Source: Microthyrium microscopicum (taxonomy: Eukaryota). Taken from it: a DNA stretch of 64,000 nt. The position numbers were made by a program, and so were the translations under genes. The stretch is from positions 855,457 to 919,456 of the forward strand of contig MU004236.1 of NCBI GenBank assembly GCA_010405405.1. The letters run 5' to 3'. Shown here in pieces: positions 1 to 64,000 of the stretch (within the stretch, counting starts at the first letter, position 1; each line of letters opens with the position of its first letter). The notes under the pieces are model-generated. The model ran no database searches, was not told the origin of the DNA, and worked only from the letters and a program-made list of their open reading frames with translations.

Positions 1-2242
1 GCGAGCTTCTAGCTCTCCGCCTCCGGACTGCCACGCCATTGGCATCGACCACACCCTCCTCACCATGCATTGCCTCAAGCGCCTCACGCATGCGTCTGCG
101 TCGTCGTCTGCCGCCTTGCGATGCCTCTTCGCCTAACATCATAAACTCTGCCCATTTGCGCTCTAGTCTGCGAGCGCGATCGAAATCGCACGCATGTACG
201 CGTTTAGAGTGCTCATTTATGGTAGGCTGCCAAGTATAAAATGCCTTTAAGGAAATGACCTCGTGGCAATACGTTGGCCTCGCCTTCTCGGCCGGCGCTT
301 TGGAGGATATATCGGCGAGCGTACCGGCAGAGAAGCCCGTCGTCAACGAGTCCGCGATGTTCGTGGAGCTGAAGCTTGCAGAGGCTGGGTTTAAGAGGAT
401 ATGGCTTGGTGGGCGAATGACTTCGGCATTGCGAGAGAGGACTTCGCGGACGCCCATCCATGTGACGTTCGGGCAGTCGTATACAACCATTCGTAAGCCG
501 ATGTGCACGTCTTGCGCTACTCCTCGTTTACCAACGACCTTTTTGGCGGCTTGACGATTGCGTTCGCGGACGGCGGCGGCTGCTTCGATGAGGCAGAGGT
601 CGGATATTCGGGTGTTGTCCATGTCGATGCGCTCGAGATGTCGGCAGGCTCTAATCAGCGGAACCATTCCAGCATCGGTTAGAGCTTCACAGTAGGATAT
701 GCTTAGATGTTTGAGAATGTTTGCGGCAGGTGATGTTGCTATGGCACTAAGTGTTGCGTTTGTGATATTCTCTAGCTCTTCAAGATCTAGATGTGTAAGA
801 CGTGGAAATGTTGGTAATATCTTGGTTAAGCTGGCATCGGTGATCCATGTTGCTGGAAGAGTATTTGGCTGATTGCACTTGGCTAAGTGAAGACCTTCAA
901 GATCGGGAATATTGTGTGCCAACAATTGGATGCTGGCATCTGTGAGTTGGCGACATCTAGTAAAATCAAGATGTTTGAATTTTCGGGGTGGACAGATGAT
1001 TCGGCCTGTATCCCAGTCCTTTTCTCCATTCACGCCGACGATGAGTGCGGATAGCGCCTGATCTGTAAAGGCGTCGCAGTTTGTGAGAGCTAAGCGTTCA
1101 AGAGAGTTCCGTTCGAAGAGCTCTAAACAGAAGGCAACGTCGTCCCAGCCACGCACTTCTCCAGCTCGCAGATCTTTAAGGTTCGGACAGCCTTCAACTA
1201 CCTTTCTTATTCCTCGAGTGTCGACATTTTGGCACCAAGTGACATTCAAAAGCTCCAGCTTCGGACAATTCTGACCGATTATCTTCAAAGCGGCGTTTGT
1301 AACAGCTGGTAGACCAGAAACGTTAATGTGAACCAGGCGCGAGTTCTGTAGAAGAAAGCTGTGCACCGATGCCCGATCAATCAAGCAGCCTTCCAAAGAA
1401 AAGTTTTCCAGATTTCCGCAAGCTTCGATGAGGCCTTTCAGTGTCCACTTCTCGCGTAGCTGTACACATCCTCGCAGGTTTAGATCACGTACGAAGGGGC
1501 CAGCATTTGAGATGATTTTCACCAAAGCATCGGCCGGAATATCACGGTAATACTCCGAGGCGTCCAGCCTGCTCCACAGTTGGCCATCGAAGCAGAAATC
1601 GTACCAGATCTTGGAAACGCGGGATGAGCGCACGACTTCGCGTGGGGTAAGGAAACTTAGGACCTGTATGCGGATCTCTGAGGGCATATCATTCCAGAAA
1701 TTAAAGTTCTTTCTCCTGGGGAGGTCTTGCACCTCGTCAGCCGTTCCCGCACATGAGAAGTAGTCTTCTTCTGCAATTGTACCCTCAGACAGACCCGGAG
1801 AAACCGGATGAACTCCAAAAGGGAGGCCGACATTTGAAGACAAGTTTCTTTCCAGTGTTCTGGCGCGAGGTCTCAGATCGAAGGTAGGTGTCGCTGGACC
1901 CGGGCTGTTTGCAGCCGAAGTTGGAGCTGTTGAGAACTGCTGAGAGAGCTCAGAGTTTAGAGAGGAGCTGGACATGGGATCGTATGAAGAATGGAGAGAA
2001 ACGCAGGACATTGAAGCTCGACTGCTAGATTTGTATGGCCTCATCTTTGCCAACGAAGGAGATGACGATATTCTGTGTAATCCTAAAAACATGCGTTTGC
2101 GTCCCTTGCTTTTCTTCGTGTTTGGTGCCATTTCGTTAGGAGAGATGGGCTCTGTTGGCGAGCTGGGCCCCGTGGTGGCCATTGTGGGCCGGTCCAAGGG
2201 AGCTTGAGCAATTGCATCGATTGAGGGTTGTTCGGTATCCAT
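1..2242 (-). CDS. F-box / leucine-rich-repeat protein (SCF substrate adaptor); 3' end lies beyond the window
   Basis: Manual translation from ATG at 2242: MDTEQPSIDAIAQAPL...KKSKGRKRMFLGLHRISSSPSL, then the F-box FWNDMPSEIRIQVLSFLTPREVVRSSRVSKIWYDFCFDGQLW, then cysteine-containing LRRs (RDLNLRGCVQL). It is absent from the ORF track, probably because no stop falls in the window. Probable 5'-UTR intron 2296-2364 (GTAAGC...CTACAG). Confidence 0.88.
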   Translation of the reverse strand, partial: MDTEQPSIDAIAQAPLDRPTMATTGPSSPTEPISPNEMAPNTKKSKGRKRMFLGLHRISSSPSLAKMRPYKSSSRASMSCVSLHSSYDPMSSSSLNSELSQQFSTAPTSAANSPGPATPTFDLRPRARTLERNLSSNVGLPFGVHPVSPGLSEGTIAEEDYFSCAGTADEVQDLPRRKNFNFWNDMPSEIRIQVLSFLTPREVVRSSRVSKIWYDFCFDGQLWSRLDASEYYRDIPADALVKIISNAGPFVRDLNLRGCVQLREKWTLKGLIEACGNLENFSLEGCLIDRASVHSFLLQNSRLVHINVSGLPAVTNAALKIIGQNCPKLELLNVTWCQNVDTRGIRKVVEGCPNLKDLRAGEVRGWDDVAFCLELFERNSLERLALTNCDAFTDQALSALIVGVNGEKDWDTGRIICPPRKFKHLDFTRCRQLTDASIQLLAHNIPDLEGLHLAKCNQPNTLPATWITDASLTKILPTFPRLTHLDLEELENITNATLSAIATSPAANILKHLSISYCEALTDAGMVPLIRACRHLERIDMDNTRISDLCLIEAAAAVRERNRQAAKKVVGKRGVAQDVHIGLRMVVYDCPNVTWMGVREVLSRNAEVIRPPSHILLNPASASFSSTNIADSLTTGFSAGTLADISSKAPAEKARPTYCHEVISLKAFYTWQPTINEHSKRVHACDFDRARRLERKWAEFMMLGEEASQGGRRRRRRMREALEAMHGEEGVVDANGVAVRRRRARSS

Positions 2243-4063
2243 TGTTGGAGATCTTGGTGGTTGCCGAAGACCACTGTGGTTGGGCTTGTACAAGGCTGTA
2301 GGCAAGAATTGGTGATTTGGTCAAGGAGCACAAAAAGTGACCGAGAGGGTGAATCTAAGCTTACATTCGCTGCTGGCGAAAGGTTGAAGCTGAGATAATA
2401 GTGAAATCTATTGCGTAGGTGGAGTCGGCGTTTGGTGGTTGGGACGGTGAGTGGTTAGCCGTCCTTTGGCTTGCTTGACTCGGGTTTAGGAGATGATCAG
2501 CACTGAAGCGTGGAGCAGTGGGCGAGGAGTGAATATGGTTATATTTGGGACGCCAACATAGATTGTATAATATGGCAGCACAAAAACAGAAGATCAAGAT
2601 GGGAGGAGGGTGTCAGAGGATCAAGTGGTCAGTCAAGATGGATCAGAGTGTAGGGAGTGTAGATAGTAGAGATGTCAAGAACAAAGACAATTGCCGGGGC
2701 AGAAAGACGGACCAGCCAGCTTGAGCCTTGAGCAGTAGGAAGGGCGGTTATGCATGAAGGTACATTGGGCTAGAGACGTCGAATTGCCGACTTGCATCCA
2801 GACGAAGTACCTAGATACCGTCTAGCCCCGGCAGAGTTACTTGGGAATTGGGATGCAAAGGAGGGTGAAGCCAAAAGCAAAAGACGACGCACGCGATGAG
2901 GGGTTCAATCGTATGAGGTGGGGGCCCGCTCTATCCCTCCCAACTCCCAACTCGATAAGTGCGAATAGCAAACTCTCAGATGATGAGTAGAACATGTTTT
3001 GGATGCACCTGTCTGCTTCCTCTTCGTACCACTGAATACCCGCCAAAAGATGGCCGGATCATCCATGATAGAACTGATACAGTACGACCAGAATCAACTG
3101 TCGTAATCAGCTGTCATCCGAAGTCCTACACACGATCTTTCGGCATCGCTATCCGATAGAACCCTACAACTCCCTGTCTACAAACGTCGAGATAAGATCC
3201 AAGACATGTAATCATCCTCCCAACTCAGTCCTGGGCAGCTGTCCAGAGCATATGATCACGCCCACCAGACTGGTCTCGCCCTCCTAACGCACTCTTCAAC
3301 AACCCAAGGGTTTGGTATTCCGTCAAGAGTCTAAAGACGGAGAGTTCCTTCATATTGTTCTCCGAGGCTCCAAAAAATTAAGAGCTCAAGCCTGGACCCT
3401 GCATGATATGCAACTTCAAGGTCTAGCCAAAACGACCAACCGGACCTGGCCATGATGCTTAGAGTCTTAACAGAAGCGCCATTTTCGGATTGGTTGAGGA
3501 AGTGTGCTGATCTCTGTGATAAGTCGCGGTGTGGTCTGGTCAGGTCCACTCTGATACATCTTTGCCTCTCCAAAAAGCACTACCTTTTACCAGAGGTACT
3601 TTCGAATCCACTATGCTGCATCCGATGCTACCTAAACACAGTAGTAGTTGGCTTGGGTTTCATTATTATACCTATGCTTGTCGCTTATACTTGTACAGTT
3701 TAGAAGTATATTTACGAATAATAAGCTATTGCTAGTCAACTACCTCAGAGTAGTATAAATTACTAGTACTCGCAGTTCCACGTTCTAATGCGATCGAAGT
3801 CAGAGTTCTTATCCCTGCCAATTGATGCGAACTGAACCGATATCAAATACAGTTTCTTAAACCATAATACCTGTGATCCATAGCAAAACTAAGAAGAGCT
3901 GTTGTAAGCACTACTCTAGAGTAGTCTATAGAACATCCCCTCAACTTTGCACATTTCTATATCAAGACATACACCGTTCGCTGAACCATCTCGTTAATGA
4001 CAATGCATCAAAATCTTCCATATCTTCTTCTGTAGCTCCGATCCTTTGGATCCTATAATCGCT

Positions 4064-4965
4064 TTACTTGTTCTTTTTCTGAGGGAGGCCAGCAGCCTGC
4101 TCCAAGCCTTGTAGAATCTGCGACCCAAAAGAATAAGTCAAATATGCAGGAAGCGCAATCCAAAGACCACTAAACCACCACATTAGCACATATCTCGATA
4201 CACAAATCAGTAAACTCACTTTGGGAAAATCCACAGCGAAAAGATCGTCCACCAATCATGCTGTCTCAGACTCACCCACTCCCCAAAATGCGTAACAAAC
4301 ACTATCACAATTAGCTTCGCCCTCCCACTCTACTCACGATATGACATACCATAAAGCACCGTCTTACTCAATGTCATAATAAACCCAGCAAAGCCAACCA
4401 ACGTCGCAATCCCCGCCTCCCGTCCCACAACCTTCCTGCCGCCCACCACACTCTTCACTCCCTTAACATCCTTTCCATCAGTTGCTGGCCGTCCGTAGGC
4501 ATATATAATCCACAAGTATGCCAAATATACACTTGTCTCAATCAAATTCAGCGTCCCCTGCGCAGAAGTAAACCCATCCTTGCGCTCCCACGCAGCTGGC
4601 GCATACAAGTCATCAATGTGCACATAAATCGCATACGGTGAAAAAGGCGCGTGCCATTTTCCGCCAGGGAAGGTATGTGGGCGGCCGAGAACGAAGCCCG
4701 TGTCCCAAAGGACGAGGGGGAGGGAGATGGCGAGCCAGACGAACGTTAGCGGGGTGGCGGTGTGCGTCCAGGCATTTGTTGAGCGACGCGCGCTGGGGCG
4801 GGCGAGGGCGGTGGACTCGTTGGTGTCGGTGTTGGGGGATTCAGAGCGTTTGCTTGGGCGCGAAGCTTTGGTGGGTGAGGTAGATGATGATGAAGCGGAT
4901 GTGGATTTTGTCGGTGAGAGATCAGGGGCCGGGAAGGTTTTTGGGTGGTTGCGCGTTGAGACCAT
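4064..4965 (-). CDS. EXPERA / emopamil-binding-protein-like ER membrane protein
   Basis: ORF 4330-4965 plus introns 4302-4349 (GTATGT..GCTAAT..TAG) and 4170-4219 (GTAAGT-like GTGAGT..GCTAAT..TAG). The spliced product has WDTGFVLGRP, FTSAQGTLNLIE, MTLSKTVLY and WIFPNGLWIALP, several TM helices, and a C-terminal KKNK dilysine ER-retrieval signal. Confidence 0.75.
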
Positions 4966-6941
4966 TTTGGCGTAGGTTTTGATGGTTTTCGTTAGGTGAG
5001 GATGGGACGCGATGATGGAGAGAGGAGGATTGTTGGGGGCGTTTGGTGTTGATGTTTTTGTTGTTGATGGTTGGTGTATGATACGTCATCCAATGAGAGA
5101 GGCGAGATGGTGCGGAGCGCGTTTTAGTCTCATCACGTTGCAGACTTGCAGTGTGGGCGACTCGGGTTGATGCAAGATGTGTCCTCAGTTTATGTTCTTC
5201 CTCGAAGATCGTCTCGAGTCGGGAAACGAGATGTCGATGGAGAGATTCCAAGCTTTAGCTTCCGAGGCTTTCCCCTCATGTCTTGGAAGCTGGTCCGTGG
5301 CGGATCTGAGCATTTTGAAGCTGCGATACCCTTGCTTCGGCTTCATACATTGTATTGTCCGCTCCAGCCTCCATTGAAGCTCCGTGGTAAACACAAATCT
5401 CCATCCGCATTTGAATTTGCAGGCTACACAAGGACAGACATGCTGAAATGATTGACAATTGCATTTATTATGACTGCATGTGGAAGAACTTGAAATCCTC
5501 GGGCCGAGAGATGTGGTTCAGCTAAGCAGCTGGTCTCTCGGTCCCTAAGTGAGTGTCCGGGGAATCTCAATGTTTTCTTACTTTTAGCATCTGAATGGCA
5601 TCGACCTGTTTATTATGAGATAGAGGTAGTACCAATAACAGACGGGATACTCGAGAGTGTACTACTAGGCGAGATAGAGTACTAGAGTAGTACTGTGACA
5701 GGAGTTCCCATCCAAGTATTCAATCACGATTCACTCGTGAAATCAAAGCATACGGTATACGGCGTTGAATATGAATCTTCCATTGTACGCTAACAAAACA
5801 AGAGGTTCAGAGATCAGTATTTCATCTAGAAACGAGCCTGGGCATTTGGTAGTGAGTAGTACAAAGGTACTTGAGACACGAGGACAAGCAGACAGGTGGC
5901 CAGATCAACATCAGTCGTACAAGTCGAAAAGCTACACAGGTAGAAGTACAGCTTCATAAAAGGACTAGGCACGAGGCCAGATTATCAGGAATCTTCTCTG
6001 GATGGAATCTAGAAGAGCAAAAGCGTTGGCCAAAAAGACCAAGGCTTGTCTTGCCCTGGCTGCGGATCACTTGGTGATTCTTTATGTCTTGCATCAAGCG
6101 ACATGCGCACACCAATGTCACACTTTTGAGTTGAAGCTGCCGGTTTTCAGGTTGCCTTGATTCATGGCTATGATGCTGAAAGCGCTATGTATGTTGAAGT
6201 GAAACCAAGCGATGTATGATTAGATTCTTGGAGGTTGGTATTGATGTAGGTACATCGTAGTATGTATTATCACTTTATCAACATTAAAAAGGATCAGCAC
6301 GGGAGCGATAACCAGCCAGGAAGCTGGAGGAAAAGAGCGTCAACGTGGGAGCTCAGTCCTCAGGATTTCAAGGCCTGCAGGGGGGGCGTTGGGCTCCTGC
6401 CGTGCCTGCCTCAACCAACTTCAAAGCCGCAATGGAACTTGGTCTTGGCACTGGTGACAAACTCCCTAAACCAACAACTCTGTCGTCTTCCATCACCATC
6501 CTAACATTGTCCGAAACACCTACTATCATGTCGAATTCTGCTTCTTTTGTGCTATCACATCACTTATCCATATTCTCACTTGACTGCGCGTCTTTGGTCC
6601 CCATTCCATGCGCATCCACTCTTCTCCGCCCTCTGACCGCTGCTTCCAAGCTCCTCTGATGACTTCAGAGCTGATTCTACAACTTCTTCCACCGCCTACA
6701 TACAACTACACAACTGCAAATCCAATTCAACCCTTCTCCTCTTGAGCTGGTGCTACTCTAGTGCAGAGGGGAATCCAATCTGCCCTTGCTCTTACTTCAC
6801 TCCACGCGCCTGGATGTTCTTACGCTGCCGTCATCGCTACATTCACCATACATGAACCTTTAACTAAGCCTTTTCGAGTAACCGTTTCGTACGCGATTAT
6901 CCGGATATAAAATCCCCAATCTTGGGGACATCACCGTCCTC

Positions 6942-9900
6942 ATGGTCATGCAGACGTTGCGCAATCAAATCCGGCCGAAGCATCAGGTCCTTGTCCTGAA
7001 ATGCTATCCGCGCCATCAAAAGAACAATGTTGAACTCAAGCCCAATTCTAGCGAACTCAGCTACCTTCTCTATTATGCCAGCACGCGCCGCAGTAAATTG
7101 CAGAAGGTGGCTGATTTTCTAGACAAACGGGTCATCAGCGATGTCTGGAACGTTCGTATTGGGTAGGTACCTCTTCTAAGCCATTACCGTTTAGCCTAAC
7201 AATACTGTAGCAAAGTTTCTGTAACTTTACAGATTTTAAGGGCGCTTATCGAAAAATGTCCTCGAGACCTTCCTCTGTACGCGGCTGCAACCCTTCGAAT
7301 CTTCAAGACAATCTTAAACTCTCTCGATGTGACAATGATTGAAGAAAGTGTCCCAACCTGGGCAGCGTTTTGTGCACATCAAGATCCTGCAGTTTTGGCA
7401 GCTGATCAAGATTACATTCGCCAATACGAAGAGATTGTCCGCTTGTACGCCTCTTTTGCTTCGAAAGACACCCCAGTTCAGCATAAAAGCGCCAAATCAC
7501 TTCCGGTTCGAATGCGATTTAGAAAGGCTGGGTTGAGTGCAATAAGAGCGCTTGCTGAATCAGACTCTCTTGCAACAGAAACCAGCCGACAACTTTCTGT
7601 CATAGTCCCCGTAATACTAGAGAACATTTACGCCGATCAAGGCCATTATCTGACCACTTTGGAGCATAAAGAAGAAGAGAAACATGAGACGGAAAAGGAG
7701 CTTGTTCTGCGACGTAGAATGAGCACTGTTGTTCCTCAAAAGAATGAAAGCACACCCGATCCTGTGGCCGCTTCAGGATCCCTTGAGGCGGCTGACAGAC
7801 TCGCCGAGCAAGAAATTGCCGTCATTGCTTTACAAGCTCTGAAGAAAACCTTTGCTGTAGTGCCCAGGAGCCAACTACGCTTAGCCACCATTGAGGTCTT
7901 GAAGTTTATGGGACAGAGGATCGATCCGCAACAGCACTTTCCGGCCGCAACCGTAATCCCTCTGCAGTCAGGTAGCTGGCCGTGCATGCTATTTGGTATG
8001 ATATGTGGCTGGGCACCTGTTCAAGATCGACATGTTATTCTTGTCACTGCAGTTGAGCAACTTACCAACTCAGAGGCAAGGCACCTCCGAGAAGAGGATT
8101 ATGAACGACAATACATCCTTGCTACTATCACTGGATGGCTTCTGAGCTCTGATGTCAATTTCATTGGCCTTAGTGTCATGGATGTTCTCGTTGGACTGAT
8201 CAAACATATTCTGGCTCTGCTCGAAACGCCCTCGAAGATTGTCAGCACGGAAAAAGATAACAATGGGAATGGTGCCGACATGGACACCGAAAAGTATGCT
8301 TCTCCCGACGAAGAGCATAAAGAGTTTGAAGGATCGTACCCAGCTCATGCATCCAAAATTCAGCTGATTTCGCAGTTGAGTCGATGTATCGGTTGTTTAG
8401 CTGTCCATGTCTACTATTCTGACCAAATTTCTGACATGATATCTGCGATACTGGTCAAAATCAAACCTGCTGAACAAGTCTTTGTTGCAGCAACGTTGAC
8501 CGAAGGCACCCAGGTCAATGGTGGAACAAGCGTGAATAGCTTGACAGAGAAACGACCTGGCGATGGCTACTTTTCATACGACAAAGCTCGACTCGCAGCA
8601 TTGAGGGCAATCAAAGAGATCATCATCTGGGCAAATTGGACTCGTCCTGACGGAGTTTCCAACTCCAGCTCCCGTAATCCGATTCCCATTGAGCGATGGG
8701 ACGGTAGTCATTGGCTTTTGCGAGAAAGTTGCTGGGAAGTGAGAGTTGCATATGTTGATGTTCTCCTGACTTGGATGCAGCATGAGCTGAAAAAGGGCGA
8801 TTTACGAGTCAAGGAAGATACCACACGCCGGCCTATATCTGTCAAACCAGAGAGGAAGGATATGTCACAGAAAGAGGCAAATCTGGCTAGACGGGCAGTT
8901 TCCAATGCCTCTCAGCGGGAAATGTCACCACATCGATCCAAGTCTACCTTCTTACCACTTATTCACCTTGCCATTTATGATAATGCGCACCAATTTGCGC
9001 CATCAGAACGGGATATCTTGCTTTTGCACCTTCTTCTAACAAATATGGTGGCCAGACTGGGCGTTAATGGCCTTCAACATGGATTACCAATGATCCGACG
9101 CCTCCAAGAAGACATATCAGATTTTGATGATGTTGAAAGCCAGATTCACATCGCCAGCTTAGTCCATGGCTATCTATGGGCTGTTAGTGTTTATTTTCAC
9201 TTTGATGCTTCAGCCACTGGTAGACAAGTTGCTTTGGACATTTCGCAGCGTATGAAAAATGAAACTTGGCTTCATGGAATACGAATGCCACCAATGCCGA
9301 TCGAAGAAGTTGTCCAACGCAGTGCTTCTACAGCATTAGACCGAAGTCCAGAGGCTCCACAAGACGTTCAAATATCACCCTTCGATAAGTTCGAAGTCCT
9401 CGTTGATAAAGTTGCAGAAGGCTATGAAGCCTCACTGTACTCACCTCCAACGTCACCACCTACATCTCCAAGTCGTAAATTCTCAACGCCGGTGCTAGAA
9501 CAGGCAACGATGGGCCCACCTGCAAGAAGGTTTCCGAACCAGCTTCCTGCAACAGTCCGCGAATTCATGGGCGGTGATTGGACAAGGGAAGCTGTGATTG
9601 CTGCTACTGCTAGGACAAACGATTCCCATTCCGGTTCGTTATCTGGTAGTCCAACAGCGAACGGATCTGGCAAGCATCTAACAGTGAACCCTACTCTTCC
9701 AACGACGTCAAACGGTGATATGACATCTCCCCGCCGCTCGCATGCACATACGAATCTTCATGTACCTCATTCTCGTTCTGGTAGACCCAGTTCTGGTTAT
9801 CACAGCTTCAGAGATCCTCAGCGACCGTTATCTTTTAGAGAAGGCTTTCATGTTAACGCAGCTATGCACCCCCGCAGTCGTCGAGGTAGCCAAAGCGGTA

Positions 9901-10655
9901 CACCTCTTACAACTTCTAGCTCAGTTCGTAGCTCGATCAGAGTGGAAGATTTGAAACGGGTTCTCAGTGGTCAAGTACCTCTGGGAACATCCTCGCTCAC
10001 GCGGCGACAAGACGATGCTGAGAGAGAAGATTCTGCCAGCGAGAGCATGATGAGCTATGAAGGTTCAGAAATCTCCAATGTTCAAGTAGATGACGATTAC
10101 GCACCGATAGCACACAACTCTAGTGGAGGTCTCACAGTCAGACATGGTCGAGCAGATTCGGAGTCATCTGCCAAAGATTTTCATACTGAAGGCTCAGTAA
10201 CACCTAGACCGTTGACATCAAACTCAACCCTCTCGCCTCCATCCTCTTCCCGGCGGTCTAGCATCTCGCCAGAACCTGAGGTTTCTGAGATACCCCCAGT
10301 ACCTCCACTACCAGAATCCTATGCTTCCATGTCACCACCTAGGACTTCTTCTTCTTCTCTCCGACCAAACTCACCACCTCGTGGAATAGCCATCACCAAC
10401 ACCATCAATGCAAGCGGCCGCCCAGCAAGTAAGGCAGAGAGCATAAAATCCCTCAATGTCAGACAGTCATTACGCCGAAGTATTAGTACGCGCGACGGCC
10501 AGCAATCGACTTGGAAACAGAGCGGCAACCATGACATTGGCAAGCACACATGGAGTGCTATGGATCTCCTGGACAGCATCGAATCTGATGGCATCGGTCC
10601 AGTACCCGGCACTGGAAATGGCCGCGTTGGTGGTGCATTGAAGCCGCCATACTAA
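6942..10655 (+). CDS. EFR3: Protein EFR3 (plasma-membrane scaffold of the PI4-kinase complex)
   Basis: N-terminus RPKHQVLVLKCYP...PNSSELSYLLYYASTRRSKLQKV is typical of EFR3. Intron 7163-7210 joins in frame to the 1108-aa ORF, which contains LAVHVYYSDQISDMI and a Ser/Pro-rich tail with VEDLKRVL. Confidence 0.93.
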
Positions 10656-11486
10656 ACATGACACCTATCCTCTGAGGACCAATAATTGTTTCATTGGAGT
10701 TATGAGAGCCCAACTTGTGGCAACTGGGAGGAATATGTTGATGGATTTTACAAACTACACTGCCTACGGGCCTGCTATTACACACCTATTTTCTTTTCTT
10801 CATTATTTTCTTCTGTTTGGCTTGGCCGTGGGGATATTCCGGAAAGCCTGGGTGCTTGCATCAAAAGTAGCCTTTTTGAAATAGTCTTTGTATTGTTAAC
10901 TACTACCTACTAGTATTAGTTGTTTTGGCGGGCAAGAAGTGTGTCTGAAGGGAGGGTTTGTATATACTTTAGGCTGTAAAATGCCTAAACCATTACCGCC
11001 TTGTGTTTGACCTTCGTAGTATTTTATGTGATAGAGCTTTTGAGTGATGCCTGGTATATGAAAATATCAATATTGATGTTAGAAGCTTGTGCATTTTCTT
11101 TACGATGAGACATTCAGAGATTTTGATATATGTGACGATAGACTCGGGGAAGGGGAAGCGTCGGCTAGCACGGTGCGGGTAGTGGTCATCGAAGCTTCCC
11201 GGATATGACCCTGGCAATAAATTTTCAACTGTTTTGTCTCCTTCGACTCCATTTTTTGAGGACTTCTGTCTGGCTCACACTGAATCTCCTCTTCTTCACT
11301 TCCTCCTCTCTTATCCCTCTACCACTCTTCTACCCTTGAGCGCTATTGCAATTGCTCATTGCTTTATAATTTCATTTGTCCCGCTGTGCACACTGTTTCA
11401 ACCTTTTCATTTGCATTGTTGCCCCTGTACATACTCCTCCGCAAGCTCATTGTCACTCCTTATTCCACGCAAGCTTACATCTCACC

Positions 11487-14400
11487 ATGGCCACTCAGAA
11501 TGATGCATCTAATACCTCTGGTAATCAGTTTCTGCACGTGGCATTAATGGTATACTAATTTTATTGCAGAGGCCCTTGAGGTCATTGCAAATGGATCAGG
11601 AGAAGAAGCTAACGGTACCAATGGCGTCAATGGTCATGACCACTCAGACCGTCCGTCGTTTACTGTGCAATACATACATATACACCTGCTAATTCGACTA
11701 TAGACATCTTCACGGTCCTTTTAAAGCTACCACACGAACCATTCGAGACCAAGATACAGGTACCATAATTCACGCGATCCCATACGACCATGAGGCTAAT
11801 GTAGCTAGGTATCAACACAAGAACAAGTTCAAGATGTCCGACAAATCATCGTCGATCAACCATTCGCCCTTCAATACTCCTGTTTTCACCTCGAACATAA
11901 TGGAAAGCCTATCAATGACTTCATTGAACTGTCGGAAGTTGAAGGATTAGGTCCTGATTCTGTCTTCACTCTGGTTGAAGATCCCTACACAGAAAAAGAA
12001 GCTCGCGTACATATAATACGTGTCAGGGAACTCATTCAAGCCGCTGGCGAGAAGATGGATGTCGCCACTGGGTTTCATGCTGGAGCATCTCTACATGATA
12101 CCGTCAATGGTGTCTACGGGGAGGATAGCGCTGACGAAAACGATTTGTCCGAGCATAAAGTCGACTCCCCAGCTTGGTTTGCCTCCAAGATTGTGGTACC
12201 TCAAGATATTCCTTCGCCCAAGACTGTCAAATCCATCAGCTTGTCTCCCTGGAACCCACCTCCTGCATATCTTCGTCATAAAGGGCATCTACTCTATCTC
12301 ATTGTTGTTAACCTTGAGGGCGAGCAATTCCATATCACTTCCCATGTTTCGGGCTTCTATGTGAATCGGTCTAGCCATAACAAGTTTGACCCTTCACCTA
12401 AACAAGGACCGCAAACCTCGAGCGCTCACTCTCTCCTGACTCTATTACAGCAGATCGACACCCGCTTCAAAGACGCATTCCAGGAACTCCTGGAGCATAA
12501 TAGCAAACGGGAGCCGTTGGCCTTGTTCGCTTTGACTAATGCTCTGCCAGCAAACCCATGGCTAGTTGCCCAAGAGTGTACGTCGCTTCAAGAACATAAA
12601 GCTGACATCACGCGGACCCAAGAGAGCTTTTTGATCGCCGGCACGGATAATAATGACAACCTTCGCGACTGGAATGAGGAATTCCAAACAACTAGAGAGC
12701 TACCTGTCGAGACGGTGCCAGAGAAGGTTTTCCGGGAACGGCTCACGTCCAAACTCTTCGCTGACTTCAACGAAGCTGCCGTACGAGGAGCTGTGTTGGT
12801 AGCCCGTGGTGAAGTTCCACCTCTCAATCCAACAGAAGGCGTGGATGCGCAAATTTTTGTGCACAATAACGTCTTCTTTTCATTCGGAGCTGATGGAGTG
12901 GGGACCTTTGCTACTGAAGGTGGCGATGAGGCAGCTCGCGTTGCCACAGGAAAGGACGTTTCTGGCGTACAATTGGTCAACCAGCTCGACATTCCTGGAC
13001 TTTTCACTGCGGGAAGTATCATAGTAGATTATCTCGGTAAGCGAATTGTCGGTCAGAGCATAGTTCCTGGTATTTTCCGGCAAAAGGAACCCGATGAGAA
13101 CCAGATTGACTATGGTGGAGTGGAGGGCAAAGATGTGGTCGCTGAAAATGAGACCTTTATCAAACCTTTTGCACAGCTGTCGAAAGGAACTTTTGTGAAG
13201 AAGCATCCTGTCTGGGATAAAGAGGGCAAACGATTCGATCTTGAAGCCAGTGTGGACACTAAGGGTTTACTTGGAACTGATGGGCGAAAATATGTCCTCG
13301 ATCTCTATCGGTTGACCCCTCTCGATATCACTTGGATTGAGAAGCATTGGAGCGCAACTGAAGAAGAAAAGACCGGAAGTGAGAAGAAGGATTATCCTCA
13401 TCGCATGGCTATCCTTCGGCCAGAACTGATCCATGCTTATCGCATGAAGAAGCTCCACGAAAGCATCGAAGAGAACATGCCAAGCAAAGCGATCAAGAAG
13501 GAGGAGAGCGAAAAAGATACCTCAATTACGTCTGATGAATCATCTGATGGTGATGAAAAAGCAGTTGCCAAGAAGTCAGAGGACGAAGCCGCAGATGCGG
13601 AAGCTACACAGAAGAAACAGCAAGAGATCGTTGATAGTTTCGAATTCTCGCTCAATCCTGATGTTTTCGCCGGCCAAATGCCCCAGACCGACGAAGAGAA
13701 AGCTCAAATGGACAAAGACGAAGCTGATGTTCGTGCCGTCTGCGAATATCTCACCGGTTCTGTCATCCCACAGCTTGTTCAACAACTCCAGGAAGGAGAC
13801 GTTGGATTTCCATATGACGGTGAATCACTCACATCACTACTCCATAAACGAGGAATCAACGTTCGGTACCTGGGAACTTTTGCAGAGCAATGTGCTAACC
13901 AGGAACATCCACGCCTAGTTGCTCTACAGAGCTTGCTCGTTCAGGAAATGGTCGCGCGAGCTTTCAAGCACATTGCATGCAAATACATGAGTCACTTACC
14001 TCCAGTCTTTTCAACATCGGCTATTTCTCATTTGCTTAATTGCTTGCTTGGCGACAAATTCAATCAGACACCTACTGTTGAGATTGATGAAAGTCTGCGA
14101 TCTCTCTATGGCAATTCGAAATATGACTTTGAGTCTGTTACACCGGAATCGCTGCGGGAAGAAATTGTCGATGGCATTCGGAAACGCTACAGATATACCG
14201 TCACTAGTGATATTGTCTATGCTGGCCGCGAGATGCAGATGCTGCGTGAAATCGCACTCAAATCTGGTCTACAGCTTGTTGCCAAAGATTTTGCATTCAT
14301 CAAAGGTTCAGTTCAAGAGGTTAATGGCGATGCTCACCCGATTACAAATGGTCACTCGAAGAAAAAGAAGAAGGGCAATGCGTCTCCACATAGAGCGGAG

Positions 14401-15501
14401 GCAAAAGCGACTCCTCAGACCTTCCACCCTGAAGACATTGTGAACTTTGTTCCTGTCGTTAAGGGTGCTGCACCTAAGGTAAGTGTATTCGATAAGTAAA
14501 CTTCCCCAGTATGCTAAACTATATAGTCCCAATTGGCCGAAGAAGCATTCGAGGGTGGTCGCGTGTCCCTTAGTCAAGACCAGAAAGAAATTGGCCACGA
14601 GCTCTTACTGGAATCACTTACACTCCATGAACAGATATACGGCATTCTCCATCCAGAAGTCGCTCGAATGTATCTTAACATGTCCAACATCTACTACCAA
14701 CTAGACGAAAAGGCCGGTGCCGCAGAACTTGCCCGAAAAGCCGTTGTGATTGCTGAACGAACCCTCGGCCTTGACGCTTCGGAAACCATACTCGCCTATC
14801 TCAACCTCGCTCTTTTCGAACACGGATGCGGCCGTAGCAGACTCGGCCTCAAATATCTCCTCCATGCCATGGGTCTCTGTCAAGTCGCATATGGCCCAAA
14901 TCACCCCGACTCGATCACAATTCTTAATAACGGCGCCGTCATGCTCCAATCGCTGCGCCGCTACCACGAATCCCGCATCTGGTTTGAAAAGTCTGTCAGC
15001 CTTGCAGACCAAGTCTCCGGTAAAGCGTCCGTAAATTCCGCTACCCTGCTCTTCCAGCTTGCCCAGGCACTCGCGCTGGATAAGGACCATCGCGCGTCTG
15101 TCAATCGCATGCGCGAGAGCTGTCAACTCTTCCGCACTTTGCTCGGACCGGATGATCGAAATACCAAGGAGGCGGAGAACTGGCTCGAACAATTGACGCA
15201 GAGTGCGGTTAACGTGGAGAAACGTGCGAAGGACATCGCTTCAGGCAAGATCAAGTCCCGTGTGAACATGGGCGCAAGACCTATGCCTGGCGCTGGACAG
15301 ACGCGTGGGGAAGCGAATGGGAATACGACTGTGGGCAGCACGGCTGGTGGCAGTGGAGTAGATAAGCGCAGCATTGATGAATTGCTGCGCTATATCAATG
15401 GCGGAGATGCGAAGAAGAATGTTGAGGGCAATGGCTCAGGAAGCAAAAAGCGTGGTAATCCAAAACGACGCGGTGGTGCGAACGTTGCGGTTAAGAGCTA
15501 G
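11487..15501 (+). CDS. CLU1: Clustered mitochondria protein Clu1 (TIF31), with CLU domain and C-terminal TPR repeats
   Basis: Exons 11487-11520, 11570-11650, 11704-11759, 11809-14478 and 14527-15501, phases checked. Motifs SLSPWNPPP, RDWNEEFQ, DYLGKRIVGQSIVPGIF, GTDGRKYVLDLYR, HKRGINVRYLG, plus TPRs (LHEQIYGILHPEVA). Confidence 0.95.
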
Positions 15502-16263
15502 ATGCCACTACCATAGTGGGTCGAAAAACAAAAAGGAGAAGGGACGCACAACACACTCTACGGGTGACAAAGGAGTTGCTGATACAAAGGCAAGGCTGAA
15601 CAGAGGGTCGGCCACATATTCGGCGCAAAAAGCTTTTGGGATACTACAACATCCACACTCAGATAATTCTTGTACAGTTTAGTTCTTCTTCGGTTTTTGC
15701 TTCACTCTGTCAAGGGCTTGGAGAAAGCTTGCAGCGTTGATGGCTTGCCTGTTTTGACTTGTATATTCTTGTACATTAGGATGTTATTTGTTGCTGGTGC
15801 TGGGCGGATCTTGAAAGATGGGTTGATATGATTTGCATAGCATTGGGTCTGGCTGGCTATGGGATTCATGTTTAGTACATAGACCTTTACCTCTTAGTAG
15901 ATAACACAATCACCACTCTGTTTCTGTATCTTTGCATTGATTCAGGTGCTTATGAGACTATTTGGCGGGTGCTTGTATCTTGATGTTATTTTCAAGTACA
16001 AAAGGGGCAGGTGTGGAGCAAGTTTTGGTGTTGAGCAGGGATTAGCTTGCGCGCAAGGAGCCAGCCCCTGGGTGGGGCTCCTGTACTCCTGCCAGCCTGA
16101 GCATGTGGGAAACAACAACAATCATTGATGACGTCCTTTTCACCACTACGCCTGTTTTTGCTCGTGTCCATTCTCAAGGCCTCAGCTTTTTCAATTTCTC
16201 TTGCCACGACATAACTCATCTTCATCTGTTGCTCAATATAGTTTTTATTGACTACCCACCATA

Positions 16264-17421
16264 ATGCCTCCCCGTCGAGCTCGAATCAGCGAGCCTGCCG
16301 TCTCTGCTGAACCGGCTACAGCTAAGATTGCCGCTCCAAAGCGTGCCTCAGCCAAAGCTCTTCACGATGTCACAACAGACAAATATTCCGAGGCAGTGGT
16401 ACCCTCACAAATCAAGGACCTTTCAAAGACCTGGCGATGGGCGCTTCTTCCGGTTGTCTCAATGGCCATCTCGGCTTTGCTTTATACCTTAGCCGACCCT
16501 TTCGTTGATCGCCAACTTCCGGCTGTCTCCAGTGAGCCTGAGCTCTGGCGCGAGTTGGCTCCATTGGGAGAAAAGTTTGTGCTCTTATGGACTCTATGGG
16601 GCCTAAAGCTAGACGGTAATATTAACACCGACTCCAAGCAAGGAATCCAAAGCTAACAGTCATAATCAGCTACCAATGCCTTCACAGTCACAACACTAAT
16701 CCGCATCCCATTCTACTTCCTCCTCTATCTCTTCTACAACATCTCCCTCCCAACCGTAATCTTCTCCACCACCATAGATGCCACCTCCGTCGCAATCGCC
16801 TTCCTCCTCATGGGCCGCCGACGAGCCCGCGGTTACGCCAGCAAAGCTGCCTCAGAATCACCCGAAGCGCACGCCCTCTACGATCCCACCAACACAGTTC
16901 TTGCCATGTTGTTTGCAACCGGCATCTATGCGCTTTCTCTTTACGCGCTCTCGACTACTGTCCTACCTACTTTGGTTGTCAGACACTTCTATCCTATTCC
17001 TAGTGTGGAACGCGCACACAATGCTAGCTTATACTCGCTCGCGCTACCGTGTCTGCCACTCGGCTGGTCGATTCGCGAACTGCTTTATGGACCACCCACC
17101 AGCGCGGACAAACTTCCACTAGGACTACCTGTATCAACGCGCACAGCAACAAAGCTACGGCGCGCGCTAGTCCTCGTCACACTAGTATTCCTTGAGACAT
17201 ATGCACGCACCTTCACAGCCATCGGCGGCAGTACGTTGACAGGCGCTGGTATCTGGGCAAGCATCTGGGCAGCAACTACACTAGCTGCAAGTCTGGCCCT
17301 CGCTTATGTAGGCGCGGCAGCAGATCCAGAAGTAGATGGGCAGTTAGAAGAGAAGGTGGTAGGCGAAAAAGTGGTTGGCAAGAAAACATCTGCGTCGCGC
17401 AAGAGTCCGGGTAAAGCCTAG
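16264..17421 (+). CDS. Uncharacterised multi-pass membrane protein
   Basis: ORFs 16264-16656 and 16810-17421 are joined in frame by intron 16616-16669 (GTAATA..GCTAAC..CAG). The product has several hydrophobic helices and basic N- and C-termini. Confidence 0.8.
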
Positions 17422-18034
17422 TGGGAGCTTCATCGAGAGTCGGCGGGCAGATATAAGACTACCTTTTAGGGTGTCGAGAATTGAGAGAATGGTGTAGGTT
17501 GCATTTGCTGGGTTTCCTGGGGGTTTTGAGTGGCGTATAATAAGCCTGTTAGCATGGTGCATGGCGAATGCGAGTCTGCGACGAACACGATTGAGTTTGG
17601 GTTTTGTACGATTAATGCTTATGAGACTGAATTATATATTTATGTCGGTAATAGCTCCGAGCACTTTTTGGTGTATCAGTTGTATTGGTATGACTGATTG
17701 GTTTGTGTTATACAATTCTTCAGCGACCCGCTTGATAACAGAACAAGGCCACTCCGCGGAAGAGTCGAAACTTACAAATCCCCCTTTCATTGACCATAAG
17801 TAGGACATCACAGTTACAAAGAATAATTTAGTGATTCAAGCACTATCGCCACGTTGAACGTACTTGACGTCCTGCATCGTGAATGCGGGGGAAGAGCTTC
17901 CCCCGGATCAAAGATATCAACATCACTGAAGCTTTCCCAACCCTCCCTTAACAATTCCACCATAAAAACAACTCTCCTTTCTCACTAACCAACCGAAGAA
18001 TCCTCCTTCCTCTCAAACCTCGCCATAGCCCAAC

Positions 18035-19809
18035 ATGTCCCCGCTCAACACGACCGCCCTCCGCTCCTCCTTCCCCGCCCTGACCAAAAACCCCAACTTC
18101 ATCTTCGGCGATAATGCTGGCGGCTCTCAAATCTTGCAAGCATCCGTTGATGCCGTGACGGACTATCTGATCAATACGAATATCCAGATGGGCTCGGACT
18201 ATATGCCAGCGAGCACGGAACGGTGCATGAAGTTGGCGCAGGGGTTGGCGGTGAAGATGTTTAATGCGAAGAGTGCGGATGAGATTGTCTTTGGTGGGAG
18301 CAGTACGCAGAATGTTGAGAAGTAAGTAACCGCCAATATGATGGTGGTGAGGATATGATGAGCTGACGGAGTTTAGTTTGGCGAGGGGATTGGAGGGGAG
18401 TGTCAAGGAGGGGGATGAGATTATTGTTACGTGGGAGCATGAAGGTATGTGAAATATGGGCTCCAATGTGGTTCTGAGACGGGTGATATGGCTTTGGAGA
18501 GGGATGTTTCTGTTCCATAAGGGTCAGATGATTCTCCATGTCAGCGTGCACTTGGATCTAACATCCAGTCCCATATCATTCCCATGCTACACCCCATTTC
18601 GAGCTTCAAAACTAACAAAACCAGCAAACTGCGGCCCCTGGAAGTCCCTAGCTGCCAGAACTGGCGCAACAATCAAATACTGGGAGCCCACGCTTCTCAA
18701 CTCCAAAAACCCCTTCTCCTACTCCCTCGACCCATTGAACCTCATCCCACTAATAACATCCCGCACCCGCCTCCTCGCCTTCACCGCCTGCTCAAACATC
18801 CTCGGCTCCATTCTTCCCATCGCCTCCATCGTCTCCTCCGCCCGCACCGCCGCAGCTTCCGCTGGATCTCCCCTCTTCGAAGTCTGTCTCGACTGCGTTG
18901 CGTACGCGCCCCATCGGCGCATTGACGTGCAAGCTTGGGACGTAGACTACTGTATCATGTCCTTCTACAAAGTCTACGGCCCACACGTGGGGGCCATGTA
19001 TGTACGGCATCAGCAGTTGACAAGCAGTGTGAGCAGTATCGTACATCACTTCCTGAGTCCAGAGGATGATAGGATTGGGTATAAATTACAGCCTGCTGGG
19101 CCAGGTTATGAAAGTGTATGGGGGACGACGGCGGTGGTGCCGTATCTTGAGGGACTAACGGAAGAAGGAACATTGGAGGCCGCGTCGGAAGCAATGAGTG
19201 CGCATGATGCGGAGTTGGCGGGGATGTTGTTGGAGTTCTTGACGGAGGAGAGGCAGTGGAAGAGGGGGGTAAGAGTTGTGGGTGAGGAGAAGGCTGGACC
19301 TGATCGGATGCCGACGGTGAGCTTTGTGGTCGGGGAGGGAGAGGATGGGGAGAAGGCAATGAAGAGTCGGACTGTGGTCAAAGGGTTTGATAAGAAGGGA
19401 AAGGTATGTTGTTGAGAGAGAGATATATTGTTGTTTACTGACTGGTGTCTAGATTGGGATTCGATATGGCCATTTTTATGCGTTCACGTTGGGTAAGTCT
19501 CCTTGATACAGGTCAAAATATTTCCTATACGGCAAATCGGTTAGAGTGTCTCTTTGCTCATACGAATGAGTCGAGAGATATTCTTCTATTATTAAATTTC
19601 AGCGAACCTGGAAGCCTGAGAAAGATATCACATGGAAGAGCGTAAGACATGACCTAGAGAACTTGTAACTAATCGTTATGGCAGTGAGCGCCGTAAAACC
19701 AGACGACCCGAGCGATGGTGTAGTACGAATTAGCTTTGTCCATTACAACACCAAGGAAGAAGTTCAAAGCGCGATAGACACGTTGAAAGAGGTGCTATAT
19801 GCAGCATGA
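18035..19809 (+). CDS. PLP-dependent class V aminotransferase / cysteine-desulfurase-like protein
   Basis: Exons 18035-18321, 18377-18444, 18625-19403, 19453-19492 and 19685-19809. Motifs DNAGGSQ, EHEANCGPW, ACSNILG, DCVAYAPH, the PLP lysine in SFYKVYGPH, and GVVRISFVHYNT. Confidence 0.9.
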
Positions 19810-20109
19810 GAAAGTCTAATGTTGAAATGCCAACAGGTCAACAAAATCAATGGCGCGCTCCCAGCGAGTGCGATGTCTACCAGCAGAGCTTTCAATATCA
19901 GACTCTCTAATTCCCATCGTATTCGATATTTCATGACTGTTCCTTCGCCTTTGATGGGAGCTAACGCAAATGGTGGGAACGCGACATTTTTTGTCCTTCT
20001 TTTGAGATGCATTCAATCTGCCTGATAGCTGCATGTACATAGACTCATCATTACCTACCCGCTATCTCGGCTTTGATCGATTTAGACCATCAAGCGCTTA
20101 CACCAGAGA

Positions 20110-20700
20110 TAGTAGCGCTAATGTCTATGAGCGGCAGATGAAAGCCACCAGTACAAGCTCACAACAGCCGCCCGAGTCAAGTATCAATAACCAATATAAA
20201 CCCAAAAAAAAACGTTCCAGCATCCAGTCAAAGACATCAAAACATCAACCAATTGCCCATCAAAATCTCCAACCCTTCTTTCAGACACCCAAAGAAATAG
20301 ACAAAACCGTCACCACCAACCCCATCGTGAATAGCTCAGCTCAAAAAGGACAAAAATTGCCATGCGTGCTGTCTGTCAAAGCGTTGCACGATGAAACTGG
20401 ATTGCCGTTTTGAATTCTGTGGCAGACAGGGATGTGGGAAAAGCCATTTTCGAAACGCCAGTGGCTGGGAGAGCTGTGGCATGGACCAGTTGGCGTAAGT
20501 TAGCTGTTGGAATGGGTTTGATTGGTTGATATTTAAGAGGTCTTGAATGAGAGGATGTTGGTTTAATGCTTTGGGATAATTGATGTTGAGTGTGATGGAA
20601 TAAGAGAGAGGATTCACGGGACAAAGGAGGTACTCAATTTCGTGAGGAACTGGTGGTAGAATGGATATGTTGTGTATGTGAGCGTTAGGCGCAGAGTACG
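20110..20700 (+). ncRNA. Candidate structured non-coding RNA, element 1 (family not identified)
   Basis: Nested complementary segments: 20145-52/20649-56, 20217-25/20553-61, 20244-53/20521-30, 20360-65/20479-84, 20369-78/20420-29 and 20442-48/20460-66. No convincing ORF. Confidence 0.35.
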
Positions 20701-20906
20701 TGAGAATGATACCGTGAAGAATATAAACCTGCAGAGTTCCTTTTTGGAAGATCAACGGAGATGTTATGGTTGGATCCTACCCGTTGTACTCAGGGGATCA
20801 AGATATTGAAATTGTGTAAAACTATCAACATTCCGAACGCCTTGTCATTTCTCAGTCTCTTATAAGAAACAACATATACGAAGAATTTGTTTCCCATACT
20901 CCAATG

Positions 20907-20928
20907 CTCGAATATTCGAATATTCGAG
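20907..20928. repeat. Perfect 22-bp palindrome CTCGAATATTCGAATATTCGAG
   Basis: The sequence equals its own reverse complement. Confidence 0.9.
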
Positions 20929-21312
20929 ATCTTCGGCTATTAGGCTAAGAAACTACCTACGTCTATCTACAAACATCAAAAACGTAAACGAGATCCTACT
21001 CGCCAAGGTTCGAAACGAAACACAAACTGAAATGTCCTTTTGTTCTGAAAACCTACTACGATCATCCTTATATTTCTCTCCCACACTCCCAGACATTCTA
21101 TCCAGCACTCCAGACGCAAGAAAGGGGCAACTCACAAACCGGCCTACCAGTATAATTCCCAATAGCTCTAATCGGAAAGATCCAGTAAAAAACCACCAAA
21201 AACAGCAAGTAAACCATCTAAGTATACACCTCTCAACCAATAACAACCCATCATTCGTCCATAGTCAAAATAATCGACCAAAAATATAGCTCGCAAGCTC
21301 TGAACCAAGCAG

Positions 21313-21509
21313 TCCCGGCCAGCTTGATCAGGTGCTCCTCAATTCCCATTGGCCCCCGTTCATAACCTGATCTGTTCCTGAACAAGGGGAGCAGGATCAA
21401 CTTGCAAGTTTGCACCCTGCGATCGGAGCCAGGGCGAACTCAAGGGCAGACCGCTCATTTGCTGGCTGGGGAGCAGAAAGGGGAGGTGTTCATATATATA
21501 TTATTTTTT
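21313..21509 (+). ncRNA. Candidate structured non-coding RNA, element 2 (four-way junction; family not identified)
   Basis: Closing stem 21313-23/21461-71 encloses stems 21326-33/21365-72, 21373-79/21387-93 and 21401-19/21430-44. The non-Watson-Crick pairs are G.U on the + strand. A T6 run follows at 21504-21509. Confidence 0.4.
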
Positions 21510-24500
21510 CTTGTTCTGCCCTGGTCTGGGTATACCCGTGTGTGGCGAGATAATTGATTGTGTTGTTGATGAGTTCTGCGATAATTGAGATAGCTTTGGT
21601 GGGATTTGTCCCCAGTGACGGCGATGGCTCCCATGAGCGCTAGGTTGGGAGCTGAGATGGTGGTGGATACTTTATGGTACGGGGCTATCCAGAGCAGGCA
21701 GAGTTTCAGGTTACTCAGAGGAGTAGTACTGTATATAGGTGTTACAGGAATAATAGAGCTTGACGGGCGCACGCTGTTATGTTGAACTCTCCCAATTGTT
21801 ATTGCGAGCAGATTGATAAGAGAGAGAGAGGTTTCGCGATAAACCTCAATTAGAAGGCAAAGATTAGGTTTGGTCTATTATTTATCATTGATCGTCTCCA
21901 CCCCAGAAGCACCCATCAGATCAACAAGAAGCTTTTCATCAAATCCCTTGGATAGCTCTCCAGTACCCCGGCCGTCGCCACGTCGTAACGTACCACATTG
22001 ACTTGTAGAAGCTCGAGCCCGTTCGCGATTTGCAAGAACTACGACTCGAAGAAAATGACCAGACCGATGGCATAATTATCATTATGCTTTGTTCTAACCT
22101 CTAAAAACTATTCAATACTCATAACAAGAGGGGCAATAGTGTTCAAAAAGAGGAGCGCTAAAGTCGGCCACCAACGATACTAGCGCAAGTGGAGTGGCCG
22201 TTGAACGCCATTCCAAATGGTTGGCTCCAAAACCCTCTTGTAATTGGTTCGTCGCAACTGTCAAATAAAGAGGCTAGAAACAGTAGGAACAGGGACCAGA
22301 CAGACATCCAACGAATGTGTTATGTGCCAGTCACAGCAACACACTCCTTTTGCGCATATATCTACAGTTGAACTTTACAGAGCAACTGGGTCAAAAGAGA
22401 GCAATCGACAGTGCAAGCAGAAAGCTTCTTCTCCACACCTGGGAATGATGAGACTGCGATCGGACCAGATTGATGTCCCATCGGTGTGAGAGTAGACTAG
22501 GCTCGTCTCGCGTTTAAGATCTTCGACCACATCCGGCACTCTGCCCCCCTGCGGCCCTGCCTGCCAGGGCGGCGCCAAATTCACCTCCCGGTCATGGCTT
22601 TGCGAATCCAAAAGCCTTGCAGATTTGTGTTCAACGTCCTAAATGCAGCAGCTTCTGATGGCCTTGTTGTAGTTGTAGGTAGCTCTTGTACCTTATAATA
22701 TAGGTGGGTATCTTTGAGTCCATAGCTTCCCAACGGTCCTGCCAACGGTCTTGCGAACGGTGGATAGCTCGGTCCCTGAGAAGTTAAGAAAAGGTAGCTT
22801 GGACAAGGGTTGGTCGTTAGCTTAGTATAAGACACGAAACATGATCACCCAGCAAAAGCTTGGAGAATTGTAGACTATTCTTCATGAGAGAAAACTCAAG
22901 TTAGTCAAATAGTTTGAGCTCTGCCTGTCTGCTTGTGTGAGGCTACTAGCCGAATTGGCAGAATCCCCCCCTTCTTGTACAACGAGAAATATCTGCAGGT
23001 GGAGACTTTTCTTCACCGATGGCTTGTCTGTGCCTCTCCAAGTCTGGGCATTTTGGGTACGCTTTCAAAGTGTCGGCCCCAAAAGCACAGGTCCTAGCAT
23101 CTGGGGTACTGTAGGTACTGTTGGAAAAATTCAAAAACTCTCTGTGTGTAAAAAGACTTTTTGCGGCTCTTTCGCTTCACTTGATGATTCAGTAGGTAGG
23201 TATTATTTTGGACAGGTCAGACGCTCATGGCTAATAGCGTCAGGCGGCGGGATGTTTAAGTTGGGGCGGCGATTATGCTGGTCTGTCATTGGATTGTTGG
23301 ATATGTTCAAGTACTTAAAAGGCAACGAATCCAGCGGGGATTTGTCGCCTCGCGCGCGCAGATAGGGTGTGCTCACTGCTGTTGGGACTTGCGTACTCTG
23401 AATTGGACCACGTAACAGCAAAGTCTTGTCTTGGTGCCACGAATGGCAACGGGTTTTGATCTTTTGGTCTAGCAGTATGATATAGCAAATCCAGGCACAT
23501 TGTATGAATATAACTAATCTATATTTTGTTCATCGAGCAATGAAAATTGATGTAATCCATACCCCAAGCACATGGGGATGGTGTCTCGTGCTTGGTGTTG
23601 GAGGAAAGGGTGGCAAGACTGGCAAGTTGGAGCTGGCTAAAAAGCCATGACTTCTAGATGTCGTGTAAACTCCTTTCTCTATTTGAACTGCTCAAAGTAG
23701 GTATATATATGTTTTTCATACAATAGACCAAGCTCATCATATTTGTCTTGCGATATGACCGGTGTTGTTGTCGAATACGGAGTAGTTGAAGCCAAGTGCG
23801 ATGGCTACCATCTGCTACGCTTGTGCGCTTTAAAACCGAGTGCTTTTTCTACTCCAATGTGTAGAAGCGTTGATTTTGCATTGAATGCACTGGATATTGT
23901 ATTAAAGCATCTTCTTTCTAAAGAGTGCGATGGGAGACAGCGTAGTTGATGGGAGAATATGGCAAGACAGTTGATGCAAGAGGCCTGTAAATTATTGGTG
24001 TAAGATCCCTACAGAGGGCAATCCCTGCTTGCCTGCCTGTTGCTGCTACTTAGCTAGTACTAGCTAGTCTTTGGGTGCTGGGTGCTGGGCTGCGACTGCC
24101 TCCCTCCTCTCCTCTCCTCTCAAACCGCAGGTCCTTAGTCCCACTCAGTCCACTCCTTCCTTTCCTCTCACACGCCTCTTGCTCTGCCCTCTATCTTACA
24201 ACTCCCAACTTCTTCAACTCTCTCTCATTTCTCCCTTTCTCCCTTTCTCCCTCCCAACCCACCGCCGTACAAACAACACAACATCACGACATCCCAGACG
24301 GTGCCCTATTTCCCCCAGCTATTCCAAGTCGCATACCTTCCTACCAAAATCTCTCGTCCTTTTTCTGCGCTACTCGCCAACGCCAACTTGTGCCCTACTC
24401 TACAACTGCCTGCCTTCGGAAACCGCCTCAACATCCACGACTTTTGATCCCTCCGTACGCCTCGCTACTTCTTGAAGAACTGGTCGACTTATCTTGTCAT

Positions 24501-24948
24501 CTTCCACTCTCGAGTATTACATTTGGACTGCGCGCTGGCTGTCCGCACGCGCTTCTTTGTTCCCAGTAGATTCGCAAGCCTGAAACATCTTTGCCTCGAG
24601 GAACCAGGCCCGTTTTTCTGTCAGCCAACCCACGTTGCGCGTGACTTCACACTACCAGTACCATATCTGCCATCTTTAAACTCGCCAATCTCTGTCCACA
24701 TCGCTGTCTACGAAATATTCTCGTCTTCGCTATAATTTACGGCTATTATACACGATCTCAACGGTCTAACGCCCAGACTTGAACAGACCCAGAAATCTCG
24801 CGGCTTCATTTGATGCCAGCAGAACAAACTTCGCTTCTGGGGTTCATCCATCGTGCCTTTGCTGCATGAGCTGGAGGACAACTAAAAGTCTCATTCGGTC
24901 TCCTGAGCCGGCCGCTATCAGGAATTAAGTGCACACGCCATAGACATC

Positions 24949-27900
24949 ATGAATCCAGGCTTTCCTCCCGGCGGCATGATGGGCCGCCCTCCCATGCAAC
25001 AGTTTATGGGTATGCAACAAAACCAGCAAATGCAAATGCAAGCGCAACAAGCGCAACAAGCACAACAAGGTCAACAAGGTCAACAAGGTCAACAAGGCCA
25101 AAATCAGGCCAGTCATCAACTCGTGGCTAGTTTAAGGCAGCATATGGCCCAGCTTGATCCCAACTCATGGAAATCGCAAGTTCAACTGCAGGAGAGATTA
25201 ATGAATTTGCAGCAATTGTATGTTCTACTTATCGACTGGTGTACCATCAAATACCAAAAATAGCATGACTAATACTTGTATAGAACCACCCAACTCAAAG
25301 TACTTAAACCAGAGATGCCCACCTTGCAAAATTACAGCTTCTCCTTTGGGAAAGAGAAGGCGGCGCTTGAACAAGCACCTGACCACGTAATTTCACCCTA
25401 CCCCTCTGTTACCATCATATTCTGCTAACACTTTTCCTAGACTTCTTACACAGGCGCCATCAATCAAATTCTCAAACAATTCCAACAACAACGTGCGCAA
25501 GAAGTTGCCAATATGTCGCTAGGTCCGGGTCAACCTCCAAATCAACAACGCGGAATGCAGGCCCCACAAATGCGCCAAAACATGTCGAATAACGGGACAC
25601 CGATTCCACAGGCTTTTAACCCACAGCTTCGTGGTCCTATGCAAGCCTCGCCAATCCCCATGGCTGCGCAAAGCAATGCCATGATGCCCAATACACCCGG
25701 AGCTACCGCCCCTCAAATGCAACAACAGATGTCAATGCAATCGCAAATGCAGGGCGGACAGCAGCCTGCCACCCCGCAGGCCTTCATTGCGCAACTTGCC
25801 CAGAAGCTGCAATTTCAGGCGCAACAAATGGGTCGTCTACCCACCGTGGAAATGGTCGAGCAAGAATGGAATAAACTTCCACGCGAAAATCAAGATGGGT
25901 TCAAGCAGAGAGGCATTGATGCTACCAAATGGTGGTTCCAGATAGAAGCTCGGCGTATGGTTCAATCAGGCATGGTGCGACCGCAACCAACAGGTGCTAT
26001 GGGTCAAATGCAAAACAATGGCAATCCATCTGGATTAGGTGCTCGTCCACAAATGCAACAAGCCAATATGCAACAGCAAATGGCCAATGGACAGCGAATG
26101 GGGCAGAATCCCGAGCTCAACGATTTCAACCAGCTGCTTGGTCAACAAACTGAAGCAATGCGATCTGCTAATGCTGGCCAACAAGTTGTACCAGCAAGCA
26201 ACAACCACCCTCTCTCGATAGGCATGCTAGGTCAAGCCAACGGTCTTGCACAACAAACTACAGGTGGTCCTGGTATGGGAGGAGCGCGCCCTGGCGTAAT
26301 GGGTAATCCGGGTAATGCACTCCAGGCACAGGTCATGCATCAGCAAACTCAGCAGCAGATGGCCCAGCTCCAAAATCGATCACAGGCGATGACTATGGCT
26401 GGACAAATGACATCACAAGGTTCGATGCCACTTTTAACCCAAGCTATAGGACAGCCTGGTCAACAACAGCCTGGAGGCCTTCAGAGACCTATGCAAAACA
26501 TGGGCCAGCAGAATGCTATGGGAAATATGGGCATGCAAAACATGCAACCAGGTCAACAGGGCATGTCAAATGGCGGCTCTTCAATGTCTCCCCAGCAGAT
26601 ACAAAACCGCCTCCGACAAATTCCACCTATTGTGCCCGAAAAAATGAGAAATGCATTGATGGCTATGGGCGAAGATCAGTTTCGAATCTCGCTTCAGTCA
26701 GTAATCCAAAATTTTAGGATGCAACAAGCCATGAACAATGGACAAGGTCCTACTCCTCAACATAATCAGCAAATGCAGAATTTTCCTGGCCAGCCTGGCA
26801 TGATGAGACCACAACCAGGACAACCTGGACCTGGTATGCAAATTCCAACTGGTATGATGGCCAATCAGCCTGTACACCATGGCGCAATACCCCCAGAGCT
26901 AATGCGAAGAATGGACGAAGCGGAGTTCCCACAAACCGTCCTCGCCGCCAACGGTCTTCATAATATCCCTCCACATATCAGAAAGTGGGGTGAATTGAAA
27001 CATCATGTTTCCACTAATCGGCCAGATTATGATGTTAGGCGCATCCAGATGGCACAGATTAATGGATTCACCAGTTTAAGACGGGCCCAGGGATTCGCTG
27101 CACAGGCTGCGCAAAACCCACAGGGCCAACCACGTCAACCTATCAATAATGGTCCTATGAATGGCATGCAGATGGGAAGACCACCTATGAACGTGCAGAA
27201 CATCCAGGTCACGGCTCAAGAAATCCAGCAGTTTAAGATACAGTTCAACTTGCAATCCAAATCGGATGAAGAAGTTCGCGCGCATCTTATGCGGATGAAA
27301 GCTCAACAAGCCCAAAATGCTCAAAATGCTCAGAACGCTCAAAATGCACAAAACGCCCAGCAAATGAATGGATCAATGCATCAATATGGTGGCCAAATGG
27401 GACAACCAAATCAACTCGGCAATCGTCAATCTGCCACTCCGCAACCAGGTATGGCAATGGGTCAGACTGGGCTTGCAACACCACAGTCAGCGATTGCCAA
27501 CAAGCCTCCACCGTCAAACCAAATGGCGACTCCACCTGTTCAACCGCAGCCTCAGAAGATGCTCAAGCGGCCGTCCAGTGATGGAGTTGACGAACTTAGA
27601 AAAGCTTCAAATGCAACCCCACAACCTCCGGCAGCCGTAAAGCAGCAACGTCCTCCAAGTACCACGCCCCAACAAGTACAAGGGCGCTCCCCGGCAGGAT
27701 CGCAAGTCGCTGGTGCTACGGCACGGAAAGACGCTGACGCAAATCAAACTTTCAACCGTCTCGTAAGGGAAGCTCGTTCAGCCGTCCAGTATAACAACAA
27801 CTCCCCTGCATTGAATTTGTCTCCGGAGTCGAGAAGTCAATACCAAACCCTTGTCAACCAGAACAAAAAGTTTTTGCCTGCAATTGACATGATTCTCATG

Positions 27901-29307
27901 GAAAACTTGAAGCTACATGGCAACGAAGCGGATATCCTAAACGCGCTGAAAATCCGGCTCAATCTGTTCACTCAATTTGATCACAAGACGTTGTTGATGA
28001 ATGAGCGAATCAGTATGGAAATTGGCATGTTCAAAAATGGCCTTGACAGACTACGGGAAAAGGCAACAGTGTTCGCGGAATCGAGAAACCGGGTAAAACC
28101 AAAGGTTGAACCGGACACTTCATCGGTCTCGCAGTCCCCAAAGCCTATGAATGGCCAGCGACGAGCAAGTGGAAAAGCTCCACCCGCCCCAACATCTGAA
28201 CGTGGACAAAATACGTTTTTCCCATCTGGCCATCCCTCCCCTGCAGGAGTTCCTACCTACTTTGAAGATACAAAATTGTCGGAGCTCTCAATACCGGCAG
28301 CAAAACGTCAGAAGCGAGCACCAGGTGCTAGCGCAGGCTCTCCAGGTCAAACGGTTGGACAGATTACTTCGCCGCAGATCTCAAAGCCGGCAGTCATTCA
28401 GCAACCCAGCCCACAAGCTACACCCACGCCTATCGCCAAGCCGTTCAAATGTGACAAGTCTGGCTGCCCATTCCAGCAACGCGGCTTCGACACTCAAGTT
28501 GACTTGGATAATCATAAAGCCACACATATTGAAATTCCTGCTGACCCTCTCAAATTTGCTGAAGAAGCATTCTCCAACGCTCTTGGTCTAAATATGGACG
28601 GCACAGTAAAACAGAAAGAGAGACGAGCTGATGGCAAGCCAATTGCAAAGGTTTCCACACCACCAGGCGTGTCTACTCCCACTGCTTCACAAATGAGTCG
28701 TTCCGCAACACAGCCCATTACAAAGACTTCGCCTACCTTCGGTTTACTCAAGGGCAAAGAGACCAAGCCACCAGGCCCTACCTCTGCTCCGAAGGTTGAA
28801 CCCAAGAATGAATCTACAAACAAGGAGAATGATCCATGGGCAGACACAATCTGGTCTCCAACTGCTATCGATGATATCTTCGATATGGAAGCTTTCAGAG
28901 AACCAAATTTTGGCATTGCATCGACTCTCGATTCATCACCGTCAGCACTCACACCTTCGTCAAGCCGGGATTCCTCCAGCAGTGGCTCTCGTGAAAAGAG
29001 TAGCGACATCAATGAGCACGACAAGTTGAATGTCATGATTGCTATGGATGGAATGAAAGATGGCAACGATACGGAGCCTATGCTCTATTCTTTGGGCGAT
29101 TTCACAAATGATCTGGATACTGGCAGCTATTCAGGCATTGGAATCTACCCAACAGATAATAGCGAATTTGCGTCTGGTGACAGCTCGTTACCAATGTTTG
29201 AAGACCTCTTCAACATGGGCGATGATGGCACCAAGACTATCGATCTCAGTAATTGGGAAAATACCTTCGGAGCCCATGTGACAGACTTGGACAGCATGCA
29301 ACTCTGA
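24949..29307 (+). CDS. MED15: Gln/Met-rich transcriptional co-activator, Mediator subunit Med15 (Gal11)-like
   Basis: Exons 24949-25217, 25284-25386 and 25441-29307. KIX-like N-terminal region (WKSQVQLQERLMNLQQL...EKAALEQA), long Q/M/G/P low-complexity region, KAPPAPT motif, and a C2H2-like FKCDKSGC...H..TH near the C-terminus. The gene is certain; the ortholog call is moderate. Confidence 0.7.
25042..25095 (+). repeat. 9-bp coding tandem repeat encoding (AQQ)3(GQQ)3
   Basis: GCGCAACAA x2, GCACAACAA, GGTCAACAA x3. A second degenerate (AQN)n array lies at about 27301-27360. Confidence 0.85.
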
Positions 29308-30517
29308 TGCCAATCCGCGAATTTTATGCCAGCCTTGAAAGGTCTTGATGGTATATTTGCATGTATATGACTAAGACGTTTGGAACGCAGGCCCGCTTGT
29401 CATCCATCTTTACGCATTCACGATCACTCCGGAACAACCAAAAAGTTGGGTACGAACTTTTTCACGGAGGCATTTTCTTTTACTGGCTCACAGGCGTTTC
29501 AGCAAGATTCGAGAGCAACTCGAAAAATCATACGACATCGGCATTTTCTATTGCCCAGGAATTCTTTTCAATTATTTTTTCAAACGATGAACTGCATGCT
29601 GTTTATGTAAAGCCTAGGACTCTCTACGATGCCCTTGGGCTACTTTTTCTTCACTTTATATTCTGCATTAGTCTTGGCCGGCGGTTGAATTTGTCTGTTT
29701 GTTTTTTCCTCTTTGACATATTGCTGGTTCATGTTTAGGCTTTGTGCTCTTTCACGGATGGATGCTTGGTTTCTCGATCGATAATACCCTTTTCTCATAG
29801 TGTTTGGTCAAGGGAGGAAAACTATTGTATTTATGGTTATGGGACGTTTTGAGCATGGAAAGAGAAACTACATTGGGATGAGGATTTGTAACTGTATGTC
29901 GTGTGGGATTTTGAAGCTTTTGTCTGAACATAAAAGAAATGAATCGACTACCGTTCTTCTCTTTAAATGATTCTTTGCTTTCAGTGAAACTCACTGCTGT
30001 AAGATTTCCATCGACTAATCTTCAAAAACTATATATATCTTATCATTTGAGTTACCACCCGATCTAATCTAGCTAGGCTCGCTCACCTGTATATTATGCA
30101 CAGACCCCCGCCACTTTCACCCGTGGTCGCAACATCCTCAAAGTCTGTTCACTTCGCAACCACCGCCAATAATTTCCAACACTTTATACTTTGTCGCCAA
30201 TACATCCTTCAATCTACCAGCTTCACCTTACGCTGTTACGAACTCCGGCTACAACCGTGGCGTCCTCGGCCTTGTCTTACATAGGCCAAACATTTGGCTA
30301 CAAAACCACACCGCAAAAGCCAGAAAGCTGGTGGGCCCAAGTCGAATTACTTGCCCATCGGTTATCTGCTTCGCTTCCTTTTCAGCGGCCTGTTCAACCC
30401 GAGAGTACTTTGGTCGACAAGGCTAAAAACCTTCTCACCGAATTAGACTCTTCACCAGGCGTATCCTCTACTATCTCGACGCTGATCCTCACCCTTCTCG
30501 TGGGTCTCACTATCTTC

Positions 30518-31450
30518 ATGTCCTGGTCATCTCGCTTCGGCGCCTGGGGATCTAAAATCAGTCCATTCGGCCGACCCTCACCAAATAGTGGGGACGCACA
30601 AGTCACAGATCAAGATTTTAGCTACATAACGACAGATGACATTAAACGCTCGGAACAGGAGGCCAAGGCTACACGACCGCCCCGCGATACAGATGCTCTC
30701 TGCCTAAAACACAAGCGCATCAGCTATCCAGTTCACTTTCCAGCATACAGCATCGACGATGGCGAACTCACGATCGGCAAGATACGCGAAGCTGCAGCGC
30801 GTCGAGTAGAGCTGCCCGTATCCGAGGCAAGCCGCATAAAACTTTTCTACAAGGGCAAAAATCTCAAAGAAGATTCGAGAACGGCCAAGGAAGAGGGAAT
30901 GGTCAGCGAGTCTCAACCGGAGATTCTTCTCGTGCTTGGCGACAAGATTACACAGCCTGAGAGTGAATCGGATGAGGAAGAAGAGGAGGCCACTGCTGGA
31001 GGCAAGAAGAAGAGAAAGTCACGTAAGCGGAAAAAGAAGTCTCGTACTTCTGGCACCGCGACTCCAGAGGCATCGAATACTTCATCGCGCTCTACGCCGC
31101 TTCCTGATGCTACGTTTGCAGCTTACGCAGCACCACCACCACGGCCAACTGCCGCACCTGCTGCGCCAAAAGCTGCTTCAAGTCCTATCGAGAAGATCGA
31201 TGCACTTGCGTCTACTTTTCACACTAGCTTTGTGCCAAATTGCATCAAGTTTCTATCGAGTCCTCCGGAAGACGCCTCGAAGCGCGATTTCGATCACAAG
31301 CGGCTTACCGAGACCATTCTTGCCCAGATACTGCTGAAGCTCGATGCGGTAGAGACGGAAGGTGACATGGATGCCAGAACACGGCGCAAAGAATTGGTGA
31401 AGGAAGTTCAGGGAATGCTGAACCAACTGGACGAAGTAATGAAGAAGTAG
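30518..31450 (+). CDS. BAG-domain Hsp70 nucleotide-exchange factor with ubiquitin-like domain; probable GUG-initiated longer isoform from 30257
   Basis: UBL region (IKLFYKGKNLK), acidic and basic tracts, and a C-terminal BAG domain (HKRLTETILAQILLKLDAVETEGD..ARTRRKELVKEVQ..LNQLD). The first ATG is at 30518 (MSWSSRF), but the frame is open from 30173. Confidence 0.9.
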   Translation: MSWSSRFGAWGSKISPFGRPSPNSGDAQVTDQDFSYITTDDIKRSEQEAKATRPPRDTDALCLKHKRISYPVHFPAYSIDDGELTIGKIREAAARRVELPVSEASRIKLFYKGKNLKEDSRTAKEEGMVSESQPEILLVLGDKITQPESESDEEEEEATAGGKKKRKSRKRKKKSRTSGTATPEASNTSSRSTPLPDATFAAYAAPPPRPTAAPAAPKAASSPIEKIDALASTFHTSFVPNCIKFLSSPPEDASKRDFDHKRLTETILAQILLKLDAVETEGDMDARTRRKELVKEVQGMLNQLDEVMKK

Positions 31451-31719
31451 ACTACATCAGCGACGGCGCAGGTGTTACTGGATATAGACTGGCTGGCTGA
31501 GTTATTTGAATCGATTATGTGATCGTATCCGCTTCATGTTCTAAATTACCCCATGTTATGATTAACGATCCATGTGTTACGTAGGCTTTCAAATTGGATA
31601 TCATTTGCATCGTAACTTCATAAATCTCATCTACATAAGACATAACTTCATACCACCGCGTGATCTACCGCCCATGGACACCGCTCGAATCATCTCCCGG
31701 CCCATCTCATCCCATCCTT

Positions 31720-32577
31720 CTACTCCGCCTCACACTGCACCGTAACCGAACACCGTAAATCAATCTCCTCCGGCTCAAAATTCAACTTCTCCTCCCCTCC
31801 TGCCGGTCTCGTCGACCCAAATAAACTCGCCTGCCCAAACGCTCCACCGCCAGCACCTACACTCCGCATCCCCGTCCCACCACCACTATTGCCAAACAAT
31901 CCTCCTCCTCCACCACTATTGCCAAACAATCCTCCTCCACCACCACCACCACCACCAAACCCTCCCCCTCCGCCAAACAAACTCGCCGATCCACTGCCAC
32001 TCATGCTCACCACACGCACATCCCGCTTCCCCACAGCCGCCGCATAGTCCCGCGCTTGCGCCAGCGCATCCTGCACCGCGAGCGTGCGACTCTGACTCGC
32101 GAGTCGAGTTTTCGTCGCGTCAGAAAGTTGCCAACTAACACTCCGTATCGTAACATGCGGTAATGTCGCCAGGTCCGAAAGAACCGTAGCCAATTTCGCA
32201 AAGTCGCGAAATCGTATATCGATGTTTGTACTCGCTGTATATTGTGCGACTTTATGATGTTCTGTTTGCCCTCCAGTCTGGTTTGCCGTGGGCGTCGTGG
32301 GGACGTATATGAAATATGAGCCTGTTGCGAGTGTGCTCATGCTCCATTTTGTGATTGCTGGTTCGGGGGCGGTTGGGTTGGCGGGGTTGGCGGCTTCGGT
32401 GGTGGGTTGGGAGAGACTGCGGAGTCCGGTTTGGATTTTGTTGGTGGTGTTTGTTACGGCGGCGATTGTTTTGGATTGGGTGGGGCCGGAGGTTGAGACT
32501 GTGACGGTTACGTGGGCGCGTTCGGCGCGGTGGGTTTGTGTTGATGTGCCGGTTACGTTTATTGTTATGGGTGGCAT
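31720..32577 (-). CDS. SIMPL / DUF541 domain protein with a Gly/Phe-Gly low-complexity insertion
   Basis: MPPITINVTGTS..AERAHVTV, YTASTNIDIRFRDF, VSWQLSD, AVQDALAQARDYAAAVG and terminal FEPEEIDLRCSVTVQCEAE match the SIMPL layout. ATG at 32577 has ACAATG context. Intronless. Confidence 0.85.
   Translation of the reverse strand: MPPITINVTGTSTQTHRAERAHVTVTVSTSGPTQSKTIAAVTNTTNKIQTGLRSLSQPTTEAANPANPTAPEPAITKWSMSTLATGSYFIYVPTTPTANQTGGQTEHHKVAQYTASTNIDIRFRDFAKLATVLSDLATLPHVTIRSVSWQLSDATKTRLASQSRTLAVQDALAQARDYAAAVGKRDVRVVSMSGSGSASLFGGGGGFGGGGGGGGGLFGNSGGGGGLFGNSGGGTGMRSVGAGGGAFGQASLFGSTRPAGGEEKLNFEPEEIDLRCSVTVQCEAE
31880..31939 (-). repeat. 30-bp tandem duplication encoding GGGLFGNSGG
   Basis: CCACCACTATTGCCAAACAATCCTCCTCC(T/A) occurs twice in tandem on the + strand. 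Confidence 0.9.
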
Positions 32578-33089
32578 TGTGGTCGCGAGGGGGGGAATCC
32601 TTGGGCGCGGAGGGTGGTGGGAGCGAGCGGAGGGGAGTGGTGATAGAGTAGGTTTGAAAGGGGAGTTGATGCTGAAGTTGAGGTTGAATGTCGCGAGAGA
32701 CAAATCGGGATTGGTGTCGATCACGGAAGATGCCGACTACATCTCCGACAGCCGGTGACTTTCTGCATCAATATCTTTTCCTAATTGCGAAACTTTGCTG
32801 GTTTTCGACAAGATATCCATGAGGTTTAACGAGTACTTTAAAATCATGGTATATCGTACAAAATGCAGCCTGATATGGATCCAGGGAGATGCCCACCAAC
32901 CACACTCGCTGCTGCGGTCACGCATCCAATTGGGCCATATCAGATACAATATTGTGGCTTAGACCCCAGTCAACAGAGATGCATACAACAGCCGGCCTCA
33001 AATTGATACACCATTCATCTTCATGCCTTCTCACGGTGTTCAAGGAAGCTCACGACGTGTCGTGACAAACACAAAACTCGGCGACGAAC

Positions 33090-36000
33090 ATGTCCACCGC
33101 TGTCGCGAATGCTGCCCGGCTGAAGCCTGAGCTACGTCTTGCTCAGGCTGTGTCTAGATTTGAAGCAGACCTATCTCGAGAGCAGAAAGACGCACTGCGA
33201 TCCCAGAGGTCTCAGTTACAAGCTTCGAGTCCGGATGCGAGCGATGTCATAAGACTGACTTCGGAGATTGATAAGACGTCTGGCATAGTTGCTGGTAGAC
33301 GATGCATTGGTCCACGACTGACGAACTTCATTCAAGCCGTTCAACAGTTCGCTTCCCTTGGAGACGTCATTATTGGAGGAAGTCAAAATATCATCGCTTG
33401 TGGGGTTTGGATGCTAGTGCGAACGTCTCTACTCGTATGTGTTCGCTTGACTACCTTATTCGGAATTTGCTACTAACGCTATAAAGTCAATCGCCACTTA
33501 TTCATCGTATATGGACAAGCTCTCGACTATTTTCATGGACCTTGGCCGCTCTGCTCCACGCCATCAGGCAATGGCTTTGCTATATCCACAATCGAAACGG
33601 TTACAGGCAGATCTTACGGAGTACTTTGTTGTTGTCGTCGACTTCTGCCATCAAATATGGAAGTTTTCTCAGAAATCCTCCATAAACAAATTTGTATCGG
33701 CTTTGGGAGATTCAGATCTAAAAACTTATCAATCCAAATTAGAAAGTTGGGCAAAAAGCATCAAAGAGGAGATTCAGTTTCTTATGGCTCAGCAGAGCCT
33801 CGAAAATGGTCGCAATATCAATGGCATCACATCACTTTTTGCCAAGGGCCTCAGTTTTACTTCTCATCAGAGAGACCTACAAATCAAGCTGAGGGTTCTC
33901 GATCTCTGCTCTACATACGATCATCAAACGGCCTGGAAGCAGATTAGAGAACTCGGACGCTGCTCGAACTTTGCTCAAAGCGCCGATTATCAAGAATGGA
34001 GAGGCGGCTCGAGATCCTCAACATTAATATATAGAGGCAAACTGGGATCTGGGAAGTCCGTTCTTCTAGCCAATATTGTGGAAGATGTCATTACGCACGA
34101 CAGCAACCCACAAAGAACTAAGCCTTTGGCATACTTCTTCTGCAAACATGACTTACCGGAAAGCTTGCAAGCTCGAACTATATTCGGATCTCTCGCTCGA
34201 CAGCTACTTGATTTCGCTTTGAATGACACCTTCCTAAAACCTTTACCAGAAGAAACCGCACTTAGTCTTGATATTGAAGATACATTGGAACTTCTGCGAC
34301 GTGCGTATGCACAAACTGGAGCAGCATACATTGTGCTCGATGGGCTTGATGAATGTGATTTCACTACAGGTGAAAAGATCATTCAGCAATTGCAGACGCT
34401 GCAGAAATGCATTAACCTTCATCTCTGTCTTTCATTCCGCCTGGATCCTGCCGAAAATTCAAGTTTGAATGTAAAAGATCTTACTGCTGTCAAGAGCATC
34501 TCCATGCCAGACAACAACCCCGACATCGAGGCGTACATCGACGGACAATTGGACCACCTTGTTACCTCTGAAAAGCTTCAACTACAGGATCCTCTCCTTA
34601 TTCTAGAAATACAAAAAAAGCTCATGGAGCGCTCACAAGGCATGTTTCTGTGGGTGGCCCTGCAACTTCAGTCAATTTGCACAATGGAAGGCGACAACAA
34701 TATCCGCCACGCACTGGAAAATCTGCCCAAAGACCTCCCGGAGACCTTCAATCGTATATTGAACAGACACAGGAAGGATACCAAAGCTTTTCAAAGACGA
34801 ATTCTGGAACTTGTTGTAGTCGCATTCCGACCCTTGACTACCGAGGAACTACGAGAGGCTCTTAGTGTAATAATTGGTGATGTCGTCTGGAAACCTTCAA
34901 ATCTATTACGCAATATCATCTCCACTTTGGCCAGCTTCGGTGGTCTGATATTGGTTGACGAAGAAGAGAAGACTGTGCGTCTCGTACACCATAGCTTCAA
35001 ACAATATCTCATCGATCTATTTCAAAACAAAGAGGAGGGAAGGTTCTCTTTGGACGTTGCACATGGCCACATGCTTGACACAATCGCGACTTATCTTAGC
35101 TATAACGTTTTCGAAACTCGAGTGTCCACGGCTGTGGTTCCGCGCATGAACATAGGCTCCGCACCAGCACAAATTGTCCGAGAAACACTGGATTCAAGTG
35201 TGGGCCAGAAAATAGCACTCAAGCTATTACGGTTGCGGAAATCGCCTGGTTTTGATATCAGCAAGACTCTTGCGGAAGCAGGTAGTCTCTACGGCACGCC
35301 AGCGATAGATCGCTTTCACTTCCATGACTACGCAAAGACGTTTTACATGCAGCATATCCGTAGTGCCTCAAGTTATCAATTAGCATATCCTAAATTATTA
35401 GCAAAGTTGCTAACTGATGAGGACTGGATCAGCATAAAGAAAACACTTGATGCTCCGTCTTCGAAACCCCTTCTTAAACACCTCGACATAGAAGCACTCC
35501 TACGTGACGCCGCAGAGAAAGGCAAATTGGTTATTTTTGCACTGCTTCTTGAGACAACCACATACTTCCCCGAACTCTCAAGGCTACTTTCTTGGGCCGC
35601 TGACGGCGGGCGGGAAGGCATTGTCCGGCTGCTCCTACTGAAAATGCACGTTAAGGAAAGTGATTTTCGAATTCCATTCTTCAGTGCTATGATGAAAGGT
35701 CGCAAATCCATGGCCGAGCTATTTCTTAACATTGGCTGGTTTTGGAGGGACGAGGTTTGGCTAGCCTTTTCCGAAGAGAAGTATCGAATACTACTCTCAT
35801 TAGTTGTCGAAAATGGACACGAAGCCATGGTATGGCTACTTCAGAGGAAGGACCTATTCGAGAACAACCCGGATGGATCAGGCTTCCTAGCTGTGGAGCC
35901 ATTATCAGCCGTGGCGAGACGTAGGCCAGGAGCTGTGGTTGAGCTGCTTGTCGAGATAGATATGGTCAACCATGAGCTGGGACGCAATGCTGGTGATACG

Positions 36001-36636
36001 CCGGTATCTTGGGCCAACTCTCGCGGCCTTGACGACATGGTTGGACTGCTTCTTCAGACAAAAAAGGTCAATCCGAACATCATTCCAAATCTCAGTGGCG
36101 AGACACTATTGCATGGAGCGGCGAAAAATGGGAATGAAGCTAACGTACGCCTACTTCTCGATTTTTACCATCTCGACGTTCATGCGGAGGATTCATCAGG
36201 TCGAACACCATTGATACGAGCTGCCGAGTTTGGGCACGAAGGTGTGGTCAAACTGCTTCTTGAACAATACAACGACAACAACATAGCCGAAACTATTCCC
36301 GTCTATGATGCTGATTTGCAGGCGGCGATATCTCGAGCCTCTCGAAATGGGCACTCAGCTGTGGTTAAGCAACTTATCCAGATGAGGGTCCAGAAAGAAG
36401 TGGATGATATGAATAAATACGATGCTGCGCCGTTGACGCAAGCTGCTGAATATGGTCACGAGGCTGTGGTCAAAGTACTTCTGGATGCATATCCTTCTGC
36501 CAAAGTTTATGGTAGCGATGATCTACTGCGGACAACATTCACTCAAGCTTCTCGTAATGGACATAGAGCTGTAGCAGAATTGGTATCTGTCAAGCGTAGA
36601 GAGCGTTACGAAGGTATCAATTTGGATGATTTATGA
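33090..36636 (+). CDS. NLR-like STAND protein: N-terminal helical domain, NACHT NTPase, winged helix and ankyrin repeats
   Basis: Intron 33435-33486 joins the 33090 and 33511 ORFs. Walker A GKLGSGKS, AYFFC, Walker B YIVLDGLDE, GMFLWVALQL, VRLVHHSFKQYL, and ankyrin repeats (GETLLHGAAKNG, GRTPLIRAAEFGHEGVVKLLL). Confidence 0.92.
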
Positions 36637-36716
36637 GCAGTTTAGTCCCTTAAAACAATTTGCACATGCGCGGGCCGCAAAGCAGCTATCCAGGAATTAT
36701 ATAGAAGCCAATGCTA

Positions 36717-39173
36717 CTACCGACTATCGGCTAACAAAAGTTCAGTGATGGGTCCAATTACAGAAGACTCCAAGTCAAGACCGAGCAGCCTTGCCATCTT
36801 GCCACTCGTGGGTGAATCTCTCTCAATAATTTCCCAGATGCTGTCTTTGAGTAGTGGAGATATCTGGAAGTCAAGAAGGAGATCCTCTATGGCCTGTGTA
36901 TGGCGTAAGGTTGATAATTGGGGCTCCGAGCCAAGTTCGATAGCGAATTCGCCCATATTACTCGAGACAGGAATTCTTATCACTATTTCCGGTACGTACT
37001 TGTTGTACTCCAGATCGATTTGTACATTTTCCAGAGCCTTGCCGTCAACGGAAACCTCCATGGCAGAAATATCTAGCTTAGTGGAAATGAAGCGGAATGT
37101 CCACTCTCTATCTGCTCCAAGGAACGTGAGTCGCCCAGAAGTTTGCTCGTAACATATGGGAATTGATCGCCGACTCTCCGAAGTGTCTATCGATTCGGCA
37201 TCGTCGCCTGTGTTTTCATAAATATTCGTCTGCCCATCTTTGCCGACTACTACAAGGACTTCGAATGCACCAGGGTTTGCGCATCCGTTGGCTGGTACCG
37301 CCTCCCTATCAAGTGGTATGATTGATCCTTCAGCAGCAAGAACAGGAATTTGTTCAAGAGGACGATACATGTCAATTTCTTGATCACCATCGTAGACCGT
37401 TCCAGAAAAAATATCGACGTGTCGTCCAGGAGGCACCCAAACACGAGTTTTCGCAAGATTAGTTCTCCTGTCACGAGGGCTCAGGATGGGGGCTACGACG
37501 AGGGCATCGCCAAAGTAGTACTCGGTGGGGAAATTATACGCTGATTTGTGTGCCGGGAAATTCCAATATAACGGCTGAACCAGGGGAAGATTCAGTGATG
37601 GCTCAGCAACACTCGCCGAGTAGATATACGGCACCAGTCGATGCCGCAATTGCATAGCATTGCGCATAGCTGCCTCGCTCTCACTGCGATATAGCCACGG
37701 TTCCTTGCTCATCCATTTACTGTTTGAGGAGTGAAGGCGCAGAATGGGCGAGAAAACAGCATACTGCACCCAACGAACTGTACATTCATCATCGCGCGAG
37801 CCCCCAATATGGCCACCAATATCATGACTCCACCACCCATAGCCAATGTTTGAGGCAGTAGCCGTGAACTCAGGCTGGAACTTCAGCGAGTCCCATGTTG
37901 CTACCGCATCACCAGAAAATCCAACAGGATATCGATGGCTTCCTGGACCGGCATATCTCGAGAAGATCAAAGCTTCCGACTTGCCTTTGGTGCGCTCTAT
38001 ATCGAGGTAGTGAAAGTGGTTGAGAAGCCATAGCGGATCGAAGCCAGGTATGCGAGAAAAGGAGCCTTGTTGCCAGTCAATCCACCAGAAGTCGCATCCT
38101 TGCTTTTCGAGATTTCGATGCAGTATGTGAAAGAATGCGTGCATAAATCCTTGTGAAGTTGGATCGAAGAGGATTGGAGTACGTTTGCTTATATCATGTC
38201 CAAGAGCCTTTGCCATCTCTTCGTACGAGTCCTCGTGGTTATGTACCCCTGCATGTGGATGATCGTTGAGTGTGACTTTGAGACCTTTATCGTGTAAAGC
38301 TGCAGTGAACTTTTCAGGATCTGGAAAAAGCTCCTTGTTCCATGTGTAACCAGTCCACCCAACATGTGGCACGTTTTCTCCAGTTACGAAATGCCAGTCC
38401 ATGTCAATAACGGCCACTGAGAGAGGAATGTTGTTTGCTTTGAACTTGTCAACCAAAGTCAGATATTCTTCTTGTGTGTAAGCATGATATCTGCTCCACC
38501 AGTTCCCAAGACACCATCTAGGAACGGATGGCTGGCTACCAGAAATAGCGTAGAATGACTTCATGGCCCCCTTGAAATCATGGCCATAGCAGAACAAGTA
38601 TCCGTCGATACGATCACCAGGACGGCGAGTGGTAACAAAGCCATTTCCGTCAAATAGCATACTGCTAGAGTCATCCAAGACTGAATATCCAGCCTTGGAA
38701 ATGATGCCTGTACCCAGATCACATCGTCCATCTATGTCGTCTACAGTCCTAGCAGTGCCACCAAGGTTGTCTTCCGCAACATTACCATAGCGCCATTCGA
38801 CGCCTCGTTCGGTCTGCTTGCTTGAGAAAGCTACAGCCAAACCATTTGGACTAAATCGCTGCTTATCGTAGGTCAAATGAAATGCTGGCGTAATGATATC
38901 CAGTTGATTCTTCTTCTCTTCCACTCGAAACTCTGGTTTGGCAAATTTTCGATTGATAGCAAATGTGGAAGCACGATCTTCGAAGACCCCATCAGCAGCC
39001 CATTCATATCTGAGGACTTTGTCGTCGATTATCGTGAATCGATACTCAGGGCCGACTATTGTTGATTCGTCATTGGCCACAGGCTCGGACGGAAACTTGT
39101 ATTCGTCCATTGTTGTTGTCAATATCGAAAAGTCTGTAGTATCAAAGTTTCGGTGAGATCTGGACACTGACAT
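36717..39173 (-). CDS. Glycoside hydrolase family 31 (alpha-glucosidase/alpha-xylosidase-like), no obvious signal peptide
   Basis: Intronless 818-aa ORF, with an alternative start MDEYKF at 39110. Motifs GNWWSRY, VIDMDWH, nucleophile region FWWIDWQQG, GFSGD, SHDIGGH and PILRLHS. Confidence 0.92.
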   Translation of the reverse strand: MSVSRSHRNFDTTDFSILTTTMDEYKFPSEPVANDESTIVGPEYRFTIIDDKVLRYEWAADGVFEDRASTFAINRKFAKPEFRVEEKKNQLDIITPAFHLTYDKQRFSPNGLAVAFSSKQTERGVEWRYGNVAEDNLGGTARTVDDIDGRCDLGTGIISKAGYSVLDDSSSMLFDGNGFVTTRRPGDRIDGYLFCYGHDFKGAMKSFYAISGSQPSVPRWCLGNWWSRYHAYTQEEYLTLVDKFKANNIPLSVAVIDMDWHFVTGENVPHVGWTGYTWNKELFPDPEKFTAALHDKGLKVTLNDHPHAGVHNHEDSYEEMAKALGHDISKRTPILFDPTSQGFMHAFFHILHRNLEKQGCDFWWIDWQQGSFSRIPGFDPLWLLNHFHYLDIERTKGKSEALIFSRYAGPGSHRYPVGFSGDAVATWDSLKFQPEFTATASNIGYGWWSHDIGGHIGGSRDDECTVRWVQYAVFSPILRLHSSNSKWMSKEPWLYRSESEAAMRNAMQLRHRLVPYIYSASVAEPSLNLPLVQPLYWNFPAHKSAYNFPTEYYFGDALVVAPILSPRDRRTNLAKTRVWVPPGRHVDIFSGTVYDGDQEIDMYRPLEQIPVLAAEGSIIPLDREAVPANGCANPGAFEVLVVVGKDGQTNIYENTGDDAESIDTSESRRSIPICYEQTSGRLTFLGADREWTFRFISTKLDISAMEVSVDGKALENVQIDLEYNKYVPEIVIRIPVSSNMGEFAIELGSEPQLSTLRHTQAIEDLLLDFQISPLLKDSIWEIIERDSPTSGKMARLLGLDLESSVIGPITELLLADSR

Positions 39174-39664
39174 CAGAGATTCTAGTGTACTTGCCTAGTA
39201 GCTTCTAGCCCGCTGTTGAGCCGCACTTAGCCTGCATGAAGCCGGAGCTTGGACTCATTGTATCTACTACCAGCTTATGCTTCCTTTTTGGGAATAGCAA
39301 TGGAGTTGATACCTAGGTATTGATGGAAAGTTCTCTATATACCTAAAAGTATCAGGAATTACTTCAAATTGTCATAGTTACATCAAGCGCTGTGAATAGT
39401 CTTGGTGGTTAAGAACAATGAAAAATGAAGTTAAATCCTTGATCATTCATTGGCCCTGAATGATCGACGAGCGTGGCTGATGAAACACGGCATCGACCAT
39501 TGTAACCTTCACTCCAAATATATAATTAAGATCCGCCAGGCTGACGTCAAACTCCTTACAAGCGCCCAACCCTTAAACCCTTCAAATATACACTCATCCC
39601 CCATCGTGGATCACTGCGAATAGCAAAACTTTCTGCCTCATCCACCAAACTTGCTACCACCAAA

Positions 39665-40709
39665 ATGTTGGTCGCGCAAAACTGCACCAATGCACCCGCC
39701 GAGACGGCCAGCGATGCTGGAGTAGCAGGTGCCGGAGTAAGCCAGACAAATTCAAACGTAGAACAGTCGAAACATTACTAACATCCTCCAGGTCCTCCTC
39801 TCTTTCATCATAACCGCCGGCCTAGCCATCATCCTCAGCAGTATAATAATCCTCTACGAAGCCCTCCGCAAATCCGAATCCCGCATCCTCCGCAAACTCC
39901 TACAATCCTTCTCCGACCAACAGCTCATCACGGGCATCGGCATCCAATCCGTCGGCATCGCCAAACTTGACACCATGGTGCCCTACCACTTCTTCATCAT
40001 CTGGATGCTTTCACTGCTCGCCACGGCAACGCATATATCCACACTGCTTGCGTTGGTGGGAGACTTTAAGCGCGATTGGGTACTGCGTTGGCTGCGACAA
40101 TTGCTGATGCTGGTGAATTTGGTGCTAAGTTCTGTGTTCGGCGTGTATGTGCTGCGGACGAATTTGACGAGTTTGCCCGGCACGTTGCCTATTGGGTGTG
40201 TTTCGGTGGTGCCGTCCAAGGGCGCGGAAGGGAATGCGGCGCTTTCTATTTTGGGGACGTGTGTTGTGATCGCGGGTAATTTTATACTATATGTCTTTGC
40301 GCTGTGGTATTTGCATAGTAAGAGTCAGAGATGGTTGACTGGACTGCAAATCATTGGGATTGTATTCCTGTTGGGCATTGCGACTGGGGCTGCGATCAGG
40401 ATCATTACGCTTTCTCAGGCATTTGGAAATGCGTCGGTCAAATTAGCGGATGATGGAGAGAAGGATTGGAGCTTTGGACAGCTATTGCCACTTCTGCTAC
40501 TTCTATTGCCAATTGTGTCAGCTATCGAAATATTCAGAGGTAAGCAAAAGAAACTCGCCAAGGAGTGATAATGCTAATGAGTCGTAGGAGAGATGAACGT
40601 ACCGCCTCCAATCTGTTCCGATGGCGATTCGATGAAGCTGGGCGACCAAGAACTTCAATTTCAGCCAAATCCGTTTTGGGGATCTCGATCCAACCTAGTG
40701 AAGCGGTAA
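39665..40709 (+). CDS. Uncharacterised fungal multi-pass membrane protein
   Basis: Exons 39665-39736, 39792-40539 and 40588-40709. Contains DAGVAGAGVLLSF, FSDQQLITGIGI, YHFFII and WSFGQLLPLLLL, a motif pattern common in fungal multi-TM hypothetical proteins. Confidence 0.82.
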
Positions 40710-40774
40710 AGAGACGGCCATAAGTTGAAAATCGGTAAATGAAATCAATGAGTACATTGGATCTTATCGACAAT

Positions 40775-43107
40775 TTACTCGTCAGCCTCTTCCTCACCAG
40801 GACTTTCTTCTCCTTCGCTCAACTCGCCCATAGCAGCATTATCCGAATCATCTTCGTCCTGGTCATCGTTCCGAGAATGCCCATTCTCTTGTCTTGAAGC
40901 CTTGAGGAGAGCTTCCTTCTGCTCTCTCATCTTCCGCTGAGATAGTACAAACGCACCGAGCGGCGTGTTTTTCTCATCTTCATCAGACAGGAATCGCTCC
41001 ACGGCTGAACGATTGTTTGGAGCATAATCAACCCGGGCGCGCTTGCTCTCAATCCACTTGGCGTTGGCTTCGAGTTTTTGAATAAACAATCCGATCGAGG
41101 TGTTTAGCTTGTTGTTCTTATTGCCTTTGCCTTTGTCGCTCACGGTCTTCAGCCATCGCTTAAGCATGACAATGACTGGCAACGCCAATTCTGGAAAGGC
41201 AATAGATTTACACCAAAGCATAAAAAACTCGGAGAAGAGTTCAACCACCTGTTCGCCAACACCGTCTTGGTAGACACGTGTGCGAAGCAGCGTTTTACCG
41301 GCTCGAATGGAGGTCGAGAAGTCTAGCGCTTTAATCGTCGTTGGCTTTGGTGCCTTGCGCATTTCTGCAGAGTTCAGTACTTCCAGCAACGCAGGGGCTA
41401 GAGGAATGAAAGTGTTGGTCGCGCGACATATACGGAGCAGGGAGCGGCAAAGCTGGAATCGAAGTGGAAAATATTGGGCTGTGGGAATGAGGCGTAGTAC
41501 ACCAAGTGTAACTTGAACTGTAGGATAAATCAGTGGGCGTAGCGGCGAATCCTTTCCGGTCTCAGCCTCCCTTAGACTGGAAGAGTTTTGAGCGAGAACT
41601 CGCGACCAAAAGTCTAGTGAATGGACACACTGCCAGTTGTAAACAACCTTATACGAGTCTTTTGTCTTGTTGGTAATGGTTGATCGCAAATGAAGTGCAA
41701 GTTGTCTTATGAACCCAAATCCAGTTGTATAGCCAACTACTGGGTCAATGCCCCATAGTTCAGCGGCCGAGTTCTTCATCAAATTGATGCCTTGTATTGT
41801 GTGAATTGTGGTGCTTCGACAACCCTTGATGAGTCCTTGATAGGTAGCCTTGAGAATAGCTTCTCGTAGTCCAGCATCTCCAATGACGATGAGTTTACGT
41901 AGAACTAGGAAAGCTGATATCTTGGTAGCATCATCGCTAGACGACTCGGCCCAGATGATCACTACACTTTTACCCATCTCTTTGAGAACTTTTCGATAAG
42001 GCAACGCATATGGTAGCAATGCCAAAATTGAAGCAAGAGTCAGTCGAAGAGTTGATCCATCTGATAAATTGGACAAAAGATGAAGAACTGAAGCAATATG
42101 TGACTTGACCATGGGTGCAAGTGTTTTGAATACCTTCGAATCGCTGGATAGGTTTCTAGGCACAAGTTAGTACAAATCAAGGTAGGATGTCGAGTCCATT
42201 ACATTTTTCCAGAAGCCGTCTCCTTGATTGGGAGATGATGTTGCAAAAGCTCTGGCAGGCCTTTCAGTGTAAGAACCAAGACCTTGTTGTATGCTTTAAA
42301 TGTGTCAGTCCGGGTTCATGACATGTAGTCTTAAAGCTTACCATCTGAATTGGTCACAGTATATTTGTACTCCTTGCCATTGTTCTCGTTCAAATGGGCG
42401 GCAGCTCGGAAAGCGAGAACCAGCTCTCTCGCTGTGCGGAGCGATTTGTTCTCTGTCATCGACGCTTCCCATTTATTCACGAGAGCTAGAGTCAAAGTTT
42501 TGTCTTTTCCTTCTTTCTTGGGCTCCTCAGCTTCTTCCTCATCGCTCAGTTGGTCTATTTCGGCGAGATCACCGTCCTCAAAGTCAAGGAGCTCTGCATC
42601 ATTCTCTTTCAAGTATTTGTAAAACTCCGGGTCTTTCTCAGCCAGCGACTCGAGCTGTTTTTTGTGTGCGTCTTCGTCCTCGTCTTCCTCAGATTCGTCG
42701 CTCTCGTCGTCGGCAGCGTTCTCCACCGTACCGCCAGCAGCGTCAGGGGCGTCAGAGTCATCTTCGGATTCATCGTCCTGGGATGTCTCGTCGACTGGGG
42801 CTTTCGCTCGCTTCTTGCTCGGCGCATCGCCTGTGCCGCCTCTCTTTCTTTTCTTCCCTGGCTTCTCAGGAACCTCAAATCCGCCTTGGAAAAACTCGTC
42901 TACAGTCATTTCTTTCAACTCTTTGCCCTTCGAAGGTTTCGGCTTCGGCGCTTCCTCTTCGTTGTCACCATTCTCTGCTCGTCGGGCTGTCTTTTTCTTC
43001 TCGCGAAGCTTCGTTCGTTGCTTGACCTTGGCATCGTCTTTACGTTTCTTGAGAGTGTCTTTAAGGTGGCGCCCTTCAAACTTTTTTGTTGATTTTGTTT
43101 TCGCCAT
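40775..43107 (-). CDS. NOC2: Nucleolar complex protein 2 (60S ribosome biogenesis)
   Basis: Introns 42156-42202 and 42294-42341. Motifs KSTKKFE..HLKDTL, LAEKDPEFYKYL, FGFIRQLALHLR, VYNWQ..SLDFWS, QYFPLRF and SIAFPEL. Confidence 0.95.
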
Positions 43108-43390
43108 GGCCAATTGCTAGTACGGTCCCTGTAGAAAGAAAATTTGGAGAGTGATGTTTGGTGTAGCAGCAGTTCAGCTTGAAAAGACGAAATTTTGGTG
43201 GAGCAGGAAAAGATAAAAAAAATTGGCGAGGCTGCGGGGTTACTAAGCACAGATCCATCATGAGGCCGCCCATGCCAAGAGCGTCTCTGTTTCGAGATGA
43301 ACACGAGCTACGGCATCGTCTCGTCTTTTTCTCTCAATTCGTTGCCATCTAAGCCCTTCTGAACATCAGATCCTCATTTTGACAGACGCC
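43108..43390. promoter_or_regulatory. Compact bidirectional promoter region between NOC2 and VPS28
   Basis: Only 283 bp separate the two divergent start codons. Contains A-tract/GAAATTTT elements loosely resembling RRPE. Confidence 0.5.
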
Positions 43391-44197
43391 ATGTATTCTG
43401 CCAAGCAGCTCGCCTACGCGCCGACCACGTTCGCATTCAACCCAGCTTCATCTCTCTCCGCTACCATCAACTTGGACGAAGTTAGTAGGTTGTGAATTGT
43501 ACAACAACAGTCTCTAACTTCGGATCTAGGAAGTCAAGTTAACGTCTAATAATGCAGAACGCGATCTGTACGAATCTTTGGCCGAAATATACAGTATCAT
43601 CATAACTCTCGACGCGCTAGAGAAGGCATACCTCAAGGATTCTCTCGTCGAAGCCGAGTACACAGATACTTGTAGCCGGCTCCTGAAGCAGTATACATCC
43701 CATTTACAAGACGAAAGTGTGTCAAAGGCATTTGGTGATCTAGAATCGTTTATGCAGGAGTGGGATGTAAGCTTTAGCTCTCACTTTGTTTTAGCCAGAA
43801 GTTAACAGCAACATAGATGGAATGCCCTCGAGCACTCAAACGATTACAAGTCGGACTTCCAGACACGGTCGAAAGACCTTCACATAAGCAACAGACACCA
43901 GGGACAGACGCAGCCCATGCAACTCGAGCTGTGGAAGCTACGGAGAATTTCATCACCCTACTTGATGCGCTGAAGATCGGCATGATCGAGAAGGACGTTC
44001 TTCATCCTATCCTAGTCGATATCATCCAGGCCGTGAACCGATTCAGTGATGTAGATTTCGAAAACAAGGGCAAAATCGTACAGTGGTTGATAACGCTCAA
44101 TCAAATGAGAGCGGCAGATCAATTGACACCTGATCAGACCAGAGAATTCTCCTCTGACATGACGCAAGCATATACTGGCTTCAAGCAAATCCTATAA
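43391..44197 (+). CDS. VPS28: ESCRT-I subunit Vps28
   Basis: Exons 43391-43480, 43530-43766 and 43817-44197. Motifs NLDEEVKL, ERDLYESLAEIYSII..LEKAYLKD, ENFITLLDALK and IVQWLITLNQMRA. Confidence 0.95.
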
Positions 44198-44482
44198 TGA
44201 AGGCACAAAATTGTTTCCAGAACAAAAAATATCGATCATGAGGGTGGGACGTGCAGAAAGTAAGGAGCTCCCTGCGAGCTCGCATATCGTCAATTCTAGA
44301 CCGCTCCCACCAACTCTCCCGAATTTTACACCTCCCAAGGACTTATTCCCGAGCTTGCCGATATCTACACTTTTTCGTTTGCTAAGCTTCAACCGCAACT
44401 TATGCAACCTCTGACCTCCAACCGTCGCGATGTATTAATTAAGACCCCCCGCTGATCTCAGGTTATTGCGGGCAAACTCGAT

Positions 44483-45584
44483 ATGAACCAAAGCGCAGTG
44501 GACAAGAAGTCCATATCAACAATCTCCCACGGTATGTCCACCAGCATTAGTTACTCACAGCAATTCATAACTCGCATTTTATCTAGTCCTCGACCTCCCG
44601 CAGCTATACCAGAAGCCGTCGTTGACACTTCTGCTTCAGGCCCTTATCGCACTACAACAGAAGCCCAAATCGTGGACTGCGGATGGTCTTTCAGCAAAGA
44701 ATAATGCTGTCTGCGATCCAAAGGAACTGGCCTACTATCTCACCTCTATTATTGCAAGTCCCCTGAAATGGATAATCAACGACGAGCAAAAGGAGATGAT
44801 ATGGGAGGAAGCCGGTGCGCGCCTGGCAGAACGATCTGGTCGGACTGGGATGTCTGCTATCGATCGCAGTTTTGAGATATACACTGGGAAGGAAACGGTT
44901 TCAATTTCCCTACACGAGCCTGCCCTTACTGCCGACAACTTAGGCTTAAAGACTTGGTGCGCATCCCACGTGCTGTCACGCAGACTGCACAAGCAGACTT
45001 TACCAAAGTCTAGATGGCCAGAAAAGCTCAACATCCTCGAGCTAGGTGCTGGTACGGGTCTTGTGGGCATGTCTTGCGCCATTGTGTTCAACGCGAACGT
45101 ATATCTCACAGACCTCCCGGAAATTGAGCCCAACCTTCGTAGGAACATTCACTCCAACTCCGAGCTCATCTGGGCACATGGTGGATCTGCCGTCTCAGCT
45201 GTTCTGGACTGGTCTAACCCTGAAATACTTTGTATACGAGACGAATCAACGCTTAGCTGCGCGAGGTCTACGCCAGCATCCTTTCCGCTCATCATTGCTG
45301 CAGACTGCATTTATTCCGCCGAACAGCCAGAAATGATTGTACAGACCATCAAACACTGGCTATCACCCGAACGAGATTCCAGAGTTATCTTTGAACTTCC
45401 TTTGCGAAGTGGATACAGTAAGGAGCTCGACGATGTGAAAAAGTGCATGGTTCATCAAGGTTTTGTGATGCTCGAGGAAGCTGAAGATGTTGGATTTGAC
45501 GACTGGGGAAATGACGACGATGACGACAGGCCTGTTTACTGTTGGTTTTCAGTCTGGACTTGGCTTTCTTCAGTAATAGTTTGA
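44483..45584 (+). CDS. rrg1: Protein-lysine N-methyltransferase, Rrg1/Efm2-like (Methyltransf_16 family)
   Basis: Exon 44483-44531 and intron 44532-44586 give VLDLPQLYQKPS. Also RLAERSGRT, LHEPALTADNLGLKTW, SAM motif I ILELGAGTGLVG, LTDLPEI, LDW and IIAADCIY. Confidence 0.87.
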
Positions 45585-46056
45585 GCAAGTGTAGGGATTG
45601 GCTGTAAGACGGGTACCCGAAGATATTATGTAGAACCTAGTAGTAGACAGAACTAGACATTAGAAACACGAGACTTGATTCGTATGACTGCTGCCCAGTA
45701 GGTTATCGGATGTCAAGTCTTTTAACAATAGTGACTCCAGGTGCAGCACGAACACATGTATAACTTTGTATTTTAAAAAGCTCAAGACCAACAACTTTCT
45801 AGCATTTAGTATGTATAATGATATAGACAAGAATGGTACCAACCCAGATCCGACCCTTGTGCTTTCCTTGAATCATAGATTCGTAGCTGCACGCCGCCGA
45901 TGTCGTTCGACTAACGTCACTTCACCTTCAAATTTTCTTTATTAACCTTAGAACTGAGCCATTTTATATCATCAAATCGTCCGGATAAATTGCCAAAATA
46001 GCTCCAGTGGCCCTTCAAAGCGATCAAATATAACAACGTTTGCGACATTCGACACA

Positions 46057-47274
46057 ATGGCACCACAGGTAAGCCGTCAGACTCCATGACTGCCATACGT
46101 TGGCTAAGAAGGCCCATAGAATCTTTCCTTCGTCCTGAAAGAGCCCGGAAGTGTGATATATGAAGATAGACCAGTCCCAGAAATTGGTAATCCTCGCGAT
46201 ATAATCGTTGAGGTCAAATGGACTGGTATATGCGGCAGTGATGTACAAGTCCAGCTTACCTGCCGTTCAGTATCAAATTCTTACGTCGTGCTTTTTAGGT
46301 ACACTACTGGGTGGATGGAGGCATCGGCTCATTCAAGCTCAAAGCACCCATGGTGCTCGGCCATGAATCCGCTGGCGTTGTTCATTCTGTCGGCGACAAG
46401 GTCACTACTCTCAAAGCAGGCGACCGTATATGTGTCGAGCCTGGCATTCCATGCCGCTACTGTACTCGCTGCCGTGAAGGCCGGTACAATCTCTGCCCGG
46501 ACATGCGCTTTGCGGCCACTCCACCATACGATGGCACGCTGGCCAAGTATTTCCGCGTGCCGGAGGACTTTTGCTACAAGCTGCCTGAGCACGCTAGCTT
46601 GGAGGAAGGCGCGCTGATGGAGCCTACCAGTGTTGCGGTCCACGTATGTAAGCTAATTGGCGTAGAACCTGGCAAGAAGGTTGTCATCTTTGGCGCAGGG
46701 CCGGTCGGTTTGCTGAGTTGCGCTGTAGCGAAAGCGTTGGGAGCAACGACCATTGTGAGCGTGGATATCAACGAGGATCGAGTCAAGTTTGCGCAAGAGT
46801 ATGCGGCGAGCCACGTATTTCGGCCGAGCAAAGACGATGATGCCGAAACCAATGCAAAGAACTTGGTGGAGCAGTGTGGTCTGGGACTTGGTGCCGATGC
46901 TGTGATTGATGCTACAGGAGCGCCCCCTTGTATACAGATGGGTATCCACGTTTTACGCGCTGGTGGAGTGTATTGTCAAGCTGGAATGGTAGGTCACCGC
47001 GAAGCGATGAAAGACTGATTCTGATAACGCATTCTAGGGGGCTCCAGAGGTCAATTTTCCAATCATGACCATGTGCTCCAAGGAGCTGACGGTGAAGGGA
47101 TGCTTCCGCTACGGTCCTGGTGACTACGCAATGGCAGTGAACCTGTTGTCATCTGGAGCCATTGATGTTAAGAAGCTCATAACACGAAAAGTCAAGTTTG
47201 AAGAGGCAGAGGAGGCTTTCAAAGACGTCAAGGCTGGTAAGGGCATCAAAAGTCTGATCGCTGGGCCAGAATGA
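46057..47274 (+). CDS. Zn-dependent xylitol/sorbitol dehydrogenase (D-xylulose reductase-like, MDR family)
   Basis: Introns 46069-46119, 46243-46298 and 46989-47037. Motifs NLSFVL, TGICGSDVHYW, LGHESAG, structural Zn C..C..C.GRYNLC, FAATPPYDGTL, GAGPVG and GCFRYG. Confidence 0.93.
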
Positions 47275-50200
47275 GACAAGTCAAATTGTTTGATGAGTTT
47301 GACACCTGCGTAAATAAAGATATTTGGTGTAGTGTATGGAAGGAATTTGATAAATTAGCAAAGCAATATTTAGCAGTATCTAGAAACATCAGTAATCAGA
47401 GTAAGGTAGTGAGCAACTATGCCCAATAGTTAGCATGATATTTCCTAGAGTGACTTTCTAGCCGCCAGTACATTAAACAAAGTATTCATTTTCTGTTTCA
47501 TCTCCTAGACTAGGGAGTTCTTTCGACAGCCTACCTAAAAATGAATTCTATTCAGACATCTGCTCTGACTCTTTCTTCATATACAATAAAGCAGTGTCCA
47601 TTCAGCCCAGAAACCATCAGGTCCTCCAAAGTGTTCCCGTGAACCTGTGGTGATTGGACTGAAGCCAGTGAGAAGCACATGTTCTTGAAAAATTCATGCG
47701 ACCACTTTGGGCGGTCAATGTGTACTCCATATATCATACTCTTATTACTGTGAATTGCCTGGTCAGGAACTGAAGCTACATGCTGTGACTGGCAAGGCCC
47801 AACTGATTCACAAACAGTCGGAAGTACAATCCCAGCAGGCTGGAACGGTTCTGTAAGTCGTAGAATCTGGTTCAGAAAGATATCATTGTGCCTGGTGAGT
47901 CAAGTAAACACGTCGACATTACCATTCAATGTTCTGACCGCTGTCTAACCAAACGTCCAAACCTATAACGGTTGAAGGCCTAAAATGTTGAGATCGCATT
48001 CAATGGCTGCTGTCTTCCAGCGCTCGAATGTTATGAAGACAGGCTCTACATGAATCACAAGCACCATGACTACAGGAACTGACGTGAATTGTCCCCCTCG
48101 ATTCAACAAACAAGTCAGTGAGCAAATCATCTCGATTGCTGGTCTATCTATCACTGGTACAGCCTATCTGTATTCTGCCCGAGGGAGCGATGACAGGCCG
48201 TGCTACACTGCGATTGACGAGTACTTTCATGGATCGGAATGAGTTGTATTGTGGAAATGGTAGATGGCTCTCATCGTTGTAGTTAGCTCTTTTGTGCTGC
48301 ATACAGTCGGAGCTTTGCAGCAAATCAGCAAGTTCTCCATCGAGGGAGCGAGAGACTTCAGCTGGCCACATTCGTAGATCAGTTCGTCATCCTTGTATGT
48401 AGAATACGAATCTCGTTCATCTGGGCGCATTCGGTACCGGTATATTAATACTCTCTAGCTTGCAGTCACTACCCAACCGCGATTTTCGTCGTCGCCTTGG
48501 GATTATGCCTCTTCAAGTAAAGACTCAAGGAGTTGTTTCACAATAGATAATAGATAAAGGGCTAGGTAAATCTATAAACTGATGCTGGACTAAGCAACAA
48601 TGGCGCCTGCCGCACTGTTGGGGAACCAGAATACTCCGTATTGCAGATCATTTCCTCAAGCAAAGCGGTTAAGTCAGTTGCCGAATGGCTTTTATCCTAC
48701 CAACAGAATTTCCGATGATCTTACGGTATTAGCTCCAGATGAATGATCAGCAAAGAGGCTTGTTCAACGGTTTTGGCAATTGTGCATTCACGCTTGACAT
48801 CAACACTTCAACGTTGAACAGCAAGACGTCAAGAATGATAGCTTATGAGACATGTTCCGGCAATGCTCGTTGATTGGTGTGTTCGCTCAACGGCCGCCCT
48901 GTAATAACGAATGTGAATTTGGCGACCTTACCATCAACATCAATATCATAGTCACTTGTGCTTTGATATACGACTCAGCTTAAATCTCTGCTAAACTCCG
49001 TTTTCGGAATTAGTTTAAGCATTAGGAATAGATCAATAATAGTAGTCAGGAGTTTTTTGCACTGCCTATTTTACACGATGGATCTCTCTTGGCCCAAGTT
49101 CCTGTAGCTCAGAGCCGGTGAGCCGTAAAGCGGTCGTCAGGCTTTAACGGTCGAGTTGACGGCCACTTGCGTCCTCCCGCTGCAGCTCTTGCATCGACCA
49201 CTAATTTCCTCGAGCGCCAACTTGCCAACGTCTGGCAGAGTGGAGACAAAACAGGCTGCCCAATGCGCGTAAGGCAAGGAAAGTTAAACCCCCTTAGAGT
49301 GGCGTATTCTGGTCGGCGACTTGGCAAGCTACCCTGGAGCAGTAGTCTTGCAAGTAGAGAACACGATCAGGTTCGTGAGATTTTGATAGTGAACTACGTT
49401 CTGATATTTGCTATCCATACGAGCCTTACGATCGTCTCACTATGCTGGCAGTCCGAAAGTTTTCGGAGTTATATAATGCTGGATCCTAAACTTTTCTGGG
49501 GTACCCAGCAACTTACAGGCCTGATGGACCAGATACGATACTGCCGCTGAAAACGCGCGAGGATTGCTGGACCGCAAAAGTACATCTTTTTTCAAGCTAT
49601 CGACGCCTAAAGCAAAACAAGAGTGTCTGGCATTTGAAGTCAGCATAAGCCTAGCATTACGAAGCCACACATTGAACAATGGACCTCACTGCGTTTCCTG
49701 TGCGACCAGGACTCTGGCAGGCTGCCTGATTGCATCTCATGATCTTGGAACTCCAAATACCTCGTAGATCTGTTCATGGGTCCCTTGAATCCCAACAGGA
49801 GAGGTGTACAGGCCCTTTTCGCTTCCGGCGGTCCGCTACCTTGAAATCCTCACATACCCTGACTTTCGCTCCCTGGTCGCAAAACGCATAGGCCCCGCAA
49901 CCTGGGACTCGGATTACGGTTGGTTGGTGAAGATTAAAAAAGAACATCCGTACAGCGCAATGCTGAGCAACAGAGATGGGCCCAGAAACTCTATCCGAGC
50001 GACTTGCATCGTTGTATCGCGTCGCTGGAGCGTTAACGCGGACGCATTTTCGTTGCACAAAGCCGGTTTTCTCAAGGCGAATTATATGGTATTGACGAGT
50101 AATGGGATATTGTTGGACCTTGGTCTAACATTACGATGCTGTGTACCATCGTACATACCGTCGCCTTGGAATGTCCAGCGGTTCGGCTACAGTTCTTCCG

Positions 50201-53200
50201 CTGCAGTACAAAGGGTGCTATTTCAGTTTATGTGACGACCGTTTGTGTACTTTTCACCGCCAAATAGTTGAATGCCACTTGATTTCAGGGGCTTGAGTAC
50301 GCAAGGCGTACTCCGTAGGCCGAGTACTCAAGTCTTAATGACCCAGTAGGTTGCACTCAGCCTGATGCTATCTATGCCAAAGTGGAGGATGTCATCTGGT
50401 TAAATGCAATAGCTCACCGCAGAAGTTTATGGTCATTTATTGAGAAACGAGTGGAGAATCCCAATATTGTGGTTAGGTGGAAGGTAGGTCGATCTGTTGG
50501 CAGTTGGCACTTGGAACTGCCCGACCCGTAACGGTGCACAGGAAAGAAATGAACGAGGACAACGTAAAGGTGTGTTACTCGACAGTCACAGCATCATGAT
50601 GCATGATCCAGCGTTTCGGGTGCGTTCCCATTGGGCTCCATATCCTCAGCGTAAGCTCAAAAGAAAAGTGAATCGAGTGCGATTGTACTGGCGATACCAA
50701 CCAGATGTCAAAGCCAAAAACACTTCAAGACGCAGACGTTTTAACAGTCAAGACAGTCAACATGCGTTTTGTTTTATCACCCTTATTCTGTAAAAGCTTC
50801 AATCGGTGTAAAGTCCTTCCGTCTGTCGATATAACCAAAGTACAAGTACGTATCGGGGGTTTCGTACATGGACGCGTGAAAATTACAAGAAAAGATCGAA
50901 CCTAGATGGTGGAAAGCCGATAGTTTCTCACCGACACTAAGCCTAGCTGAGCAATGTTTAACGAATTGGCGTCAAGCCCAGGCGGACGTTGAGATTTGTG
51001 TACGCCAGAAAAGCAAAAATCGATAGAGATTCAACCCCAGATCCCAGGCCACGCCACAAAATCAAGGAGACGTTTGGTCGTCGTTGTTCAGCCGCCTGCG
51101 CATGAAGAGACTTCGTTCGGAGTCCCCGGTGGTGGCGCTTGGGGTATCAATGAGGCTCACATATCAACTCATTACGGCAGCTCTGTAAATTGTAATATGG
51201 TACCTAGGGCGATTGTTCAACGAAATGGACCTGGTCGATATAGAGGGGGGATACAAGAATGATCCGCCGATCTTGATAATCATCCATAATCTTGATTTCG
51301 GGGTTCCAGCTGCACATCCAAAATCTCTAGGTATTATTTGGCTCACGATTTTATTCCTACAGCATTATGACATTGTGGGGAAACATAGCAAGGATATCCA
51401 GAATAAGTATAGCGATGCTGGATCTGGCCATACAAAAGCAATTTTGGGATAATTAATTGGCTTGTTTTTCTCCGTTTGACACCTGCATGTTAACCAAGGC
51501 CACTAAACCCGGCACGGCGTAGACCAGTCACTGGGAATAAGAGATAGGCCAGTCATGTTTTCTTGAGGCTGGAGCAGGGAGCCTGGTAGATCTGATGTGT
51601 ATGATCCCTGAGCCGGATCAGTAGATTATAGAAAGCTTAAATGTTCCCATCATGTCAATATAATATGCAGAAGTTGGATAGAGGAAGGGATGAAGTTAAG
51701 TGGCAGTTGAAATCAAAGTTTCAAGATCCAGCTCTGCCAGCCTGAAGCTGCTTGAGATCGAACAGCCAAACCGATGAGGACAAAAGCGGAGCAGCGAGGG
51801 TAATCGTTTTCCTCGTTGGGAGACAGGAGATGCGCTACTGCAAGCCTCTCGTCTCTTTCTTCCTAACTGAGTGCGTCCCGAGCTGTCGGCTCAACGTTGG
51901 TTGCAACGGTCTGGCACGGACAGCGATTCGCGAAAGATCAGCAGAGGCCCGCTGCGTCTACGGTCTCCATTGCTGCCAGCGTTCACTGAATGCAAGATAT
52001 CATTCAAGGATAGATGGCCCAACATTTCGTCAAAAGCAGCTCAACTGCAGGACCTGCTTAGGTATGCAATTTGCAGCTCCAACCCCTAATCGGTGTTCTT
52101 TCTCTCATAGCTCCTTTATGTGCAGTTTCCATCTGGAGAATTGAAAGCAGATGCGAAAAAGAAAGCCTTGCCAAGTTCCAACACTTGAAAGTACAAGGGG
52201 AAGGCTGGCCACGATCCAATGCAGACCGGGACAGTGCCAGGATCCAGGACAGACTAGAAACTCAACACCATATGCAGCAGAGCACAGCTTGGTCGAAGCA
52301 AGCCTCTATCCAGCCAACGCCAGCCCATCACAGTCGACCTGACGCATGCCAGGGCCTGGTATTTGAATTAACTTGCAGACCTACGATTGGCTCGTCTACC
52401 ATTTAAGCCTTGCCCACCCAAGCTGTTGGCGCTGAGCATTGGTGACGCTTAACCCCCTTCCTCCTTGGGCCTCTCACAGCGTCGTTGAACTGTTTCTAAG
52501 CTTTGCGCGTTCCGCTCTCCGCTATTTCATCAATCAGAGTCTACGAAAGCGACCCCAACGAGCGCCAAATCAGTCAATCATGTATGTCCAGTCCATCGAC
52601 CAAACGATTACCGGCTCCCGTCACGACAAGGCCCCACCCCTTGTTGTCGTTCCAATAAGCTGGGCCTGGACCGTTTGGAAAGAACCTCTGTCTCGACTCT
52701 CAAGCTCCTTTTTGCAGGTCAGTTTTGTTACCTGTACTTTGCATTTCTTCCGGAGACCAATAGACATCGGAGGCCTGAGATGTGTACCACCCGTTGCCGT
52801 ATGCTTGGGTCCGACAATTCCATCATGCAAAGTTTTGTACCATCGAAAAACTGTTTCTCCTGCTCCTGTAACAAAATAGAATCAACGGCGTATTTTCACC
52901 GCACATAGAAAGTCAGCGTGTAAATCGGGAGCGTCCTATCGGTACACCCCGCGGCGTGCCGTTTTTTAGTGGCCGTTTTGTCCAATGTTTCGTTTCTTGC
53001 ACAACCAAACTTCTAGTATTATTCGATATTGCTGGTTCAATCAATCAAACATGAAGGACACCCGCTATCATCATACAACAAGTAAGTATTTAGACTTGAA
53101 AGGAATCTATCCAGTCGTATGATGAAGCGTGAAGGTCCAGGTGGACGATAGCACTTGGCACTAACAAGTATCTTGTTCATTTTTAATGGCCTGATAAATT

Positions 53201-55126
53201 TGCTTTTGCGTGCTCATGGATTCCTACGTTCTTTTCCTAACCATGCCCTGGAAATGCTGATGTGATTTGAGGCGAAAGCCGAGAGTCGAATTTGGAGCAT
53301 AGACTTGACTGCCAACGGTTGACATCGCTCATACTTTCATTCACTCCACAAATGCCATCAGAGCCACAATCTTACTAACGCAGGCCCTACAAAAAGAAGT
53401 AAAGTCCTGGACTTCAGAGAGACACTTGCAGATACCGTATTTGTTTTGCGTCCACCAAGCAATTGAAACGTCAAGAAGTGGGGTTCCCATTGAGAGGCCT
53501 GGCGCGTCTTTACGGGGAGAATGCACAAAGACAGCTGAACTTGGCGATAAAATGTTCACTAAACATGGGCATACTCCTGTGCTCTATCAAGCCGCGTATC
53601 TATTCCACCTGATTGGAATTCTGAGCACCAGGTAGGTGGAGTCCTGGGGCGATAGCCAAGTTACGCCTCCAATTCTTCTACGACAAACTTGTCAAACGTT
53701 CGACAAACACATTCGAATCATCATCGACCGTTCAAGGATCCAGCGGACAGGCGCAGCGAAGAAATGCTCCGTTCAGCTTCCACAAGTTGAAGTTGCACCC
53801 TGGAGGGCCTGGACTAAGTTTGGTAAAATGAGACCGTAATTCTTTTTCCAAAGTTGAGACATTCAATTCCTAGAGAGTCATGTCCATCTTAGAACCCGGA
53901 CTCCATCCGAAATTCCGGGCATCATTTGCGGCTTCGCGATTGGATATACTTTCTATTGCAAGCTGAATTATGATTAAACCTATAACTTGATTGTGAGGAT
54001 ATTCCAGTGGCAGCAACATAGCTTTTTCAAGATGAAGTAAACGGACAGGCAGACTCATGTCTATATCTTCTCGCCTCCGACAATAAATGCCAATAGTGCT
54101 TAGGTAGACAGAAAGCAGGGTTAAGCGTACCCCAACTCTACTATTTCCCTTTATGGGTATCTTATTCGGAAAGCAGGACTCGACAAGGCTCCTCAGAGGC
54201 TCAGACAGGTGTTTGGTATTAAGGGGGATCTTGTTGGTGCTGTGGTGAGTTCGTGCCACAGTTGTCACCATCGTGCTTGTCTCCCTATTCTTGTTTCCGT
54301 AGTAGTGGCTTCGAGCGTGCCATCAGCAACTCATGGCTTGTGGTAATAAGTCTAGCAAAACCCCCCCAATCCAAGAGCAGGGTCTCACTTCCACCCACGC
54401 ATCTGCGCCATTGGCGCGAGAGTGAAGTGGATCGGTGGCTTTCGCATCAAATGTCAGGATGGACTACAATCCGCTCAGTGCGTCAGGCTGTACCACTACC
54501 CGCCCGTCCTCCCGTCGAGAACCTGGGTCTATTACCAGGAAAATACGCCTCTTCATCCTGCAGTCCACAGTCTGCCAGCGCAAGCAGGCTGGCTTACGAT
54601 GCGCGAAAGAGGGCTGCTGAGCGAGATCTGCGATATATGCCCCAGTATCCTTCTGATCATCTAAACCCGTTTTCTAGCTCTTCTTACGACACCCTCCCAA
54701 CAACAAAGTCGCCTCTGTTACTCCTTTTTCAAGAAAGTTGTGATCATCTGGCCATTCCTCCATGAGAAGTTATTGACCCAGGTCGCCAATATCTACACTA
54801 CTTCTCCTTTGGCACTTCCGAGCTCACCGTTCTCGGAATTCCGTGTTCCCATTCAACGAAAATTAGGAGAACTGGAGATTCTGCAGCTAATTGACCAAAT
54901 CTCTGGCAAAGGATCTACATTTTAGTCTGACGGGCAATCGTCCTTAAGAGGTCCACTGACGTCTTCACTTTTGTGTCGACTTCCTGTTGACATTCTTATA
55001 CACCAAGGCCACCACTGACTCAACACTGTATCGGACTGACTTCCCTAAGGATATCTCCGCGGATCAACGTGTTCTACAATCACTTCAACCTCTCACTCAC
55101 CACACTCATACCCTTCATTGCCACTC

Positions 55127-56041
55127 ATGATGGCAATGATTACTGACCTGAGGCCAATGGGCAACATGTATGCTTACCCAACACCTTCCATGATCTCTAC
55201 CAACATCCTCCAACAACCCGAGAAGAAAGGACCATGGAGTTTAGAAGAGGATCGATGCGTGTGCTATCTTCATCAGGAGTATCTTGAGCTTCATGGCAAT
55301 CAAAGTCCTGCTTGGCCGGAGATTGCAAGAGACATGGGCATCCGATATGGTCACCGGCGGACAGCAAAACAGTGTCGTGAACGATACACTCAAAGCTTGA
55401 GACCTGGACTCGATCGTAGCCCCATCAGTTCCGGAGAGGGCGAGCTCATAATGGACCACGTCGGTAGATTCGGTAACAACTGGGCTGAAATTTCGCGACG
55501 ACTAGGCAACCGCAGCGATAACATGATCAAAAACTGGTACAACAGCCAAAAGAAAGTACGGAATGACAAGAACCGTGTCAGTAAGAAGAACACTCGGGCA
55601 GCAAAGCGCAGCCATCAACTACCTTCGCCAGCCTTGACTTCATCTTCATCAAACAGCCGCATGTCGCCGCATTCCACAACCTCATCAATTGGATGGAACA
55701 GTGACAGGCGACAGAGCCTTGTACTCCCGCCAATCGATCGTCAACTTCCACCTCCATCTGCCTTGCTGCCGCAACCGTCACCGTACCATACACATTCGAT
55801 GCCATCGCCAAGTGGCCCAGTAACGCCTGGTCTAGCACCAAGTCCGACTACATTTGGCTACTTCAGTCACCTTCCAGCGCCAACTTCTCCAAATGGGTAC
55901 AACGGCCATTTCGAAAGCGGATCACCAAGCGGACTCTCGCCAGGCTCGTCCCGTCCTACGCCTCTTCAGCCGGCGTTCACTCCAGCCCAGCCGACTCAGC
56001 CAGTCACTGACCGGTTTTTATTCAGCATGCTCAACCACTAA
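55127..56041 (+). CDS. Myb (R2R3-type) transcription factor, FlbD-like
   Basis: KKGPWSLEED...W.EIA...RTAKQCRERY...L.PGL.R.PIS..EG..I...V...GNNWAEISRRLGNRSDNMIKNWYN, followed by a Pro/Ser-rich tail. Intronless. The exact ATG is uncertain because there are several Met codons. Confidence 0.88.
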   Translation: MMAMITDLRPMGNMYAYPTPSMISTNILQQPEKKGPWSLEEDRCVCYLHQEYLELHGNQSPAWPEIARDMGIRYGHRRTAKQCRERYTQSLRPGLDRSPISSGEGELIMDHVGRFGNNWAEISRRLGNRSDNMIKNWYNSQKKVRNDKNRVSKKNTRAAKRSHQLPSPALTSSSSNSRMSPHSTTSSIGWNSDRRQSLVLPPIDRQLPPPSALLPQPSPYHTHSMPSPSGPVTPGLAPSPTTFGYFSHLPAPTSPNGYNGHFESGSPSGLSPGSSRPTPLQPAFTPAQPTQPVTDRFLFSMLNH

Positions 56042-56904
56042 GCATTCATATCAATCGTTTGAAATCCATGAAGGCTGAATTGTCTCATTTTATAATATTT
56101 TACTGGTGTGGGCAGTCTTTCAGCCTTGTTCGGTCTGTGGCGTTACGGGATTTGCGTCTTTGCGAAGATACCCCAATGGGAAAACGAATGACCAGGAAGC
56201 ATAATATCCTGAGAGCAGACGACTTACTAAAGTCAAATATGCCCATATACGTGCGATGTCTCATAATGAATATAATTAATACAATGAATAAAACAACGAG
56301 TAACTTTTGAGTCAAATCAGTCTCCAAAGTAAAGTAATCACGATTTGTGCTCGTATGAGCCTCGCGATTCGCGTCATGGTCAAAGCCTCAATGCCTTGAC
56401 CGAGAGAAATGCGCACTGGTAGTGGTAGATAAGCCACGGAAGGTTTGCCCTGTAAAATGCGATGCGCTGGATGAAAGCGGGATATATCAAAAATAAATTT
56501 TCAGTGATTATTTAGAAGTTGAGTTGGCAAGCATCCCGTGTCGCGTACCTCGACCAGTTGACGCGCTTTGCATCCATGCATCCAAATTTCATCCCCGTCA
56601 CCATTCTGCAGACTTTCACATTCACTAATTGAGATCTTTTCAATCCTGCGTTTCTGACAAGTGCCGTCTGGCATCATACTCTTTTGGTCAGCAACGAGTG
56701 TTTACCATCGCACGATGTGCAAGTGCTACTCTAGACTTTAGAGTACATCCAAGACTCCTGCAACCTTTGAAGCTGGCATACTGCTTTAGCCATTACCGTC
56801 GCAATGGTCCTCGACTGGCCTTGAACGAACGGCCTTCATCTCCCTCTCATTCTCCCGAATACCCTTGAACTGCAGTAATTCATTGAGACAACTGGACGGC
56901 GACG

Positions 56905-59310
56905 ATGTTCTTATTCAACTTGCCTTTCAGGCGATGGTCTCGCATTGCAAAGGCCCAGCTACCACAGCTAAACTTCATCACTTTGCACTATCTCTACTTT
57001 ATTGTAACAGGTCTCGTCTCTGGTCTCATTTTCTGGGGCTCTTCAACCCCTTCTAGGAGTATTCCATTCGCCGATGCTCTTTTCTTGTGCATCTCTGCCA
57101 TGACTGAAGCTGGTCTCAACACAGTCAATCTGTCGACACTCAACACATGGCAGCAGATCATTCTCTTCCTATTGATCATGATGGGCTCTTCAATTTTTGT
57201 TTCCATTTCCGTCGTCCATGTTCGACGTAAAGCCTTTGAAGAAAGGTTCTTGACTGAAGTTCAAAAACGGAAGCGCATGGGCACACGAATCCGGAGAACG
57301 TTCAGTCGAGCCCGTAGCGCATCTATTTCGCGTGGACCAACACATGCAAACAAGGACGAAGATCGAATCGAAGAAACCAGTTCAGAAACGAATGGTGATC
57401 AGGGTCCATCAGAAATGAACAACCATTTGGCGATATCAGATTCTTCGAGTCCCAATCCAGCCATCGATTATACGCAGACGCAAAAGCCACTTTCATCTCA
57501 CGGAACGAAGGAAGCCACAAGTCTACCAAGAGATGATCCAGCTGTTTCATCTCCGCCAGTCAGCCAGTTTGCGGGGCCAGTTGCTATGAGCAGGGGCGCC
57601 GTTATCAACGATGCATTGTCCACAACGCCCGTGTCTGATCATATCGCTTTCAGCGATGATACTCGGTTTCGGGATACCCGCTCACACAAGAGTGTACATA
57701 GGCGCTTATTCGACATGAGTGGAGTAGGAGCTCAACCCCATCGAGGATTCAGAGATTCCACACCGAACCTCCCTACACAACGCGGACACCGGTTCTCCGT
57801 CGCCTTACCATCAAACGACGTCGAAAGTCAGCATAGAATCAGAGGCCTAGGTGAAGTTGGCCGGAACTCAACCTTCCACCATTTGGATTTTGCAGAGAGA
57901 GAGCGTCTAGGTGGTGCAGAGTATAAAGCTGTACTCTTCCTTTCCTGGTTGATTCCAATATACTTTGTTGGTCTTCAATTGCTTGGCTGTCTTTCGATGG
58001 GCGCATATACCAGTGTATACTATTCCTCACTCACGAAAAGCAACGGACTCAACCCTTGGTAAGTTGAAATGATGCTCGCTAACATGCAGTACCATACCGG
58101 CTACCTTTATTGACTTCTGACAGGTGGGTTGGCGCCTTCAATGCGGTATCCGCGTTCAACAATTGTGGAATGTCTTTACTCGATGCCAACATGGTCGCTT
58201 TCAACAAGGATGTCTTTATCCTCTTAAGCCTTGGATTCCTTATTTTGGCTGGATTCACGTGTTTTCCAATCTTTCTTCGACTAGTCATATGGACATTACA
58301 CAAAATACTTCCTCGGGACGACAAATGGGCAGCACGAAGAGATACTCTACAATTTCTCCTGATTCACCCACGTCGATGCTTCACTCACCTTTTCCCTTCC
58401 CAGCACACTTGGTGGCTTTTCTGGAGCGTTGTTGGTCTTGACGGCATCGATTGCATCATGTTTGTTATTTTGAATGTGAGATTATACAGCTTTACTCATT
58501 AGAAGTATGACATGGCTGACACTGATTAGATCGGAAACAACAGAATCACAAGACTCAAAGCCGGATATGAAGTGCTAGACGGCCTATTCCAAGCACTCGC
58601 TGTGCGGGCAGGGGGCTTCTACGTCGTGTCTATTGTAGATACTCGTATTGCTCTACAAGTCCTCTATGTCGTTATGATGTACATTTCTGCATACCCCATT
58701 ACAATATCCATCAGAAACTCCAACGTCTATGAAGAGAGAAGTCTTGGAATCTACGCTGATGAGCCTGGTGACCAAGAATCAGGTCAAGCCGAAAAACCCG
58801 TCTCGTGGCTTGAAACAGAAGTTCTTGGTCCAGCTAACGCCTCGTCCCGAAGATACTTTGTTCAACAACAGCTTCGTGCACAGCTGGCTCATGATCTTTG
58901 GTGGTTGGCCCTGGCTATCTTTCTGATTATGATTGTCGAGGGAAGTAGTTTCCTGAGCGATCCAGCCACCTTCTCGGTATTCAATGTCGTCTTTGAGACC
59001 GTATCTGGTAAGAAATTGACCCCTTCCCTATAACATAAGACTAATTACTTTTTCTTCAATAGCGTATGGCACGGTTGGCATATCTGTTGGAGTGCCAAAT
59101 GCAGCGTACAGCTTCTGTGGCGCTTGGCATAAGCTCAGCAAGCTCATCCTCATTGCTGTGATGCTACGTGGTCGACATAGAGGACTCCCTGTGGCAATCG
59201 ACAAAGCTGTGTTACTTCCTAGGGATCATTTAAACACGCTTGAAGACGAAGACGCGCGGATTCGAAGAGAGGGAACGTCAGCAACTGTGCTGCCATCACC
59301 GACGGCATGA
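56905..59310 (+). CDS. Trk-family potassium uptake transporter
   Basis: Introns 58059-58123, 58476-58529 and 59008-59062. Four pore loops with Gly: SAMTEAGL, SAFNNCGM, AVRAGGF and SAYGTVGIS. Also LNFITLHYLYF, HPRRCFT.LFP and MLRGRHRGLP. Confidence 0.94.
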
Positions 59311-60638
59311 ATATAGATGTCTCAATTACTGGCATCCAGCGCTATAACAAAAGGATAATTAATGTGTTGCATGACTACCCGATTACATCGGAAGGTTTTC
59401 TCTCCAGAACCTGAGGCAAGGAAAAATATAGATACCATATGCATTTTCCTAGCAATTCGTTGTACTCAGTCGGAAAAGACCTTGCTCTGGAAACTGTGAC
59501 TCGTACTCGCTCCCTCGCGATTCTCGTTTCTTCCAGATTATACGCTCTGCGTTTGTGTTATTCTATAGATAAGCTACATTCGCTTTGAATGCCTCCACTG
59601 TTCTGCCAGTTTTCCGATACAGTTGGTCGCAGCTGCGAGCATTTTGGCTTTGTTGGTGGTCGAGCTCCTGGGACATCGCCTCAAACTCCGCATATATGAG
59701 GAACTACTTGGCGTAGTCGTTCGATTTCCGAGTAAAGCTCATCGCGGTATTTGCGCTCCAGGAGATCGTGCGGTATCGGAGAATTGGTCATTGAATAGTA
59801 AGTTCATTTGTTCATGAGGTCGGCGGAAGAGTCAGGTTGACCAACCGTGTCATTCGAAGATTGCAGAATTGTATGGTCGGGTAGGGAGGAATAAAGTAAG
59901 ACAATGGATACTCTAGCTCTATAGTCCTCTAAGAAGATCTGTAGAATGCTTTTGGGTTGGTACCCAAAGCCGTCCATTGGCTCCAAATACTGATATTTGG
60001 TGGATCATGCCACTTTTCGTGGTCGTCTCAAGATCTAGAATATGCTGTCCATTCGCACCAGAAGTGAATATCCACACGAAAGATCAGTAGAGTTCTTGGC
60101 TTTCGTCAATTTGTTTAAAATCGCATCTAACATTGATGAACCAGTTTGGTTCATCTGTTGACACGGATTGTCAAATAGGCCTTTCGTGATTGGACGAATA
60201 GTCAATATTTTGGATGCTTAGTACCATTTGATTTAGATCAGAAGTCTTTAGCAAAGTTTGTACTCCACACTCCTAATGAGCTACCTTCACCTCAGGGAAA
60301 ACCTCGCAACTCCATGTGTCAATCGTATTAGTTCTAGTCTGACATACTTAAAACGAATCCGCAGGGTAAGACTATAAGTCATCCTCATAGATTGCACTGT
60401 GTTGGGATGGCATTTGATGCCCCGCTACCGTATAACTTTTGAAGCCCCACTTTTCTCTCGGCTAGTTCCGCAACACCAACCACATCACTGCATTTTACCA
60501 TCAGAACCCTTCGGATTGGTCAGCCCTTGTCTCTCGACGTGACGTATTGACTTTTGGCAGTCGTCCAAAAAGCATCAGCTTACGACACCTCATACACAGC
60601 TCCATGCCCCTCACACTCTCCCAAACTCCTCTCACTCC

Positions 60639-62366
60639 ATGCATCTAGTTGCTCTCCGCTGTCTTACACGTCCAATTACTTCACGTACCCCTCAATCCAG
60701 CCTCACACGCGCTTTCCACATCTCAAACCGCATCATGGCTCAGCAATACCAGCTCAAAGGCATCACCTCCCTCAACGACATCAAGCCCGGCTCGAAGCAA
60801 ACATTCGAAGTCGAAGGCGTCGAAGGCGCCCAAGTCCTCCTCACAAACACCAATGGCAAAGTCAACGCTCTGAGCCCAAAGTGCACACATTATGGAGCGC
60901 CGTTGGTCAAGGGTGTGTTATTTGGGGACCGCTTGACTTGTCCTTGGCATGGCGCTTGCTTCAATGTGACGACGGGTGATGTTGAGGATGCGCCTGCGCT
61001 GGATCCGTTGGCGAAATACGAGATTGAGGAGAAGGATGGCAAGGTGTTTATCACTGGTGATCCAAAGGAAGTCAAGGGGAATTTTCCTAATTCACTTAGT
61101 ATTAAGTGCAAGGCTGAGGGATCGGAGAAGGTGGTGGTTGTTGGTGGTGGGTCGGGTGCGTTGGGTGCCATTGAGGGATTGAGGGCTGGTGGGTATACTG
61201 GTCAATTGACTGTTATTTCGTCGGAGGGGTATCGTCCAATTGATCGGACGAAGCTTTCCAAGGCACTGCTGGCTGATGTTTCGAAATTGGCATGGCGATC
61301 AAAGGACTTTTACAGCGAATCTTCGGTAGACTTGGTAGACGATGAAGTCACATCTGTTGATTTCGACGGCAAGAAGGTCACCACCAAATCTGGCAAAACA
61401 CACGACTACACAAAATTGGTTCTATCTACTGGTGGTTCTCCACGATGGCTTCCACTCGATGGACTCAAGGGCGATCTTAAGAACGTCTTCGTTCTACGTA
61501 CCATCCCACACGTTCAAAGTATTTTAGAAGCTCTCGGCGAAGGAGAGAAGAAGGTTGTAGTCATCGGCAGCTCCTTTATCGGCATGGAAGTCGCCACAGC
61601 ACTAGTAGGCAAGAAGCACAAAGTCACCGTCGTCGGTATGGAAGAAGAGCCAATGGAGCGTGTCATGGGCAAAAAAGTTGGGCACATTTTCCGCGAGATC
61701 ATCGAGGGCAAAGGCGTTAACTTCAAGATGGGAGCTTCCGTCGAGAAGGCTACAGCATCAAAATCCGACTCGTCCAAAGTTGGTGCTGTGCAACTCAAAG
61801 ACGGCACTACTCTAGAAGCCGACCTGGTCATTCTTGGTGTGGGTGTTCAACCAGTGACGCAATATCTCAAGGATAACTCCGCTATTGAGCTATTGAAAGA
61901 CGGCTCGCTTTCTGTCGATGACAAATTCGCTGTCAAAGGCCTCAAAGATGTCTTTGCAGTCGGCGATATCGCAACATATCCATACTCTGGCCCAGGAGGT
62001 AACAATACGCCAGTGCGTATCGAGCATTGGAATGTAGCTCAGATGGGCGGCCGCACTGTCGCGCGAGTGATCAACAAGAAGGGTGAACCGGAGAAGTTCA
62101 TCCCTATATTCTGGTCTGCTCTGGGCCAGCAATTGAGATACTGCGGATCCACGGTTTCGGGAGGCTTTGATGATGTTGTGATCAAAGGCGCGACTAGTGC
62201 TGATAAGCCGAGTTGGGTGGCATACTATACACAGGGCGAGACTGTGGTGGCTGTGGCTTCAATGGGTAAAGATCCGGTTATGGTGCAGTCTGCTGAGTTG
62301 ATGAGACGGAGCAAGATGCCGACCAAGAAGGAGTTGGAGGATGGTGCTGATGTGCTGTCGTTGTAA
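60639..62366 (+). CDS. Apoptosis-inducing-factor-like (AIFM3-type) Rieske [2Fe-2S] + FAD/NAD oxidoreductase
   Basis: Rieske ligands CTHYG and CPWHG, VVVGGG FAD motif, IDRTKLSK, IGSSFIGME, FAVGDIA, RIEHWNVA and IPIFWS. The N-terminus resembles a mitochondrial presequence. Confidence 0.93.
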   Translation: MHLVALRCLTRPITSRTPQSSLTRAFHISNRIMAQQYQLKGITSLNDIKPGSKQTFEVEGVEGAQVLLTNTNGKVNALSPKCTHYGAPLVKGVLFGDRLTCPWHGACFNVTTGDVEDAPALDPLAKYEIEEKDGKVFITGDPKEVKGNFPNSLSIKCKAEGSEKVVVVGGGSGALGAIEGLRAGGYTGQLTVISSEGYRPIDRTKLSKALLADVSKLAWRSKDFYSESSVDLVDDEVTSVDFDGKKVTTKSGKTHDYTKLVLSTGGSPRWLPLDGLKGDLKNVFVLRTIPHVQSILEALGEGEKKVVVIGSSFIGMEVATALVGKKHKVTVVGMEEEPMERVMGKKVGHIFREIIEGKGVNFKMGASVEKATASKSDSSKVGAVQLKDGTTLEADLVILGVGVQPVTQYLKDNSAIELLKDGSLSVDDKFAVKGLKDVFAVGDIATYPYSGPGGNNTPVRIEHWNVAQMGGRTVARVINKKGEPEKFIPIFWSALGQQLRYCGSTVSGGFDDVVIKGATSADKPSWVAYYTQGETVVAVASMGKDPVMVQSAELMRRSKMPTKKELEDGADVLSL

Positions 62367-62782
62367 TCTGTTGTTGTAACTTGATGGGTATTGTGAAGAA
62401 AAGCATATAAGGCAACGACAATATACGAATATATCACATATTGAGCATTACAATTATGTTTGTACTTACTACCGTAATATCCCCCATTCGCGTCATGTTC
62501 TAGTCTCTTGTACTTGATTCGAGATAAACCCACGCTGATCGACTATGGTAATCACTGTCCAAACTGAGTAGGACTGTTGGCATATGGTGATGTCTAGACC
62601 ATAGGGGAGTGTAAGCATGATAAGAGTGTACTATTCAATCCAGATAGAGCTAATCAAGTAGTAGTTACAATTCCAAAACCAACGCCGCTGTTTAATTGCA
62701 AAGAACTAGGAAAGACGATACCAAAGCTCCAAGCCCATGCATAAGCCCATAAAGTCGTACGAAACGTCTTCAAAATATATTT

Positions 62783-63526
62783 TTAATTGCTGGCAGAATG
62801 TTAGTCACGATCATAGCACATCAATATCAAGGGGCCAACTTACAGCAATCCAAGAGTCAAATCACCATGGATCTTCGCCTTCAACTGAACTTCGATGTCA
62901 AGGTTCAACTCCAGTCTCAAGCGCAATTGTTCTTTGCCTTCATCCCCACCACCCTCCTCCTTCTTTCCCCCACCAGTCAACCCACCCAACGCCTGTCCAG
63001 CAGTATTCCCCACCTGATTAACCGCATTGCCTGCCGTATTCTGCACCATATCCGTCGCCCCACTCACCGCCTCTCCACCCGGCAAGCCCTCCGCAATCCC
63101 ATCCAACGGCCCACCGCCACTCTTCTCCTGCGTCTGCGTCTGGTTCCCATTCCGCTGTCTCTGGCGCTGCCTATTGCGTCGTCCGCCGCCCACGGCGCTG
63201 ACTTCAGAGGCTGCAACACTCTCTGTGTCTGACGCATCGACGGCACCGCCTCGGCGGCCACGCCCGCGTGATTGGCGGCGGCGCGACTGGGTGCGTGATT
63301 TTGCGGGCTCGGAGGGCGCGGCGGATTCTTCGGCGGCGTCCTCGTCGGGCTCGGGGGTGGCGTCGGGGGTGGGTTGTTGTTGGGCTTCTGGTTTTTTACC
63401 GCCGAGTTTCTTTGGGGTGCGCTTCTCGGTTTTCTTGGAGGCGGATGCGCCGATGCCGCCTTGGGCTTGGGCTTGGCCTTGTCCTTCGGCTCCGAGACTG
63501 GCTTGGGCTTCTTCTGTGTCGGCCAT
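62783..63526 (-). CDS. Conserved fungal low-complexity protein with a C-terminal LRLELNLDIEVQLKAKIHGDLTLGLL motif
   Basis: ORF 62840-63526 with ACAATGG start context and a hydrophilic disordered body. Probable terminal intron 62790-62843 (GTAAGT..ACTAAC..CAG) and a 7-nt final coding segment. Confidence 0.8.
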
Positions 63527-64000
63527 TGTGTTATTTGGATGTGGTTGTGATGAGATGGTTGGTTTGGTGTTATTGTTTGGGTAAAAGGGGAAGAGGCGAT
63601 GTTGTTGGGGATGTATGTAAGATGAAGTGTAGAAGGAAGAGAGTTGAGGTGAGGATTTTGAGTTGTAAGGATGTTAAAAGAAGGCACAAGGTTGGAGGGA
63701 GGCAAGGTTGAAAAGCGATCGAGATGGGAGGTGACGCAACGGGAATCAAGACCAAGAACTAAGCAACTCCAAGGATTCCAGCCTCGAGTAGTATGTACCG
63801 TATGTTGCAAAAGCACATTGCTTGACAGGGGGAATACATGTCCGTACTAGGGCAGATGATACAACGTGGAGCGATTCGAGTTCAAAAGTTGGCAGAGTTC
63901 AAATGGTTTGGCTGAATGGAGAAATTATGATGTCACATTGGAATAAACTCCGATGAAATCTCACCTGTTCCAGCCTCGTTGAACAAGGGGGAAGACATAG

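Follow-up and report, generated by a model that had tools for sequence, protein, structure and literature searches.

A conserved near-cognate codon and a predicted membrane anchor precede the annotated start of a filamentous-fungal BAG co-chaperone gene

Results

The BAG locus and its predicted product

In the current study, we characterized the 5′ region of a BAG gene in a 64,000-nt stretch of Microthyrium microscopicum DNA (contig MU004236.1), referred to here as the window. The gene, at 30257..31450 on the + strand, is predicted from its sequence to encode a BAG-1-type Hsp70 nucleotide-exchange co-chaperone with ubiquitin-like and BAG domains, the exchange activity being part of that prediction. 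The BAG domain occupies the C-terminus (31196..31435; Pfam PF02179, E 2.1e-22, 79.8 bits vs. a cut-off of 23.4) and is modeled by AlphaFold2 as a three-helix bundle at residues 310-396 with a pLDDT of about 97; a frame scan places the stop codon at 31448..31450. In the putative ubiquitin-like domain (30689..30937), the Pfam match to ubiquitin falls under its cut-off (17.1 vs. 25.4 bits, E 0.0047). In the same region, AlphaFold2 gave a confident strand/helix pattern at residues 145-227 (block pLDDT 83-95), and several homologues carry precomputed PF00240 assignments.

The open reading frame of BAG extends from 30173 to 31450 and is bounded upstream by an in-frame TAA at 30170..30172. The first AUG of the mRNA region (30518..30520) is in frame and begins the annotated 310-aa form (P0001, MSWSSRFG...), and its context is weak (atcttcATGt; atcttcATGtcc), with T at both −3 and +4. 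The nearest ATG upstream on the + strand (30096..30098) lies within a TATA-like run and in another frame (+1 relative to that of BAG), which leaves 419 nt, from 30099 to 30517, free of ATG in all + frames. Within this gap, an in-frame GTG at 30257-30259 has a near-ideal context (acaacc-GTG-g at 30251..30260; acaaccGTGgcg), with A at −3 and G at +4. It heads an N-terminal extension of 87 codons (30257..30517) that ends in a hydrophobic helix, ...VSSTISTLILTLLVGLTIF, immediately adjoining the Met. The open frame, the ATG-free gap, both codon contexts and the terminal hydrophobic helix had been read from the letters alone in the initial annotation and are confirmed here. That annotation proposed that leaky non-AUG initiation makes both a membrane-anchored and a soluble exchange factor from this gene and that standard annotation would miss the long form. 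The annotated product is the 310-aa P0001.

Taken by itself, the window is only moderately improbable. Based on 5000 mononucleotide shuffles, the chance of 419 nt without ATG is 1.1% and that of 115 codons staying open is 0.9%, and the gap ranks fourth-longest among the ATG-free stretches of the window's + strand. The weight of the argument therefore rests on comparative data.

A proposed near-cognate start codon and its context are conserved

The anchor motif was found in 74 of 79 metagenome loci, which together with the window gave 57 distinct upstream sequences. An alignable [V/L]-A-x motif heads the extension in 38 of the 57, and the counts below use these 38 non-identical orthologous loci. 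Conservation of a near-cognate codon across orthologs, which the initial annotation had proposed to test, was observed together with its context: the aligned first codon is GTG in 28 loci and CTG in 10, although GC at +4/+5 and part of the codon identity are pre-set in this count because the start column was located by the motif plus a near-cognate filter. Position −3 is A in 36 loci and G in two, and +4 is G in all 38. Clustering at 40% extension identity gave 12 clusters (eight all GTG, three all CTG and one mixed), and the counts consequently overstate independence, since the loci are phylogenetically related and represent about 12 lineages. In the unfiltered list, aligned by eye, no codon other than a near-cognate one occurred at the aligned column.

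Control columns were also scored. Three conserved Val columns of the same genes showed GTC/GTG/GTT/GTA usage of 22/10/4/2, 1/11/4/2 and 16/8/8/1, respectively, and six different codons are in use at a conserved Leu column. The main AUG has A at −3 in 15 loci, T in nine, C in seven and G in seven, and G at +4 in one of 38. Between clades, the sequence 5′ of the start codon is unrelated, and the codon marks the 5′ edge of conservation. The anchor/start motif is present in named Dothideomycetes and Leotiomycetes, proteins from these same groups having served as queries in the homologue search. The closest relatives of the window (P0002, P0003 and P0004; 53-56% identity) are protein records and lie outside the DNA counts. 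One of them, P0003 (MASS...), was considered as a case of ATG at the start column and was dropped, as the motif is printed with M in the records of two sources and with V in those of a third.

The extension ends in a conserved hydrophobic segment

A conserved transmembrane helix was another feature that the initial annotation had proposed to test for, and in every one of the 38 loci the conserved Met is adjoined by a hydrophobic segment. The highest Kyte-Doolittle mean over 19 residues reaches 2.01 in the window; over the 38 loci the median is 1.74 and the minimum 1.35, with three loci in the low range of 1.35-1.41. The predicted transmembrane helix of the window lies at 30461..30529, comprising the hydrophobic 19-mer of residues 69-87 and an AlphaFold2 helix at residues 70-91 (block pLDDT 81-83), and it extends three residues beyond the AUG-encoded Met. 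Other helices are predicted by AlphaFold2 within the extension at residues 3-12, 25-38 and 52-64, and a search of Pfam with the extension alone matched no family. Averaged over the 38 loci, the N-side flank of the segment has a net charge of −0.58 and the C-side flank one of +2.05. A mitochondrial presequence was also considered and rejected on a reading of the sequence, in which the N-terminus has acidic residues and few basic ones.

Even if the long form is real, its helix might have a role other than membrane anchoring, for example packing inside a soluble N-terminal domain or mediating oligomerization. In keeping with this, the core of the helix is of moderate hydrophobicity and limited length, with abundant Thr, Ser and Ala, and the AlphaFold2 model has a pTM of only 0.35. 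Moreover, about 50-90 residues precede the helix, more than is usual for a signal anchor at the N-terminus. We nevertheless judge such a role to be improbable, because no other property of the rapidly evolving extension is as well conserved as the helix, the flanks are asymmetrically charged as described above, and Bag102 of Schizosaccharomyces pombe, a member of the same family, has been experimentally shown to be a membrane protein (PMC3907333). A membrane anchor therefore remains our preferred interpretation of the segment.

ATGs are depleted in the extension

The extensions of the 38 loci contain three ATGs in 9,274 nt, with none at all in 35 loci, as compared to 102 in the same length of CDS immediately downstream; ATG depletion in orthologs was among the tests proposed in the initial annotation. 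Shuffling gave an expectation of 77 ± 8 ATGs for the extensions, with a minimum of 55, and 66 ATGs are found in the 8,628 nt 5′ of the start. An in-frame stop precedes the start by 4-11 codons in 12 loci, 11 of which have no intervening ATG. The closed upstream frame is entirely free of ATG in 31 of the 38 loci, and an in-frame ATG occurs further upstream within the open frame in six. Where an upstream in-frame ATG is located at or near the start column (five loci), it always has a pyrimidine at −3 and a base other than G at +4, a poor context which suggests that scanning is kept leaky. Finally, the extension is absent from seven distinct loci, which start at the same Met, and judging from these sequences the conserved Met would be able to work as a start.

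These results bear on the possibility that the long form alone matters, in which case it would begin at the non-AUG codon, and Met 30518 would be an internal residue of a juxtamembrane motif, MSW-SRFG...SPFG. The Met does lie inside a strongly conserved motif, the helix predicted by AlphaFold2 passes through it, and the context of the main AUG is unconstrained. On the other hand, depletion of ATG in three frames is unnecessary for a long form and would be expected only where ribosomes have to travel on to the following AUG. The same possibility sits poorly with the seven loci that begin at the Met and with the invariably weak context of upstream ATGs, when present. We regard it as quite unlikely and favor the production of both forms.

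The extension evolves as coding sequence

The open frame is conserved as well. Stops or frameshifts in orthologs, which the initial annotation had named as evidence against the long form, were looked for in the 38 loci and were absent from every extension. Twenty-four pairs of loci at 70-97% nucleotide identity were compared, all of which have pN/pS values of less than 1 and 18 of which stay under 0.5. This is the synonymous-biased substitution for which the initial annotation had proposed to test, and differences within the extension fall mostly at third positions (e.g., 5/2/35). Values of 0.56-0.83 were obtained for the remaining six pairs, five of which are closely related and differ at few sites; the sixth, at 70% identity, is the most diverged of all.

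An untranslated 5′ leader containing an RNA or DNA regulatory element, with the 310-residue protein as sole product, would match the current annotation (P0001), and relatives have been published as ubiquitin-like plus BAG proteins only, at least in the available text of PMC6467101 and PMC6013550. Such a leader is difficult to reconcile with in-frame substitution that is dominated by third positions and has a low pN/pS, or with the retention of an open frame and a hydrophobic helix in 38 of 38 loci despite extension identities of <40% between the 12 clusters. In addition, when the 75 nt beginning at the start codon were folded for 20 loci, no stable RNA structure emerged (z-scores of −1.37 to +0.76, none < −2), which also argues against a general downstream structure that boosts near-cognate initiation. 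We consider an untranslated leader very unlikely. Separately, a hairpin was noted that is confined to one clade.

Transcript cover and current gene models

A contig of run X1 is colinear with 30175..31771 (+ strand) over 1597 nt, with no gaps, joints or foreign letters, and reaches 82 nt 5′ of the GTG. Run X1 was taken as RNA because another of its contigs omits a 52-nt GT..AG intron at 33434/33487; this status is inferred, and it pertains to a single study whose contigs are blind to transcript ends and rare isoforms. The initial annotation had named a transcription start downstream of 30257 and a spliced upstream exon as findings that would speak against the long form. RNA-like cover begins at 30175, i.e., 5′ of the GTG, and the colinear contig shows no such exon. 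X1 cover is lacking over 29904-30174, where records ending at 29903 or starting at 30175 explain all of the bin depth, and since contigs cannot show the end of an RNA, this gap was not used as evidence of a transcription start. That the conserved codon itself might be kept as a splice site (donor or acceptor) was likewise rejected, in that flanking bases differ by clade and the window's contig is colinear.

Translation of the extension from a conventional ATG supplied by a spliced upstream exon, as some database models draw, is scarcely credible: several NCBI models of relatives do reach the motif from distant upstream ATGs, and AAG precedes the start in one clade as a possible intron end, but the RNA-like contig runs from 30175 without a joint or loose end, the TAA at 30170 closes the frame, the long database models are mutually unrelated 5′ of the motif, and acc, aaa or atc precedes the start in most clades, with A at −3 being kept rather than AG, a variation by clade that implies no conserved splice acceptor.

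Current gene models for the BAG family are inconsistent. Of 348 homologue records retrieved, 321 contain the Met motif; 58 of these begin at the AUG, 147 are longer, and 116 begin exactly at the motif that heads the extension, which seems to reflect the acceptance of GTG by gene callers of the prokaryotic type. Most of the 147 longer models run back to unrelated upstream ATGs.

Discussion

The data presented here suggest that one unspliced mRNA with two starts probably gives rise to two proteins, with the GUG yielding a membrane-anchored long form and the AUG a soluble BAG co-chaperone. Scanning ribosomes would reach GUG 30257 first, a near-cognate codon in optimal context, and some would initiate there to make a 397-residue protein, in whose extra 87 residues short helices would lead up to one hydrophobic helix serving as a membrane anchor. 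With positive charge located C-terminal of this helix, the ubiquitin-like and BAG domains would be expected on the cytosolic or nucleoplasmic side. Those ribosomes that scan past the GUG would encounter 261 nt without AUG in any frame and initiate at AUG 30518, right after the anchor, which would give the annotated soluble protein of 310 residues. What is directly established comprises the sequence features and their conservation, the coding constraint on the extension and the RNA-like cover without splicing, and from these we infer initiation at the GUG, the existence and ratio of the two isoforms, membrane insertion, and topology. For the leaky non-AUG start put forward in the initial annotation, the comparative tests were all favorable, and dual isoforms arising by GUG initiation are what these tests would imply.

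Near-cognate initiation is sensitive to start-codon stringency and eIF2 status, and the partition between isoforms would therefore shift under stress. Keeping this in mind, it is conceivable, albeit speculative and on balance doubtful, that in many filamentous ascomycetes one gene does the work of two fission-yeast genes, with GUG or CUG (at least in Dothideomycetes and Leotiomycetes) partitioning the protein between a soluble pool and a pool anchored in the membrane of the ER or nuclear envelope in a stress-tunable manner. If true, the translational stress response would be coupled to chaperone-assisted degradation at the membrane. This arrangement would then parallel human BAG-1L by convergence and could account for the phenotypes that the Botrytis mutant reportedly shows in ER stress and the UPR.

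We found no paper reporting a fungal BAG protein with a non-AUG start. The two experimental studies in filamentous fungi concern Botrytis cinerea BcBAG1 and Aspergillus nidulans BagA, both of which have the ubiquitin-like plus BAG architecture that is predicted for the window's protein. A membrane-bound isoform was not considered in the available article text of these studies, where a transmembrane segment, isoforms and a non-AUG start go unmentioned (PMC6467101 and PMC6013550). BcBAG1 is a 298-aa protein encoded by the unique BAG gene of the B. cinerea genome (PMC6467101). The short form of metagenome locus L025, from a Leotiomycete of the Helotiales clade, to which Botrytis also belongs, is likewise 298 aa, and the KVAS motif region is carried by models from Botrytis elliptica, Ciborinia and Sclerotinia. 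The localization, complementation and ER-stress results obtained with BcBAG1 and BagA may need to be re-read with a second isoform in mind.

Among yeasts, Snl1 of S. cerevisiae reportedly has an N-terminal transmembrane anchor, and we know of no non-AUG start for it. Snl1 is a BAG-domain protein tied to the ER membrane and nuclear pore (PMC6467101); unlike the window's protein, in which a ubiquitin-like region is predicted, it is described as having no ubiquitin-like domain (PMC3907333). In S. pombe, Bag101 and Bag102 both have ubiquitin-like and BAG domains. Bag101 is cytosolic, whereas Bag102 has a single transmembrane domain near its N-terminus, as the initial annotation had also stated, and localizes to microsomes and the nuclear envelope with its domains toward the cytosol and nucleus (PMC3907333). 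In S. pombe the two proteins come from two genes, with ordinary starts as far as described, whereas one gene with alternative initiation is proposed for the window. The anchors are likened by description; that of Bag102 lies inside the first 31 residues, as opposed to the 50-90 residues that precede the predicted anchor here.

With respect to its start codon, the window's GUG resembles near-cognate starts in other fungal genes that have an optimal context and head conserved in-frame extensions. In Neurospora crassa cpc-1, conserved near-cognate codons with A at −3 and G at +4 head such extensions (PMC5487733), and in Cryptococcus aminoacyl-tRNA synthetases, AUU and ACG starts in strong context give rise to dual-localized isoforms (PMC7049704). 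The genes themselves differ. The cpc-1 leader also contains uORFs and several near-cognate codons, and the Cryptococcus tRNA-synthetase extensions are mitochondrial presequences, in contrast to the predicted membrane anchor of the window. The term BAG is absent from the main text of both papers.

Human BAG-1L, the classic CUG-initiated case, is a member of the protein family in which the fungal gene is placed. BAG-1L is the longest isoform from a single mRNA and, as the initial annotation had also noted, begins at a CUG; this codon lies upstream of the starts of the shorter, AUG-started isoforms (PMC4242288). What the human gene shares with the prediction for the fungal one is an Hsp70 exchange factor with ubiquitin-like and BAG domains and a long isoform with a non-AUG start, proposed in the case of the fungus. 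In contrast, the human extension alters localization via a nuclear localization signal (PMC4242288), whereas the fungal one contains a hydrophobic segment that is predicted to be an anchor, and the two extensions are probably independent inventions. Alongside BAG-1L, the fungal gene would add a deeply conserved and strongly supported case of near-cognate initiation, in which the functional logic would be the presence or absence of a membrane anchor.

Results and Discussion

A Dual-Start Model for the BAG Gene

In the current analysis, we followed up the proposal of the initial annotation that one BAG co-chaperone gene gives rise to a membrane-anchored and a soluble protein. The comparative tests that were run all support this interpretation; on sequence evidence, we consider the dual-start model probable, and translation of the extension from a near-cognate codon somewhat more probable still. 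The frame of the gene is open from 30173 to its stop codon (31448-31450, plus strand) and is directly preceded by an in-frame TAA at 30170-30172. Upstream of the in-frame ATG at 30518, the nearest plus-strand ATG lies at 30096 in a different frame, and the 419 nt from 30099 to 30517 hold no ATG in any of the three plus frames. A GTG at 30257 (context acaaccGTGgcg; that of ATG 30518 is atcttcATGtcc) is in frame and opens an 87-codon extension, the C-terminal end of which, VSSTISTLILTLLVGLTIF, is followed immediately by the Met. The open frame, the ATG-free run, the GTG and the hydrophobic end had all been claimed earlier and were found as described. The encoded protein matches the BAG domain in Pfam (E 2.1e-22), with a ubiquitin match below threshold. 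In a shuffle control (n = 5000), the stretch was ATG-free in 1.1% and the frame was kept open in 0.9%. By itself, the ATG-free open stretch is only moderately unusual within the window, ranking fourth-longest on the plus strand after 23974-24813 (839 nt), 62895-63445 (550 nt) and 21032-21569 (537 nt). TATA-like runs (ctatatatatc, gtatattatg) occur at 30031-30098, 80-145 nt 5' of where cover by an RNA contig begins, and ATG 30096, the sole nearby upstream ATG, falls within the second. A TTG 36 codons ahead of the Met, at 30410-30412 (agtactTTGgtc), has A at -3 and G at +4 and may act as an additional, minor start site; the window's closest relatives do not share it.

A scan of metagenome contigs gave 79 loci, 74 of them with a D[FY]SYIT anchor; the five lacking it (L032, L064, L068, L072, L079) were excluded before counting. 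Adding the window brings the total to 75 records, which fall into 57 distinct groups. In 38 of these, a conserved extension is headed by an alignable [V/L]-A-x motif, and three more (L019, L020, L073) have an ATG at that motif or a few codons 3' of it. Seven groups (L037, L044/47, L045, L048, L056, L075/76, L077) have no extension and start at the conserved Met, and four (L014, L023, L043/51, L069) are truncated, either by an intron-like interruption or by the end of the contig. The remaining five (L004, L030, L033, L038, L049) form one clade with a shorter extension, in which L004, L030, L033 and L038 show, 37 codons ahead of the Met, a CTG or GTG flanked by A at -3 and G at +4. In-frame stops 5' of that codon in L038 suggest that the start has shifted to this site.

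Conservation of the Putative Start Codon

The predicted near-cognate codon was recovered across the orthologues. Of the 38 groups, 28 have GTG and 10 CTG at the aligned column, with A (36) or G (2) at -3 and G at +4 in all 38; the column was located by the motif plus a near-cognate filter, so that GC at +4/+5 and, in part, codon identity are built into these counts. The second codon is GCT in 23 groups and GCG in 15. Three control Val columns of the same genes use GTC 22/GTG 10/GTT 4/GTA 2, GTG 11/GTT 4/GTA 2/GTC 1, and GTC 16/GTG 8/GTT 8/GTA 1, and a conserved Leu column uses six different codons. When motif matches were listed unfiltered, GTC, GTA and CTC occurred solely at other, non-aligned matches. 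At 40% extension identity the groups fall into 12 clusters (eight pure GTG, three pure CTG and one mixed, with 7 GTG and 2 CTG), and switching is therefore confined to GTG and CTG. Among these 38 filter-selected groups, the putative start codon alternates between two near-cognates and never becomes a synonymous codon that is not near-cognate. The context of the main AUG is unconstrained (-3: A 15, T 9, C 7, G 7; +4: G just once in 38 loci), and sequence 5' of the start codon shows no relatedness between clades.

A Leotiomycete clade (L018, L025, L031, L034, L041, L054; partly L021 and L022) carries a hairpin, GTGGCATC...GGTGCCAC, from +17 to +40 of the start codon. Its onset about 15 nt past the start codon is a spacing reminiscent of Kozak's downstream-hairpin effect, and its 5' arm is itself another in-frame GTG-GCA, with G both at -3 and at +4. 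The sole variation is a C-to-U change in L031 that retains a G-U pair; no compensatory change was seen among the loci of this clade, and the hairpin is not present in other clades.

ATG Depletion and Proposed Leaky Scanning

Depletion of ATG, expected if the arrangement were conserved, was pronounced. From start codon to main AUG, the 38 loci contain 3 ATGs in 9,274 nt, all out of frame (L061, L065, L070), and 35 loci have none; matched lengths of CDS directly downstream of the main AUG contain 102, the 8,628 nt that precede the start codon 66, and shuffles 77 +/- 8 (minimum 55). Were the long form the sole product, a rival reading, such depletion would be unnecessary; leaky scanning to the next AUG depends on it, and is the best reading of the dual-start arrangement. 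A GUG or CUG in strong context would take part of the scanning ribosomes, yielding an anchored ubiquitin-like and BAG protein, and the others would pass the ATG-free leader to the first AUG, yielding a soluble one. In L007, L012, L019, L020 and L073, the five loci where an upstream in-frame ATG stands at the start column or close to it, this ATG always has a pyrimidine at -3 and lacks G at +4, a weak context that would fit a start meant to leak. The leader 3' of these ATGs remains nearly ATG-free.

The Predicted Membrane Anchor

A hydrophobic segment closes the extension, adjoining or overlapping the Met, in 38/38 groups. Over its best 19 residues, the Kyte-Doolittle mean is never below 1.35, with 1.74 as the median and 2.01 in the window; the threshold for transmembrane segments is 1.6. 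The mean net charge of its 15-residue flanks is -0.58 N-terminally and +2.05 C-terminally. AlphaFold2 (32-sequence alignment; mean pLDDT 73.7, pTM 0.35) returned a confident ubiquitin-like fold, a BAG bundle, and helices at residues 3-12, 25-38, 52-64 and 70-91, the last with a block pLDDT of 81-83; this predicted hydrophobic helix is wholly absent from the AUG form. That the helix is no membrane anchor is the rival to be weighed against these values; from them and the positive-inside rule, we infer membrane insertion and topology of the long form.

Transcript Cover and Coding Evidence

Another possibility is that an upstream exon supplies an ATG. The sole listed run, X1, comes from a single study and was taken as RNA by guess; it is RNA-like in that one 6548-nt contig skips a 52-nt GT..AG intron (33435-33486; joint 33434/33487) in the next gene downstream. 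Because a 1597-nt X1 contig covers 30175-31771, without gap, joint, loose end or letter difference, GTG 30257 lies within the body of the transcript, 82 nt in from the edge of the contig. This contig shows no spliced-in exon from the closing TAA to the AUG, contigs being apt to drop rare isoforms and unable to show ends. The contig overlaps by about 50 nt the 3' end of a convergent SIMPL/DUF541 ORF (31720-32736, minus strand; Pfam E 5.2e-29), whose protein has a Gly-rich tandem repeat at its C-terminus (about 31880-31960 in plus-strand coordinates). Among the orthologues, the closed upstream frame is ATG-free in 31/38 loci. In 12 loci an in-frame stop precedes the start codon by 4-11 codons, with no intervening ATG in 11 of them. 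Six loci have an upstream in-frame ATG, within 6 codons in L007 and L012 and further up the open frame in L053, L057, L067 and L074; in one of the 38, L018, the frame is ended by the contig end.

The reading of the region as an untranslated leader is countered by the synonymous bias anticipated for a coding sequence: in 24 locus pairs with 70-97% nucleotide identity in the extension, pN/pS was <1 in 24/24 and <0.5 in 18; of the other six (0.56-0.83), five are close pairs that show few changes and one is the most diverged of the set. Substitutions were mostly at third positions (e.g., 5/2/35). By this pattern, the extension is evidently protein-coding.

Taxonomic Spread and Annotation

The spread is known from Dothideomycetes and Leotiomycetes, the two classes covered here. 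A 'KVASS' locus query retrieved Leotiomycetes including Lachnellula, Rhynchosporium, Botrytis, Sclerotinia and Pseudogymnoascus, and an 'ATVASS' query Mycosphaerellales and other Dothideomycetes. The window's own database model (P0001) is the 310-residue AUG form; numerous Dothideomycetes homologues are longer and align over the entire GTG-started query. NCBI models begin at the Met in Glarea (298 aa), Cercospora beticola (309), Dothistroma (318) and Tothia (314), and run through the motif from an unrelated upstream ATG in Botrytis elliptica, Ciborinia, Plenodomus lingam, Didymella, Hortaea and Cercospora zeae-maydis. Of the 348 records retrieved, 58 have the Met as their first residue, 147 are longer models (78 reading across the motif), 27 are without the Met motif, and 116 start exactly at the motif, printed by source as V or L in 42 and M in 74. 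These 116 stem from metagenome pipelines; it seems that gene callers of the prokaryote type, for which GTG is an admissible start, landed by chance on what is probably the true start, and that eukaryotic pipelines overlook it.

Comparison with Known Systems

Within the article texts searched, we found no paper on a non-AUG start or an anchored isoform of fungal BAG proteins. Aspergillus nidulans BagA is described as a ubiquitin-like domain plus a BAG domain, and the main text of that paper contains no occurrence of transmembrane, isoform or start codon (PMC6013550). Botrytis BcBAG1 (298 aa), described as the unique BAG gene, is reported to be cytoplasmic as an over-expressed GFP fusion, and ER-stress and UPR phenotypes are reported for it as well (PMC6467101). 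In Schizosaccharomyces pombe, roles are described as divided between cytosolic Bag101 and membrane-bound Bag102, which has a transmembrane domain close to its N-terminus and resides in microsomes and the nuclear envelope with its domains toward cytosol and nucleus (PMC3907333). Near-cognate extensions of Neurospora cpc-1 are reported to be conserved in Pezizomycotina, with A at -3 and G at +4 (PMC5487733), and Cryptococcus tRNA synthetases to achieve dual targeting through strong-context AUU and ACG starts (PMC7049704). Human BAG-1L, described as the longest isoform, shares its family with the window's BAG protein and likewise has a non-AUG start, in the human case CUG (PMC4242288).
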